Shown: positions 1 through 64,000, counted from the first letter of the stretch. The stretch: 64,000 nucleotides of DNA from Bacillales bacterium UBA1737 (GCA_002315915.1 DCIB01000022.1:13851-77850); one strand, 5' to 3'. A program made the numbers and translations. The notes: generated by a model not told the origin, from the letters alone.

Positions 1-1
1 A

Positions 2-268
2 AAATCATTAATTGATACTATAAAATTATTAAAAAATAATAATTTTTTTGTTTATTCAACATCTTTAAAAGATTCTATTAATATAGCAGATTTACATATC
101 AATAAAAAATTTGCAGTTGTATTTGGTAATGAAGCACATGGAGTTTCAAAAGAAGTAATTGATTTATCCGATAATTCTATTATTATTCCAATGGAAAACG
201 ATTGTGAATCATTAAATGTATCTGTTGCATCGGGAATTATTTTATATGAATTAAAAAAATCTCTTTAA
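2..268 (+). CDS. SpoU/TrmH-family RNA 2'-O-methyltransferase, C-terminal fragment (5' end outside window)
   Basis: Frame 2 is open from the window edge to TAA 266-268. The translation ...FAVVFGNEAHGVSKEV...IIPMENDCESLNVSVASGIILYEL carries the SpoU motifs (GNEaxG, IPM, SLNVS). It is absent from the ORF track because it is 5'-truncated. Confidence 0.65.
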   Translation, partial: KSLIDTIKLLKNNNFFVYSTSLKDSINIADLHINKKFAVVFGNEAHGVSKEVIDLSDNSIIIPMENDCESLNVSVASGIILYELKKSL

Positions 269-290
269 GTATTTCTTAAAGAGATTTTTA
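257..290. terminator. Bidirectional intrinsic terminator between convergent genes
   Basis: Perfect 13-bp inverted repeat AAATCTCTTTAAG / CTTAAAGAGATTT (257-269 / 275-287), flanked by A-run and T-run. Confidence 0.6.
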
Positions 291-1949
291 TTATTGTACA
301 TTAAAACAAGAACCACCAATAAATTCTCTGATAATTGAGTTACATGGTATACATGATTCATCTTCAATAGATTCAAATAATGATAAATATCTGATAAGTC
401 TTTGAGCTGTTACATATTCACTATCGGCAATATCTATTTTTTCTAATTCTTTTAATGCGTATTTCTTAAATATACATTGTTCGTAACTTAATTCACTATT
501 AAATACGTAATCTGCACCTTCTTGGTTAGGATATATCCATTTAAATTCACCATTTCTTACACTTGGCCACATATTAATAGTTGTTTTAGGAGAATAATTT
601 CTAAATTTCATATCACGAACTATTCTTCTTATTAATCTTAAGTCTGTTGTAGAAAGTGGTGAATGATTATCGATATTTATTTGCATTTGAGGGGATATAT
701 ATATTTTGAATTTTTGATGTTTAGGTATTGAACTTGTTATTCTTTCGTTTAAAGCATGAATTCCTTCTATAATAATGGGTGATCCTTCACTTACTTTTAT
801 AGGTTTACCTTTAGTATGTTTTCTTTCTTTGAAATCATATACTGGTAATACTACTTCATCACCATTTATTAATTCGAATAAATGTTTATTAAATAATTCT
901 ATATCTAAACAATTTATATCTTCTAAATCAAGTTCATCTATTGGTTTATTTTGAATTTTAGATATTTCATCTTTTGGTAAATAATAATTATCCATAGATA
1001 TCATTACTGGATTAATACCTTTACTCATAAGTTCAATTCTAAGTCTATTACAGAATGTTGTTTTACCACTAGATGAAGGACCTGCTATACAAATAAGTCT
1101 GATATTTTCTTTATCTTTATTAATTAATTCACCTAGTTCTGCAAGCATATTATTATGTTTTGCTTCGCATGTTTGAATAAAATCCACAATGTTATTAGAT
1201 GAAACTTTCTTATTTAATCCATAAATAGTATCATTATTAGTATCTTTTCCCCATTTATAGGCTTGTCTTAAAGTTTTACCATATTTAGATTCTTCAATAA
1301 ATTGTGGTATTTCTTGATTTAATTCATATCTTGGATATTGAATAATTAGTCCAGGCGAATAGGGTCTTATAATATAGTTTTTAATATATCCTGTAGATGG
1401 AACCATATAATTATATAAAAAATCCCAATATCCATCACATTCATATATCTTTGTAATATCACGTTTAAGTGATTTTACAATATCAATTTTATCTATAAAT
1501 TGTTCATCTTTATAGTGATTAATTAATTCTTCTTGAGATATTTTATGAGATACTATTGTTATATCTTTATCAATAATTTCTTTGACTTTTTTGATAACGT
1601 CATCAGCATAATGATTCATTTTATATTTAGTATTTAATATTTCACAAAATATAGAACGAGATGCATTATATGAAAAACGAATTTTAATATTATTATCTAT
1701 TTCATAGAATGCTTTTGCAATAATAAATCTTAAAGTGGCTTCATATGCATGACCACCTTCAATATCTTCTAATCCATATAATTTAATTGTTGCACCATCA
1801 TATTTTTCTTTTAATCGATGGTTTAATTCTCGATAAGAATCATTTATTTTACAAATTAAATAGTTATGTGAAATAGAAGGATCAATTAAATCAATTACTC
1901 TTGTACCAATAGGACATTCTTTTATTTGATTTAAAATATGTACTTTCAT
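291..1949 (-). CDS. Uridine/nucleoside kinase-family protein with N-terminal TGS/ThrRS-like domain
   Basis: P-loop CIAGPSSSGKTTFCNRL followed by a uridine-kinase-like C-terminal half; the N-terminal half is TGS/ThrRS-editing-like. The start is moved to the ATG at 1949 (MKVHIL) because the GGAGG RBS lies inside the track's first 4 codons. Confidence 0.7.
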   Translation of the reverse strand: MKVHILNQIKECPIGTRVIDLIDPSISHNYLICKINDSYRELNHRLKEKYDGATIKLYGLEDIEGGHAYEATLRFIIAKAFYEIDNNIKIRFSYNASRSIFCEILNTKYKMNHYADDVIKKVKEIIDKDITIVSHKISQEELINHYKDEQFIDKIDIVKSLKRDITKIYECDGYWDFLYNYMVPSTGYIKNYIIRPYSPGLIIQYPRYELNQEIPQFIEESKYGKTLRQAYKWGKDTNNDTIYGLNKKVSSNNIVDFIQTCEAKHNNMLAELGELINKDKENIRLICIAGPSSSGKTTFCNRLRIELMSKGINPVMISMDNYYLPKDEISKIQNKPIDELDLEDINCLDIELFNKHLFELINGDEVVLPVYDFKERKHTKGKPIKVSEGSPIIIEGIHALNERITSSIPKHQKFKIYISPQMQINIDNHSPLSTTDLRLIRRIVRDMKFRNYSPKTTINMWPSVRNGEFKWIYPNQEGADYVFNSELSYEQCIFKKYALKELEKIDIADSEYVTAQRLIRYLSLFESIEDESCIPCNSIIREFIGGSCFNVQ

Positions 1950-2029
1950 ATTGACCTCCATAAATATCTTTATTAGGAATTATATTTTATCAAATATTTA
2001 GATGTAATTAAATCAAATAAGTAATATTA

Positions 2030-2058
2030 TTGTTAATAAAGGTATTTTGTGATAATAT
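2030..2058 (+). promoter_or_regulatory. Sigma-A-type promoter of the rimP-nusA-infB operon
   Basis: TTGTTA (2030-2035), 17-nt spacer, TAATAT (2053-2058) preceded by TGA (extended -10-like). Confidence 0.5.
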
Positions 2059-2083
2059 ATTAATAACTAAATATTACATATTT

Positions 2084-2117
2084 GGTGAGCTTAGAAATAA
2101 GCTCACCAATTTTATAT
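2084..2117 (+). promoter_or_regulatory. Leader hairpin / weak intrinsic terminator (candidate NusA-dependent attenuator)
   Basis: Perfect 10-bp stem GGTGAGCTTA-GAAA-TAAGCTCACC (2084-2107) followed by AATTTTATAT. It lies between the promoter and the rimP ATG. Confidence 0.5.
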
Positions 2118-2129
2118 GAAAGGTTGTAT

Positions 2130-2603
2130 ATGAATAGTTATTTAAGTAAAATTAAAGAATCTGCAATACCTATTATAGAATCTCATAATTTAGTATTTGA
2201 TTCTATTGAGGAATCTTTTGAATATGGAATTAATACTATAAGAGTATTTGTAGATAATCCAATAACTTTATCTTGTGATATTGATATTATTGAGGATATA
2301 ACAAAAGAGTTATTAGATAAAGTTAATGATGATATACCTGATGATTACTTTTTAGAAGTATCTAGTTTAGGTATTGAAAGAGTGTTTAAATCATTTGATG
2401 AGTTAAATAAAGCAATAGATGAATATATTTATTTAGAATTAAATAATATGTATTTAGATTATAAAACTAATTCTTTTTATGGATATTTAAGAAAAGTTAA
2501 TGATGATCAAATTGATTTAGAGATTAATATTAAAGGCAGAAAGAAAACAATTACTTGTTTAAAAGAAAATATTAAATTTATAAGAAAGGCTATTAAATTT
2601 TAA
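2130..2603 (+). CDS. rimP: Ribosome maturation factor RimP
   Basis: Located directly upstream of nusA, with RimP-like size and sequence. ATG 2130 is preceded by GAAAGG. The track's TTG 2082 start lies inside the leader hairpin. Confidence 0.8.
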   Translation: MNSYLSKIKESAIPIIESHNLVFDSIEESFEYGINTIRVFVDNPITLSCDIDIIEDITKELLDKVNDDIPDDYFLEVSSLGIERVFKSFDELNKAIDEYIYLELNNMYLDYKTNSFYGYLRKVNDDQIDLEINIKGRKKTITCLKENIKFIRKAIKF

Positions 2604-2621
2604 GGAGGATAAGAACAAAAA

Positions 2622-3710
2622 ATGATTAGTAAAAGTTTTTTTGAAACACTAGAAGCTGTTGCAGCATCTAGAGGTTTAGGTATTGAAGACATTGAACAAG
2701 CAGTAAGCGTTGCTCTTGCAAAAGGTTGTCAAGCAGATGAACATTCAGGTGTAATTGATGTTGTATTTGATGAAGTTGGGAAAAAAGTTAGAATTTATGA
2801 AAACTTTGTTATTGTAGATAAAGATAAAGAAGGCTATGAATTTCAAAAAGGAGATTTATCTTTAGAAGAAGGTAAAGAATATAAAGATAGATTAAGAATT
2901 GGATCTAAAATAAGAAAAGAAATTGCTTTTGATTCAATATCTAGAACTGGTGTAACACGTTTTAAACAAGTGTTTACTCAAGAATTACGTTTGGTAGAAA
3001 TTAAAAGAGCTTATGAATTCTTCCGTGAAAATGAAGGTGAAGTTATAAATGCAACAGTAGAACATGTTACTGATAAAGCAGTTATTCTTAACATTGGATA
3101 TAATGTAACTTCATATATGCCGTTAGAAGATGGTATTGCTGGTGAAGAATATTTACCTGGAAAACAAGTTAAAGTATGTGTTTCTAAAGTAGAAGAAACT
3201 ACTAAAGGTCCAAAAGTATATGTAACTCGTTCTACTAAAGAAATTGTTAAACGTTTATTTGAAGCATATGTTCCTGAAGTTTCACAAGGTGTAATCGATG
3301 TTATGAGTATAGCTCGTGATCCTGGTAAGAGAACAAAAGTTGCTGTTAAGTCTAATAATGTTAATGTAGATGCTAAAGCTACTTGTATTGGTATGGGTGG
3401 TTCTCGTATTAAGGAAATTAACGCATCACTTAATGGTGAAAGAATTGATATATTTACATGGAATACAGATCCTATTAAATTAATTAGTGAATCACTAACT
3501 CCTGCTGTATGTCTTTCTGTAATGTTAGATGAAGAAAACCGTAAATCTATTGTAATTGTATCTGATGATCAATTTAGTTTAGCTATTGGTAAAGGTGGAC
3601 AAAACGTTCGTCTTGCATCACTTGCTACAGGTTGGAAAATTGATATAAAGAATGAAACTCAAGCACAAGAAGAAGGTATTGAGTTTATTCCTAATGTATA
3701 TCACGCATAA
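2622..3710 (+). CDS. nusA: Transcription termination/antitermination factor NusA
   Basis: N-terminal domain, S1 and two KH domains (GMGGSRIKEI, IGKGGQNVRLAS); RBS AAGGAGG upstream. Confidence 0.95.
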   Translation: MISKSFFETLEAVAASRGLGIEDIEQAVSVALAKGCQADEHSGVIDVVFDEVGKKVRIYENFVIVDKDKEGYEFQKGDLSLEEGKEYKDRLRIGSKIRKEIAFDSISRTGVTRFKQVFTQELRLVEIKRAYEFFRENEGEVINATVEHVTDKAVILNIGYNVTSYMPLEDGIAGEEYLPGKQVKVCVSKVEETTKGPKVYVTRSTKEIVKRLFEAYVPEVSQGVIDVMSIARDPGKRTKVAVKSNNVNVDAKATCIGMGGSRIKEINASLNGERIDIFTWNTDPIKLISESLTPAVCLSVMLDEENRKSIVIVSDDQFSLAIGKGGQNVRLASLATGWKIDIKNETQAQEEGIEFIPNVYHA

Positions 3711-3715
3711 ATAAT

Positions 3716-3985
3716 ATGAATCAAGTTAAAGCAAAAAAAGTTCCAATGCGTAAATGTGTTGCTACAAATAATCAATTTCCTAAATCAGAAATGATTAGAA
3801 TCGTTAGAACTCCATTAAATGAAGTTGTAATTGATTCTACAGGTAAATTAAGAGGACACGGTGTATATCTATCAAAAGATATAAAAGCAGTAGAACTTGC
3901 TAAGAAGAAAAATCTTTTATCTAAATCATTAGAAATAGAAGTAAAAGATGATATCTATCAAGAATTAATTAAATTATTAAAATAA
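3716..3985 (+). CDS. ylxR: YlxR/RnpM (DUF448) RNA-binding protein
   Basis: The PMRKCVATN...GHGVYL motif and the conserved position between nusA and infB. Confidence 0.85.
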   Translation: MNQVKAKKVPMRKCVATNNQFPKSEMIRIVRTPLNEVVIDSTGKLRGHGVYLSKDIKAVELAKKKNLLSKSLEIEVKDDIYQELIKLLK

Positions 3986-4281
3986 TGGATAAAATATTAC
4001 AAAATTTAGGGCTTTGTAAAAAAGCTAATAAACTAGTAGCAGGATTTGATATTGTACAAGAAAAAATGTCAAAAGGTTTAGTTAAGATGATTTTTATTGC
4101 AAATGATGCATCAGCTAATACAATATCACATTTAGAATCAAAGTCTTGTTATCATAATGTTATTGTAAATAAGAATTATTCATCTATAGAATTAAATAAC
4201 GCAATAGGTTTAAATAATATTAAAGTAATAGGTATTACTGATATTGGATTTGTTAAGTTATTAAATTCTTGTAATAAATAG
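3985..4281 (+). CDS. ylxQ: L7Ae/YlxQ-family RNA-binding protein
   Basis: LGLCKKANKLVAG motif; TAATG overlap with ylxR; conserved operon position. Confidence 0.75.
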   Translation: MDKILQNLGLCKKANKLVAGFDIVQEKMSKGLVKMIFIANDASANTISHLESKSCYHNVIVNKNYSSIELNNAIGLNNIKVIGITDIGFVKLLNSCNK

Positions 4282-4293
4282 AAAGGAAAATTT

Positions 4294-6597
4294 ATGATTG
4301 TTAAAAAAGTTGCTGAATTCTTAAAAATTGAACCTAAAGAATTATTAGATTTATTAAAAAATATTGCATTTGGAACAACTTATACTGAAGAATCAGATTT
4401 ATCAAAAGAACTTGAAAAGAAGTTAGCAAAAAAATATGATGTTCCATATCCTTTTAAAGAGAAAAAAGTAGTTGAAACACCAGTTATTAAAGATACTAAA
4501 GAAAAAGTTGAAGTAAATATTAAAGTTGAAAAAGTTAATAATGATGTTTCAAAAAAGGAAGTCAAAAAAGATTCTATAGTAAAAGAAGAAAAAGTAGAAA
4601 AAATAGTTATCGAAGAAGCAAAAGAAGTAAAACCAATTATTCGTGAAGAAGAAAAGGTTGAATCTAAATTTGATGAAGAATATATGGAAGAATATGATGA
4701 TTATTTAAAAGGTGATGAATATAATGCATCACTTACTCAACGTATTCATCAACATGGTGCAAAAACTAATGAAACTATAAATAAAAAGAATAAACAAACT
4801 AAATCACGTGCTGAAAAAAGAGCCGGTTCTTTAAAAGAAAATAAAGAAGAGAATGTTATTTATTATGAAAATGGTATGACAACACTTGATGTTGCAGAAG
4901 CTATGAATGTATCTATAACTGATTTAGTTAAGAAACTATTTACCTCTATGGGTGTATTTGCATCAGCTACTCAAACTTTAGATAAAGATACAGTAGAATT
5001 AATAGGTATGGAATATGGTTTTGAAGTTAAAAATAAAACTGTAACTGACTTAGTTAGATTTGATGAAATAGAAATAGTTGATAAGGAAGAAGATTTACGT
5101 CCAAGACCAGCTATTGTTACTATTATGGGTCACGTAGATCATGGTAAAACTACTTTATTAGATCATATTAGAAATTCACATGTAACTAGTGGTGAAGCTG
5201 GTGGAATTACTCAACATATTGGTGCTTATCAAGTAGAAAAAAGCGGTAAATTAATTACTTTTATTGATACACCAGGGCATGCAGCATTTACTGAAATGCG
5301 TGCACGTGGAGCTCAAGTTACGGATATTGTTATATTAGTAGTTGCAGCTGATGATGGTGTTATGCCACAAACTAAAGAAGCTATTGAACATGCACAAGCA
5401 GCTGGTGTTCCAATTATTGTTGCAGTTAATAAAATGGATAAACAAGGTGTATCACCAGAAAAAATTAAACAAGAATTAATGAATTATAATCTTGTACCAG
5501 AAGAATGGGGTGGAGATACAGTATATTGTCCAATTTCTGCTAAGACTGGTATGGGTGTTGATGAATTACTTGAAATGGTTATCTTAATATCTGATATGAA
5601 AGATTTTAAAGCTAATCCATCACGTCTTGCAGTAGGAAGTGTTATTGAAGCTAGATTAGATAAAGGTAGAGGACCAGTTGCAACCCTTCTTGTTCAAAAT
5701 GGTACATTAAAAGTTGGTGACTCTATAGTTGTAGGTAATACATATGGAAAAATACGTGCAATGCAAGATGAAAACGGAAGATCCGTTAAAGAAGCATTAC
5801 CTGCAAAACCAGTTGAAGTTACTGGAATTAATGAAGTACCACAAGCTGGTGAAAAATTCATGGTATTAGACGATGAAAAGAGTGTTAAAGCTATTGCAGA
5901 AATAAGAGCTGAAAATAAATTAAATGAAGATATTAATGCTTTACATACTGCATCACTATCTAATATGGCAAAAGAAGATGGAGAAATTAAGAATCTTAAT
6001 TTGATTATTAAATGTGATGTACAAGGTTCTATTGAAGCTATTAAAGGTTTAATTCAAAAAATAGATATAGAAGGAATTAAAATTAATATTATTGGAGCTC
6101 GTGTTGGTGGAATAACAGATAATGATATATCACTTGCAGTTGCTTCTCAAGCAATAGTTATTGGTTTTAATGTTCGTCCTAATTCTCAAATAACAGATCT
6201 TGCTAAAGATAAACATATAGAAATTCGTTTATATGATATTATTTATAAATTACAAGAAGATATTGAAGCAGCAGCTAAAGGTATGTTAGATCCAGTATTT
6301 GAAGAAAAAGTAACTGGTGAAGCTGAAGTTAGAGAAATATTTAAGATATCTAAGATTGGTACTATTGCTGGTAGCATGGTTACTAAAGGTGAAGTTAAAC
6401 GTAATGGCTCAGTTAGAATCATTCGTGATAGTATTGTAATTTATACAGGACATATTGCTGGACTTCGTCGTTTTAAAGATGATGTTAAAGAAGTAAAAGA
6501 AGGATTTGATTGTGGTATTAATGTAGAAAACTTTAATGATATTAAAGTTGGAGATATCTTTGAATGCTTCGTAATGGAAGAGGTAAAAACTCTATAA
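4294..6597 (+). CDS. infB: Translation initiation factor IF-2
   Basis: G-domain motifs GHVDHGKTT, DTPGH and NKMD; K/E-rich N-terminal region. Confidence 0.97.
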   Translation: MIVKKVAEFLKIEPKELLDLLKNIAFGTTYTEESDLSKELEKKLAKKYDVPYPFKEKKVVETPVIKDTKEKVEVNIKVEKVNNDVSKKEVKKDSIVKEEKVEKIVIEEAKEVKPIIREEEKVESKFDEEYMEEYDDYLKGDEYNASLTQRIHQHGAKTNETINKKNKQTKSRAEKRAGSLKENKEENVIYYENGMTTLDVAEAMNVSITDLVKKLFTSMGVFASATQTLDKDTVELIGMEYGFEVKNKTVTDLVRFDEIEIVDKEEDLRPRPAIVTIMGHVDHGKTTLLDHIRNSHVTSGEAGGITQHIGAYQVEKSGKLITFIDTPGHAAFTEMRARGAQVTDIVILVVAADDGVMPQTKEAIEHAQAAGVPIIVAVNKMDKQGVSPEKIKQELMNYNLVPEEWGGDTVYCPISAKTGMGVDELLEMVILISDMKDFKANPSRLAVGSVIEARLDKGRGPVATLLVQNGTLKVGDSIVVGNTYGKIRAMQDENGRSVKEALPAKPVEVTGINEVPQAGEKFMVLDDEKSVKAIAEIRAENKLNEDINALHTASLSNMAKEDGEIKNLNLIIKCDVQGSIEAIKGLIQKIDIEGIKINIIGARVGGITDNDISLAVASQAIVIGFNVRPNSQITDLAKDKHIEIRLYDIIYKLQEDIEAAAKGMLDPVFEEKVTGEAEVREIFKISKIGTIAGSMVTKGEVKRNGSVRIIRDSIVIYTGHIAGLRRFKDDVKEVKEGFDCGINVENFNDIKVGDIFECFVMEEVKTL

Positions 6598-6598
6598 T

Positions 6599-6949
6599 AT
6601 GGCTTATAGAACAGAAAGAGTTGAAAGCATAATACGTAAAGAATTATCTAACATATTATTATTTGAAGCACATGATGCTCATTTAAAATATGTATCTATT
6701 ACAAAAGTATCTTTAAATAAAGATATGAGTGTTGCTTTAATATGGTATACAGTTATGGGCACCAAAGAAGAAATAGAAGCAACAAAAGCTATTCTAGAAA
6801 AATCAAAAGGATATTTACGTAGTTCTATTGCAAAAAAACTTGATTTAAGAAAAACACCAGAATTAAGATTTAAATATGATGAATCATTAGAATATGGTGC
6901 TCATATAGAAGAAATACTAAATAATATAAATAAAAATGAAGAAAAATAG
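6599..6949 (+). CDS. rbfA: Ribosome-binding factor A
   Basis: RTERVESIIRKELSNIL...PELRFKYD is typical of RbfA, and the gene follows infB. Confidence 0.9.
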   Translation: MAYRTERVESIIRKELSNILLFEAHDAHLKYVSITKVSLNKDMSVALIWYTVMGTKEEIEATKAILEKSKGYLRSSIAKKLDLRKTPELRFKYDESLEYGAHIEEILNNINKNEEK

Positions 6950-8414
6950 AGAAAGTGGTATATTAATGCCATTATTTAGTCTTCCTAATTCTTATGGAAT
7001 AGGAAGCCTAGGACACGATGCATATAATTATGTAGATTTTTTATATAAATCTAATATTAAATATTGGCAATTATTACCTTTAAATCCAACTTCATATGGA
7101 GATTCTCCATATCAATCATTTTCTGCTTTTGCAGGTAACCCTTATTTTATAGATTTAGAAACTTTACAAGAAAAAGGTTATTTAACAAAAGAAGAAGTTG
7201 ATTCATTATTTGATGAATCAACTTCAATTGATTATGAAAAATTATATAAAACTAGATTTAATATTTTATATACAGCATATAAAAGATTTGATAAATCTAA
7301 AATGAATAATTTTATAAAAGAAAATAAAGATTGGTTAGAAGGTTATTCATTATTTATGACTATTAAAAATAGTTTTAATGATGTATCATTTCTATCTTGG
7401 CCTAGTGAATATATAACTCATGATGAAGATACTATTGATTCTTTTATAAAAGATAATCAAGATAGAATAGATTTTTGGAATTTTATTCAATATGAATTCT
7501 ATGAAGAGTATTTTACATTAAAAGAATATGCTAATTCTAAAGGTGTATATTTAATTGGTGATATGCCAATATATGTATCTTTAGATTCAAGTGATGTTTG
7601 GAATAATAAGAATGAATTTTTATTAGATGAAAGATATAATCCAACACTTGTTGCTGGAGTACCTCCAGATTATTTTTCTCCGAATGGTCAATTATGGGGT
7701 AATCCATTATATGATTATGATTACATGAAGAAAAATAATTATTCATGGTGGATTAAAAGAATTAAAGCAGCATCTAAAATGTATGATTTAGTTAGAATTG
7801 ATCATTTTAGAGGTTTTGAATCATTTTATGCTATTAAAGCAGGTGAATCAACAGCAATTAATGGTACTTGGATAAAAGGACCAGGAGCATCTTTATTTAA
7901 AGAAGCAGAAAAATGTTTAGGTAAATTAAATATAATTGCAGAAAATTTAGGACTAATCACTAAAGAAGTAGATGATATGATTAATGAATTAGGATATCCT
8001 GGTATGAAAGTATCTCAATTTTCATTTAAAAAAGGTGTTAGTACCGATGCAGCATTCTTTAATTTAGAATATAATTGTGTTTGTTATCCTGGTACTCATG
8101 ATAATGAACCTATAAGATCATGGTTTAATAGTTTAGATCAAAGTATGAAAGAGTTTATTATGGATAGATTATTCATTAAAGATGAATATGATATTGGTAA
8201 TGCATTAATAAGAGCTGTATTAAATAGTGTTTGTAAATATGCAATAATACCTATGTGGGATTATTTACAAAAAGGTCATGAATCTAGAATTAATACTCCA
8301 TCAACTATGGGTAATAATTGGAAGTTTAGAATAGAAAAAAATGATTTAAATGATGATTTAGCTAATTATATAAATCATTTACAATATATTTACTGTAGAA
8401 ATATGCATAATTAA
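6936..8414 (+). CDS. malQ: 4-alpha-glucanotransferase (amylomaltase, GH77)
   Basis: N-terminus RESGILMPLFSLPNSYGIGSLG plus SPYQSFSAFAGNP, GDMPIYV, RIDHFRGF and GTHDN motifs. The start overlaps the rbfA 3' end by 14 nt. Confidence 0.9.
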   Translation: MKKNRESGILMPLFSLPNSYGIGSLGHDAYNYVDFLYKSNIKYWQLLPLNPTSYGDSPYQSFSAFAGNPYFIDLETLQEKGYLTKEEVDSLFDESTSIDYEKLYKTRFNILYTAYKRFDKSKMNNFIKENKDWLEGYSLFMTIKNSFNDVSFLSWPSEYITHDEDTIDSFIKDNQDRIDFWNFIQYEFYEEYFTLKEYANSKGVYLIGDMPIYVSLDSSDVWNNKNEFLLDERYNPTLVAGVPPDYFSPNGQLWGNPLYDYDYMKKNNYSWWIKRIKAASKMYDLVRIDHFRGFESFYAIKAGESTAINGTWIKGPGASLFKEAEKCLGKLNIIAENLGLITKEVDDMINELGYPGMKVSQFSFKKGVSTDAAFFNLEYNCVCYPGTHDNEPIRSWFNSLDQSMKEFIMDRLFIKDEYDIGNALIRAVLNSVCKYAIIPMWDYLQKGHESRINTPSTMGNNWKFRIEKNDLNDDLANYINHLQYIYCRNMHN

Positions 8415-8436
8415 TATTTATTGAAAGGAGTTTCTT

Positions 8437-10230
8437 ATGAATAATGATATAAAATCATATATAAAAGATAAATTATCATTAGTACCACTTAAACCTGGTT
8501 GTTATCAAATGTATAACAAAGATGGTGTAATCATATATGTTGGTAAAGCAAAACTCCTTCAAAATAGATTAAAAAGTTATTTTACAGGTGCTCATGATGC
8601 TAAAACTACCCAAATGGTATCAGAAGTAGTTAATTTTGAATATATAATTACTAATTCTGAAAAAGAAGCATTCTTATTAGAACATAATTTTATTAAAGAA
8701 TATAGACCGTTTTATAATATATTACTTATGGATGATAAAACATATCCATATATAGTTATTACAAATGAAACATCTCCTAGAGTTATTGTATCTAGAGACA
8801 TATCTAAGATGAAAAAACGAAACGGATATAAATTATATGGCCCATATCCAAATGTTAAAGCATGTAATGATGCTGTAGAAGTTATCAATAAAGTATATCC
8901 ATTTAGAAAATGTCATGAAATACCTAAGAAAAAATGTATTTATTATGATATGCATAACTGTTTAGCACCATGTATTAATAAAATAACAAGAAATGATTAT
9001 CAAGAATATTTAGATAAGGTAACTAAGTTTTTAAATGGAACATCTAAAGATGTTTTACAAGAATTAAATAATCTAATGCTTAAAGCATCAGATAATTTAG
9101 AATTTGAAAAAGCTTTAGAATATAAAGAATTAATTGATAGTATATCAATAGTTCCAGAAAAAGAAAAGATTACATTAAATGATGGTATTACAAGAGATAT
9201 ATTTGGCTACTATGTTAAAAATGATACTATATGTATACAAGTATTACATATGCGTCAAGGTAAAATTATCGAAAGAAACGGCGAAATATTTGATTTAGTA
9301 GATGATTTAGATGAAGTATTCTTATCATTTATATATGAATTTTATGATTCAAATAAAATAACTGTTCCAGAAGAAATATTAATACCAGATATTAATGATT
9401 ATCAAATATTAGAAGAATTATTAGATACTAAAGTAATAGTTCCAAAAATTGGCTTGAAGAAACAACTTGTTGATATGGTTTCTGAGAATGCATTTAATAA
9501 AGCTGATTCATTAGAAAAATTAAAATTATTAAAGATTTCTAAAACAAAAGAACCATTAATAGAATTACAAAATATTTTAAATATCACATTTCCGAAAGTA
9601 ATAGAATTATTTGATAATTCAAATATTCAAGGAGTATCAAGTATTTCTGCTATGGTAACTTATATAGATGGAGTTCCATCTTATAAAGATTATAGAAAAT
9701 ATAATGTAAAAACAGTTATTGGTGCAGATGATTTTCATACAATGCAAGAAGTATTAACCCGTAGATATAAAAGAGTTATAAAAGATAACTTACGTAAGCC
9801 AAATTTAGTTATTGTAGATGGCGGATTACCTCAAGTAATGGCAGCTCAAGAAATATTTGAGAATTTAAATATTACTGATATTAATTTAATTGGTCTTGAA
9901 AAAGATGATCATCATAGAACTAAATCTATAGTTACTATATATGGAGAACATATAGATTTAGATAAGCATTCTAATTTATTTTTATTATTAGAAGCAATGC
10001 AAGATGAAGTACATCGATTTGCAATAACATTCTTTAGAAATAAACATACTAAAAATACATTTAAAAGTATAATTGATTCTATTGAAGGTATAGGAGATAA
10101 AAGAAAAAAGATGATTTTATCATCTTTTGATTCAATTGATGATTTAAAACATACATCAATTGAAAATTTAAGATCTTTAGGCATTCCTAAAGATACAGCA
10201 GAAAAATTATTAAACGAATTAAATAAGTAA
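8437..10230 (+). CDS. uvrC: Excinuclease ABC subunit C
   Basis: GIY-YIG N-terminus (GCYQMYNKDGVIIYVGKAK), UVR domain, RNase H-like endonuclease domain and C-terminal HhH. Confidence 0.95.
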   Translation: MNNDIKSYIKDKLSLVPLKPGCYQMYNKDGVIIYVGKAKLLQNRLKSYFTGAHDAKTTQMVSEVVNFEYIITNSEKEAFLLEHNFIKEYRPFYNILLMDDKTYPYIVITNETSPRVIVSRDISKMKKRNGYKLYGPYPNVKACNDAVEVINKVYPFRKCHEIPKKKCIYYDMHNCLAPCINKITRNDYQEYLDKVTKFLNGTSKDVLQELNNLMLKASDNLEFEKALEYKELIDSISIVPEKEKITLNDGITRDIFGYYVKNDTICIQVLHMRQGKIIERNGEIFDLVDDLDEVFLSFIYEFYDSNKITVPEEILIPDINDYQILEELLDTKVIVPKIGLKKQLVDMVSENAFNKADSLEKLKLLKISKTKEPLIELQNILNITFPKVIELFDNSNIQGVSSISAMVTYIDGVPSYKDYRKYNVKTVIGADDFHTMQEVLTRRYKRVIKDNLRKPNLVIVDGGLPQVMAAQEIFENLNITDINLIGLEKDDHHRTKSIVTIYGEHIDLDKHSNLFLLLEAMQDEVHRFAITFFRNKHTKNTFKSIIDSIEGIGDKRKKMILSSFDSIDDLKHTSIENLRSLGIPKDTAEKLLNELNK

Positions 10231-10251
10231 TTTTAATATAAGGAGGTAAAA

Positions 10252-11118
10252 ATGCAATTAATAAGTGGAAAAGTCAGAACTTATTATGATGAAAATAGAG
10301 TATTTGATATGCTTATAAAAAATAAATTAGTGTATTTTTACCTATCTCATTCTCAAGCTAAAAAACTTGAAATATATTTATCACTAGGTAATTATGTAAC
10401 ATTTTACGCAACAGATAAACCAATATTTGTTGGAAATGTATATGCATATCAAGTTGTAGATTTTGATAAGATATATAAAATGCAAGGTAATAAAGAAATA
10501 GTTTATTATAATCATCAAGATAATGTTGAACAAGTAAAAAAATTACTTAGAAAAGATACTTATAGATTATTTTTAGATTTAGAATTCTCTATGCCACCAG
10601 TAAATTATCATCATGGAGATATTCCACAATTTCATGCTGAAATTGTAGAATATGGAATGTGTTTAGAAGATGCAAATGGGAATATAATTGATTCTAGTTA
10701 TGGATTAGTAAAGCCTTTGGATGAAAGAGGAATTAATGAATATACATTAAATTTCATTCATAAGACAGAAAATGAATTAAAAAATGCTTCATATTATTCT
10801 AAGTTTTATAATACATTAAAAGATTATATGACTCTTTATCAACCTATTATTTATGTTTGGGGCAGAAATGACTATTTAATAATAAATAAAAGTTATTTAT
10901 TACATAAGGTTACACCTATTACTGAAAGAAAGAATTATATTAATTTAATGCAGTTATTTAAAACATATTATAAAGAAAAAAATGATATTGGATTATATAA
11001 TGCATATGATTATTTTGGTAAAAAACCTATATTAGATGAACAAGATCATAATGCTTTACATGATGCCGAAGCAACATTAGAATTATTTCATTTATTTGAT
11101 AAAACAATTAATAAATAA
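10252..11118 (+). CDS. DEDDh 3'-5' exonuclease (KapD/ERI-like) with about 100-aa N-terminal domain
   Basis: Exo motifs LFLDLEFS, AEIVEYG and HNALHDAEAT; strong RBS AAGGAGG. Confidence 0.65.
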   Translation: MQLISGKVRTYYDENRVFDMLIKNKLVYFYLSHSQAKKLEIYLSLGNYVTFYATDKPIFVGNVYAYQVVDFDKIYKMQGNKEIVYYNHQDNVEQVKKLLRKDTYRLFLDLEFSMPPVNYHHGDIPQFHAEIVEYGMCLEDANGNIIDSSYGLVKPLDERGINEYTLNFIHKTENELKNASYYSKFYNTLKDYMTLYQPIIYVWGRNDYLIINKSYLLHKVTPITERKNYINLMQLFKTYYKEKNDIGLYNAYDYFGKKPILDEQDHNALHDAEATLELFHLFDKTINK

Positions 11119-11153
11119 AATATTAAAAAAATATATTTTGAAAGGAGGAAAAA

Positions 11154-12872
11154 ATGGATAAAACTCATTCAAACAAACAAATAAATCAATCTAAAAATAC
11201 AAAAATTGATACAAATATAAAAGTATATTCATTGGGCGGACTTGGTGTAGTTGGAATGAATATGTATTTAGTAGAACAAGATGATGAAATAATCATTATG
11301 GATGCTGGAATATTATTTGCTGATGATGATGTTCATGGAGTAAACTATATTATTCCTGATTTTACATACTTAGAGCAAAATGAGAAAAAAATTGTTGGTT
11401 TATTTATAACTCATGGACATGAAGATCATATAGGAGCAATTCCATTCTTATTAAAAAAAGTAAAAATTCCTTGTATTTATGCATCGGGTATTGCGGTACC
11501 ATTAATATCTAATAAATTAGCAGAATTTCCAGATGTTAAATATAAGATGGTTGAGTATAATGATGATTCTAAATATAAATTCAAACATTTTGAATTATCT
11601 TTCTTTAGGACAAATCATTCTATTCCTGATTCATTTGGAATTGCAATAAAAACTAAACTTGGATATATTGTAAATACAGGTGATTTTAAATTTGATTTTA
11701 GTCCACTTGGTACACCTTCTGATTTCTATAAGATGACAAAACTTGGTGAAGAAGGAGTATATTGTTTATTATCTGAATCAACAAACGCTAATATTTCAAC
11801 TTTATCTGAATCAGAAAAGAAAATTGCTGATACTTTATATAGTCTATTTCATCAAATTGAAGGAAGAATATTAGTTGCAACATTTGCATCTAATGTATAT
11901 AGAGTACAACAAATTATAGAAGCAAGCGTATCAGTAGGTCGTCCTGTTATAGTATTTGGCCATAGTATGGAGTTAACTATTGAAGCTGCTCAAAAACTTA
12001 AATATATTAATGTACCTAAAGGTACAATTATAAGAAGTAGAGATATTAAAAAGATAGAATCTGATCATGTAACTATACTTTGTACTGGATCACAAGGTGA
12101 ACCTATGGCGGCATTATCAAGAATTGCATCTGGAACTCATAAACAAATTACATTAAAACCAAATGATACAATTATTTATTCATCAAAACCAATTCCGGGA
12201 AATGAACAATTTGTAAATAGAAATATTGATAAATTAGTTCATTCTGGAGCACATGTTATTATAAATAGTTTATTAACTGATACTCATACAACAGGTCATG
12301 CTTCACAAAATGAATTAAAATTAATGTTATCATTTATGAAACCAAAGTATTTTGTTCCAGTTCATGGAGAATATGCAATGCTTAAACGTCATGTTAAACT
12401 AGCAACAACTTTAGGCATTCTTAAGAAAAACTGTTTTGTTTTAGGACCAGGAGATGTATTTTGTTTAAATGAAAAAGGTGCTAAACTTCTTCCTCAAGCA
12501 GTTCCTGCATCAGATATATATTTAGATTCTCAATTATCCGATGTAGACAGTGGCATATTAAAAGACAGAAAAAAAATGGCTGATGATGGATTCATATATA
12601 TTGATATGTTTATTAATAGAGAAAAAACTTTATTAAATCAACCAATTGTATTACTTAAAGGATTTACAATTCCAGAATTAAGTGATTCAATTATTAATTC
12701 TATAAGTCAAAAGGTAACAGATATTTATAATAAACTTATAAATCAACAAAATAAATTATCGATACAGGCTATAGAAAAACAAGTTTTAAATCAAATAAAT
12801 CAATATATTTATTCTAAATTAATGAGTAAACCTTTAGTTAGTGTTACCATTCAAATTATAAATAATAAATAG
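11154..12872 (+). CDS. rnj: Ribonuclease J
   Basis: Metallo-beta-lactamase HGHEDHIG motif, beta-CASP region and C-terminal domain; length 572 aa. Confidence 0.92.
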   Translation: MDKTHSNKQINQSKNTKIDTNIKVYSLGGLGVVGMNMYLVEQDDEIIIMDAGILFADDDVHGVNYIIPDFTYLEQNEKKIVGLFITHGHEDHIGAIPFLLKKVKIPCIYASGIAVPLISNKLAEFPDVKYKMVEYNDDSKYKFKHFELSFFRTNHSIPDSFGIAIKTKLGYIVNTGDFKFDFSPLGTPSDFYKMTKLGEEGVYCLLSESTNANISTLSESEKKIADTLYSLFHQIEGRILVATFASNVYRVQQIIEASVSVGRPVIVFGHSMELTIEAAQKLKYINVPKGTIIRSRDIKKIESDHVTILCTGSQGEPMAALSRIASGTHKQITLKPNDTIIYSSKPIPGNEQFVNRNIDKLVHSGAHVIINSLLTDTHTTGHASQNELKLMLSFMKPKYFVPVHGEYAMLKRHVKLATTLGILKKNCFVLGPGDVFCLNEKGAKLLPQAVPASDIYLDSQLSDVDSGILKDRKKMADDGFIYIDMFINREKTLLNQPIVLLKGFTIPELSDSIINSISQKVTDIYNKLINQQNKLSIQAIEKQVLNQINQYIYSKLMSKPLVSVTIQIINNK

Positions 12873-12898
12873 AAGGTAGAAATAATTTTCTACCTTCT
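12871..12898. terminator. Bidirectional terminator between rnj and def
   Basis: 12-bp stem AGAAGGTAGAAA-TAAT-TTTCTACCTTCT overlapping both stop codons. Confidence 0.6.
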
Positions 12899-13469
12899 AT
12901 TTAAATTCAATAGGATGTGAGTTATTAGGAATATAATTTGGCTCTTTTTGATTTACTCTATCTACAAATAATATTCCATTTAAATGATCATATTCATGCT
13001 GGAATACTATTGCTAAATAACCTTTTAATTTAGTCGTTTTTAGTGTAATTGATGAAGTTTCTTTATCATAATAGTACGCTTCAAATGTAACTTTATATGG
13101 TCTATGTATTAATGCATGACATTCTCTATCGACAGATAAACAACCTTCTCCACCAGGTAAATATGTTAATTCATCAGAATAACTCTTAATTTTAGGATTT
13201 ATTAAAAAGAATTCATGATATTCACCATTTTCATCAGGAGCCACAATAGCAATCATTTTTTTTAAGATACCAAGTTGTGGTGCAGCTAGTCCTACAGCTG
13301 GTCTATATAATGGATTATTTTCATTTTCTTCTTTAGTTGAATCATAGATATAATTAATCATATCATTCATTATCTTTTGATCTTCAATAGATAAAGGAAT
13401 ATTTACATCAAGACTTTTCTTTCTTAATAATTCATTACCTTCTCTAATTACATTTTTCATTGTAATCAT
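12897..13469 (-). CDS. def: Peptide deformylase
   Basis: GLAAPQ, EGCLS and QHEYDHLNG metal-binding motifs. Confidence 0.92.
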   Translation of the reverse strand: MITMKNVIREGNELLRKKSLDVNIPLSIEDQKIMNDMINYIYDSTKEENENNPLYRPAVGLAAPQLGILKKMIAIVAPDENGEYHEFFLINPKIKSYSDELTYLPGGEGCLSVDRECHALIHRPYKVTFEAYYYDKETSSITLKTTKLKGYLAIVFQHEYDHLNGILFVDRVNQKEPNYIPNNSHPIEFK

Positions 13470-13555
13470 ATTTTTTTCCTCTATATATAAATATTATATC
13501 AAATATCTATTTCTTTTATTTAAAAAACATTTTATATATTTGTTATAATTTATAT

Positions 13556-13828
13556 ATGAAAGCAAAATTAGAAGAAAAAATATCATTTGATATAGATTTT
13601 AATTCATTTACAACAGATGAAATTATTAAAATATTTGATTTTTATTCTGCAATATCTTTATATGCTGATGGTAAAAAAACAAATATTCCTGATTTAATTA
13701 ATAAATATCATATCTATAGAAATACACTAAATTCTATTGCATTCGAAAAAAGATATAATAATATGTTTGAAAAGAAAACTGGAATTAAAATTTATCAAAC
13801 AATGAGAGATTTAGAACAAAATAAATAA
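13556..13828 (+). CDS. UPF0223 (YktA-like) small protein
   Basis: Its 90-aa size and pattern (F..DEIIKIFDFY....Y......I.DL...Y..........EK....FEK.TG...YQ) resemble B. subtilis YktA. Confidence 0.5.
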   Translation: MKAKLEEKISFDIDFNSFTTDEIIKIFDFYSAISLYADGKKTNIPDLINKYHIYRNTLNSIAFEKRYNNMFEKKTGIKIYQTMRDLEQNK

Positions 13829-13847
13829 TGCTGTTAAGGTATTTTAC

Positions 13848-13876
13848 TTGACGACTTTATTTATTTTATATATAAT
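13848..13876 (+). promoter_or_regulatory. Consensus sigma-A promoter of rpsP-khpA
   Basis: TTGACG (13848-13853), exactly 17 nt, TATAAT (13871-13876); RBS AAGGAGG follows. Confidence 0.65.
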
Positions 13877-13899
13877 ATAGTTGTAATAAGGAGGAATTT

Positions 13900-14169
13900 A
13901 TGGTTAAATTAAGATCTCAAAGATATGGTTCTAAACAAAGACCTTTCTATCGTTTCGTTGCAACTGATTCAAGAAATCCTCGTGATGGACGTTATATTGA
14001 AATTGTGGGTACATATAATCCACTAACTAGTCCTGCAGAAGTTAAGTTTGAAGAAGAAAAAGTTCTTAACTGGTTATCAAAAGGTGCTCTTCCTACTGAT
14101 ACTGTTAAAAACTTCTTAAAAGATGCTGGAATATGGAAAAAATTCGTAGACAGCAAGAATTCTAAATAG
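13900..14169 (+). CDS. rpsP: 30S ribosomal protein S16
   Basis: [31 protein letters not shown]. Confidence 0.95.
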
Positions 14170-14180
14170 GTGATTTAATT

Positions 14181-14438
14181 ATGGCTGACGTTAATTATCC
14201 AAATTTAATTGCGGATTTAATTAAGCCTCTAGTTACACATCCTGAAGATGTTAAATGTTCATTTGTTTCATTTGAAAATGGAGTGACAAAGATTAAAGCA
14301 TCTGTTCATCCTGATGATTTAGGCCGAGTTATAGGCAAAAAAGGACGTGTGGCTGGAGCAATAAGAACGATTGCTCATGCTGCTGCTATTCGCAATAAGC
14401 AATCATTAGATATTGAATTCCTTAGCAATGAAGATTAA
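14181..14438 (+). CDS. khpA: KH-domain RNA-binding protein KhpA (YlqC)
   Basis: GRVIGKKGRVAGAIRTI KH motif; position after rpsP. Confidence 0.85.
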   Translation: MADVNYPNLIADLIKPLVTHPEDVKCSFVSFENGVTKIKASVHPDDLGRVIGKKGRVAGAIRTIAHAAAIRNKQSLDIEFLSNED

Positions 14439-14440
14439 TT

Positions 14441-14472
14441 GATGAATCCACTTTAGTGGATTCATCTTTTTT
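14441..14472 (+). terminator. Intrinsic terminator after khpA
   Basis: 11-bp stem GATGAATCCAC-TTTA-GTGGATTCATC followed by TTTTTT. Confidence 0.75.
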
Positions 14473-14474
14473 AA

Positions 14475-14503
14475 TTTATTTTAGTTATAAATTTTGATAT
14501 AAT
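14475..14503 (+). promoter_or_regulatory. Extended -10 promoter upstream of the P-type ATPase
   Basis: TGATATAAT (TG 14495-14496, TATAAT 14498-14503) with a weak -35, TTTATT. Confidence 0.45.
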
Positions 14504-14528
14504 AAACATATAATTAAAGGTAATATTT

Positions 14529-16964
14529 ATGGAAGTAAAGAAATATCAAATATCAAAAGTTAAATCTAATAATACTTTTAATAGAATAGTTAATGAAATT
14601 AAAAAAATTAATACTGTTTTTAATGCATCACTTGATAAATCAACTAGAATATTACTTGTTGAATGTAATCCTGATGTAAATGATGATGCATACAATAAAG
14701 AATTATTAAAAAATATTATTAAAGCTGTTCATGTATATGAATATAAAGCTGTAGTAACTAGTATTGATAATGTTGAAGTATATAGAAAAGTTGTATATCT
14801 TAGAGGATTAGATTGTGCTTATTGCGGTTCACGTATTGAAAATATAGCAAAAAAAGAATTAAATCATCAAAAAATTATTGTTGATTATCCAACTGCTAGA
14901 TTTATAATAGAAACAACTGATAAAGATTTAGTTGATCATTTAGAAGAAAGAATAACTGAAATTGCACACAAAGTAGATGAAAGAATAATTATTCAAACTC
15001 AAGAAAAAGGTAGACCTTTAGAGCAAGATATAGCAAAATCTTTGTTTACTCCTAATTTCTATATATTTTTAGCTGGACTATTTATTTATATTATAGGAAT
15101 CATTATAGATCCTAATGTTGTTAAAGAATATTGGACATCAAAACCATTTGCCGTAGTCTTTATTGGATTAGGGTATTTGTTAATAGGTAACGAAGTATTT
15201 ATTCGTTTTATTAAAAGTATATTTAAAGGTAGATTATTGGATGAGAACTTTTTAATGACTGTTGCCTCTATTTGTGCAATATTTATTAAAAAATATACAG
15301 AAGCTGCTGTTATACTAATTCTTTATCAAGTAGGAGATTTCTTATCTAATTTAGCTGTTAATAGATCAAGAAAGTCTATTGCTGCACTTTTACAGTTTGA
15401 TGTACAAACTGTAAAAATGCATTTAGGTGATGAAATTCAAGAAGTAGCTGTTGAAGGTGTTGTCCCAGATGATGTTTTAGTTATAAATAGTGGTGAAATG
15501 ATTCCAGTAGATGGTAAGATTTGTAAAGGTAAAACTATCGTTGATATGAAAAATATCACTGGTGAATCCCTTCTTAAAACTTGTGAATTAGGTGATGAGT
15601 TATTAAGTGGATCATTAAATGTAGGTTCTCAAATAGAATTAAGAGTTACACATACATATAATAATTCTATGATGACTAAAATAATGGATCTAGTTGAAAA
15701 TTCAACAGTAAATAAAGCTAAAAGTGAAAACAACGTTACTAATTTTGCTAAATACTATACTCCAATTGTAGTATCTATTGCTGCAGTTATATTATTATTT
15801 TCCATTATTTATTCAATAATTAATAGATCTTCTATGTGGATAGAGGGATTAACTATTGTAGCTAACTTTATGGTTATAGCATGTCCTTGTGCTCTTGTAA
15901 TTTCTATTCCACTTTGTTTCTTTATATCTATAGGTGTTGCATCAAAAAGAGGTATTCTAATTAGAGGAAGTAGTTATTTAGAAGCATTCTATCATATTGA
16001 AAAGTTAGTTTTTGATAAAACAGGAACTTTAACTAAAGGTGATTTTAATATATTAAATGTTGTACCCTTAGATAAATATACTTTTACTGATGTATTAAGA
16101 TATTTCTTATATACAGAGTATTATTCAGATCATCCAATTGGAAAATCTATTGTTGATCATTATGGTAGAGATCAATTTTTTACAGAAATTATTTCTGATT
16201 TTAAAGCACTTCGTGGTGGTGCAAGAGCTACTATAAATGGATCTAAAATTTTAATCGCAAATGAAAAATTAGCTTTAAAAGAAAAACTTACATATCCAGA
16301 AGTAAACAATCCTAACTTAATAATTTATGTTTTTAAAGAAACTATTTGTATAGGATATATTGTAATTGGTGATTCTATTAGAGATGAAGCTTTCCAAACT
16401 ATTGCTCAATTAAGAAGAAATGGTATTTCTAATATTTACATGTTAACAGGAGATTCTCACTTAATTGCAGATGATGTTGCGAATAAACTTCAAATAGATG
16501 ATGTATATTCAGAATTGTTACCTGATGAAAAAGTAGAATATATGGATAAAATTAAATCATCTGTTACAAGAAAAAACGGAACAGTATGTTTCGTTGGTGA
16601 TGGTGTAAATGATGCACCAGTAATATCTGCATCAGATGTTGGTATTGCAATGGCAGATACTGCTAGTGATGTTACTATATCTATTTCTGATATAGTAATT
16701 ATGAGTAGTGATTTAAGAAAACTTGTTGAATTATGCAAAATAGCAAGAAAAACCAAATCTAAAATTACATTTAATATGGTTTTTACTATTGCTGTAAAAA
16801 TAGTAGTAATGTTCTTTGCAATTAGTGTGGCAGATGCTGATTTAATGCCTTTATGGTTATCTATTTTTGCTGATGTAGGTGTAAGTTTAATAGCTGTAGC
16901 TAATGCTTTATTATTGTTTGCTACTTTTAAAAAAGATAAAAAGAAGGAAGTATTACATGAATAG
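14529..16964 (+). CDS. Heavy-metal translocating P1B-type ATPase (Cd/Zn-type CPC)
   Basis: HMA domain with LDCAYCGSRIE, TM CPC motif (ACPCALVIS), DKTGTLT, GDGVNDAP. A degenerate Cys-less HMA-like module sits at the extreme N-terminus. Confidence 0.9.
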   Translation: MEVKKYQISKVKSNNTFNRIVNEIKKINTVFNASLDKSTRILLVECNPDVNDDAYNKELLKNIIKAVHVYEYKAVVTSIDNVEVYRKVVYLRGLDCAYCGSRIENIAKKELNHQKIIVDYPTARFIIETTDKDLVDHLEERITEIAHKVDERIIIQTQEKGRPLEQDIAKSLFTPNFYIFLAGLFIYIIGIIIDPNVVKEYWTSKPFAVVFIGLGYLLIGNEVFIRFIKSIFKGRLLDENFLMTVASICAIFIKKYTEAAVILILYQVGDFLSNLAVNRSRKSIAALLQFDVQTVKMHLGDEIQEVAVEGVVPDDVLVINSGEMIPVDGKICKGKTIVDMKNITGESLLKTCELGDELLSGSLNVGSQIELRVTHTYNNSMMTKIMDLVENSTVNKAKSENNVTNFAKYYTPIVVSIAAVILLFSIIYSIINRSSMWIEGLTIVANFMVIACPCALVISIPLCFFISIGVASKRGILIRGSSYLEAFYHIEKLVFDKTGTLTKGDFNILNVVPLDKYTFTDVLRYFLYTEYYSDHPIGKSIVDHYGRDQFFTEIISDFKALRGGARATINGSKILIANEKLALKEKLTYPEVNNPNLIIYVFKETICIGYIVIGDSIRDEAFQTIAQLRRNGISNIYMLTGDSHLIADDVANKLQIDDVYSELLPDEKVEYMDKIKSSVTRKNGTVCFVGDGVNDAPVISASDVGIAMADTASDVTISISDIVIMSSDLRKLVELCKIARKTKSKITFNMVFTIAVKIVVMFFAISVADADLMPLWLSIFADVGVSLIAVANALLLFATFKKDKKKEVLHE

Positions 16965-17466
16965 TATCGAATATTTATATATTGGTCATATAGCAAATAC
17001 TTTTGGATTAAAGGGAGAATTAAAAGTAGTATCAGAAAGTGATTTTATTGACTTTAGATATAAAGTTGGAAATAAAATATTTATTAAATATGCTAATAAG
17101 TATATAGAAGTAATAATTACATCTTGTAGAATTCAAAAAGGAAATGTCATAATTACCATAAATCATTTATTTGATATAAATGATGTAGAAAAATATATAG
17201 GTGCTGATATATATTGTGACAAAAATAATAAACCAATATTAAATGATGGTGAATATTTAATAGATGATTTAGTATCTAAAAAAGTATATTTAGAGAATAA
17301 TACTTATTTTGGTATAGTAAATGATGTATTAATTCTTCCTTCTAATAAAGTATTAGAAATTAAAAAAGAAAATAATGAAATATATTTATTACCATTTATT
17401 AAAGATTATGTAATAAATATAGATGAGAATATTGTTATTAAATTATGTGAGGTAGAAGTATGCTAA
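16957..17466 (+). CDS. rimM: 16S rRNA processing protein RimM
   Basis: YLYIGHIANTFGLKGELKV. ATG 16957 follows AAGGAAG and overlaps the ATPase stop by 8 nt. The track's upstream extension lies inside the ATPase gene. Confidence 0.85.
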   Translation: MNSIEYLYIGHIANTFGLKGELKVVSESDFIDFRYKVGNKIFIKYANKYIEVIITSCRIQKGNVIITINHLFDINDVEKYIGADIYCDKNNKPILNDGEYLIDDLVSKKVYLENNTYFGIVNDVLILPSNKVLEIKKENNEIYLLPFIKDYVINIDENIVIKLCEVEVC

Positions 17467-18191
17467 CATTTGATGTATTAACATTATTCCCAGAAATGAT
17501 TGAAGGATTTATTAATTCATCAATATTAAAAAAAGCTATTGATAAAGAATTAATAAAAGTAAATATTATTAATTTTAGAGATTTTTCTACTAATAAACAT
17601 CATACAGTTGATGATTATGCATATGGTGGTGGAGCAGGTATGCTTATAAGTGTAGAACCAATTGTTGCAGCACTTAAAAGCATAAATGGTTATCAAAATG
17701 CAAAGAAGATTCTTACCAGTGCATCAGGTAGTATTTGGAATGAGACAAAAGCCTTAAATTATTCAAAAGAAGAACATATAATTATTATTTGTGGTCATTA
17801 TGAAGGAATAGATGCCAGAATATTAAATTATATTGATGATGAAGTATCTATAGGTGATTATGTATTAACAGGTGGAGAATTACCAGCTGGAATTATTATT
17901 GATTCAATATCTAGACTTGTTAAAGGAGTTATCAGTGATGATTCAATAATACATGAATCATATAATGATAACTTATTAGAATATCCTCAATATACTCACC
18001 CACAAGAATTTGAAGGTTTAGTAGTTCCTGATGTCTTAATATCTGGACATCATGCTAATATTGAAAAATTTAAAAGATATGAATCACTTAAAAAAACATA
18101 TCTTGTTAGACCAGATCTATTAAAAAAAGTTGTATTATCTGATAATGATAAAAAGATGTTAGAAGAAATAATTAAAAATGAAAAGAAGTAA
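17460..18191 (+). CDS. trmD: tRNA (guanine37-N1)-methyltransferase
   Basis: FDVLTLFPEM, YGGGAGM, GHYEGIDARI, LTGGELPA. Confidence 0.95.
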   Translation: MLTFDVLTLFPEMIEGFINSSILKKAIDKELIKVNIINFRDFSTNKHHTVDDYAYGGGAGMLISVEPIVAALKSINGYQNAKKILTSASGSIWNETKALNYSKEEHIIIICGHYEGIDARILNYIDDEVSIGDYVLTGGELPAGIIIDSISRLVKGVISDDSIIHESYNDNLLEYPQYTHPQEFEGLVVPDVLISGHHANIEKFKRYESLKKTYLVRPDLLKKVVLSDNDKKMLEEIIKNEKK

Positions 18192-18212
18192 GTTCATTAT
18201 GAACTTACTTCT
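18184..18212. terminator. Bidirectional terminator between trmD and cvfB
   Basis: 12-bp stem AGAAGTAAGTTC-ATTAT-GAACTTACTTCT spanning both stop codons. Confidence 0.6.
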
Positions 18213-19059
18213 TTATAATTTTATAATCTTCTATTTCTATTATTCTATCTGAATATAAAGCACCAACTGCTCTTTTAAAAGCACTTTTACTCATATTAAA
18301 TAAATGTTGTATTGCATCTGGTGTTGATTTATTACCAAGAGGTATAACTCCACCAAAATTATTTAAATAGTTTAATAATGTATCTCTATCTTGAGATATC
18401 ATTAATTCCTTTTGTTCAATTAATGTACCATTATATTCCGAATCTTTATTTACGTTAATTATTTTTACATCAATTCTTTCACCTAATCTATATCTTTTTC
18501 GCATTAGACTTTTAAAAATAAAAATAGGTTTATAATCATCAGTTAAACAAGTAATTCCTGATTGTGAATAATGAGTAACTGTAGCAGAAACTGTATCTCC
18601 CACATTATATGTAATATCATTTACATTCTTAACTAAATCTTTAGAAACAATTTTAACAACTAATGAATCTTTTTTTACCTTTAATGTTACAGGTAAATAA
18701 TCTCCTACTTTTGGCCAAGATGAAAGTGAACCTGGTAAATCATCTTTGGATAATAATATATCTTTTGCAATATTAATATTAATAAATGCTCCAGAATGTT
18801 CAAGTACATTTACTACTTTACAAAAATCATATTTAGTAGTTGATATAGATGGTTCTTCTAATGTTGCACATAAACGATGTTTATTATCGTAATATAAAAA
18901 TGCATCTACTTCATCGAATGGTTTTAATTTTTTATTATTACATTGATTAAAATGTAAAAATATTTCATTAGTATTATCATCTTTTGGATATAAAGTATAT
19001 GCTATATCTGTTTCTTTTTTTACTATTAAATGGTTAATATTACCAATTTGTATACTCAT
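18205..19059 (-). CDS. cvfB: S1-domain RNA-binding protein CvfB/YitL family
   Basis: Repeated S1-like modules plus a C-terminal winged-helix-like tail (SKSAFKRAVGALY). ATG 19059 follows AAAGGA; the track's start is a TTG 9 nt upstream. Confidence 0.7.
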   Translation of the reverse strand: MSIQIGNINHLIVKKETDIAYTLYPKDDNTNEIFLHFNQCNNKKLKPFDEVDAFLYYDNKHRLCATLEEPSISTTKYDFCKVVNVLEHSGAFININIAKDILLSKDDLPGSLSSWPKVGDYLPVTLKVKKDSLVVKIVSKDLVKNVNDITYNVGDTVSATVTHYSQSGITCLTDDYKPIFIFKSLMRKRYRLGERIDVKIINVNKDSEYNGTLIEQKELMISQDRDTLLNYLNNFGGVIPLGNKSTPDAIQHLFNMSKSAFKRAVGALYSDRIIEIEDYKIIKK

Positions 19060-19152
19060 ATTTATCAATCCTTTATTAAAAGTATATCAAATATTTGTTT
19101 TATATTCTAAATATAAAGATTTTTATATGAAGAATATGTTAAAATATTTAAT

Positions 19153-19986
19153 ATGAAAGATATATTAATAACACCAATAAAACAAACAATTAATGAAGAT
19201 TTAATAAAAGAATATGAAAATGATATTGAACATGCTTGTGATATAAAACTTAATGTAAGTTTTATATCACATAATGCATCAAAACCAAATGGTTTATGTG
19301 ATGAAGCATGGAATTCTATTTATCCATTTGTAAATAAATTAGCAAATGGTGAATATAATTTATATGATGGATGGATGAAAGATCCTAAAACTGCCATGAT
19401 TTCGTGTAATGATGGGTTTAGACCAGTATCATTTCTATTAAAAGTATTAGAGAAAAAAGATATTCATAACGATAATGTAAAATTAGTAAAATTAAGTTAT
19501 GAATATAAAGATTTATTCTTTGATATGATGGAAGAGTGGTTAAGAATTGATGGCGTAACTTCTCCAAAAGCAATATTTAAAAATGATTATCGTGATTTTG
19601 ATAATTATTTGAATAATTTAGAAGTAACTTTTCCTCATGATGGATTAATTCCTGATTCTATGTTTTTCTTGTTAGATACAAATATTAATAAATTCATTGG
19701 TGCATGTAATATTAGACATTATTTAAATGAAGGACTATTATTATATGGAGGTCATATTGGAGATGGTATAAGACCTCTTTGTAGAAATAAAGGCTATGCA
19801 CAAGTAATGGTTAAACTTGCATTAGAAGAATGTAAAAAATTAAATATTGATAAAATTTTAATGACTTGCCTAGATACTAATATAGGTTCTGCTAAAACTA
19901 TTATTTATAATGGTGGTATTTATGAAAATAGTGTATTAGAAGAAGACGAAGGTATCTTAGATCGCTATTGGATAGATTTAAAATAA
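19153..19986 (+). CDS. GNAT acetyltransferase (COG3981-like) with about 100-aa N-terminal extension
   Basis: The C-terminal half has the GNAT core (IGDGIRPLCRNKGYAQVMVKLALEECKKLNI). Confidence 0.5.
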   Translation: MKDILITPIKQTINEDLIKEYENDIEHACDIKLNVSFISHNASKPNGLCDEAWNSIYPFVNKLANGEYNLYDGWMKDPKTAMISCNDGFRPVSFLLKVLEKKDIHNDNVKLVKLSYEYKDLFFDMMEEWLRIDGVTSPKAIFKNDYRDFDNYLNNLEVTFPHDGLIPDSMFFLLDTNINKFIGACNIRHYLNEGLLLYGGHIGDGIRPLCRNKGYAQVMVKLALEECKKLNIDKILMTCLDTNIGSAKTIIYNGGIYENSVLEEDEGILDRYWIDLK

Positions 19987-20009
19987 AATATATATAAAGG
20001 AGTAACAAT

Positions 20010-29802: not shown

Positions 29803-29831
29803 TTGTGATTTAATTAAAAAAAGTGTAATAT
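29803..29831 (+). promoter_or_regulatory. Promoter of the infC-rpmI-rplT operon
   Basis: TTGTGA (29803-29808), 17 nt, TAATAT (29826-29831). Confidence 0.45.
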
Positions 29832-29837
29832 ATAAGA

Positions 29838-29968
29838 GAATTAAATAGTATTTATGAAAAGTAGAAGTCCCACTTCTCACCTGATTAGATTTATCTTTTG
29901 GGTTAAGAGTCATTAATTTAATAATAATGGAACAATAGTGGGCATTTTATGCTCACTTTTCTTTTTCT
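29838..29968 (+). promoter_or_regulatory. L20-type ribosomal-protein leader with intrinsic terminator (attenuator)
   Basis: Structured 5' UTR (GTAGAAGT-CCC-ACTTCTCAC hairpin) ending in terminator AGTGGGCAT-TTT-ATGCTCACT plus TTTCTTTTTCT (29937-29968), just upstream of infC. This is the position where L20-dependent attenuation operates in Bacillus. Consensus match not verified. Confidence 0.5.
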
Positions 29969-30016
29969 AAATGCTTTTAAATTCACCTTGAAATTTTTGG
30001 AGGAAACAAGTATTTA

Positions 30017-30544
30017 ATGGACAAAAAAGTCGAAAACTTGATCAATGAACAAATCAAAGCTAAATTTGTATTAGTAATTGATGAAAACAAACAACAATTA
30101 GGTAAAATGGATATTGATGAAGCTCTAAGTATCGCATATGACAAAGAGTTAGATTTAGTATGTGTAGCTCCTGATGCTGAAGTACCTGTATGTAAATTAA
30201 TGGATTATAAGAAATTCCGTTATGATCAACAAAAGAAAGCAAAAGAAGCTAAGAAAAACCAAAAAGTTGTTGAAATTAAAGAAATCCGTTTAAGTCCTAC
30301 TATTGATGTAGGTGATTTTGAAACTAAAGCAAAAGCTGCTTTAAAGTTCTTAACAGCTGGTGATAAATGTAAAATTAGCTGCCGTTTTAGAGGAAGAATG
30401 ATTGAACAAGCAGAAAATACAAAAGGATTATTCTTTAAATTTGTAGATCGATTAGGAGAAATTGCTCAAATAGATCAACAACCTATACTTGATGGACGTA
30501 ACATGTCAATGATGATTAGTCCAAAAGTTCAAAAGAAAAAATAG
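30017..30544 (+). CDS. infC: Translation initiation factor IF-3
   Basis: INEQIKAKFVLVIDENKQQLG...EIKEIRLSPTIDVGDFETK; ATG start 12 nt after GGAGGA. Confidence 0.92.
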   Translation: MDKKVENLINEQIKAKFVLVIDENKQQLGKMDIDEALSIAYDKELDLVCVAPDAEVPVCKLMDYKKFRYDQQKKAKEAKKNQKVVEIKEIRLSPTIDVGDFETKAKAALKFLTAGDKCKISCRFRGRMIEQAENTKGLFFKFVDRLGEIAQIDQQPILDGRNMSMMISPKVQKKK

Positions 30545-30563
30545 CATTTAGGAGGAAGTAATA

Positions 30564-30764
30564 ATGCCAAAAATGAGAACACATGCTGGAACAAAGAAAC
30601 GTTTTAAAGTTACTGCATCTGGCAAAATTAAACGTTCTACTGCTGGAAATCAACATCTAGCACCAGGAAAAACAACTAAACAAGTTAGACACAAGAGAAA
30701 GAGCTCTTTAGTAACAAGAGTTGACGCAAGAAGAATTCGTCAACAATTAGATCAATTAAAGTAG
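30564..30764 (+). CDS. rpmI: 50S ribosomal protein L35
   Basis: [24 protein letters not shown]. Confidence 0.95.
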
Positions 30765-30780
30765 GAAGGAGAGAGTAGTT

Positions 30781-31137
30781 ATGCCACGTACAAAAGGCGG
30801 CGTTGTCGCAAGAAGAAGAAGAAATCGTGTTTTAAGAGAAGCAAAAGGTTATTGGGGATCTAAACATTTACTATTCAAGGTTGCTAACCAACAAGTAATG
30901 AAATCTCGTCAATACGCATTCCGTGATCGTAAAGTTAATAAACGTAACTTCCGTAAATTATGGATTGTAAGAATTAATGCAGCAGCTCATATGCATGATA
31001 TGAACTATTCTGTATTAATGCATGGTTTAAAACTTGCTAATATTGATATTAACCGTAAGATGCTTGCAGATTTAGCTGTAAACGATATTGCAACATTTAA
31101 TGCATTATGTGATGCAGCTAAAAAAGCTTTAAAATAG
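30781..31137 (+). CDS. rplT: 50S ribosomal protein L20
   Basis: [26 protein letters not shown]. Confidence 0.95.
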
Positions 31138-31146
31138 TATTTTAAA

Positions 31147-31184
31147 AAAAGATGTTTAACATATGTTAAACATCTTTTTGTTTA
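31147..31184 (+). terminator. Intrinsic terminator after rplT
   Basis: AAAAGATGTTTAAC-ATAT-GTTAAACATCTTTT followed by TGTTT. Confidence 0.75.
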
Positions 31185-31242
31185 ATTATTATAATAAATA
31201 TACAAATATGCTATAATAAATAACATATAAAGGAGAAAATAT

Positions 31243-32340
31243 ATGTATACTAAATTAAAAGATTGTCTTTTATTTCCTAAACGTATAGCAAACTATATTG
31301 GAGAAAAAAAATGGAAAACTTGGGGATTCTTTTTATTCCTGACTTTACTTACTTTTATTCCATATTTAATAATATGTCTTACAACTATTAGCATTCCTTC
31401 AACTATTACTGAAAATATTATTGATAGTTTTGAACAAAAGACTATCAATTATTCCATATCTGATGGTGAATTACATACAACAATGAGTTCCCCACAAACA
31501 CAATACGTAGAATCTACTATTGATTTAGAAGGCACTACAATACCAGTAGTATTTATATTTTCAATGGAAGAATCTAATTCTAATATAATTAATTCATTAA
31601 CTGCAGAAGATGGATATGTTTATGCAGTAATATTTAATCAAAACAAAATATCTTTAGGTATGGGTATTAAAGATACTTCTTTAGATCCATCTCAAGTTGA
31701 TCAAGCAACAAGTATTATTAAGTTATCTAATAATGTACAAGAAGGTATTCTTGTATCTTTTATGGATTTAGATTATTCTGATTTTGATAATGTAAACATT
31801 AATTTTGCTGATATAGCAACTAATTCTGTATTATTTGAGCAAACATTTAATTTATTATTTGAAAAAATGTTTAATAGCATAAAAATGAATTTATTACCAT
31901 ATTTAATAATTATATTCTTAATAAGTTCTGCTTTAGATATTGCATTTTCTTGCTTATTTATTGCTATTCTATTAAAGTTATTCTTTAGATTAGGCAATTT
32001 AAAATTTAAAACATTTTATCAAACTGCAGTATTATGTTCTTTACCATATGTATTAATTAATTGTGTAAGTGTACTTACATCTTGGGATTTCTTATCACTG
32101 TTATCTGATTTGATAATAGTATTATATACATTTAAATCTTTAACAGCTTATGTAATGTTAGGCGGAGATTCTAATAATAAAAATGTTAGTCCTGAAGTAA
32201 GAATTATGCCAGGAGTATATGTTCATAAAGAAGAAACTAATGAAGATGTAAAAAATAATAATGATAACGAACATAATGATGAAAAACGTTATTATGATCA
32301 AGAAGAAAGTAAAGGAGATGATGATTCTAATGAATTATAA
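31243..32340 (+). CDS. DUF1189-like polytopic membrane protein with acidic C-terminal tail
   Basis: The N-terminus [35 protein letters not shown] resembles DUF1189 (MalA-like) proteins. The tail is D/E/N-rich. Confidence 0.45.
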
Positions 32341-34741
32341 TCATCAAGAAATAGAAAAAAAGTGGCAAAAATATTGGGATGATAATAAAACTTTTAAAAC
32401 CCCAATTGTATCTAACAAACCCAAATTTTATTGTTTGGATATGTTCCCATATCCTTCTGGAGCAGGATTACATGTAGGACATCCAGAAGGATATACTGCA
32501 ACTGATATTGTAAGTAGAATGAAAAGAATGCAAGGGTTTAATGTAATGCATCCAATGGGATGGGATGCTTTTGGTCTTCCAGCAGAACAATATGCTATAA
32601 ATACAGGACATCATCCTTCTGAATTTACATATCGTAATATTGAAACATTTAAGCGTCAAATTAAAATGCTAGGATTATCATATGATTGGGATAGAGAAAT
32701 TGCAACATGTGATTCAGATTATTATAAATGGACTCAATGGATATTTTGCCAATTATATAATAAAGGATTAGCTGAATTGAAAGAAATTGAAGTTAACTGG
32801 TGCGAAGGACTTGGAACTGTTCTTGCTAATGAAGAAATTTTAAATATAGATGGTAAGATGGTTTCTGAACGTGGTAGTTTTCCTGTTGAAAAACGTCCAA
32901 TGAAACAATGGGTTTTAAAGATTACTAAATATGCGGAAAGATTATTAGAAGATTTAGATACTCTTGATTGGCCTGAATCAATTAAAGAAATGCAACGTAA
33001 CTGGATTGGTAAATCTGTTGGTGCATTAGTTGATTTTAAAGTAGCAAATACAGATAAGAAATTTACTGTTTTTACAACTCGTTGTGATACTTTATTTGGA
33101 GCAACATATTGTATTCTTGCACCTGAACATCCTTTAGTTAAAGAAATTACTACAAATGATTGTTTAAAAGATGTAGAAAACTATATTAATTACGCTAAAG
33201 CTAAATCTGATTTAGATCGTACTGAATTAAACAAAGAAAAAACAGGTTGCTTTACAGGTAGTTATGCAATTAATCCTATCACTGGAAAAGAAATACCTAT
33301 TTGGATAGCTGATTATGTACTTAATTCTTATGGTACAGGTGCTATAATGGCTGTTCCTGCACATGATACTAGAGATTATGATTTTGCTAAAAAATATAAT
33401 TTAGAAATTATTCAAGTTTTAGAAGGCGGAGATATTTCTAAAGAAGCTTGGACTGAAGATGGCATTCATATTAATTCTGGTTTCTTAAATGGTATGAATA
33501 AAGAAGATGCAATAGCTACCATGGGTAAATACTTACTTGATAATAATATTGGTAAATTATCTGTTAATTATCGTTTAAGAGATTGGATTTTCTCTCGTCA
33601 AAGATATTGGGGTGAACCATTCCCTATAATTCATTGGGATGATAATACTGTATCTTTAGTTGATGAATTACCATTAGAACTTCCTCCTATGGAAAATATG
33701 AAATTATCTGGTACTGGCGAAAGTCCTTTAGCAAATGCAACAGAATGGTTAAATGTAACAAGAAGTGATGGTGTTCATGGTAGACGTGAAACAAATACTA
33801 TGCCTCAATGGGCTGGATCTTGTTGGTATTATATAGGTTATTTGTTAAAAGAAGATGGTAAGCTTCGTGATTTGTCTGATAAGAAAGTTCAAGAAGAAAT
33901 AAATAAATGGTTACCAGTTGATTTATATATCGGTGGAGCTGAACATGCAGTATTACATTTACTATATGCAAGATTCTGGCATAAAGTATTATATGATTGT
34001 GGAGTAGTAACAACTAAAGAACCTTTTCAAAAATTATTTAATCAAGGATTAATATTAGGAGAAAACGGTGTTAAAATGAGTAAATCATTAGGAAACGTTG
34101 TTAATCCAGATCCTGTTGTAAATGATTATGGAGCAGATACTTTAAGAATGTATGAAATGTTTATGGGTCCACTTGACGCAATGAAACCATGGTCTACTAC
34201 ATCTTTGGAAGGTTCTCGTAAATTTATTGAAAGAGCATTCCGTTTAGTAACTGAAGTTGCTGTAATTGATGATAATGATAAAACATTAGATAAAGTATAT
34301 CATCAAACTGTAAAAAAGATTACTGATGATTTTGAAATATTACATTTTAATACAGGTATAGCTCAGTTAATGATATTTACTAACGAAGCATATAAACATC
34401 CAACAATGCCAAAAGAATATTTAGAAGGTTATGTAAAATTATTATATCCAGTTATTCCTCATGTAGGTGAAGAATTATGGAAATTCTTAGGTCATGATAA
34501 ATCAATTTGTTATGAACCTTGGCCTACATTTAATGAAGAATCAATAGTTAATGAAACTGTTACAATAGTTGTTCAAATAAATGGTAAAATTAGAGATAAA
34601 ATTAATGCTCCAACAAACCTAACAAAAGAAGAATTAGAAAATCTTGCTTTATCAAGTGATAAAGTTAAAGCTAATTTAAATGGTCAAACACCTAAGAAAA
34701 TTATTGTAATTCCAAATAAATTAGTTAGTATTGTTATCTAA
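32330..34741 (+). CDS. leuS: Leucyl-tRNA synthetase
   Basis: [24 protein letters not shown] (HIGH) and KMSKSLGN (KMSKS). The start at 32330 overlaps the upstream stop by 11 nt. The track's extension lies inside the upstream gene. Confidence 0.95.
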
Positions 34742-34746
34742 AATTA

Positions 34747-34781
34747 AATAGATTCAAGATTATATCTTGAATCTATTTTTT
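34747..34781 (+). terminator. Intrinsic terminator after leuS
   Basis: AATAGATTCAAGAT-TAT-ATCTTGAATCTATT followed by TTTTC. Confidence 0.75.
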
Positions 34782-34878
34782 CACAAAAGTAATTTAATTA
34801 TATATATTGAATTATATAAATGATATGAAATATATTAATTTAATTTCTTTATATAGAAGAATATTTAGGGTAGAGACT

Positions 34879-35097
34879 ATGTGTAATATTGAAGCATCTA
34901 TAATACCTATTGGTAGAAATAGTATAACGCTATTTAAAGTAAAATCTAAAGATGAATTACTTTTTAATGATATCGTTTCAAATCTTTTTAAAAAAGATTT
35001 AATTGATTATTGGTTTAAAAATGAAATTGAAATGTATAAGTATTTTGACTACATAAATGATGAAATAATCGATAAACAAATTATATTAATTTATTAA
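34879..35097 (+). CDS. Small hypothetical protein (start uncertain; track ORF begins at TTG 34807)
   Basis: The only ORF in this gap. No recognisable motifs and a weak RBS. Confidence 0.3.
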   Translation: MCNIEASIIPIGRNSITLFKVKSKDELLFNDIVSNLFKKDLIDYWFKNEIEMYKYFDYINDEIIDKQIILIY

Positions 35098-35181
35098 AAA
35101 ATTAAATATTATATTTACAAAAAAATCTTTAATGCTAAAATATAAGTGTAAGAATTATCTTACAAAGAAAGGATTATAATT

Positions 35182-35724
35182 ATGAAATTAGTACTAAGAA
35201 CTCAAGGAGTAGTAAAGGTTAGTGATAATGTAAAGGAACACATTAATTTACAAATGGAATCACTTGATAAATTATTTACAGGAAAAGAAAATGTTACTTT
35301 AAATGTCTTATGTATTGAAAAAAATCATCATTATAAAACTGAATTAACTATCTCTTTAAAACAAATAGTTTTACGTAGTGAATGCAATGGAGATACTTTA
35401 TATGCTTCGATTGATCAAGCATTCGATAAAATAGAACAACAATTAATAAAATATAAAAGAAAATTAAATGATTTAATTAAAAAACGTGAAGGTGTTTCTG
35501 AATATTTTGTAAATCAAACATTACCTGAACCATCACCAATTAATGAACAATTAGTCAGAATTAAAAAAGTAGATTTATCAGAAATATCTGTTGATGAAGC
35601 AATAACTCAAATGGAACTTGTAGATCATGATTTCTTTATGTTTAAAAATGAAGAGACCCATGATGTAGCTGTTGTATATAAGCGAGCAACAGGTGGATAT
35701 GGACTTCTTGAAGTAAATAAATAA
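35182..35724 (+). CDS. hpf: Ribosome hibernation promoting factor (long form)
   Basis: 180-aa long HPF with the C-terminal dimerisation domain (DHDFFMFKNEETHDVAVVYKRATGGYGLLE); lies upstream of secA as in Bacillus. Confidence 0.9.
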   Translation: MKLVLRTQGVVKVSDNVKEHINLQMESLDKLFTGKENVTLNVLCIEKNHHYKTELTISLKQIVLRSECNGDTLYASIDQAFDKIEQQLIKYKRKLNDLIKKREGVSEYFVNQTLPEPSPINEQLVRIKKVDLSEISVDEAITQMELVDHDFFMFKNEETHDVAVVYKRATGGYGLLEVNK

Positions 35725-35730
35725 TATTTA

Positions 35731-35759
35731 AAAGCACAATTATTATAATTGTGCTTTTT
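35731..35759 (+). terminator. Intrinsic terminator after hpf
   Basis: GCACAATTA-TTA-TAATTGTGC flanked by AAA and TTTTT. Confidence 0.7.
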
Positions 35760-35810
35760 ACATTATTTATCCGAATAATAATTTATCTAAAATATGATAA
35801 AATAAATATT

Positions 35811-36434
35811 ATGAATAATATAGAATTTAATGAGTTATTAAAAGAATTAAAAAAATCAAACACTAAGAAATCATTATTATTACATTCATGTTGTGGACCT
35901 TGTAGTAGTAGTGTATTAGAAAAATTATTACCATATTTTGATATTACAATATTTTATTATAATCCAAATATCACTCCACATGATGAGTTTCTAAAAAGAG
36001 TTAAATATCAAGAAAAAATAATCAGTTGTATATCGAAAGATATAAAAATAGTAGTTATAGATGAATCACATGATGTATATTTACAAGCTGTTAAAGATTA
36101 TACTAATCTTGGTGAAGGTAGTATGCGTTGTTATAAATGTTATGAATTCAGATTAAAGCTTGCAGCTATTTATGCATCAAATAATCATTTTGATTATTAT
36201 TCATCAGTTATGAGCGTATCACCATATAAAAATAGTGATTGGATTAATGAACTTGGTAATAAATATGCATTAGATACACCTTTCTTATATTCAAATTTTA
36301 AAAAAGAAAATGGATATCAAAGAAGTATAGAATTATCAAAAAAATTTGACTTGTATAGACAAGATTATTGTGGGTGTGAATTTTCAAAAAAAGAGCATGA
36401 GACTCGTATTTGTTCAAAACAAACTTTATCTTGA
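35811..36434 (+). CDS. queH: Epoxyqueuosine reductase QueH (DUF208)
   Basis: LLLHSCCGPCSS and DYCGCEFS Cys motifs. ATG 35811 is chosen because the track's GTG start lies inside the hpf terminator. The gene ends in TGA, with TAA 8 sense codons later. Confidence 0.8.
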   Translation: MNNIEFNELLKELKKSNTKKSLLLHSCCGPCSSSVLEKLLPYFDITIFYYNPNITPHDEFLKRVKYQEKIISCISKDIKIVVIDESHDVYLQAVKDYTNLGEGSMRCYKCYEFRLKLAAIYASNNHFDYYSSVMSVSPYKNSDWINELGNKYALDTPFLYSNFKKENGYQRSIELSKKFDLYRQDYCGCEFSKKEHETRICSKQTLS

Positions 36435-36484
36435 AAAAACGACTTCATTATGATATTATAAATAAAAATAGGAGAACACAATTT

Positions 36485-39154
36485 ATGGCTGGATTATTAA
36501 AAAAATTAATTGACCCTTCATATAAAGAACTATCAAAATGTAAAAAAATAGCTGAAGCTGTTTGTTTACTTGATGAAAAATATAGTGCTCTAAGTGATGA
36601 TGAATTAAAAAACCAAACTAATATATTTAAGTCCCGTTTAAATAATGGTGAAACTTTAGATGATATAATGATTGAAGCTTTTGCGGTTGCAAGAGAAGCT
36701 GCATATCGTGTACTAGGCTTAAAAGCATTTAAGGTTCAAGTAATGGGTGCTGCCGCAATGCATTTAGGCAATATTGCTGAAATGAAAACAGGTGAAGGTA
36801 AAACTTTAACATCTGTTTTAGTTGCTTATCTTAATGCATTAACTGGAAAAGGTGTTCATATAGTTACAGTTAATGAATATTTAGCAACACGTGATGCAAC
36901 AGAAATGGGTGAAGTTCATAAATTCTTAGGATTAACAGTTGGATTAAACTTAAGAGAATATAATTCTGAACAAAAACGTGCACAATATGCATGTGATATT
37001 ACATATTCAACTAATAATGAATTAGGATTTGATTACTTAAGAGACCATATGGTTGTTTATAAAGAAGAAATGGTTCAAAGACCATATTTAAATTTTGCTA
37101 TTGTCGATGAGGTAGACTCTATTTTAATTGATGAAGCAAGAACTCCATTAATTATTTCTGGTGGAGCAAAAGATGGACCAAATCTATATGCACAAGCCAA
37201 TTCATTTGTTAAAAGATTAGTTGAAGATACTGATTATGAAGTAGATGTTAAGGATCGTCATGTTACACTTACTCCATCTGGTATGGAAAAAGCAGAACAA
37301 TATTTTAACTTAGAAAATTTATACGATATCAAAAACGTTGAGTTACTTCATAGAATTAATAATGCTTTACGCGCTAATTATATAATGAAACGTGAAGTAG
37401 ACTATGTAGTAAATGATGGTCAAATATTAATAGTTGATTCATTTACTGGTCGAGTTCTTCCTGGACGTCAATGGAGTGAAGGATTACATCAAGCTATTGA
37501 AGCAAAAGAAGGAGTTGAAATTAAAAAAGAAACAAGAACTCTTGCTACAATAACATTCCAAAATTATTTTAGAATGTATTCAAAACTTGCTGGTATGACT
37601 GGTACTGCTAAAACTGAAGAAGAAGAATTTAGAGATATTTATAACATGTTAGTAGTAGAAATACCTACTAATTTACCAGTAATTAGAATTGATGATACTG
37701 ATTTAATATATTTTAGTGAAAAAGCAAAATATGCTGCATTAGCACAAGATATTAAAGAACGTCATTTAAAAGGTCAACCTATCTTAGTTGGTACTATTTC
37801 TATTGAATCAAGTGAATTATTATCAAGCTATTTAAAGAAACTTGGCATTCCACATAATGTATTAAATGCTAAACAACATGCTAAAGAAGCTGATATTGTT
37901 TTACATGCAGGTGAAAAAGGTGCTGTTACTATTGCAACAAACATGGCTGGTCGTGGTACTGATATTAAACTAGGTGAAGGTGTAAAAGAATTAGGCGGAC
38001 TTGCAGTATTAGGAACTGAACGTCATGAATCACGACGTATTGATAACCAATTACGTGGACGTAGTGGACGTCAAGGTGATCCAGGTTATAGTAGATTCTA
38101 TCTATGTACTAAAGATGAATTATTAATTAGATTTGGCGGAGATAGACTTGAAAGAATGTTAATGATGGCAACATCTTTACAAAATGATGGGGAAATGGCT
38201 CCTATTTCATATAAAGGATTTTCAACAGTAGTTGAATCTGCCCAAAAGAAAATAGAAGGTCAAAACTATGACAGACGTAAAAGTGTTGTTGAATATGATG
38301 AAGTATTAAGAAAACAAAGAGAAGTTATATATTCTCAAAGAAATGATATCCTATTTAATGATTCTATAGAACCAACAATTCTTAGGATGATTAATTCAGT
38401 ATCAGAAAGACAAATTCCACAATTTTCATCTGAAGATAATCCTGAATTAATTGATTCAGTTAGATTTATGAAAGAATTCGTTGTAAATTTCTTTGATCAA
38501 GGTTATTTACAAGCTAAATGTCCTAAATGTGGAAAAATAATGCGTGTACATGAAGGAATACCTACTAGATGTAATAATCCTGAATGTTTAACTCAATTTA
38601 CAGTTGTAAGAAATATTTCTGATGATGTAAGAAAATCTTCTGTTGCAAATATCAATATGTCTGATATAGAAAATAAATCTGTAGTAGATGTTATTGAATA
38701 TGTTAAAGAAATATTTAATAAAAATTTAAATATTAAAAAAAGTGATGCCGCAAATGATGTATATCAAGAATTTTTAAAAAGAAATTTATTAAGAATTGTT
38801 GATAAGCATTGGATGGAACACTTAGATCAAATGAGTACTTTACGCCAATCAGTAAGACTTCAATCATATGGACAAATTAATCCACTTCGTCAATATCAAT
38901 CTGTTGGATTTGATATGTTTGAAGAAATGATTTGTTCTATTGAAAATGAGACTGTTGCAGCAATAAACTGTTCTTATATTCCATCACAAATGGGTGAACG
39001 TGAAAAAATAGCTAAAAACTTAATTGCATCAGGTGGCTCTGCGGATGAACCAAAGAAAAAAACTGTAGTAAATACTAATAAAAAAATTGGACCAAATGAT
39101 CCTTGTCCATGTGGATCTGGAAAAAAATATAAGTTTTGTTGTGGTAAAAAATAA
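36485..39154 (+). CDS. secA: Preprotein translocase ATPase SecA (with internal zinc-ribbon insertion)
   Basis: MKTGEGKTL, DEVDSILIDEARTPLIISG, TNMAGRGTDI, and the C-terminal zinc finger CPCGSGKKYKFCCG. ATG 36485 follows AGGAG. Confidence 0.97.
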   Translation: MAGLLKKLIDPSYKELSKCKKIAEAVCLLDEKYSALSDDELKNQTNIFKSRLNNGETLDDIMIEAFAVAREAAYRVLGLKAFKVQVMGAAAMHLGNIAEMKTGEGKTLTSVLVAYLNALTGKGVHIVTVNEYLATRDATEMGEVHKFLGLTVGLNLREYNSEQKRAQYACDITYSTNNELGFDYLRDHMVVYKEEMVQRPYLNFAIVDEVDSILIDEARTPLIISGGAKDGPNLYAQANSFVKRLVEDTDYEVDVKDRHVTLTPSGMEKAEQYFNLENLYDIKNVELLHRINNALRANYIMKREVDYVVNDGQILIVDSFTGRVLPGRQWSEGLHQAIEAKEGVEIKKETRTLATITFQNYFRMYSKLAGMTGTAKTEEEEFRDIYNMLVVEIPTNLPVIRIDDTDLIYFSEKAKYAALAQDIKERHLKGQPILVGTISIESSELLSSYLKKLGIPHNVLNAKQHAKEADIVLHAGEKGAVTIATNMAGRGTDIKLGEGVKELGGLAVLGTERHESRRIDNQLRGRSGRQGDPGYSRFYLCTKDELLIRFGGDRLERMLMMATSLQNDGEMAPISYKGFSTVVESAQKKIEGQNYDRRKSVVEYDEVLRKQREVIYSQRNDILFNDSIEPTILRMINSVSERQIPQFSSEDNPELIDSVRFMKEFVVNFFDQGYLQAKCPKCGKIMRVHEGIPTRCNNPECLTQFTVVRNISDDVRKSSVANINMSDIENKSVVDVIEYVKEIFNKNLNIKKSDAANDVYQEFLKRNLLRIVDKHWMEHLDQMSTLRQSVRLQSYGQINPLRQYQSVGFDMFEEMICSIENETVAAINCSYIPSQMGEREKIAKNLIASGGSADEPKKKTVVNTNKKIGPNDPCPCGSGKKYKFCCGKK

Positions 39155-40242
39155 TGGATAAAGCTGAAATAATTAAATTATTTGATGATTATAAACAAAG
39201 AGTCAATTCATTATCACAAGTTATAAATAAAGAAGAATCATTAAAAAAAATATCTTCCTTAGAAGAAATAATGGGTGAACCAGACTTTTGAACAGATCAA
39301 CGTTCTGCAAAAAAGATTATATCAGAACTTAATTTATTAAAAGACAAAGTAAAAAAATTAGATTGTGTAATAAATCATATTGAAGAGTTTGAATTATTAT
39401 TAGAATTAAATGATGAAGAAATGTTTTCTTCATCAGATAAAGAATTAAATAATTTTGTAAAAGAATTAAATGATTTAGAAACAGAGATGCTTCTAAATGA
39501 TGAATTAGATACAAATAATGCGATAATAACACTTCATCCCGGAAGTGGTGGCACTGAATCTCAGGATTGGGCATTAATGCTTTATAGAATGTATAAACGT
39601 TATGCTGAACGTCATAATTTCAAATTTGAATTAATAGATTATGAAGACGGACAAGAAGCAGGTATTAAAAGTGCTACTTTTACAATTTCAGGTGAATTTG
39701 CATATGGTTTATTAAAATCAGAAAATGGTGTACACCGTTTAGTTAGAATTTCCCCTTTTGATTCAGCTGCAAGGCGTCATACATCATTTTCATCAGTAGT
39801 TGTTATACCTGATGTTAATGAAGAAATAGAAATAGAAATTAAAGATGAAGATATCAGAATTGATACATATCATTCTAGCGGAGCAGGTGGACAACATATT
39901 AATAAGACTGATTCTGCTGTACGACTTACACATATTCCAACAGGAATAGTTGTATGTAGTCAATCACAAAGAAGTCAAATCCAAAATAGAGAAAAAGCAT
40001 TTCAAATATTAAAGGCACGTCTTTATCAACGTGAACTAGATATTCAAGCATCTAAACGTCAAGAATTAGCTGATTCACAGAGTGAAAATGGATGGGGTAG
40101 TCAAATAAGAAGTTATATTTTACATCCTTATTCGATGGTTAAAGATCATAGAACTAATTGTGAATCTTCTAACCCACAATCAATACTTGATGGTGATTTA
40201 GATCAATTTATCGATGAATATTTACATTTTATTAAAAAATAA
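39154..40242 (+). CDS. prfB: Peptide chain release factor 2, single frame interrupted by one in-frame TGA (39289-39291) at the conserved Trp
   Basis: ATG 39154 overlaps the secA stop (TAATG). Frame 0 reads ...[20 protein letters not shown]... and runs on into the track ORF 39421-40242. It carries GGTESQDW, the SPF tripeptide (RISPFDS) and GGQ (SGAGGQH). Total 362 codons including the TGA. Confidence 0.85.
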
Positions 40243-40247
40243 CTAAT

Positions 40248-41036
40248 ATGAATGAAAATAATTTAATTTGGATAACAAAAGTAGAACAAAAAGGTAATAA
40301 ATATTTAGTTTATGTTAATGATTCAATAGAATCAATAACATTTAATTTAGATCAATTAGTTGAATATCATATAGTAAAAGGTAATTCATTTTATCCACAA
40401 GAATGGGATAAAATAATTAATAGTTTAGATTTTGGTAAAATATTAGATAAAACTCTATACTATATTGATTATAAATTTAGAACAAAACAAGAAATTATTA
40501 ATTATTTAAATAAAAATAATGTATCAATCTCGATTCAGGATGAAATAATTAATAAATTAATATCTTTAAAATATATTGATGATGAAAAATATTCTCAAAT
40601 ATATATTGAAGAAAAGATTAATTCATTAATGGGACCTAAAGTTATTAAGTATAATTTAAATTTAAAAGGTATTAATCAAAATATTTATAATCCAATTATT
40701 GATAATATAGATAGTGATGTATGGATTAATAATGCAATTTTGGTAGCAAATAAGACACTTAATACTATTAAAGGATATCCATTAAATAAACAAAAAGAAA
40801 CTGTTTATACAAGATTATCTCGTATGGGATATTCAAATGAAGTTATAAATAAAACAATATCTAAAGTTGAATATTCAACTTTAGATATTGATATATTAAA
40901 TAAACAACTTTTATTATTAAAAAATAAAGGTTTAGATAAAACAAAAATAATCTCAAAATTATTATCAAATGGTTATACATTTGAAGATTTAAAACCATTG
41001 ATTGATTTTGATAATGATCTTCAGGGTGAGGCGTAA
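40248..41036 (+). CDS. recX: RecX-family recombination regulator
   Basis: Three-helix repeat pattern (YIDYKFRTKQEIINYL...LKYIDDEKYSQIYIEEK...). The C-terminal codons overlap the FMN riboswitch. Confidence 0.7.
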   Translation: MNENNLIWITKVEQKGNKYLVYVNDSIESITFNLDQLVEYHIVKGNSFYPQEWDKIINSLDFGKILDKTLYYIDYKFRTKQEIINYLNKNNVSISIQDEIINKLISLKYIDDEKYSQIYIEEKINSLMGPKVIKYNLNLKGINQNIYNPIIDNIDSDVWINNAILVANKTLNTIKGYPLNKQKETVYTRLSRMGYSNEVINKTISKVEYSTLDIDILNKQLLLLKNKGLDKTKIISKLLSNGYTFEDLKPLIDFDNDLQGEA

Positions 41037-41200
41037 TTCCTCAACCGGTGGTTATAGTCCACGGGAATTTATAATTCATGATTTGGTGAAATTCCAAAAC
41101 CGATAGTTAAAGTCTAGATGAAAGAAGATTACTTAATATTTTAGAAGTTATTCTAAATAAGTAGTCACCTGAAAATCATATAGGTGACTATTAATATTTA
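41016..41200 (+). promoter_or_regulatory. FMN riboswitch (RFN element) with terminator-type expression platform
   Basis: GATCTTCAGGGTGAGGCGTAATTCCTCAACCGGTGGT...GATTTGGTGAAATTCCAAAACCGATAGTTAAAGTCTAGATGAAAGAAGAT matches the RFN core, with P1 ATCTTC/GAAGAT. The hairpin TAGTCACCT...AGGTGACTA (41162-41190) plus TTAATATTT precedes the RBS. Confidence 0.85.
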
Positions 41201-41209
41201 GGGGTTTAT

Positions 41210-41824
41210 ATGATTTCTAGAAAGAAAGTATTTAATTTAATTACTAAAGTTGCAATATTTACAGCACTTAGTTATTTATTCTATTTTATAAAGTTTTCAA
41301 TTCCATCAATTTTTCCATTTTTTTTGGAAATACAATTTTCTAATGTTCCAGCTATATTAGGTGGGTTAATATTAGGCCCAGTTGGTGGATCTTTAATCGT
41401 AATAATAAGATTTTTATTTAAATTATTATCTACTACTTCACTTGGAATTGGTGAAATAGTTGATTTAATTATAGGATTAAGTGTTGTATTATCTAGTAGT
41501 ATTTATTATTTAAATCATAAAACAAAAAAAGGTGGATTGATTTCGTTAATTATTGCATTTGCTGCATGGATAATTTCTGCATGTTTATTAAATGCATATG
41601 TTACATTACCATTTTATATAGATAAATTTTTTGGTGGAACTCCTAATTATTTAGAAATGATTAAAGCGTATATACCAAATGTTACGGAATCTAATTATAT
41701 GGTTTTAACAATATTCGGAATAATACTACCATTTAACGCATTACTTGCTTCAATAATATGTTTGATAACATTTATTGTTTATAAAAAAGTATCAATTGTA
41801 TTTAAAAATGATTTATTTAAATAG
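41210..41824 (+). CDS. ribU: Riboflavin transporter RibU (ECF S-component)
   Basis: About 6 TM, 204 aa, directly controlled by the FMN riboswitch; N-terminus LITKVAIFTALSYLFYFIKFSIP. Confidence 0.75.
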   Translation: MISRKKVFNLITKVAIFTALSYLFYFIKFSIPSIFPFFLEIQFSNVPAILGGLILGPVGGSLIVIIRFLFKLLSTTSLGIGEIVDLIIGLSVVLSSSIYYLNHKTKKGGLISLIIAFAAWIISACLLNAYVTLPFYIDKFFGGTPNYLEMIKAYIPNVTESNYMVLTIFGIILPFNALLASIICLITFIVYKKVSIVFKNDLFK

Positions 41825-41832
41825 GTTAAATT

Positions 41833-42930
41833 ATGAAAAATAAAAAAGTATTAATCATGTGTGATTCTTTTAAAGGCAGCATGACAAGTATTTTAGTAAA
41901 TAAAATAATATCTGATGAATTAACAAATAAAGGATATGTTACTTTATCTTATCCAATAAGTGATGGTGGAGAAGGATTCTTAGATGCAATGATGGTTGTA
42001 GATAAATATGCTAAAAAATATTATTTAGATACATATGATGCTATAAAAAGAGTTCATAAAACACTATATTTGTATAATTCTATATCTAAAACAGCATATT
42101 TTTCATTAGGTGATACTGTAGGATTGTCATTGTTAAAAGATGATGAAAGATCTTGCTTTCACGCAAACACTTATGGATTAGGTAAACTTATAAAAGAAGT
42201 AATCTTATCTAAAAAGGTTAAAAGAATCATTCTTGGTATTGGTGGATCTGCTTCTACTGATGCAGGAACTGGATTGTTAGAAGCTATGGGAGTATTATTT
42301 TATGATAATAAAGGTAATATTCTACATAATTTAGATAATGATTCATTAAAAGATATTTCATGTGTTGTTACATGTGATTTTGATAATTTAATAAAAGATA
42401 TAGAATTTATTACTTTATCTGATGTAATTAATCCATTAACTGGCATAAATGGTGCAGCATATGTATATGGACCACAAAAAGGTGCAACCGATTCTGATGT
42501 ATTAGTGATGGATAATAATTTAGTATCTTTTAGTAATATAACTAAAAGTATTAAAGGATATGATTACTCTATAGCATCTGGTGCTGGAGCAGCAGGGGGA
42601 GTAGGATTTGGTTTACTTTCATATTGTAGTTCTAAACTAATTAGTGGAATTGATTATTTATTAGAATCAATTCATTTTGATAAATTATTATCTAAGTATG
42701 ATATGGTAATAACTGGCGAAGGTAAAATAGATAATCAATCTTTTAATGGTAAAGTAATTAGTGGATTGTTAAAATATAATCCAAAGTGTATAAAGTTTGT
42801 TGTTGCAGTTAACAAAGTTGAAAATAGTAAATATGATATATATTCAATTGTTCCTACTGTTGCAACATCTTCTGAATCGTTAAAAAATCCAAAAAAATAT
42901 TTAAAAGAACTTATTAAATTAAAATTTTAA
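41833..42930 (+). CDS. glxK: Glycerate kinase
   Basis: CDSFKGS, SDGGEGF, GIGGSASTDAGTGLLEAMG, ITGEGKIDNQS. Confidence 0.85.
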   Translation: MKNKKVLIMCDSFKGSMTSILVNKIISDELTNKGYVTLSYPISDGGEGFLDAMMVVDKYAKKYYLDTYDAIKRVHKTLYLYNSISKTAYFSLGDTVGLSLLKDDERSCFHANTYGLGKLIKEVILSKKVKRIILGIGGSASTDAGTGLLEAMGVLFYDNKGNILHNLDNDSLKDISCVVTCDFDNLIKDIEFITLSDVINPLTGINGAAYVYGPQKGATDSDVLVMDNNLVSFSNITKSIKGYDYSIASGAGAAGGVGFGLLSYCSSKLISGIDYLLESIHFDKLLSKYDMVITGEGKIDNQSFNGKVISGLLKYNPKCIKFVVAVNKVENSKYDIYSIVPTVATSSESLKNPKKYLKELIKLKF

Positions 42931-42949
42931 TATAAACTGGAGGTATTCT

Positions 42950-45007
42950 ATGAATAAAAATGTAAAGCCTAAGAAGAAAATGGAATATTATTCATACCAA
43001 ATAGATAGAGGAGAAGAAGTAGTTGAAACTAAAAAGAATTTAAATGCTTCAATTATTACTGGTATAAAAAAACAAAATGATTATGCTGAAATGGTTGGAT
43101 ATCATTTAGATCCTTCTAGATATGATACTTTACGTCATCCAAACTTTAAAAATAAAATTTCTAATATTCCTACAAAAGATCCAGCTTATAATACTAAATC
43201 ATCGGAAAATAATAAAGTTGATTTAATGGATGATGAAGAAAAAGAAAATGAAGTAATTGAACATTTTGAAGATAATAGTTATATTGACTCTTATTTAAAT
43301 ACTTTTGTAGAAGAAAGAACATATTCAGTTAATGATTATACTGAATTTCCAAATGATGTAGAAGATAATGAATATAATGATGATTTAATGGATGATGAGG
43401 ATACTCCTATTGATGTAAAGTCTAATAATGTTATTCCTAATAATTCTATTAATGAAGGAGTTAATAATAATTTTAATAATATTAATGATGATAAAACTCT
43501 AGATAATAATTCTTATGATGATATACCATATAAACCTACAAAAGGTAAGTATGTTCCAGCAAATCTATCATTATTACCTAAAGATAGTGTTGATCATGCA
43601 CATAATATTGAATTAGCTGAAAAGCAAAAAGCTATTATTAATAGAATTATTAATGAATATAAGTTACCATGTCATGTTGATAATTATATCTTTGGTCCTA
43701 CAGTTATAGTGTTTTTAGTAAATTATGATAAATTGAATATTGATGTTAGATGTATTCAAAAATTAGAATCTAATTTACTTACATATCTTGAAGTAAAACG
43801 TATTAGAATGCTTACTCCTATACCTGGTAGAAGTTGTTCTGGTATAGAAGTACCTCTTCCATCAGAACAAAGGGGAAAGGTTCATTTAAGGGATGTACTA
43901 GAATCTAAAGAATTCAAAAATAATAAGATGGAATTACCTGCTGTTGTAGGCAGAAATAACTATAATGAAAATATTGTTATAGATATTACCGAATTACCTC
44001 ATGCTATTGCTGGAGGACAAACTAAATCCGGTAAGAGTGTATGTTTAAATATGCTTATTATGAGTTTAATATGTAGTAAAAGTCCTGATGATGTAAGACT
44101 TATATTATTAGATCCAAAAAGAGCTGAATTTAATAAATATGCTCACATTCCACATCTAGCTATGCCAGTTATCACTGATGAACAATATTTTGAACCAGCA
44201 ATGCAATGGGTATTAGATGAAATGGAAAGACGTTATTCAATATTAGAAAAATATGGATGTGTTGATTTAAAAGAAATGAATGAAGAACTTTTATCTAAAC
44301 ATCAACCAAAAATCCCATATTTAGTAGTAATAATGGATGAATTTAATGATTGGTTTGCATCTGCATCACAAAATCTAGATTCATTAGTTGTTAAAATATT
44401 ACAAAAAGCTCGTGCAGCTGGTATTAGTATGATTCTTGCAACACAACATCCTTCTGCAGATGTTATCAAAGGTTCTATTAAAGCAAATATTGCTGGTAGA
44501 TTTACATTTAGTGTAAGTGATTCACAATCATCAGTTATCATGCTTGGACAAGGTGGTGCTGAAAAACTAGAAGGATATGGAGATATGATTCTTCGTGCAA
44601 CTGGTATTACTGATACACGTTTACAAGGAGCATTTGCTACTAATAAAGATATTAGAGCTGTATTAGATGAATTAAGAGAAACAAATGAAGTAAATTATCT
44701 TGCATCATTAGAAGAATTAAAACAATCATCTATTGCAAGAGGTGTCGGAAATGGTATTGCAGATCCTAAACTAGGTAGAAATGATGAATTATTTACTCAA
44801 GTAGCAAGATTTGTAGTTGAAAATAATAATCCATCTGTTAACCAATTAACAAGAATGTATGGTACAGGTGTTAACAGAATGGATAATATATTCAGAGATT
44901 TAGAATTATTTGGAATTGTCTCTGAAGCAAAACAAGGTACAAAAAGAGAAGTCTTAGTTAAATCTTCTGATTTAGAAGAAATTCTTAAAGCTAATAATTT
45001 AGATTAA
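42950..45007 (+). CDS. FtsK/SpoIIIE-family DNA translocase lacking transmembrane segments (SftA-like)
   Basis: Walker A GGQTKSGKS, Walker B VVIMDEF and a gamma winged-helix (VNQLTRMYGTGVNRMDNIFRDLE). The first ~200 aa are N/D/E-rich with no hydrophobic helix. Confidence 0.85.
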   Translation: MNKNVKPKKKMEYYSYQIDRGEEVVETKKNLNASIITGIKKQNDYAEMVGYHLDPSRYDTLRHPNFKNKISNIPTKDPAYNTKSSENNKVDLMDDEEKENEVIEHFEDNSYIDSYLNTFVEERTYSVNDYTEFPNDVEDNEYNDDLMDDEDTPIDVKSNNVIPNNSINEGVNNNFNNINDDKTLDNNSYDDIPYKPTKGKYVPANLSLLPKDSVDHAHNIELAEKQKAIINRIINEYKLPCHVDNYIFGPTVIVFLVNYDKLNIDVRCIQKLESNLLTYLEVKRIRMLTPIPGRSCSGIEVPLPSEQRGKVHLRDVLESKEFKNNKMELPAVVGRNNYNENIVIDITELPHAIAGGQTKSGKSVCLNMLIMSLICSKSPDDVRLILLDPKRAEFNKYAHIPHLAMPVITDEQYFEPAMQWVLDEMERRYSILEKYGCVDLKEMNEELLSKHQPKIPYLVVIMDEFNDWFASASQNLDSLVVKILQKARAAGISMILATQHPSADVIKGSIKANIAGRFTFSVSDSQSSVIMLGQGGAEKLEGYGDMILRATGITDTRLQGAFATNKDIRAVLDELRETNEVNYLASLEELKQSSIARGVGNGIADPKLGRNDELFTQVARFVVENNNPSVNQLTRMYGTGVNRMDNIFRDLELFGIVSEAKQGTKREVLVKSSDLEEILKANNLD

Positions 45008-45031
45008 TTATAAATAGAAAGGAAATGAATT

Positions 45032-45847
45032 ATGGAAAATATCGAAGTTAAAAATATTCATAAAGTAGATAAATCGATAATTCATTTCCTTTTATCATCT
45101 ATTTTTACTTTATATTATTTTATAATTAGAATTTTTGTATTAACAAATAAAGATAATATTAGAAACTTATCATCTGTAAAAATTGTAGGTAGTATTATTG
45201 ATTATTTAATGTTTATATCAGCTTTAATATTATTATTTATATTAATAGTATTAATTTTTAATAAGAATAATTCTAAATTAATGATATTCTTAAAAAGTAT
45301 TAAAGATTTATTTTTAAAAATAATTGAATATATTGAAGTAATACCTATTACAATATCAATAATGGTATCTATATTTAGTTTTGTATGTAGTTTTGCAACA
45401 GTAAATGGTATAAGTATGGAAAATACTCTACATTCTGGAGATATAGTATTAATTAACTATATAGAAGAAGTAGATGTAGGCGATATAGTAGTAGTTTATG
45501 TTAATCCTAATGATAATAGTTATGTAAGAACCGATGATGATTATATTAAAAGAGTTATTGCAAAAGAAGGAGATACTATTACATATATCGATAATGTATT
45601 AACAATAAATGGTAAAGTAGTAGATGAATCTATATATTTAGATGAAGAATCTATTAATAATAATTCTGGAGCATTCTTTAATACAATCAATTATGTAGTA
45701 CCTAGTGGATGTTATTTTGTTATGGGAGATAATAGAAATCATTCTGTAGATTCAAGATTAATTGGATGTATTAAAAAAGAAAACATTGTTGGAGTTGCTA
45801 GTCTTGCTCCTGAATTTATTCAAAATATGGCAGGAGGTACTAAATAA
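45032..45847 (+). CDS. lepB: Signal peptidase I with extended about 3-TM N-terminal region
   Basis: Catalytic Ser box NGISMENTL, Lys box YIKRVIAKEGD, and GDNRNHSVDSR. Confidence 0.85.
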   Translation: MENIEVKNIHKVDKSIIHFLLSSIFTLYYFIIRIFVLTNKDNIRNLSSVKIVGSIIDYLMFISALILLFILIVLIFNKNNSKLMIFLKSIKDLFLKIIEYIEVIPITISIMVSIFSFVCSFATVNGISMENTLHSGDIVLINYIEEVDVGDIVVVYVNPNDNSYVRTDDDYIKRVIAKEGDTITYIDNVLTINGKVVDESIYLDEESINNNSGAFFNTINYVVPSGCYFVMGDNRNHSVDSRLIGCIKKENIVGVASLAPEFIQNMAGGTK

Positions 45848-46683
45848 TGATTCAATGGTATCCAGGCCATATGGCAAAAGCAATAAAAGAAATGGAAAAT
45901 AATATTAAACTTGTTGATTTAGTAATTAATTTAATTGACGCTAGAATTCCGTTTTCTTCTATTAATCCTAAATTAAAAGAATTATCATCAAATAAAAAAG
46001 TATTATATGTTTTTACAAAACAAGATAAAGCTGATCCTGTTTTATCTAATAAATGGTTAAAATATTTTAATGATAATATTGGTTTATCTATCTCAATTGA
46101 CGCAAGAAATAATAAATGTATTAAAGATATTATGAAATGTGTTGATATATTAATGAAAGATAAATATGAAAAGGATGCTAAAAAAGGTCTTAAAAAACGT
46201 AGTGTTAAAACAATGATAGTTGGAATACCTAATGTTGGTAAATCTACTTTAATTAATACATTATGTGGAAAGAAAGTAGCAAAAACTGGTGACAAGCCAG
46301 GAGTTACAAAATCAGAACAATGGACTAGAATTAATGATTCATTAGATTTATTAGATACTCCTGGAGTATTATGGCCTAAATTTGATGATGAAAAAGTTGC
46401 GATGAACTTACTTATTACTGGTGCTATCAAAGATGAAATAGTTTCTCATATAGATGTTGCTTATTATTTTATTGATTATTTAATGAACTATTATCATGAT
46501 TCATTATTTAATAGATATCATTTATCTACTGATAAATCTAAAGAAGAAATTTTAATCGATATCGCTAATAATCTTCATTTCTTATTTATAGATAAAACAC
46601 CTGATATTGATAAAACATCTTTATATATAATTCAAGAATATCGTAATATGTATTTAGGACGTATTACATTAGATCGAATATAA
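45847..46683 (+). CDS. rbgA: Ribosome biogenesis GTPase A (YlqF)
   Basis: IQWYPGHMAKA, circularly permuted G motifs (TKQD...GIPNVGKST...DTPG). Confidence 0.9.
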   Translation: MIQWYPGHMAKAIKEMENNIKLVDLVINLIDARIPFSSINPKLKELSSNKKVLYVFTKQDKADPVLSNKWLKYFNDNIGLSISIDARNNKCIKDIMKCVDILMKDKYEKDAKKGLKKRSVKTMIVGIPNVGKSTLINTLCGKKVAKTGDKPGVTKSEQWTRINDSLDLLDTPGVLWPKFDDEKVAMNLLITGAIKDEIVSHIDVAYYFIDYLMNYYHDSLFNRYHLSTDKSKEEILIDIANNLHFLFIDKTPDIDKTSLYIIQEYRNMYLGRITLDRI

Positions 46684-46684
46684 T

Positions 46685-47329
46685 ATGATAAAACATTATG
46701 AAAATCATGATATAGAAAATAATCTATATCAAGAAGGTTATAAATATATTGCAGGTACAGATGAAGCAGGTAGAGGTCCTCTTGCCGGACCAGTAGTTGT
46801 TGCAGCTGTAATAATGCCTAAAGATTGTTATATAGAAGGGGTAACTGATTCTAAAAAAGTTCCAGAAAAACTAAGATATGAATTAGCAGATAAAATAAAG
46901 AAAGAAGCAATATCTTATAAAATTGTATTTATAGATAATGAAACTATTGATAAAATGAACATATTAGAAGCATCTAGATATGGTATGATAGAATCACTTT
47001 TAGGATTAACCATAAAGCCTGATTATATATTAACTGATGCTATGGAATTACCAACAGATATTCCATATCAAGCATTAATTAAAGGTGATGCTTTATCATT
47101 TTCAATAGCGTGTGCTTCTATTCTTGCAAAAACTGCTAGAGATTCATATATGATAGATATAGATAAAAAATATCCAGAATATGATTTTAAAACTCATAAA
47201 GGATATCCTACTAAATCACATCTAGAGGCAATACAAAAATATGGTATATTACCAATTCATCGATTAAGTTATAAACCTGTATATAAAGAATTTATTAAAA
47301 ATAATTTTAATAATAGAGATGTAAAATAA
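46685..47329 (+). CDS. rnhB: Ribonuclease HII
   Basis: GTDEAGRGPLAGPVV, DSKK, ASILAK. Confidence 0.92.
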   Translation: MIKHYENHDIENNLYQEGYKYIAGTDEAGRGPLAGPVVVAAVIMPKDCYIEGVTDSKKVPEKLRYELADKIKKEAISYKIVFIDNETIDKMNILEASRYGMIESLLGLTIKPDYILTDAMELPTDIPYQALIKGDALSFSIACASILAKTARDSYMIDIDKKYPEYDFKTHKGYPTKSHLEAIQKYGILPIHRLSYKPVYKEFIKNNFNNRDVK

Positions 47330-47355
47330 TATTTCAATATAAAACTTTAAATATA

Positions 47356-47389
47356 AAACAGCGAATAAATCTATTTTATTCGCTGTTTT
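47356..47389 (+). terminator. Intrinsic terminator after rnhB
   Basis: 14-bp stem AAACAGCGAATAAA-TCTAT-TTTATTCGCTGTTT. Confidence 0.75.
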
Positions 47390-47414
47390 CACAAATTAAT
47401 ATATTAGTTTTTTA

Positions 47415-47443
47415 TTGACAATTATAGTTTTTGAGTTTATAAT
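47415..47443 (+). promoter_or_regulatory. Consensus sigma-A promoter of topA
   Basis: TTGACA (47415-47420), exactly 17 nt, TATAAT (47438-47443). The track's TTG start is the -35 box itself. Confidence 0.7.
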
Positions 47444-47465
47444 CAAACACAGAAAGGATCACTAT

Positions 47466-49556
47466 ATGAAATTACTAATTGTTGAATCCCCTGCTAAATG
47501 TAAGACTATATCTAATTATTTAGGTGAAGATTATGTTGTTGAATCATCTATTGGCCATGTAAGAGATTTATCTATAAAAGGTAAAGGTGGTTTTGGTGTA
47601 GATATTAATAATAATTTTGCTCCTGAATATGTAATATTAAAAGATAAAGTAGAAGTTGTTAATAAACTTAAAAAATTAGCAAAAAAAGCTGAACATGTAT
47701 ATCTTGCAACCGATCCCGACCGTGAAGGTGAAGCTATTTCTTGGCATTTACAACAAGTTTTAGAAGAAAATGAATCTAAAGTTTCAAGAATTGTATTTAA
47801 TGAAATAACAAAAACTACTATTTTAAAAGCAATAACTCAAGATAGAGATATTGATATGAATTTAGTACATTCTCAAGAATCAAGAAGAATATTAGATAGA
47901 ATAATAGGTTTTAGATTATCTAGTTTACTTCAACAAAAATTAGGTTCTAAGTCTGCTGGTCGTGTACAGAGCGTTGCTTTAAAACTTGTATGTGATAGAG
48001 AAAAAGAAATTAAAGATTTTAATCCTGTTGAATATTGGGAGTTATTTGCTAGTTTATATTATGATAATCAAGATAATATTTTAAAAGCGAAACTTACATC
48101 ATATAAAGGAGAAAAATTATCTATTTCATCTAAAGAAGAAATGGATAAGGTAATATCTTCATTAACTAATAGTTATACTATTAAAGATATTGTTCAAAAG
48201 AATCGCTCAAAACAATCTAAACCTCCATTTATAACATCTACATTACAACAAGATGCTTCTATTAAATTTAATTATCCAGCTAAACGTATAATGGGTATTG
48301 CTCAAAGATTATATGAAGGTATTGATATAGGTAGTGAACGTGTTGGTTTAATTACTTATATGAGAACAGATTCTATTCGTTTATCTGATGAATTTGTTAA
48401 TAGTTCTAAAAACTTTATTATTGATAAATATGGTAATAATTATTTTAAAGGAGCTAAAACTTCTAATATTAACAAATTAAATGTTCAAGATGCTCATGAA
48501 GCAATACGTCCTACAAGTATTAATAGAACTCCTGAATCAGTTAAGAAATATCTTAATTTAGAAGAATTTAAAATTTATTCACTTATTTATAATAGAGCTA
48601 TTGCGTCATTAATGAGTGATGCTGTAGTAAAAGATACTAAAGTAATAGTAGATAATAATGGTTATGAATTTATACTTAATGGTGAAGAAAATGTATTTGA
48701 TGGTTATTTAAGAGTATATGATGAAGCAAAAGTTGATGAAACTGAAGACGAAAATACATCTTTATTACCTTCATTAAAAGTAAAAGATACACTTTGTTTT
48801 AAAGAATTATCTCCAGAACAAAAATTTACTCAACCACCGTTTAGATATTCTGAAGCTCGATTAATAAAAAAGATGGAAGAACTTGGAATTGGAAGACCAT
48901 CTACATATGCCTTAACTATGGAAACTCTTCGTGCAAGAGCTTATGCTACAATGGAAAAGAAAGCATTTGTTCCTACTGATCAAGGAATGCTTACATCAGA
49001 ACAGTTAGATATTTATTTTTCAAGTATAATTAATGTACAATATACTGCATTAATGGAAGAAAAATTAGACTTAATTGCATTAGATAAACTCGTATGGTAT
49101 GAAGAAATTAGAAAGTTTTATGATGATTTTGTACCATTAATTGAATATGCAAGAGATAATATGGTAAAAATATACCCTAAGATGACTGATGAAATATGTC
49201 CAGAATGTGGATCACCATTAGTTATTAGAAGAGGACCATTTGGTGAGTTTACAGCTTGTTCTAATTATCCTAAATGTAAATATATTAAAAAAGCTCCTAA
49301 AAAAGAAGTTGTATCAACTGGTGTAATATGTCCTGTTTGTAAACAAGGTGAAATTGTTGAAAGAACTTCTACTCATGGCAGAAGTAAAGGACAATTATTT
49401 TACGCATGTAATTTATATCCTAAGTGTAAAACTACATATTCTGGTATTCCACAAGATACAGTATGTGAAGTATGTGGAAAAGTTATGATAAAAGTAGGAG
49501 ATATTATTAGATGTAGTAATGAAAAATGCACAACTAATAAGAAGCAAGATAAATAA
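47466..49556 (+). CDS. topA: DNA topoisomerase I
   Basis: Toprim domain MKLLIVESPAK...DPDREGEAI, active-site region, and three C-terminal Cys4 zinc ribbons. ATG follows GAAAGGA. Confidence 0.96.
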   Translation: MKLLIVESPAKCKTISNYLGEDYVVESSIGHVRDLSIKGKGGFGVDINNNFAPEYVILKDKVEVVNKLKKLAKKAEHVYLATDPDREGEAISWHLQQVLEENESKVSRIVFNEITKTTILKAITQDRDIDMNLVHSQESRRILDRIIGFRLSSLLQQKLGSKSAGRVQSVALKLVCDREKEIKDFNPVEYWELFASLYYDNQDNILKAKLTSYKGEKLSISSKEEMDKVISSLTNSYTIKDIVQKNRSKQSKPPFITSTLQQDASIKFNYPAKRIMGIAQRLYEGIDIGSERVGLITYMRTDSIRLSDEFVNSSKNFIIDKYGNNYFKGAKTSNINKLNVQDAHEAIRPTSINRTPESVKKYLNLEEFKIYSLIYNRAIASLMSDAVVKDTKVIVDNNGYEFILNGEENVFDGYLRVYDEAKVDETEDENTSLLPSLKVKDTLCFKELSPEQKFTQPPFRYSEARLIKKMEELGIGRPSTYALTMETLRARAYATMEKKAFVPTDQGMLTSEQLDIYFSSIINVQYTALMEEKLDLIALDKLVWYEEIRKFYDDFVPLIEYARDNMVKIYPKMTDEICPECGSPLVIRRGPFGEFTACSNYPKCKYIKKAPKKEVVSTGVICPVCKQGEIVERTSTHGRSKGQLFYACNLYPKCKTTYSGIPQDTVCEVCGKVMIKVGDIIRCSNEKCTTNKKQDK

Positions 49557-49651
49557 AATTATGCTACAATTTATATGTAATTAGAAATTATTCCCAGTAA
49601 TTTTTAATTATAAAATATCCCCTATATTTATGATAATACATAAATATGATT

Positions 49652-49682
49652 AGTTGGATGGAGTAATCCATCCAACTTTTTA
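49652..49682 (+). terminator. Intrinsic terminator after topA
   Basis: AGTTGGATGG-AGTAAT-CCATCCAACT followed by TTTTT. Confidence 0.75.
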
Positions 49683-49692
49683 CATTTTGAAC

Positions 49693-49721
49693 TTGAAGAA
49701 AGACATTTTATAATGTATAAT
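49693..49721 (+). promoter_or_regulatory. Promoter of ftsY-ylxM-ffh
   Basis: TTGAAG (49693-49698), 17 nt, TATAAT (49716-49721). Confidence 0.55.
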
Positions 49722-49748
49722 AATTAATAATAATAAAAGGTATAAGAT

Positions 49749-50696
49749 ATGGGTTTATTTTCTAAAAAAGAAGTTAAGAATAAAAAGTATTCAACTGGCT
49801 TATCTAGAACAAGAGCAAATTTTTTTTCTAAAATAAAAGATGCTTTAAGTGGACGAACTAGACTTGATGATGATTTATTTGAAGAATTAACTGATATTTT
49901 TATTATGGCTGATGTCGGAGTTAATACAACTTTAAAATTTATTGATGAATTAGAACATGATGAAAGATTAAAAAATGTAAATAATTCTGAAAACATTGAA
50001 GAACTTGTATTAACTAAATTAAAAGAATTCTATTTAAATAATGAAGAAATAAGTTCTAAATTAAATATTAATGAAAATGGATTATCAGTATATTTGTTTG
50101 TCGGTGTAAATGGTGTTGGTAAAACTACTACTATTGCAAAGCTTGCAAATAGATTTATAAAAGATGGTAAAAAAGTATTATTAGCAGCAGCTGATACATT
50201 TAGAGCTGGTGCGATAGATCAATTAGAAGTATGGGCTAATAGAATTAATTGTGATATTTATTTAGATCATAATGCAACAGATCCATCAAGTGTAATATAT
50301 GATGCTTTAACAAAGGCTATAAATGAATCATATGATATATTACTTTGTGATACTGCAGGTCGTCTTCAAACTAAAACTAATTTAATGAATGAATTATCTA
50401 AGATGAATAGAGTAATTGAGAGAGTAACTGGATCTAACCCTACTGAAACTTTACTTGTAATTGATGCAACTACTGGTCAAAATGGATTATCTCAAGCAGC
50501 ACATTTTATGGAAACAACTAATATTACAGGAGTAGTACTTACTAAATTAGATGGTTCTAGTAAAGGTGGAATTGTTATTGGAATTAAAGATTTATACAAT
50601 ATTCCAATAAAATTAGTTGGTTTAGGTGAATCAATTGATGATTTAGAAGATTTTGATTTAGATGATTATTTAAATTCTTTAGTGGAAGGTCTTTAA
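49749..50696 (+). CDS. ftsY: Signal recognition particle receptor FtsY
   Basis: NG domain: GVNGVGKTTT, DTAGR, TKLDG. Short form without an acidic A domain. Confidence 0.93.
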   Translation: MGLFSKKEVKNKKYSTGLSRTRANFFSKIKDALSGRTRLDDDLFEELTDIFIMADVGVNTTLKFIDELEHDERLKNVNNSENIEELVLTKLKEFYLNNEEISSKLNINENGLSVYLFVGVNGVGKTTTIAKLANRFIKDGKKVLLAAADTFRAGAIDQLEVWANRINCDIYLDHNATDPSSVIYDALTKAINESYDILLCDTAGRLQTKTNLMNELSKMNRVIERVTGSNPTETLLVIDATTGQNGLSQAAHFMETTNITGVVLTKLDGSSKGGIVIGIKDLYNIPIKLVGLGESIDDLEDFDLDDYLNSLVEGL

Positions 50697-50697
50697 T

Positions 50698-51018
50698 ATG
50701 GATGAAATAAATGAAAAAGTATACTTATCTAATTTATTTTCTTTCTATCAAAATTTATTAACTTCAAAACAAGTATTATATTTTGATGATTATTATAATT
50801 TAGATTATTCTTTACAAGAAATTGCTGATAGTGAAGGCGTTAGTAAAAATGCAGTTTGGGATAATATAAATAAGACTGTTATTTTATTAAAAGAATATGA
50901 AGAAAAACTTCATTTATTTGAACTAAATAATAAAAGATCTGTATTATATAATGAATTAAAACAACACTTAGATGAAAAAGGTTTAGAAATTTTAAATAAA
51001 TTAACTGAAATGGAGTAA
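50698..51018 (+). CDS. ylxM: YlxM (UPF0122) HTH protein
   Basis: LTSKQVLYFDDYYNLDYSLQEIADSEGVSKNAV; conserved position before ffh. Confidence 0.8.
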   Translation: MDEINEKVYLSNLFSFYQNLLTSKQVLYFDDYYNLDYSLQEIADSEGVSKNAVWDNINKTVILLKEYEEKLHLFELNNKRSVLYNELKQHLDEKGLEILNKLTEME

Positions 51019-51024
51019 CTTATT

Positions 51025-52419
51025 ATGCCACTTGAAACATTATCTGAAAAAATTCAGATGTCTTTAAGACGTCTTACTGGACGTGGTAAGTTATATGAAA
51101 ATGATATTGATGATGCAATGCGTGATATACGAGTTGCCTTACTTGAAGCTGATGTAAACTATAAAATAGTAAAAGATTTTATAAAGGAAGTTAAAGAAGA
51201 ATCACTTGGTGAAAGAGTAATGAAAAGTTTAACTCCTGGAGATCAGGTAGTTAAAATTGTTCATGAGAAATTAGTTAAATTAATGGGTGATGAAGCAACA
51301 CCTATTAATTTAAAACAAAATTCAACAAGTGTAATACTAATGTGTGGTTTGCAAGGTTCTGGTAAAACTACTCATGCTGTAAAACTTGCATCATATCTAA
51401 GAAAAAATAATGATTTAAAACCATTACTTGTAGCATGTGATGTATATAGACCAGCTGCAATAAATCAGCTTATTACATTAGGTAAAAGTATTAATTGTGA
51501 TGTGTATAGTGAAGAATCAAATAAAGATCCTCTTTTTATTACTAAAAATGCTTTAAAATATGCTAATGATAATGGATATAACTTAGTTATTATTGATACT
51601 GCAGGTAGATTACAAATAGATGAAGTATTAATGAAAGAATTATCTGATATTAAAAATATAGCAAAACCTGATGAAATCATGTTATGTATTGACGAAATGA
51701 CTGGTCAAGAAGCAGTAAATGTAACACTTGCATTTAATGATTTATTAAAAGTAACAGGTTGTATATTAACTAAACTTGATTCTGATACTAGAGGTGGTGC
51801 AGCTTTATCTATAAGATATTTAACCAATATACCAATAAAGTTTATTGGTGTAGGTGAACACATCGATGAACTTGAATTATTTCATCCTGAAAGAATGGCC
51901 AAAAGAATTCTTGGAATGGGTGATGTTGTATCTTTAATAGAAAAAGCAACATCTAATATCGATGAAGATGATGCCATGAAAATGATGGAACGTCTTCAAA
52001 AAGGTATATTTACATATAATGATTTTCTAGATCAAATTAAAATGATTAGAAAAATGGGATCAATTAAAAGTTTACTTGGAATGATACCTGGCGTATCTAA
52101 TCAAATAAAAAATGTTGATATTGATGATAAACAATTTACATATATTGAAGTTGCTATATCTTCAATGACTAAGGAAGAAAGAAAACATCCAGATATAATT
52201 GAGCATTCAACATCTCGTAAGATGAGAATAGCTGAAGGATCTGGAAGACCTTATCAAGAAATTAATGCATTAACAAAAAGATTTGCAGATATGAAACGTC
52301 AAATGTTACAAATGTCTAAGATGGATCCATCTAAAATGACATCACCACAAAGTTTCATGCCAAGACCTGCAAAACCTCATAAAGGTAAAGGAAAAGGAAA
52401 AAATGGATTTCGTTTTTAG
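51025..52419 (+). CDS. ffh: Signal recognition particle protein Ffh
   Basis: GLQGSGKTT, DTAGR, TKLDSDTRGG, Met-rich M domain, KGKGKGK tail. Confidence 0.96.
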   Translation: MPLETLSEKIQMSLRRLTGRGKLYENDIDDAMRDIRVALLEADVNYKIVKDFIKEVKEESLGERVMKSLTPGDQVVKIVHEKLVKLMGDEATPINLKQNSTSVILMCGLQGSGKTTHAVKLASYLRKNNDLKPLLVACDVYRPAAINQLITLGKSINCDVYSEESNKDPLFITKNALKYANDNGYNLVIIDTAGRLQIDEVLMKELSDIKNIAKPDEIMLCIDEMTGQEAVNVTLAFNDLLKVTGCILTKLDSDTRGGAALSIRYLTNIPIKFIGVGEHIDELELFHPERMAKRILGMGDVVSLIEKATSNIDEDDAMKMMERLQKGIFTYNDFLDQIKMIRKMGSIKSLLGMIPGVSNQIKNVDIDDKQFTYIEVAISSMTKEERKHPDIIEHSTSRKMRIAEGSGRPYQEINALTKRFADMKRQMLQMSKMDPSKMTSPQSFMPRPAKPHKGKGKGKNGFRF

Positions 52420-52982
52420 AAATCCATTTTTTTAATTAATTTTAATGCATCAATTAATAAATCGTCTATATCTAAATAACAGTTTATATCTAGATTATCA
52501 ATAATAGATGTAATTTCATCTTCACTACAACCAAGATTTTTTAAAGAATCTTTTAATTCTTTTAATAAACTATTATTATTTGCATTTTTCTTTTTATATT
52601 TCTTTTCTAAATCCATGATTATTTGTTGTGCTGTTTTTATTCCTATAGAATGTATTTGTGAAAAGAATTTAATGTCTTGATTATTTATAGCATCAATGAT
52701 TTCATTAGATGTATAGGAACTAAGTATTTTTAAAGCTCCTTTTGGACCTAATCCTTTAACACTTATTAAATTAATAAATGTATCTTTATCATCTATATTA
52801 TTAAAACCATATATCGATAAAGATGTTTCTTTTATTTGAAAATAAGTATAGATTGTAATAATACTATCAATTATTATATTTTTAGATAAAGGTATTTCGA
52901 TATCATAGCCTATATTATTAACATCTAATACTAAATGATTTTGATTAACACTTATTACTTTCCCAGTTAAGTAATTAAACAT
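52416..52982 (-). CDS. ruvA: Holliday junction DNA helicase subunit RuvA
   Basis: MFNYLTGKV...VNNIGYDIEIP, HhH region LISVKGLGPKGALKIL; RBS AGGAGGA. Confidence 0.88.
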   Translation of the reverse strand: MFNYLTGKVISVNQNHLVLDVNNIGYDIEIPLSKNIIIDSIITIYTYFQIKETSLSIYGFNNIDDKDTFINLISVKGLGPKGALKILSSYTSNEIIDAINNQDIKFFSQIHSIGIKTAQQIIMDLEKKYKKKNANNNSLLKELKDSLKNLGCSEDEITSIIDNLDINCYLDIDDLLIDALKLIKKMDF

Positions 52983-53048
52983 TTAAAATATCCTCCTTTT
53001 TAAGTGAGTATAGCATATTATATAAATATATTTTAGGAGATAAATAAT

Positions 53049-54035
53049 TTGAACAAAAATAATAATAATCTAATCTTATATGAAGATAATGATTTATCTA
53101 TTAGACCAATGTATTTAAAAGATTATATTGGTCAAACAAATACTGTTAATATGTTAAAAATATATATTAATAGTGCATTATCAAGAGATGAATCTCTTGA
53201 TCATACATTATTATATGGACCTCCAGGTCTTGGTAAGACTACTTTAGCAAATATAATAGCTAATGAAATGAATAAAAAAATAATATCTACAACAGGTTCA
53301 GTTATTCATAAAGCAAAAGATTTAGCATCTATTCTTATTCAGCTTGAACCATATGATATTTTATTTATAGATGAAATTCATAGAATTCCTAAAGTATTAG
53401 AAGAAATGCTTTATAATGCAATGGAAGACTATGAATTAGATATTGTTGTAAATGAACAATTATCATCTAAAACTGTTAAAATATCTTTACCACCATTTAC
53501 TTTAGTAGGAGCAACTACTCTTACAGGCGATATTTCTAAACCATTAAGAGATAGATTTGGTATTATACTTCCACTTAATTATTATAATTGTGATGAATTA
53601 TCATACATTGTTAAGCGAACTGCAAGTGTTTTAGGGTATAATATAGATGATCAAGCTGCAAATATTTTAGCATCTAGGAGTAGAGGTACTCCAAGAATTG
53701 CTAATAAGTTATTTAGAAGAGTAAGAGATTTCGCTCAATATAATAATTATTCTAAAATTACTTATGATATTACTTTAAATGCATTAAATCAGTTAAATAT
53801 AGATAATGATGGATTAGATATAATTGATAATAAATATTTAAATTGTTTAATTAATACATTTAATGGAGGACCAGTTGGCATAAATGCTATTGCAGCAACA
53901 CTCGGACTTGATACATATACATTAATTGATGTTAATGAACCATATTTATTACAAGCAGGATTTATAATAAGAAGTAGAAAAGGTCGTATTGCAACAGATA
54001 AAGCATACAAACATATAAATAAGAAGGAAAAATAA
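53049..54035 (+). CDS. ruvB: Holliday junction DNA helicase RuvB
   Basis: [35 protein letters not shown] start 7 nt after AGGAGA. Confidence 0.95.
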
Positions 54036-54036
54036 G

Positions 54037-55062
54037 ATGAATGTAGAAGATTTTGATTATTATTTACCAGAAGAATTAATAGCTCAAACTCCTTTATCAA
54101 ATAGAAGCGAGTCTAGATTGTTAATTGTAGATAGAAATAATAATAATTTAGAACATAAACATTTTTATAATATTATTGATGAACTTGGGCCAAATGATTG
54201 TTTAGTTTTAAATAATACTAAAGTATATCCATCTAGAATATATGGAAATAAAATTGATACAAATGCTTTTATAGAAGTATTATTATTAAAAGATTTAGGC
54301 AATAATATATGGGAATGTTTAACAAAACCAGCTAGAAGAGTAAAAGTGGGTACAATAATTTCTTTTAATGATGGATTATTAAAAACAAAATGTATAAAAG
54401 AATTAGATGATGGAATGCGTCATTTTGAAATGATATATGATGGAATTTTTTTAGAAATATTAGAAAAAATAGGAACAATGCCCCTTCCACCATATATTCA
54501 TGAAAAGCTAAAAGATCAATCCCGTTATCAAACAGTATATGCAAAAGACTATGGAAGTGCAGCAGCACCAACTGCAGGATTACATTTTACAAAAGAGTTA
54601 TTAGATGAATTGAAAAATAAAGGTGTTCAGATAGAATATGTAACATTAAATGTAGGACTTGGTACATTTAGACCTGTAAGTGTCGAAAAAATTGAAGATC
54701 ATATAATGCATACAGAAAAATATCATATGGATAAAAGTGTTGCAGAAAGACTTAATGAAGCAATTAAAAATAACAAAAGAATTGTTGCAGTAGGAACAAC
54801 ATCTATAAGAACATTAGAAAGTATTTATACAAAATATAATACATTTAAAGAATGCACAGAAGATACTAATATTTTTATATATCCAGGATATAATTGGAAA
54901 GTTGTTGATGCATTAATAACTAATTTCCACTTACCTAAATCAACATTAATAATGTTAGTATCAAGTTTTGCTGGAAAAGATTTAATAATGAAAGCATATA
55001 GCGAAGCTGTTAAAGAAAAATATCGTTTCTTTTCTTTTGGTGATGCTATGTTTATAAAGTAA
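54037..55062 (+). CDS. queA: S-adenosylmethionine:tRNA ribosyltransferase-isomerase
   Basis: [42 protein letters not shown]. Confidence 0.95.
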
Positions 55063-55838
55063 TGAATAATTTATATTATATTGATTCACATGTTCATCTA
55101 AATGATGAAAAGATATTACTTCATTTAGATGAAGTAATATCTGATGCATTTAAAAATAATGTTAAAAAAATGATTATTATTGGTTGGGATATAGAATCTA
55201 GTAAAAAAGCAATAGAAATATCTAAACTTAATGATAATTTTTATTGTGCTGTAGGCATTCATCCTTGTAATTTAAAAAACATAAATGATAATGATTATAA
55301 TGAATTATTTAATCTAGCGAAAAATGATAAAGTTATTGCAATAGGTGAAATTGGCTTTGATTATTATTGGGATGATACTACACATGAAGAACAACTAGAT
55401 GGATTTATTAAACAATTAGAAATAGCAAAAAAACTTAACAAACCTGTTATTATTCATTCTAGAGATGCAGATCAAGATACATTTAATGTTTTACAAAATA
55501 ATTTTAATAATAGTCTTGGTGGTATTATTCATGCATATTCAGGAAGTTTAGAACTTGCAAAAGAATATATTAAAATGAATTACTTATTAGGAATTGGTGG
55601 AGTTGTAACATTTAAAAATGCCAAAAATTTACCTAATGTTGTAAAAGAAATAGATTTAAAATATTTATTAACTGAAACTGATTCACCATATCTTACTCCT
55701 ACTCCTTATAGAGGAGAAGAAAATGGTCCAAAATATATTCCATTAATTACATCTAAAATAGCAAATATTAAAAATATTAGTGTAGAAGAAGTACAAGAAG
55801 AAGTAATTAATAATTTTAATAGGTTATTTAATATATAA
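55062..55838 (+). CDS. tatD: TatD-family metal-dependent DNase/hydrolase (YabD)
   Basis: IDSHVHLND, IGEIGFDYYW, IIHSRDA, TETDSPYL. Confidence 0.88.
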   Translation: MNNLYYIDSHVHLNDEKILLHLDEVISDAFKNNVKKMIIIGWDIESSKKAIEISKLNDNFYCAVGIHPCNLKNINDNDYNELFNLAKNDKVIAIGEIGFDYYWDDTTHEEQLDGFIKQLEIAKKLNKPVIIHSRDADQDTFNVLQNNFNNSLGGIIHAYSGSLELAKEYIKMNYLLGIGGVVTFKNAKNLPNVVKEIDLKYLLTETDSPYLTPTPYRGEENGPKYIPLITSKIANIKNISVEEVQEEVINNFNRLFNI

Positions 55839-55866
55839 AAAGATCTCAAAATTTTGAGATCTTTTT
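55837..55866. terminator. Bidirectional terminator between tatD and the convergent gene pair
   Basis: Palindrome AAAAAGATCTCAAAA/TTTTGAGATCTTTTT. Confidence 0.65.
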
Positions 55867-56176
55867 ATATTTCTTCTAATATTAATTCTATTTGTTCTTT
55901 AATATTTTCTTTATCTAAACAAAATATATTTTCAAATATTGTTTGATGATAATAATTAACAATTGGTTTATTATCTTCTAACATTAAATCAGTAATATCA
56001 TATTCAGTACATTTATCTATTTGATACATTAAATATGTAAATTCTATAACTTCGTTACCGACTTTTATATAGTTTTCATCTACTAGAGTAAATATAGAAT
56101 TTATATATTCATAATCTAATCCATTAATTTTAGGATCTTTATCTGAAATTATTATTGTATAAAAATATTTTGTCAT
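55865..56176 (-). CDS. Hypothetical 103-aa acidic protein coupled to the UPF0371 gene
   Basis: Its start codon overlaps the stop of the upstream gene (1-nt TAATG-type overlap on the minus strand). No family recognised. Confidence 0.4.
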   Translation of the reverse strand: MTKYFYTIIISDKDPKINGLDYEYINSIFTLVDENYIKVGNEVIEFTYLMYQIDKCTEYDITDLMLEDNKPIVNYYHQTIFENIFCLDKENIKEQIELILEEI

Positions 56177-57657
56177 TATTTTACATATAATCGATGTGCA
56201 TATGTAGCTGGTTCTTCAGTAACATCGATTCCCATCTTTTTTAAAGTTTTTAAATCTGCTTCATCTAAAATAACTGAACTATGTGCTTGTAATCCTTTTA
56301 GTTTTGGAATTTGTTTTAAAGCAAGGTCTGATAATGGATTAGTTGATGCTTGAATAGCAAGTGCATATAATACTTCAGATACGTGAAGTCTTGGATTTGC
56401 TTGATGTAGTTCATTTTCTTTTAAATTAATTATAGGATCAATAACACTTTTTGATATAAGAGGAATAGAATCATCGATTTTAGCATAATATTTTAAAGTA
56501 TTTAGTATTAATGCAGCGCTTGATTGTAATAAGTCACTTCTTTTTGAAGTAATAATTTTATTGTTTGATAATTCTATAGCCATAGATGGAACATTTGTTA
56601 ATTCAGCTTTATTAAGACAAGCTTTAACACATTTTCTATCATCAGTAGTTAATCCTATTTTATTCATAATAGCTTTAGCTTTTTCTACAGCAGAATCTTT
56701 ATATTGACCTAAGAAATGATATTTTAATGTTTGATAATATCTTCTAATGATTTCATTTTTAGATGCTTTAAAAGCTTCTTCCTCATCACTTATTGCAAAA
56801 CCTATCATATTTACACCCATATCTGTAGGTGATTTATATGGAGATTGAGTATAAATCTTATCAAATATATTTTTTAGAATTGGAAATGATTCAATATCTC
56901 TATTATAATTTGTAGCATATGTTCCATATGCTTCTAAATGATATTGATCAATCATTATTAAGTCATTTAAGTCTACTGTAGCAGATACATATGCAATATT
57001 AACAGGATTATTAATAGATAAATTCCATACTGGGAATGTTTCATATTTAGCATAACCAGATAATTTTCCATTTACTGAATCATGATATAATTGAGAAAGA
57101 CATGTTGCCATTTTGCCAGAACCTGGTCCTGGGGCTGTTACGATAACTAAACTCTTAGTTGTTTCTATATAATCATTTTTGCCAAATCCTTCATTTGAAC
57201 ATACTTTTGATAAATCATCTGGATATCCTTCAATTTGATAGTGATGATATACTTTTACATTATTATTTAATAATTTTGTTTCAAATGCTTTAACAATATT
57301 TGATTCATGATAAAAAGATAATACAACACCTGCCACATTTAAATTAATTTCTTTAAAAGCATCAAGTAAACGTTCTACTTCATTAGAATATGATACATTA
57401 TTATCACTTCTTATTTTATTAGCTTCAATATCAAAAGAATTAACCGCAATAATAGCTTCTACATCTTTTTTAAACCCTAATAACATTTGAATTTTACTAT
57501 CAGGTTCAAATCCAGGTAATACTCTAGATGCATGATAATCATCAAATAATTTTCCCCCAAATTCAAGATATAGTTTACCATTAAATTGATTTATTCTTTC
57601 AGTTATTTTTTCTTTTTGAATTTTTAAATATAATTTATTATCAAAAGCTTTTTTCAT
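56176..57657 (-). CDS. UPF0371/DUF1846-family protein
   Basis: FDNKLYLKIQKEKITERI...GGKLFDDYHASRVLPGFEPDSK N-terminus, typical of the conserved Firmicutes UPF0371 family; 493 aa. Confidence 0.7.
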   Translation of the reverse strand: MKKAFDNKLYLKIQKEKITERINQFNGKLYLEFGGKLFDDYHASRVLPGFEPDSKIQMLLGFKKDVEAIIAVNSFDIEANKIRSDNNVSYSNEVERLLDAFKEINLNVAGVVLSFYHESNIVKAFETKLLNNNVKVYHHYQIEGYPDDLSKVCSNEGFGKNDYIETTKSLVIVTAPGPGSGKMATCLSQLYHDSVNGKLSGYAKYETFPVWNLSINNPVNIAYVSATVDLNDLIMIDQYHLEAYGTYATNYNRDIESFPILKNIFDKIYTQSPYKSPTDMGVNMIGFAISDEEEAFKASKNEIIRRYYQTLKYHFLGQYKDSAVEKAKAIMNKIGLTTDDRKCVKACLNKAELTNVPSMAIELSNNKIITSKRSDLLQSSAALILNTLKYYAKIDDSIPLISKSVIDPIINLKENELHQANPRLHVSEVLYALAIQASTNPLSDLALKQIPKLKGLQAHSSVILDEADLKTLKKMGIDVTEEPATYAHRLYVK

Positions 57658-57817
57658 AATATAATAGCTCCAAAATCAATACATATATTTTAACAAATTT
57701 AAATATTTATTTTATTATTAACAATAAAAAATTTAATTTTTTTCCTTAATTTGAATATCTTTAATTATCTTATAAAATATGTTATAATAAATTACAAGAA
57801 AAAAAGAGGTATTAAAT

Positions 57818-58915
57818 ATGGGTTTAACAGCTGGAATTGTAGGATTACCTAATGTTGGAAAATCAACACTATTTAATGCGATAACTGCACAACATGCATT
57901 TATGGCTAATTATCCTTTTGCAACAATAGAACCAAATGTTGGTATTGTAGAAGTAGAAGATGAAAGATTAGATAATATTTGTAAAATATTTAATCCAAGA
58001 AATGTAGTTCATACAACATTTTCATTTACTGATATTGCAGGACTTGTAAAAGGGGCGGCATCAGGTGAAGGCCTTGGTAATAAATTTTTAAGTCATATTA
58101 GAGATGTTGATGCAATATGTCATGTAGTAAGATGTTTTGATGATTCAAACATAACTCATGTATCAGGAAAAGTTGATCCTGTAGATGATATTGATGTAGT
58201 TAATTGTGAATTAATACTAGCAGATGAAGAAGTGGTAGATAATAGAATACCTAAAATTGAAAAGAAAGCATTACTTAAAACTGATAAAGAAGCTACTTAT
58301 GAATATAATATTTTATTAAAGTTAAAAGAAGGATTTAAAAATTTGATTCCTGCAAGACTTATTGACTTAAGTGTTGAAGAAAAGAAATTTATTAAAAATT
58401 ATCAATTTTTAACTATGAAACCAATGTTATATGTATGTAATGTTGATGAATCATCTATAGGTAATGGAAATAAGTATTCTGATATGGTAAAAGAATATGC
58501 CGCAAAAGATGGTTCTAAAGTAGTAATAATATCCGCTAAGATAGAAGAAGAATTATCTGAACTTGATAAGGAAGAAAAACTTATGTTCTTAGAAGATTTA
58601 GGTATTAAAGAAAGTGGTATTGATAAACTAGTAAAAGAGTCTTATGCAATGCTTGGACTTAGAACTTTCTTTACTGCTGGCGAAAAAGAATGTCGTGCAT
58701 GGACTTATAAAGATGGAATGAAAGCTCCAGAATGTGCTGGAATAATTCATACAGATTTTGAAAAAGGATTTATTAAAGCAGAAACATACTCATATGACGA
58801 TCTTATGAAATATAAAGAAGTATTAAAAGTAAGAGAAGCTGGTAGAGTTCGTTTTGAAGGCAAAGATTATGTCGTAAATGATGGCGATATAATGGAATTT
58901 AGATTTAATGTATAA
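57818..58915 (+). CDS. ychF: Ribosome-binding ATPase YchF
   Basis: GIVGLPNVGKSTLFNA, DIAGLVKGA, C-terminal TGS (RFEGKDYVVNDGDIMEFRFN). Confidence 0.95.
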   Translation: MGLTAGIVGLPNVGKSTLFNAITAQHAFMANYPFATIEPNVGIVEVEDERLDNICKIFNPRNVVHTTFSFTDIAGLVKGAASGEGLGNKFLSHIRDVDAICHVVRCFDDSNITHVSGKVDPVDDIDVVNCELILADEEVVDNRIPKIEKKALLKTDKEATYEYNILLKLKEGFKNLIPARLIDLSVEEKKFIKNYQFLTMKPMLYVCNVDESSIGNGNKYSDMVKEYAAKDGSKVVIISAKIEEELSELDKEEKLMFLEDLGIKESGIDKLVKESYAMLGLRTFFTAGEKECRAWTYKDGMKAPECAGIIHTDFEKGFIKAETYSYDDLMKYKEVLKVREAGRVRFEGKDYVVNDGDIMEFRFNV

Positions 58916-58957
58916 TTAAAAAATATATAATTTAATTAATTTAGAAAGGAGAAGAAT

Positions 58958-60403
58958 ATGACAATTGATGGATCAACATATTTAAACCAATATGCAATTA
59001 AAAATCCAAAATCCTATAAAGGTTTTGATAAAGCATTAAATATCTTAAAACAATTATTAAAAAAATTACAAGAATCATATTTAATAGGATCATGTGTTAG
59101 AAATCTAATAATGAATAAAGAAACTAATATGTTTTCTATTATTACAACAGCTTCTCCAGAATTATTAATTAATACAATACCAAATTTAATTAATCAAAAA
59201 GGACGTCTTGTATTAAAAGAAGATGGTTTTATTTATTCATTTATAACTTTCTCTCAAGATATAAATCCTGAAAATAAAACTGAATTTTATAATAAGAAAA
59301 TTGCTGATGCATTAGAAAAAGAATTATTTACTTTAGATGCCCTTGTAATGAGTCCTAAGTTAGTAATAAACGATTTATATAATGGTATTGAAGATATAAA
59401 AAATAAAGAAATTAATTTAGTATCTAACGCTAATTCTATAATTAAAGATAATCCATCAACAATGCTTAGAGCATTAAAATATTGGGCTGAATTAGATTTT
59501 AATATTAATAAACAATTATTAAGATCTATTAATCATCATTATAAATTATTTAGTCATTTATCTAGTTTACATATGGCATCATTTATTAGAACTATTCTAA
59601 AAATGCCAAATGGTAAAAAAGTATTAACATATATTTCTAGAAATGATTTATTTGCAGCTAATTATGATTATCAATTATTAGTAGAAAAATTATGTAAACA
59701 TGAAGAATTAACATATGTTGAAAGGTTAACTTTATTATACTTAAATATAGGTTCTATTCCTGATGCATCTTTTATGACCGAAGAAGAACAAATTGATGTA
59801 TCTGAACATTTATTAATAGCAAGATTATTATTAAATCAAACAGTAACTCCTATGATTGTATATAATATTGGAGAAAAAATACTATTATCTTGTGATAAAG
59901 TAGCTAAAATATATAAATCAAAATATCGTTCACAAGCAAATCGTATTAGGAAATTATCTAATAGTAAAGTTATAACTAATGTTCGAGAATTGAATTTTAC
60001 TAAGTTAGAACTAGTTGCATTGCTAAATGGAGAAAGAAGTATAAGAGTAACTCCTATATTAAATATTTTATTAGAACGTGTTATTAATGGCGATGTTCCA
60101 AATTATAATAAATTCTTAAAAAAAGAAGCATTAAAGATAATTGATGAAATGAATGAAATATTTAATTATGAAGAACCAGATTATCCTATTAGTTATACTG
60201 ATGATATGATTATTTCATTAAAAGAAAAATATGAAAAAGAATATAAATTCTTACAAAGAGTATATTTAAATGATGAAAAATCATTATATGATTTATCAGC
60301 AGTAGAACGTCATCAAGTTAAAGAGGAAGCATCTAATCATGCAAAAGAATTCTTACTTTCAACTTCTCAATATAAAGTTTTACAAGAAAGGGGTCTTATC
60401 TAA
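58958..60403 (+). CDS. CCA-adding enzyme/poly(A) polymerase-family paralog with degenerate active site
   Basis: It aligns by eye to class II nucleotidyltransferases (SYLIGSCVRNLIMNKETNMFSIITTA; LFTLDALVM; DNPSTMLRALKYWAELDF). The GGxVRD, DxD and RRD catalytic motifs read GSCVRN, MFS and KEL instead. Confidence 0.6.
   Translation: MTIDGSTYLNQYAIKNPKSYKGFDKALNILKQLLKKLQESYLIGSCVRNLIMNKETNMFSIITTASPELLINTIPNLINQKGRLVLKEDGFIYSFITFSQDINPENKTEFYNKKIADALEKELFTLDALVMSPKLVINDLYNGIEDIKNKEINLVSNANSIIKDNPSTMLRALKYWAELDFNINKQLLRSINHHYKLFSHLSSLHMASFIRTILKMPNGKKVLTYISRNDLFAANYDYQLLVEKLCKHEELTYVERLTLLYLNIGSIPDASFMTEEEQIDVSEHLLIARLLLNQTVTPMIVYNIGEKILLSCDKVAKIYKSKYRSQANRIRKLSNSKVITNVRELNFTKLELVALLNGERSIRVTPILNILLERVINGDVPNYNKFLKKEALKIIDEMNEIFNYEEPDYPISYTDDMIISLKEKYEKEYKFLQRVYLNDEKSLYDLSAVERHQVKEEASNHAKEFLLSTSQYKVLQERGLI

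Positions 60404-64000: not shown

Follow-up and report, generated by a model that had tools for sequence, protein, structure and literature searches.

A conserved in-frame UGA in the RF2 gene prfB of low-GC Bacilli and its probable decoding by zero-frame read-through

The prfB locus

The window, which is the whole analysed stretch of 64,000 nucleotides from Bacillales bacterium UBA1737 (GCA_002315915.1 DCIB01000022.1:13851-77850), contains the RF2 gene prfB directly behind secA. The following features were assigned:

36410..39154, plus strand: secA, with Pfam SecA domains and a TAA stop at 39152-39154
39154..40242, plus strand: complete frame of prfB (RF2), 362 sense positions with codon 46 decoded, then TAA
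39154..39288, plus strand: ORF1, 45 codons ahead of the stop, which encode the N-terminal portion of domain 1 of RF2
39286..39294, plus strand: proposed recoding site UUU UGA ACA, with the P-site Phe codon, the UGA at 39289-39291 and the +4 A at 39292
39292..40242, plus strand: rest of RF2 in the zero frame, with the remainder of domain 1, SPF, GGQ and the TAA terminator
39421..40242, plus strand: 273-aa ORF P0001 reported by gene callers, whose start is not conserved

The reading frame of prfB starts with ATG at 39154 and comprises 45 sense codons (MDKAE...MGEPDF) up to a TGA at 39289-39291, codon 46, which stands in the context GAC TTT TGA ACA GAT. The 316 codons that follow are open in the zero frame and end with TAA at 40240-40242. 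This arrangement, with a zero frame that continues beyond the TGA into RF2, had been described in a first, sequence-only reading of the window and was found to be correct when the DNA was read again. The TAA of secA and the start codon of prfB overlap by one base (...AAATAATGGAT), which suggests translational coupling of the two genes, and their adjacency is kept in relatives.

The earlier identification of the protein as RF2 is firmly supported. The read-through product scores 498 bits with the TIGR00020 prfB model, the cut-off of which is 370, whereas the RF1 models, with 273-280 bits, do not reach their cut-offs of 400-423. It contains the Pfam domains PCRF (PF03462) and RF-1 (PF00472), the motif GGTESQDW (39547-39570), the decoding motif SPF (39751-39759) and the catalytic motif GGQ (39886-39894). 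It can be aligned from end to end with RF2 of B. subtilis, in which the column of the TGA is occupied by the Trp of 'PEFWNDQ' (PDB 9fy1/6szs), in agreement with the claim that the stop has taken the place of an invariant Trp. The remaining Trp codons of the window prfB, at positions 139 and 314, are both TGG.

As had also been stated, the classical +1 site is absent: CTTTGAC does not occur in the window prfB, and neither a CUU UGA C shift site nor an internal SD-like element is present. The +1 frame entered at the TGA closes at the TAA at 39338-39340, the same closure that had been predicted. Nor does an SD precede ATG 39421, the downstream start considered in the earlier reading, and this ATG is moreover not conserved among relatives. 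P0001 is an artefact that the in-frame stop causes in annotation; its start is not conserved.

Conservation and context of the TGA at codon 46

It had been proposed that prfB orthologues be inspected for a recurrence of the TGA. A TGA indeed occupies this column in 14 of 14 divergent prfB genes examined at the DNA level, namely that of the window and those of 13 other lineages, all of them from a clade of uncultured low-GC (25-32%) gut and rumen Bacilli. Since these lineages are related, they do not stand for 14 independent events. RF2 identity among the 14 genes falls to 56-60%, and synonymous sites between the lineages are near saturation (pS 0.3-0.7). ORF1 comprises exactly 45 codons in all 14 relatives for which DNA is available. 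A profile search retrieved 35 distinct ORF1 sequences of 45 residues on about 189 contigs, each of which ends in F45, and an exhaustive profile search added further divergent ORF1 sequences. The 14 prfB genes contain 34 other Trp codons, each of them TGG.

The outgroup was formed by 77 RF2 loci among the matches listed from a scan of a genome collection with the full protein; most of them are distant, with 47-55% identity. Among these listed matches, 76 of the 77 loci carry TGG at the column of codon 46, and the sole exception is a member of the clade; most of the outgroup loci, again among the matches listed, contain CTTTGAC. In a neighbor-joining tree, the TGA-bearing prfB genes form one clade that is nested among TGG relatives without any frameshift site. 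The codon can be predicted from the protein context: TGA was predicted for P0016 and P0006 (FW[ST][DN]Q) and TGG for P0024 (FWDD), and all three predictions were correct. P0017, which is placed inside the clade, has FWDD and may carry TGG.

Several apparent exceptions were discarded. P0002, P0004, P0006 and P0016 had the appearance of full-length relatives with Trp encoded by TGG; they are in fact code-4 gene calls that carry TGA. P0120 and P0044/L100, which seemed to violate the tree, are both chimeric contigs.

The surroundings of the TGA are conserved as well. The +4 base is A in 14 of 14 lineages, the codon after the TGA is ACN or AGT in all of them, and the codon before it is TTT in 13 lineages and TTC in one. 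At nearby genuine TGA terminators the +4 base is T in 8 of 13 cases and A in 5 of 13. An A at +4 is also common by composition, the genome having 25% GC. It has been reported that tRNA-Trp misreads UGA especially readily when an A follows (PMC5289835). Along with the stop the residue behind it has changed, from D, N, Q or L in the TGG relatives (among the matches listed) to T or S in the TGA lineages.

Both alternative frames are shut within 2-20 codons in 14 of 14 lineages, the +1 frame within 4-20 codons. Because the +1 and -1 frames close in every lineage, the zero frame is the only workable one, and the need for zero-frame decoding follows directly from the DNA. A +1 slippage on U UUU GA was considered and rejected, since no lineage has an open +1 frame and the lineage with TTC TGA would be unable to slip.

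Downstream of the UGA no conserved RNA structure was found; the consensus fold has an energy of -0.27 kcal/mol and shows no covariation. The z-score of the fold at the site is -0.77, and no Rfam family, SECIS included, matches the region. A recurring 4-bp UUGA...UCAA hairpin was discarded as being too weak and as a consequence of the conserved F-stop-[ST]-D-Q codons. Lacking a conserved stimulatory structure, a high efficiency of read-through would have to rest on the short context and on low RF2 alone.

Interpretation of the in-frame UGA

UGA is a genuine terminator in the clade loci. It ends 13 of 127 genes there, at positions at which the orthologues end with TAA or TAG, and in one relative 6 of 15 genes end in TGA, prfB among them. 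For the counts of terminators and Trp codons non-overlapping ORFs were used and spurious antisense ORFs were left out. The earlier statement that all other Trp codons of the window are TGG was borne out by 113 TGG codons in 60 non-overlapping ORFs, with no other mid-gene TGA. In five clade loci, which together comprise about 39,600 codons, 250 TGG codons were counted and no mid-gene TGA occurred outside prfB. Neither in-frame TGA at the Trp columns of many genes nor a loss of prfB, as would mark a genome-wide code 4, is seen in the clade loci. It nevertheless has to be considered that UGA is ambiguous or partly reassigned, such that a special tRNA, either tRNA-Trp(UCA) or a tRNA-Trp(CCA) with a 4-bp anticodon stem, reads UGA everywhere and the TGA of prfB is a by-product of drift toward code 4 and not a selected sensor. 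In favor of such a drift are the very low GC content of 25-32%, the presence of an Acholeplasmataceae locus among the prfB relatives (among the matches listed), the small number of window genes that end in TGA (2 of 60, the next stop lying a short distance beyond), and the choice of code 4 by automatic gene callers for several contigs. Moreover, tRNA-Trp(CCA) with a 4-bp anticodon stem is known in diverse bacteria and has been linked to reduced usage of UGA as a stop (PMC13092985). In the window and the 14 related loci ARAGORN detected no tRNA genes. We consider this explanation unlikely, as drift would be expected to scatter TGA over many Trp sites and to let codon 46 flip in both directions, whereas the terminal TGAs, including those of the relative with 6 of 15, exchange with TAA and TAG at orthologous positions, a second mid-gene TGA is missing in codons that include 250 TGG, Trp codons other than codon 46 are TGG throughout the 14 prfB genes, and RF2 is strongly constrained. 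The suggestion of the sequence-only reading that the lineage is caught at the onset of UGA-to-Trp capture, with RF2 being disabled, is unsupported in view of the 13 genes ended by TGA, the TGG at other Trp positions and the constraint on RF2.

A tolerated leaky stop without a regulatory role, in which a change of TGG to TGA was fixed by AT pressure, basal read-through suffices and the codon is kept by inertia, appears quite unlikely. Such a change would take just one transition, and one that the compositional bias favors; in Firmicutes UGA is leaky by nature, and a dedicated stimulatory element was not found; yet TGA has persisted in 14 of 14 genes and the same ORF1 end in 35 of 35 sequences despite third positions near saturation, the residue behind the stop has shifted in step, and the sole affected gene is the one that encodes the reader of UGA. 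There is very little to recommend a shortened RF2 synthesized by downstream re-initiation, or two separate polypeptides, without any read-through, although gene callers do propose downstream starts that would yield proteins of 257-299 aa. Depending on the lineage, the first in-frame ATG lies 22 to 96 codons behind the TGA, is not preceded by an SD and in five lineages falls beyond the GGTESQDW motif; the stretch between the TGA and these starts is open, in frame, under purifying selection and aligns to RF2 domain 1. Re-initiation is rejected because no start codon is conserved. Decoding of the UGA as selenocysteine or another residue than Trp is highly improbable. UGA does serve as the Sec codon, and misinsertion of Cys at UGA also occurs, but the conserved 3' hairpin and the SECIS match that selenocysteine would lead one to expect are absent from the region, and in 76 of 77 relatives (among the matches listed) the column is Trp and not Cys. 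A lone in-frame stop is, finally, the usual hallmark of a sequencing or assembly error or of a decaying pseudogene, and an error or a private nonsense mutation had been among the explanations offered at the outset. That explanation is refuted and its residual probability is negligible: the window prfB is identical in sequence in two assemblies from the independent runs SRR5323933 and SRR1221442, and the stop recurs in 13 further lineages that come from different studies and assemblers. The clade genes show no signs of a pseudogene, neither relaxed selection nor further lesions, and the position of their single stop does not vary. Purifying selection acts on prfB before as well as behind the TGA (dN/dS <1 upstream and downstream), with values of 0.2-0.6 for ORF1 and 0.05-0.2 for the catalytic part of RF2 in closer pairs; the catalytic part reaches 0.05-0.30 over all pairs compared.

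With the in-frame UGA conserved, RF2 can be produced only by reading through its own stop, and it is likely that the organism and its clade express prfB through programmed read-through, in the zero frame, of the UGA at codon 46. Of the three explanations originally offered, a zero-frame read-through sensor is the only one that fits a TGA conserved across the clade and specific to one site in one gene, the feedback being deduced. The best explanation is a zero-frame UGA-to-Trp read-through that would compete with RF2 and in this way regulate RF2 synthesis in place of the classical +1 frameshift. The loci were the object of the analysis, and the clade genomes may hold a second prfB copy elsewhere. 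The inserted residue is presumably Trp, which other RF2 proteins conserve in this column; we further infer which tRNA reads the UGA, how efficient read-through is and that it depends on the RF2 level. In the proposed mechanism, ribosomes would translate the 45 codons of ORF1, probably by coupling with secA in the case of the window, and reach UUU-UGA-A, where RF2 and Trp-tRNA would compete for the UGA. Most simply, the decoder would be the ordinary near-cognate tRNA-Trp(CCA), which tolerates a C-A mismatch at the third position; a variant of it, for instance one with a 4-bp anticodon stem, or a tRNA-Trp(UCA) may also serve. When RF2 is plentiful, a 45-residue peptide would be released and no RF2 made; when it is scarce, the A site would stay empty for longer, Trp would be inserted and full-length RF2 would result. 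The outcome would be a negative feedback with the logic of the classical CUU-UGA-C +1 frameshift, in an unchanged frame. For B. subtilis, PMC7918605, citing Karow 1998, gives a basal UGA read-through of about 6%, which climbs to 19-54% upon impairment of RF2. In E. coli, Trp is the residue mostly inserted where a TGA is read through (PMC11126739). Unregulated over-expression of RF2 causes a growth defect in B. subtilis (PMC12421855).

An RF2 read-through sensor had been considered before the gene was sequenced, as recounted by Atkins and colleagues in a review of recoding in 2016, according to which this very design was absent from the known bacterial genomes (PMC5009743). A survey of >12,000 genomes in 2025 reported no such case of a read-through prfB (PMC12421855), and our search of the literature found no description of one. 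There is a reasonable probability that the clade provides the first natural example of an RF2 gene that is autoregulated through programmed zero-frame reading of UGA as Trp, which would have evolved in low-GC Bacilli after loss of the ancestral +1 frameshift. If so, a design proposed before prfB was sequenced would be realised in nature, and ordinary cells with RF2 and UGA terminators would read UGA as Trp often enough to be of physiological use. They would represent the 'ambiguous intermediate' needed for the reassignment of UGA to Trp in the related Mollicutes, which bears on how UGA became a Trp codon there. That this control problem had been solved a second time, and independently, would argue that RF2 homeostasis itself is under selection. 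The site would also constitute a compact natural UGA read-through cassette with about 10 nt of context. Of practical concern is a systematic error of annotation: public pipelines either report two products of this essential gene, a 45-aa 'hypothetical protein' and a shortened RF2, or treat the contig as code 4, which can mislead predictors of genome completeness and of the genetic code.

Comparison with known systems

The +1 programmed frameshifting of prfB, at CUU UGA C and in E. coli at codon 26, is said to have been described by Craigen and Caskey. Autoregulation of this type has been surveyed (PMC12421855). The clade genes share with it the gene, the early in-frame UGA that only RF2 reads and the short ORF1; as proposed here, RF2 would likewise terminate its own synthesis and its scarcity would let ribosomes pass. 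They differ in having neither CUU-UGA-C nor an internal SD, and the remainder of RF2 lies in the zero frame, the +1 frame closing after 4-20 codons. Their UGA takes the place of a sense (Trp) codon, some 20 codons farther downstream, instead of standing between two frames, so that passage would require decoding of a stop codon and not slippage of the P-site tRNA.

Zero-frame UGA read-through in a bacterial system, as proposed here, is known from the coat/A1 gene of phage Qβ, where it amounts to about 5% and Trp is inserted (PMC7026636 Table 1). The 3' context UGA-ACA of the Qβ site (UAU UGA ACA) is identical in the window, and no downstream structure is known in either case. The Qβ product is a minor, C-terminally extended protein formed at a fixed ratio, whereas in the clade nothing but the read-through protein would be functional, the stop interrupts a conserved domain and the gene itself encodes the factor that terminates there.

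In plant eRF1 autoregulation, read-through reportedly acts at the normal stop codon. To our knowledge, bacteria have no nonsense-mediated decay pathway. The plant system (PMC5397192) resembles the control proposed for the clade prfB in that stop read-through in the mRNA of a termination factor serves to sense how much of the factor is present; it is eukaryotic and, according to the title, includes nonsense-mediated decay in the circuit. The class-I release factor gene of Mimivirus and Megavirus also contains an internal stop that is passed by read-through, which its authors interpreted as autoregulatory (PMC3521657). The viral factor is of the eRF1/aRF1 type, functions in a eukaryotic host and involves two recoding events, a read-through and a frameshift, as opposed to a bacterial RF2 with a single proposed read-through.

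The reading of UGA as Trp in low-GC Bacillota, as proposed here, is shared with the table 4 code of Mycoplasmatales and several endosymbionts. Unlike the clade, the table 4 lineages have lost prfB, possess no UGA terminators and use TGA as the main Trp codon; the clade retains RF2 and UGA terminators, and within its loci the only UGA that would be read as sense is that of prfB.

Reading frame of prfB

The window has 25% GC and is gene-dense. The features to which the text refers are the following.

Features of the window
28480-29079: gene ending in TGA, next in-frame TAA/TAG 2 codons downstream
29853-29970, + strand: ribosomal protein L20 leader (RF00558, 63.5 bits)
35751-36434: gene ending in TGA, next in-frame TAA/TAG 8 codons downstream
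39154, + strand: ATG start of prfB, overlapping the secA TAA by 1 base
39289-39291, + strand: in-frame TGA of prfB, after 45 sense codons
39751-39759, + strand: SPF motif, in the prfB frame
39886-39894, + strand: GGQ motif, in the prfB frame
41013-41133, + strand: FMN riboswitch (RF00050, 97.8 bits)
41210-41824: ECF-transporter S component, directly downstream of the FMN riboswitch

Beyond the TGA the zero frame of prfB remains open for 316 codons and ends with TAA at 40240-40242. With codon 46 decoded, the product scores 498 bits against TIGR00020 prfB (cut-off 370) and contains the Pfam domains PCRF and RF-1; the RF1 models score under their cut-offs. TIGR00020, Pfam and the SPF and GGQ motifs agree with the sequence-only reading, in which an RF2 gene interrupted by TGA continued in zero frame to 40242. 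An HMMER alignment with B. subtilis RF2 (PDB 9fy1/6szs) pairs the TGA region with '...MADPEFWNDQQKAQT' and places the TGA on the RF2 Trp, as had been claimed. The classical frameshift site, CTTTGAC, is absent from the window prfB and the +1 frame runs into a stop at 39338-39340; both points of the earlier reading were seen again in the sequence.

Public gene calls divide the essential gene prfB into a 45-residue 'hypothetical protein' (39154-39288 in the window) and an N-terminally truncated RF2 (39421-40242), as they do in the related loci L001-L007 and L088-L095. Some of the 45-residue ORFs are labeled 'peptidoglycan hydrolase CwlO-like protein' by JGI, and other pipelines set short contigs to code 4 and call a full-length prfB. 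Split or code-4 calls of this kind can mislead annotation and genetic-code predictors. Elsewhere in the window, the ECF S component is probably a riboflavin transporter controlled by FMN, and the ORFs at 30017-30544 and 30781-31137, downstream of the L20 leader, are presumably infC and rplT.

Recurrence and confinement of the TGA

The window prfB sequence was recovered identically from independent assemblies of SRR5323933 and SRR1221442. Many of the closest database proteins are N-terminally truncated (257-299 residues) and adjoin a 45-residue ORF directly 3' of secA. Codon 46 is TGA in the DNA of all of L003, L004-7, L088, L089 (NCBI GCA_965339485.1), L090/91 and L092/93, and likewise in L009, a species-representative MAG. 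P0002 and P0004, considered as full-length relatives with Trp, proved to be code-4 gene calls whose DNA carries TGA. A degenerate DNA pattern permitting TGA or TGG retrieved six JGI metagenome contigs, three low-GC ones with TGA and three distant ones (39-53% GC) with TGG; at least two of the latter have a reading-frame break upstream of the Trp column, which fits the expectation for a frameshift-type prfB. The codon was also predicted from protein context alone (FW[ST][DN]Q, TGA; FWDD, TGG), and the DNA bore out all three predictions (P0016 and P0006, TGA; P0024, TGG). The TGA was thus verified in the DNA of 14 divergent prfB genes with pairwise RF2 identities down to 56-60%, which answers in the affirmative whether it recurs at this column among orthologues. 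Together with the two independent assemblies, this recurrence disposes of a sequencing error or a private nonsense mutation, one of the explanations offered at the outset.

A profile of the 45-residue upstream ORF (ORF1) identified 35 distinct 45-residue proteins from about 189 contigs, all with a terminal Phe45; one is named 'hypothetical protein IKT40_00900 [Bacilli bacterium]' at NCBI. HMMER, run exhaustively against 1.8 billion cluster representatives, contributed the more divergent P0166, P0172 and P0174. The relatives are labeled 'Bacilli/Firmicutes bacterium', and the sample labels of some hint at rumen or gut studies.

Among 77 other RF2 loci across bacteria, most of which have the CTTTGAC site, the Trp column is TGG in 76; the single exception, L009, belongs to the TGA-bearing clade. 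In the 14 TGA genes codon 46 is TGA throughout and the remaining 34 Trp codons are all TGG. Low-GC 'Bacilli bacterium' MAGs, among them L104 and L035, are the nearest relatives with TGG, and no CTTTGAC was found in these loci. L104, the closest of those inspected, shares synteny and the N-terminus (MEKFEI...) with clade members. A neighbor-joining tree of the catalytic region groups all sequences that are TGA-verified, truncated or of the FW[ST] type in a single clade, which comprises about 32 clusters (90% identity). Two apparent exceptions, P0120 and P0044/L100, were rejected as chimeric contigs; P0017 (FWDD) is a further apparent exception. In the short contigs L100 (JAEIGA010921679.1) and P0120 the 3' part differs in origin from the prfB 5' part, which comes from the TGA clade in L100 and from another lineage in P0120. 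Short metagenomic contigs of prfB therefore call for caution.

The TGA lineages are related to one another, and the distribution is consistent with one origin of the TGA. P0174 may represent a second, independent origin of the codon-46 stop. This protein of 45 residues, known at the protein level from 4 contigs (Logan and ENA), ends in ...LNDEF and by eye resembles the TGG sister group (P0182 type, 'VLNID...') more closely than the TGA clade.

Several relatives depart from the common pattern. P0187, P0189, P0192, P0195 and P0211, which start with MENYEI..., have Tyr at the Trp column (DFYND, SFYSD), so RF2 does not strictly require the Trp. Among the prfB genes with TGA, the most divergent (P0006; L103, 2621-3718) lies beside an IS110-family transposase, not secA, has an unusual sequence at the SPF motif (RLSPFNANNLRQTSF) and reads NGFGSQ for NGWGSQ, without that Trp. 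The Veillonella loci L014, L015, L019 and L026 lack CTTTGAC upstream of the Trp column and have CTTTAA there, perhaps as a frameshift site of the TAA type, perhaps by chance.

Decoding of codon 46

The earlier reading had considered that the lineage was at the onset of UGA-to-Trp capture. Under code 11, non-overlapping ORFs span 91% of the window, and the 60 ORFs end with TAA (47), TAG (11) or TGA (2). Across seven clade loci TGA ends 13 of 127 genes, and in L092 it ends 6 of 15, prfB itself among them; UGA terminator use thus varies widely in the clade. These ends match orthologous TAA/TAG ends within a few residues, for example in a YlqF-type GTPase, a HAD hydrolase and QueH. In five clade loci (about 39,600 codons, 250 TGG), the in-frame TGAs of real genes, prfB apart, are all found at the very 5' or 3' margin of the frame between two stops. 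Judged from these gene ends and the lack of any other mid-gene TGA in the five loci, the clade uses the standard genetic code, which speaks against capture.

Other routes past the stop fare no better. Frameshifting is precluded: in each of the 14 genes, both the +1 and the -1 frame meet a stop within 2-20 codons. TTT precedes the TGA in 13 genes; L103 has TTC instead, which removes the U-run needed for slippage. Re-initiation was rejected since the first in-frame ATG lies 22 to 96 codons past the TGA, depending on the lineage, without a Shine-Dalgarno sequence; the GGTESQDW motif precedes this ATG in five lineages. Selenocysteine insertion or a structural stimulator is opposed by a consensus fold of -0.27 kcal/mol without covariation; the fold of the window sequence at the site gives z = -0.77, and Rfam contains no matching family. 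A pseudogene is incompatible with purifying selection: in closer pairs dN/dS is below 1 throughout, 0.2-0.6 in codons 1-45 and 47-88 and 0.05-0.2 in the remainder. With pS of 0.3-0.7 between the compared genes, these values indicate that both flanks are translated and that the TGA has outlasted near-saturation of neighboring synonymous sites.

The immediate context of the TGA is conserved. The +4 base is A in all 14 genes, compared with T in 8 and A in 5 of 13 genuine TGA terminators of the same loci. An A after UGA is reported to make the codon particularly liable to misreading by tRNA-Trp (PMC5289835). Thr or Ser, encoded by ACN or AGT, comes next in all 14; at the residue level, TGG relatives have mostly Asp, Asn, Gln or Leu and a few Ser at this position.

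Proposed read-through and known release factor circuits

Of the options considered earlier, zero-frame read-through serving as an RF2 sensor is preferred on comparative grounds: the TGA is conserved, is confined to prfB, and the other routes are excluded. In its simplest reading, RF2 and a near-cognate Trp-tRNA would compete at codon 46. Abundant RF2 would release the 45-mer, and when RF2 is scarce Trp would be inserted and RF2 completed. The position of the TGA exactly on a Trp codon, and only in the gene whose product reads UGA, supports selection for such a sensor. Organisms outside the clade provide precedents. Trp is the main residue inserted during TGA read-through in E. coli (PMC11126739); in B. 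subtilis, UGA read-through amounts to about 6% and rises to 19-54% with prfB mutations (PMC7918605, citing Karow 1998), and RF2 over-expression without autoregulation causes a growth defect (PMC12421855).

A literature search for a read-through prfB found no report. A survey from 2025, which covered more than 12,000 genomes, describes Mycoplasmatota that keep prfB without the frameshift motif and suggests that they may do without prfB autoregulation (PMC12421855). In plants, eRF1 is reported to be autoregulated via read-through and NMD (PMC5397192). At the nucleotide level, the Qβ coat/A1 read-through site (UAU UGA ACA; GenBank AY099114) shares UGA-ACA with the window prfB. According to a 2016 recoding review, a read-through sensor in RF2 had been contemplated before prfB was sequenced, but none was reported from any known bacterial genome; its only parallel is a release factor of Mimivirus (PMC5009743, PMC3521657). 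The proposed circuit has the same loop design as the classical prfB feedback, except that read-through replaces the +1 frameshift.
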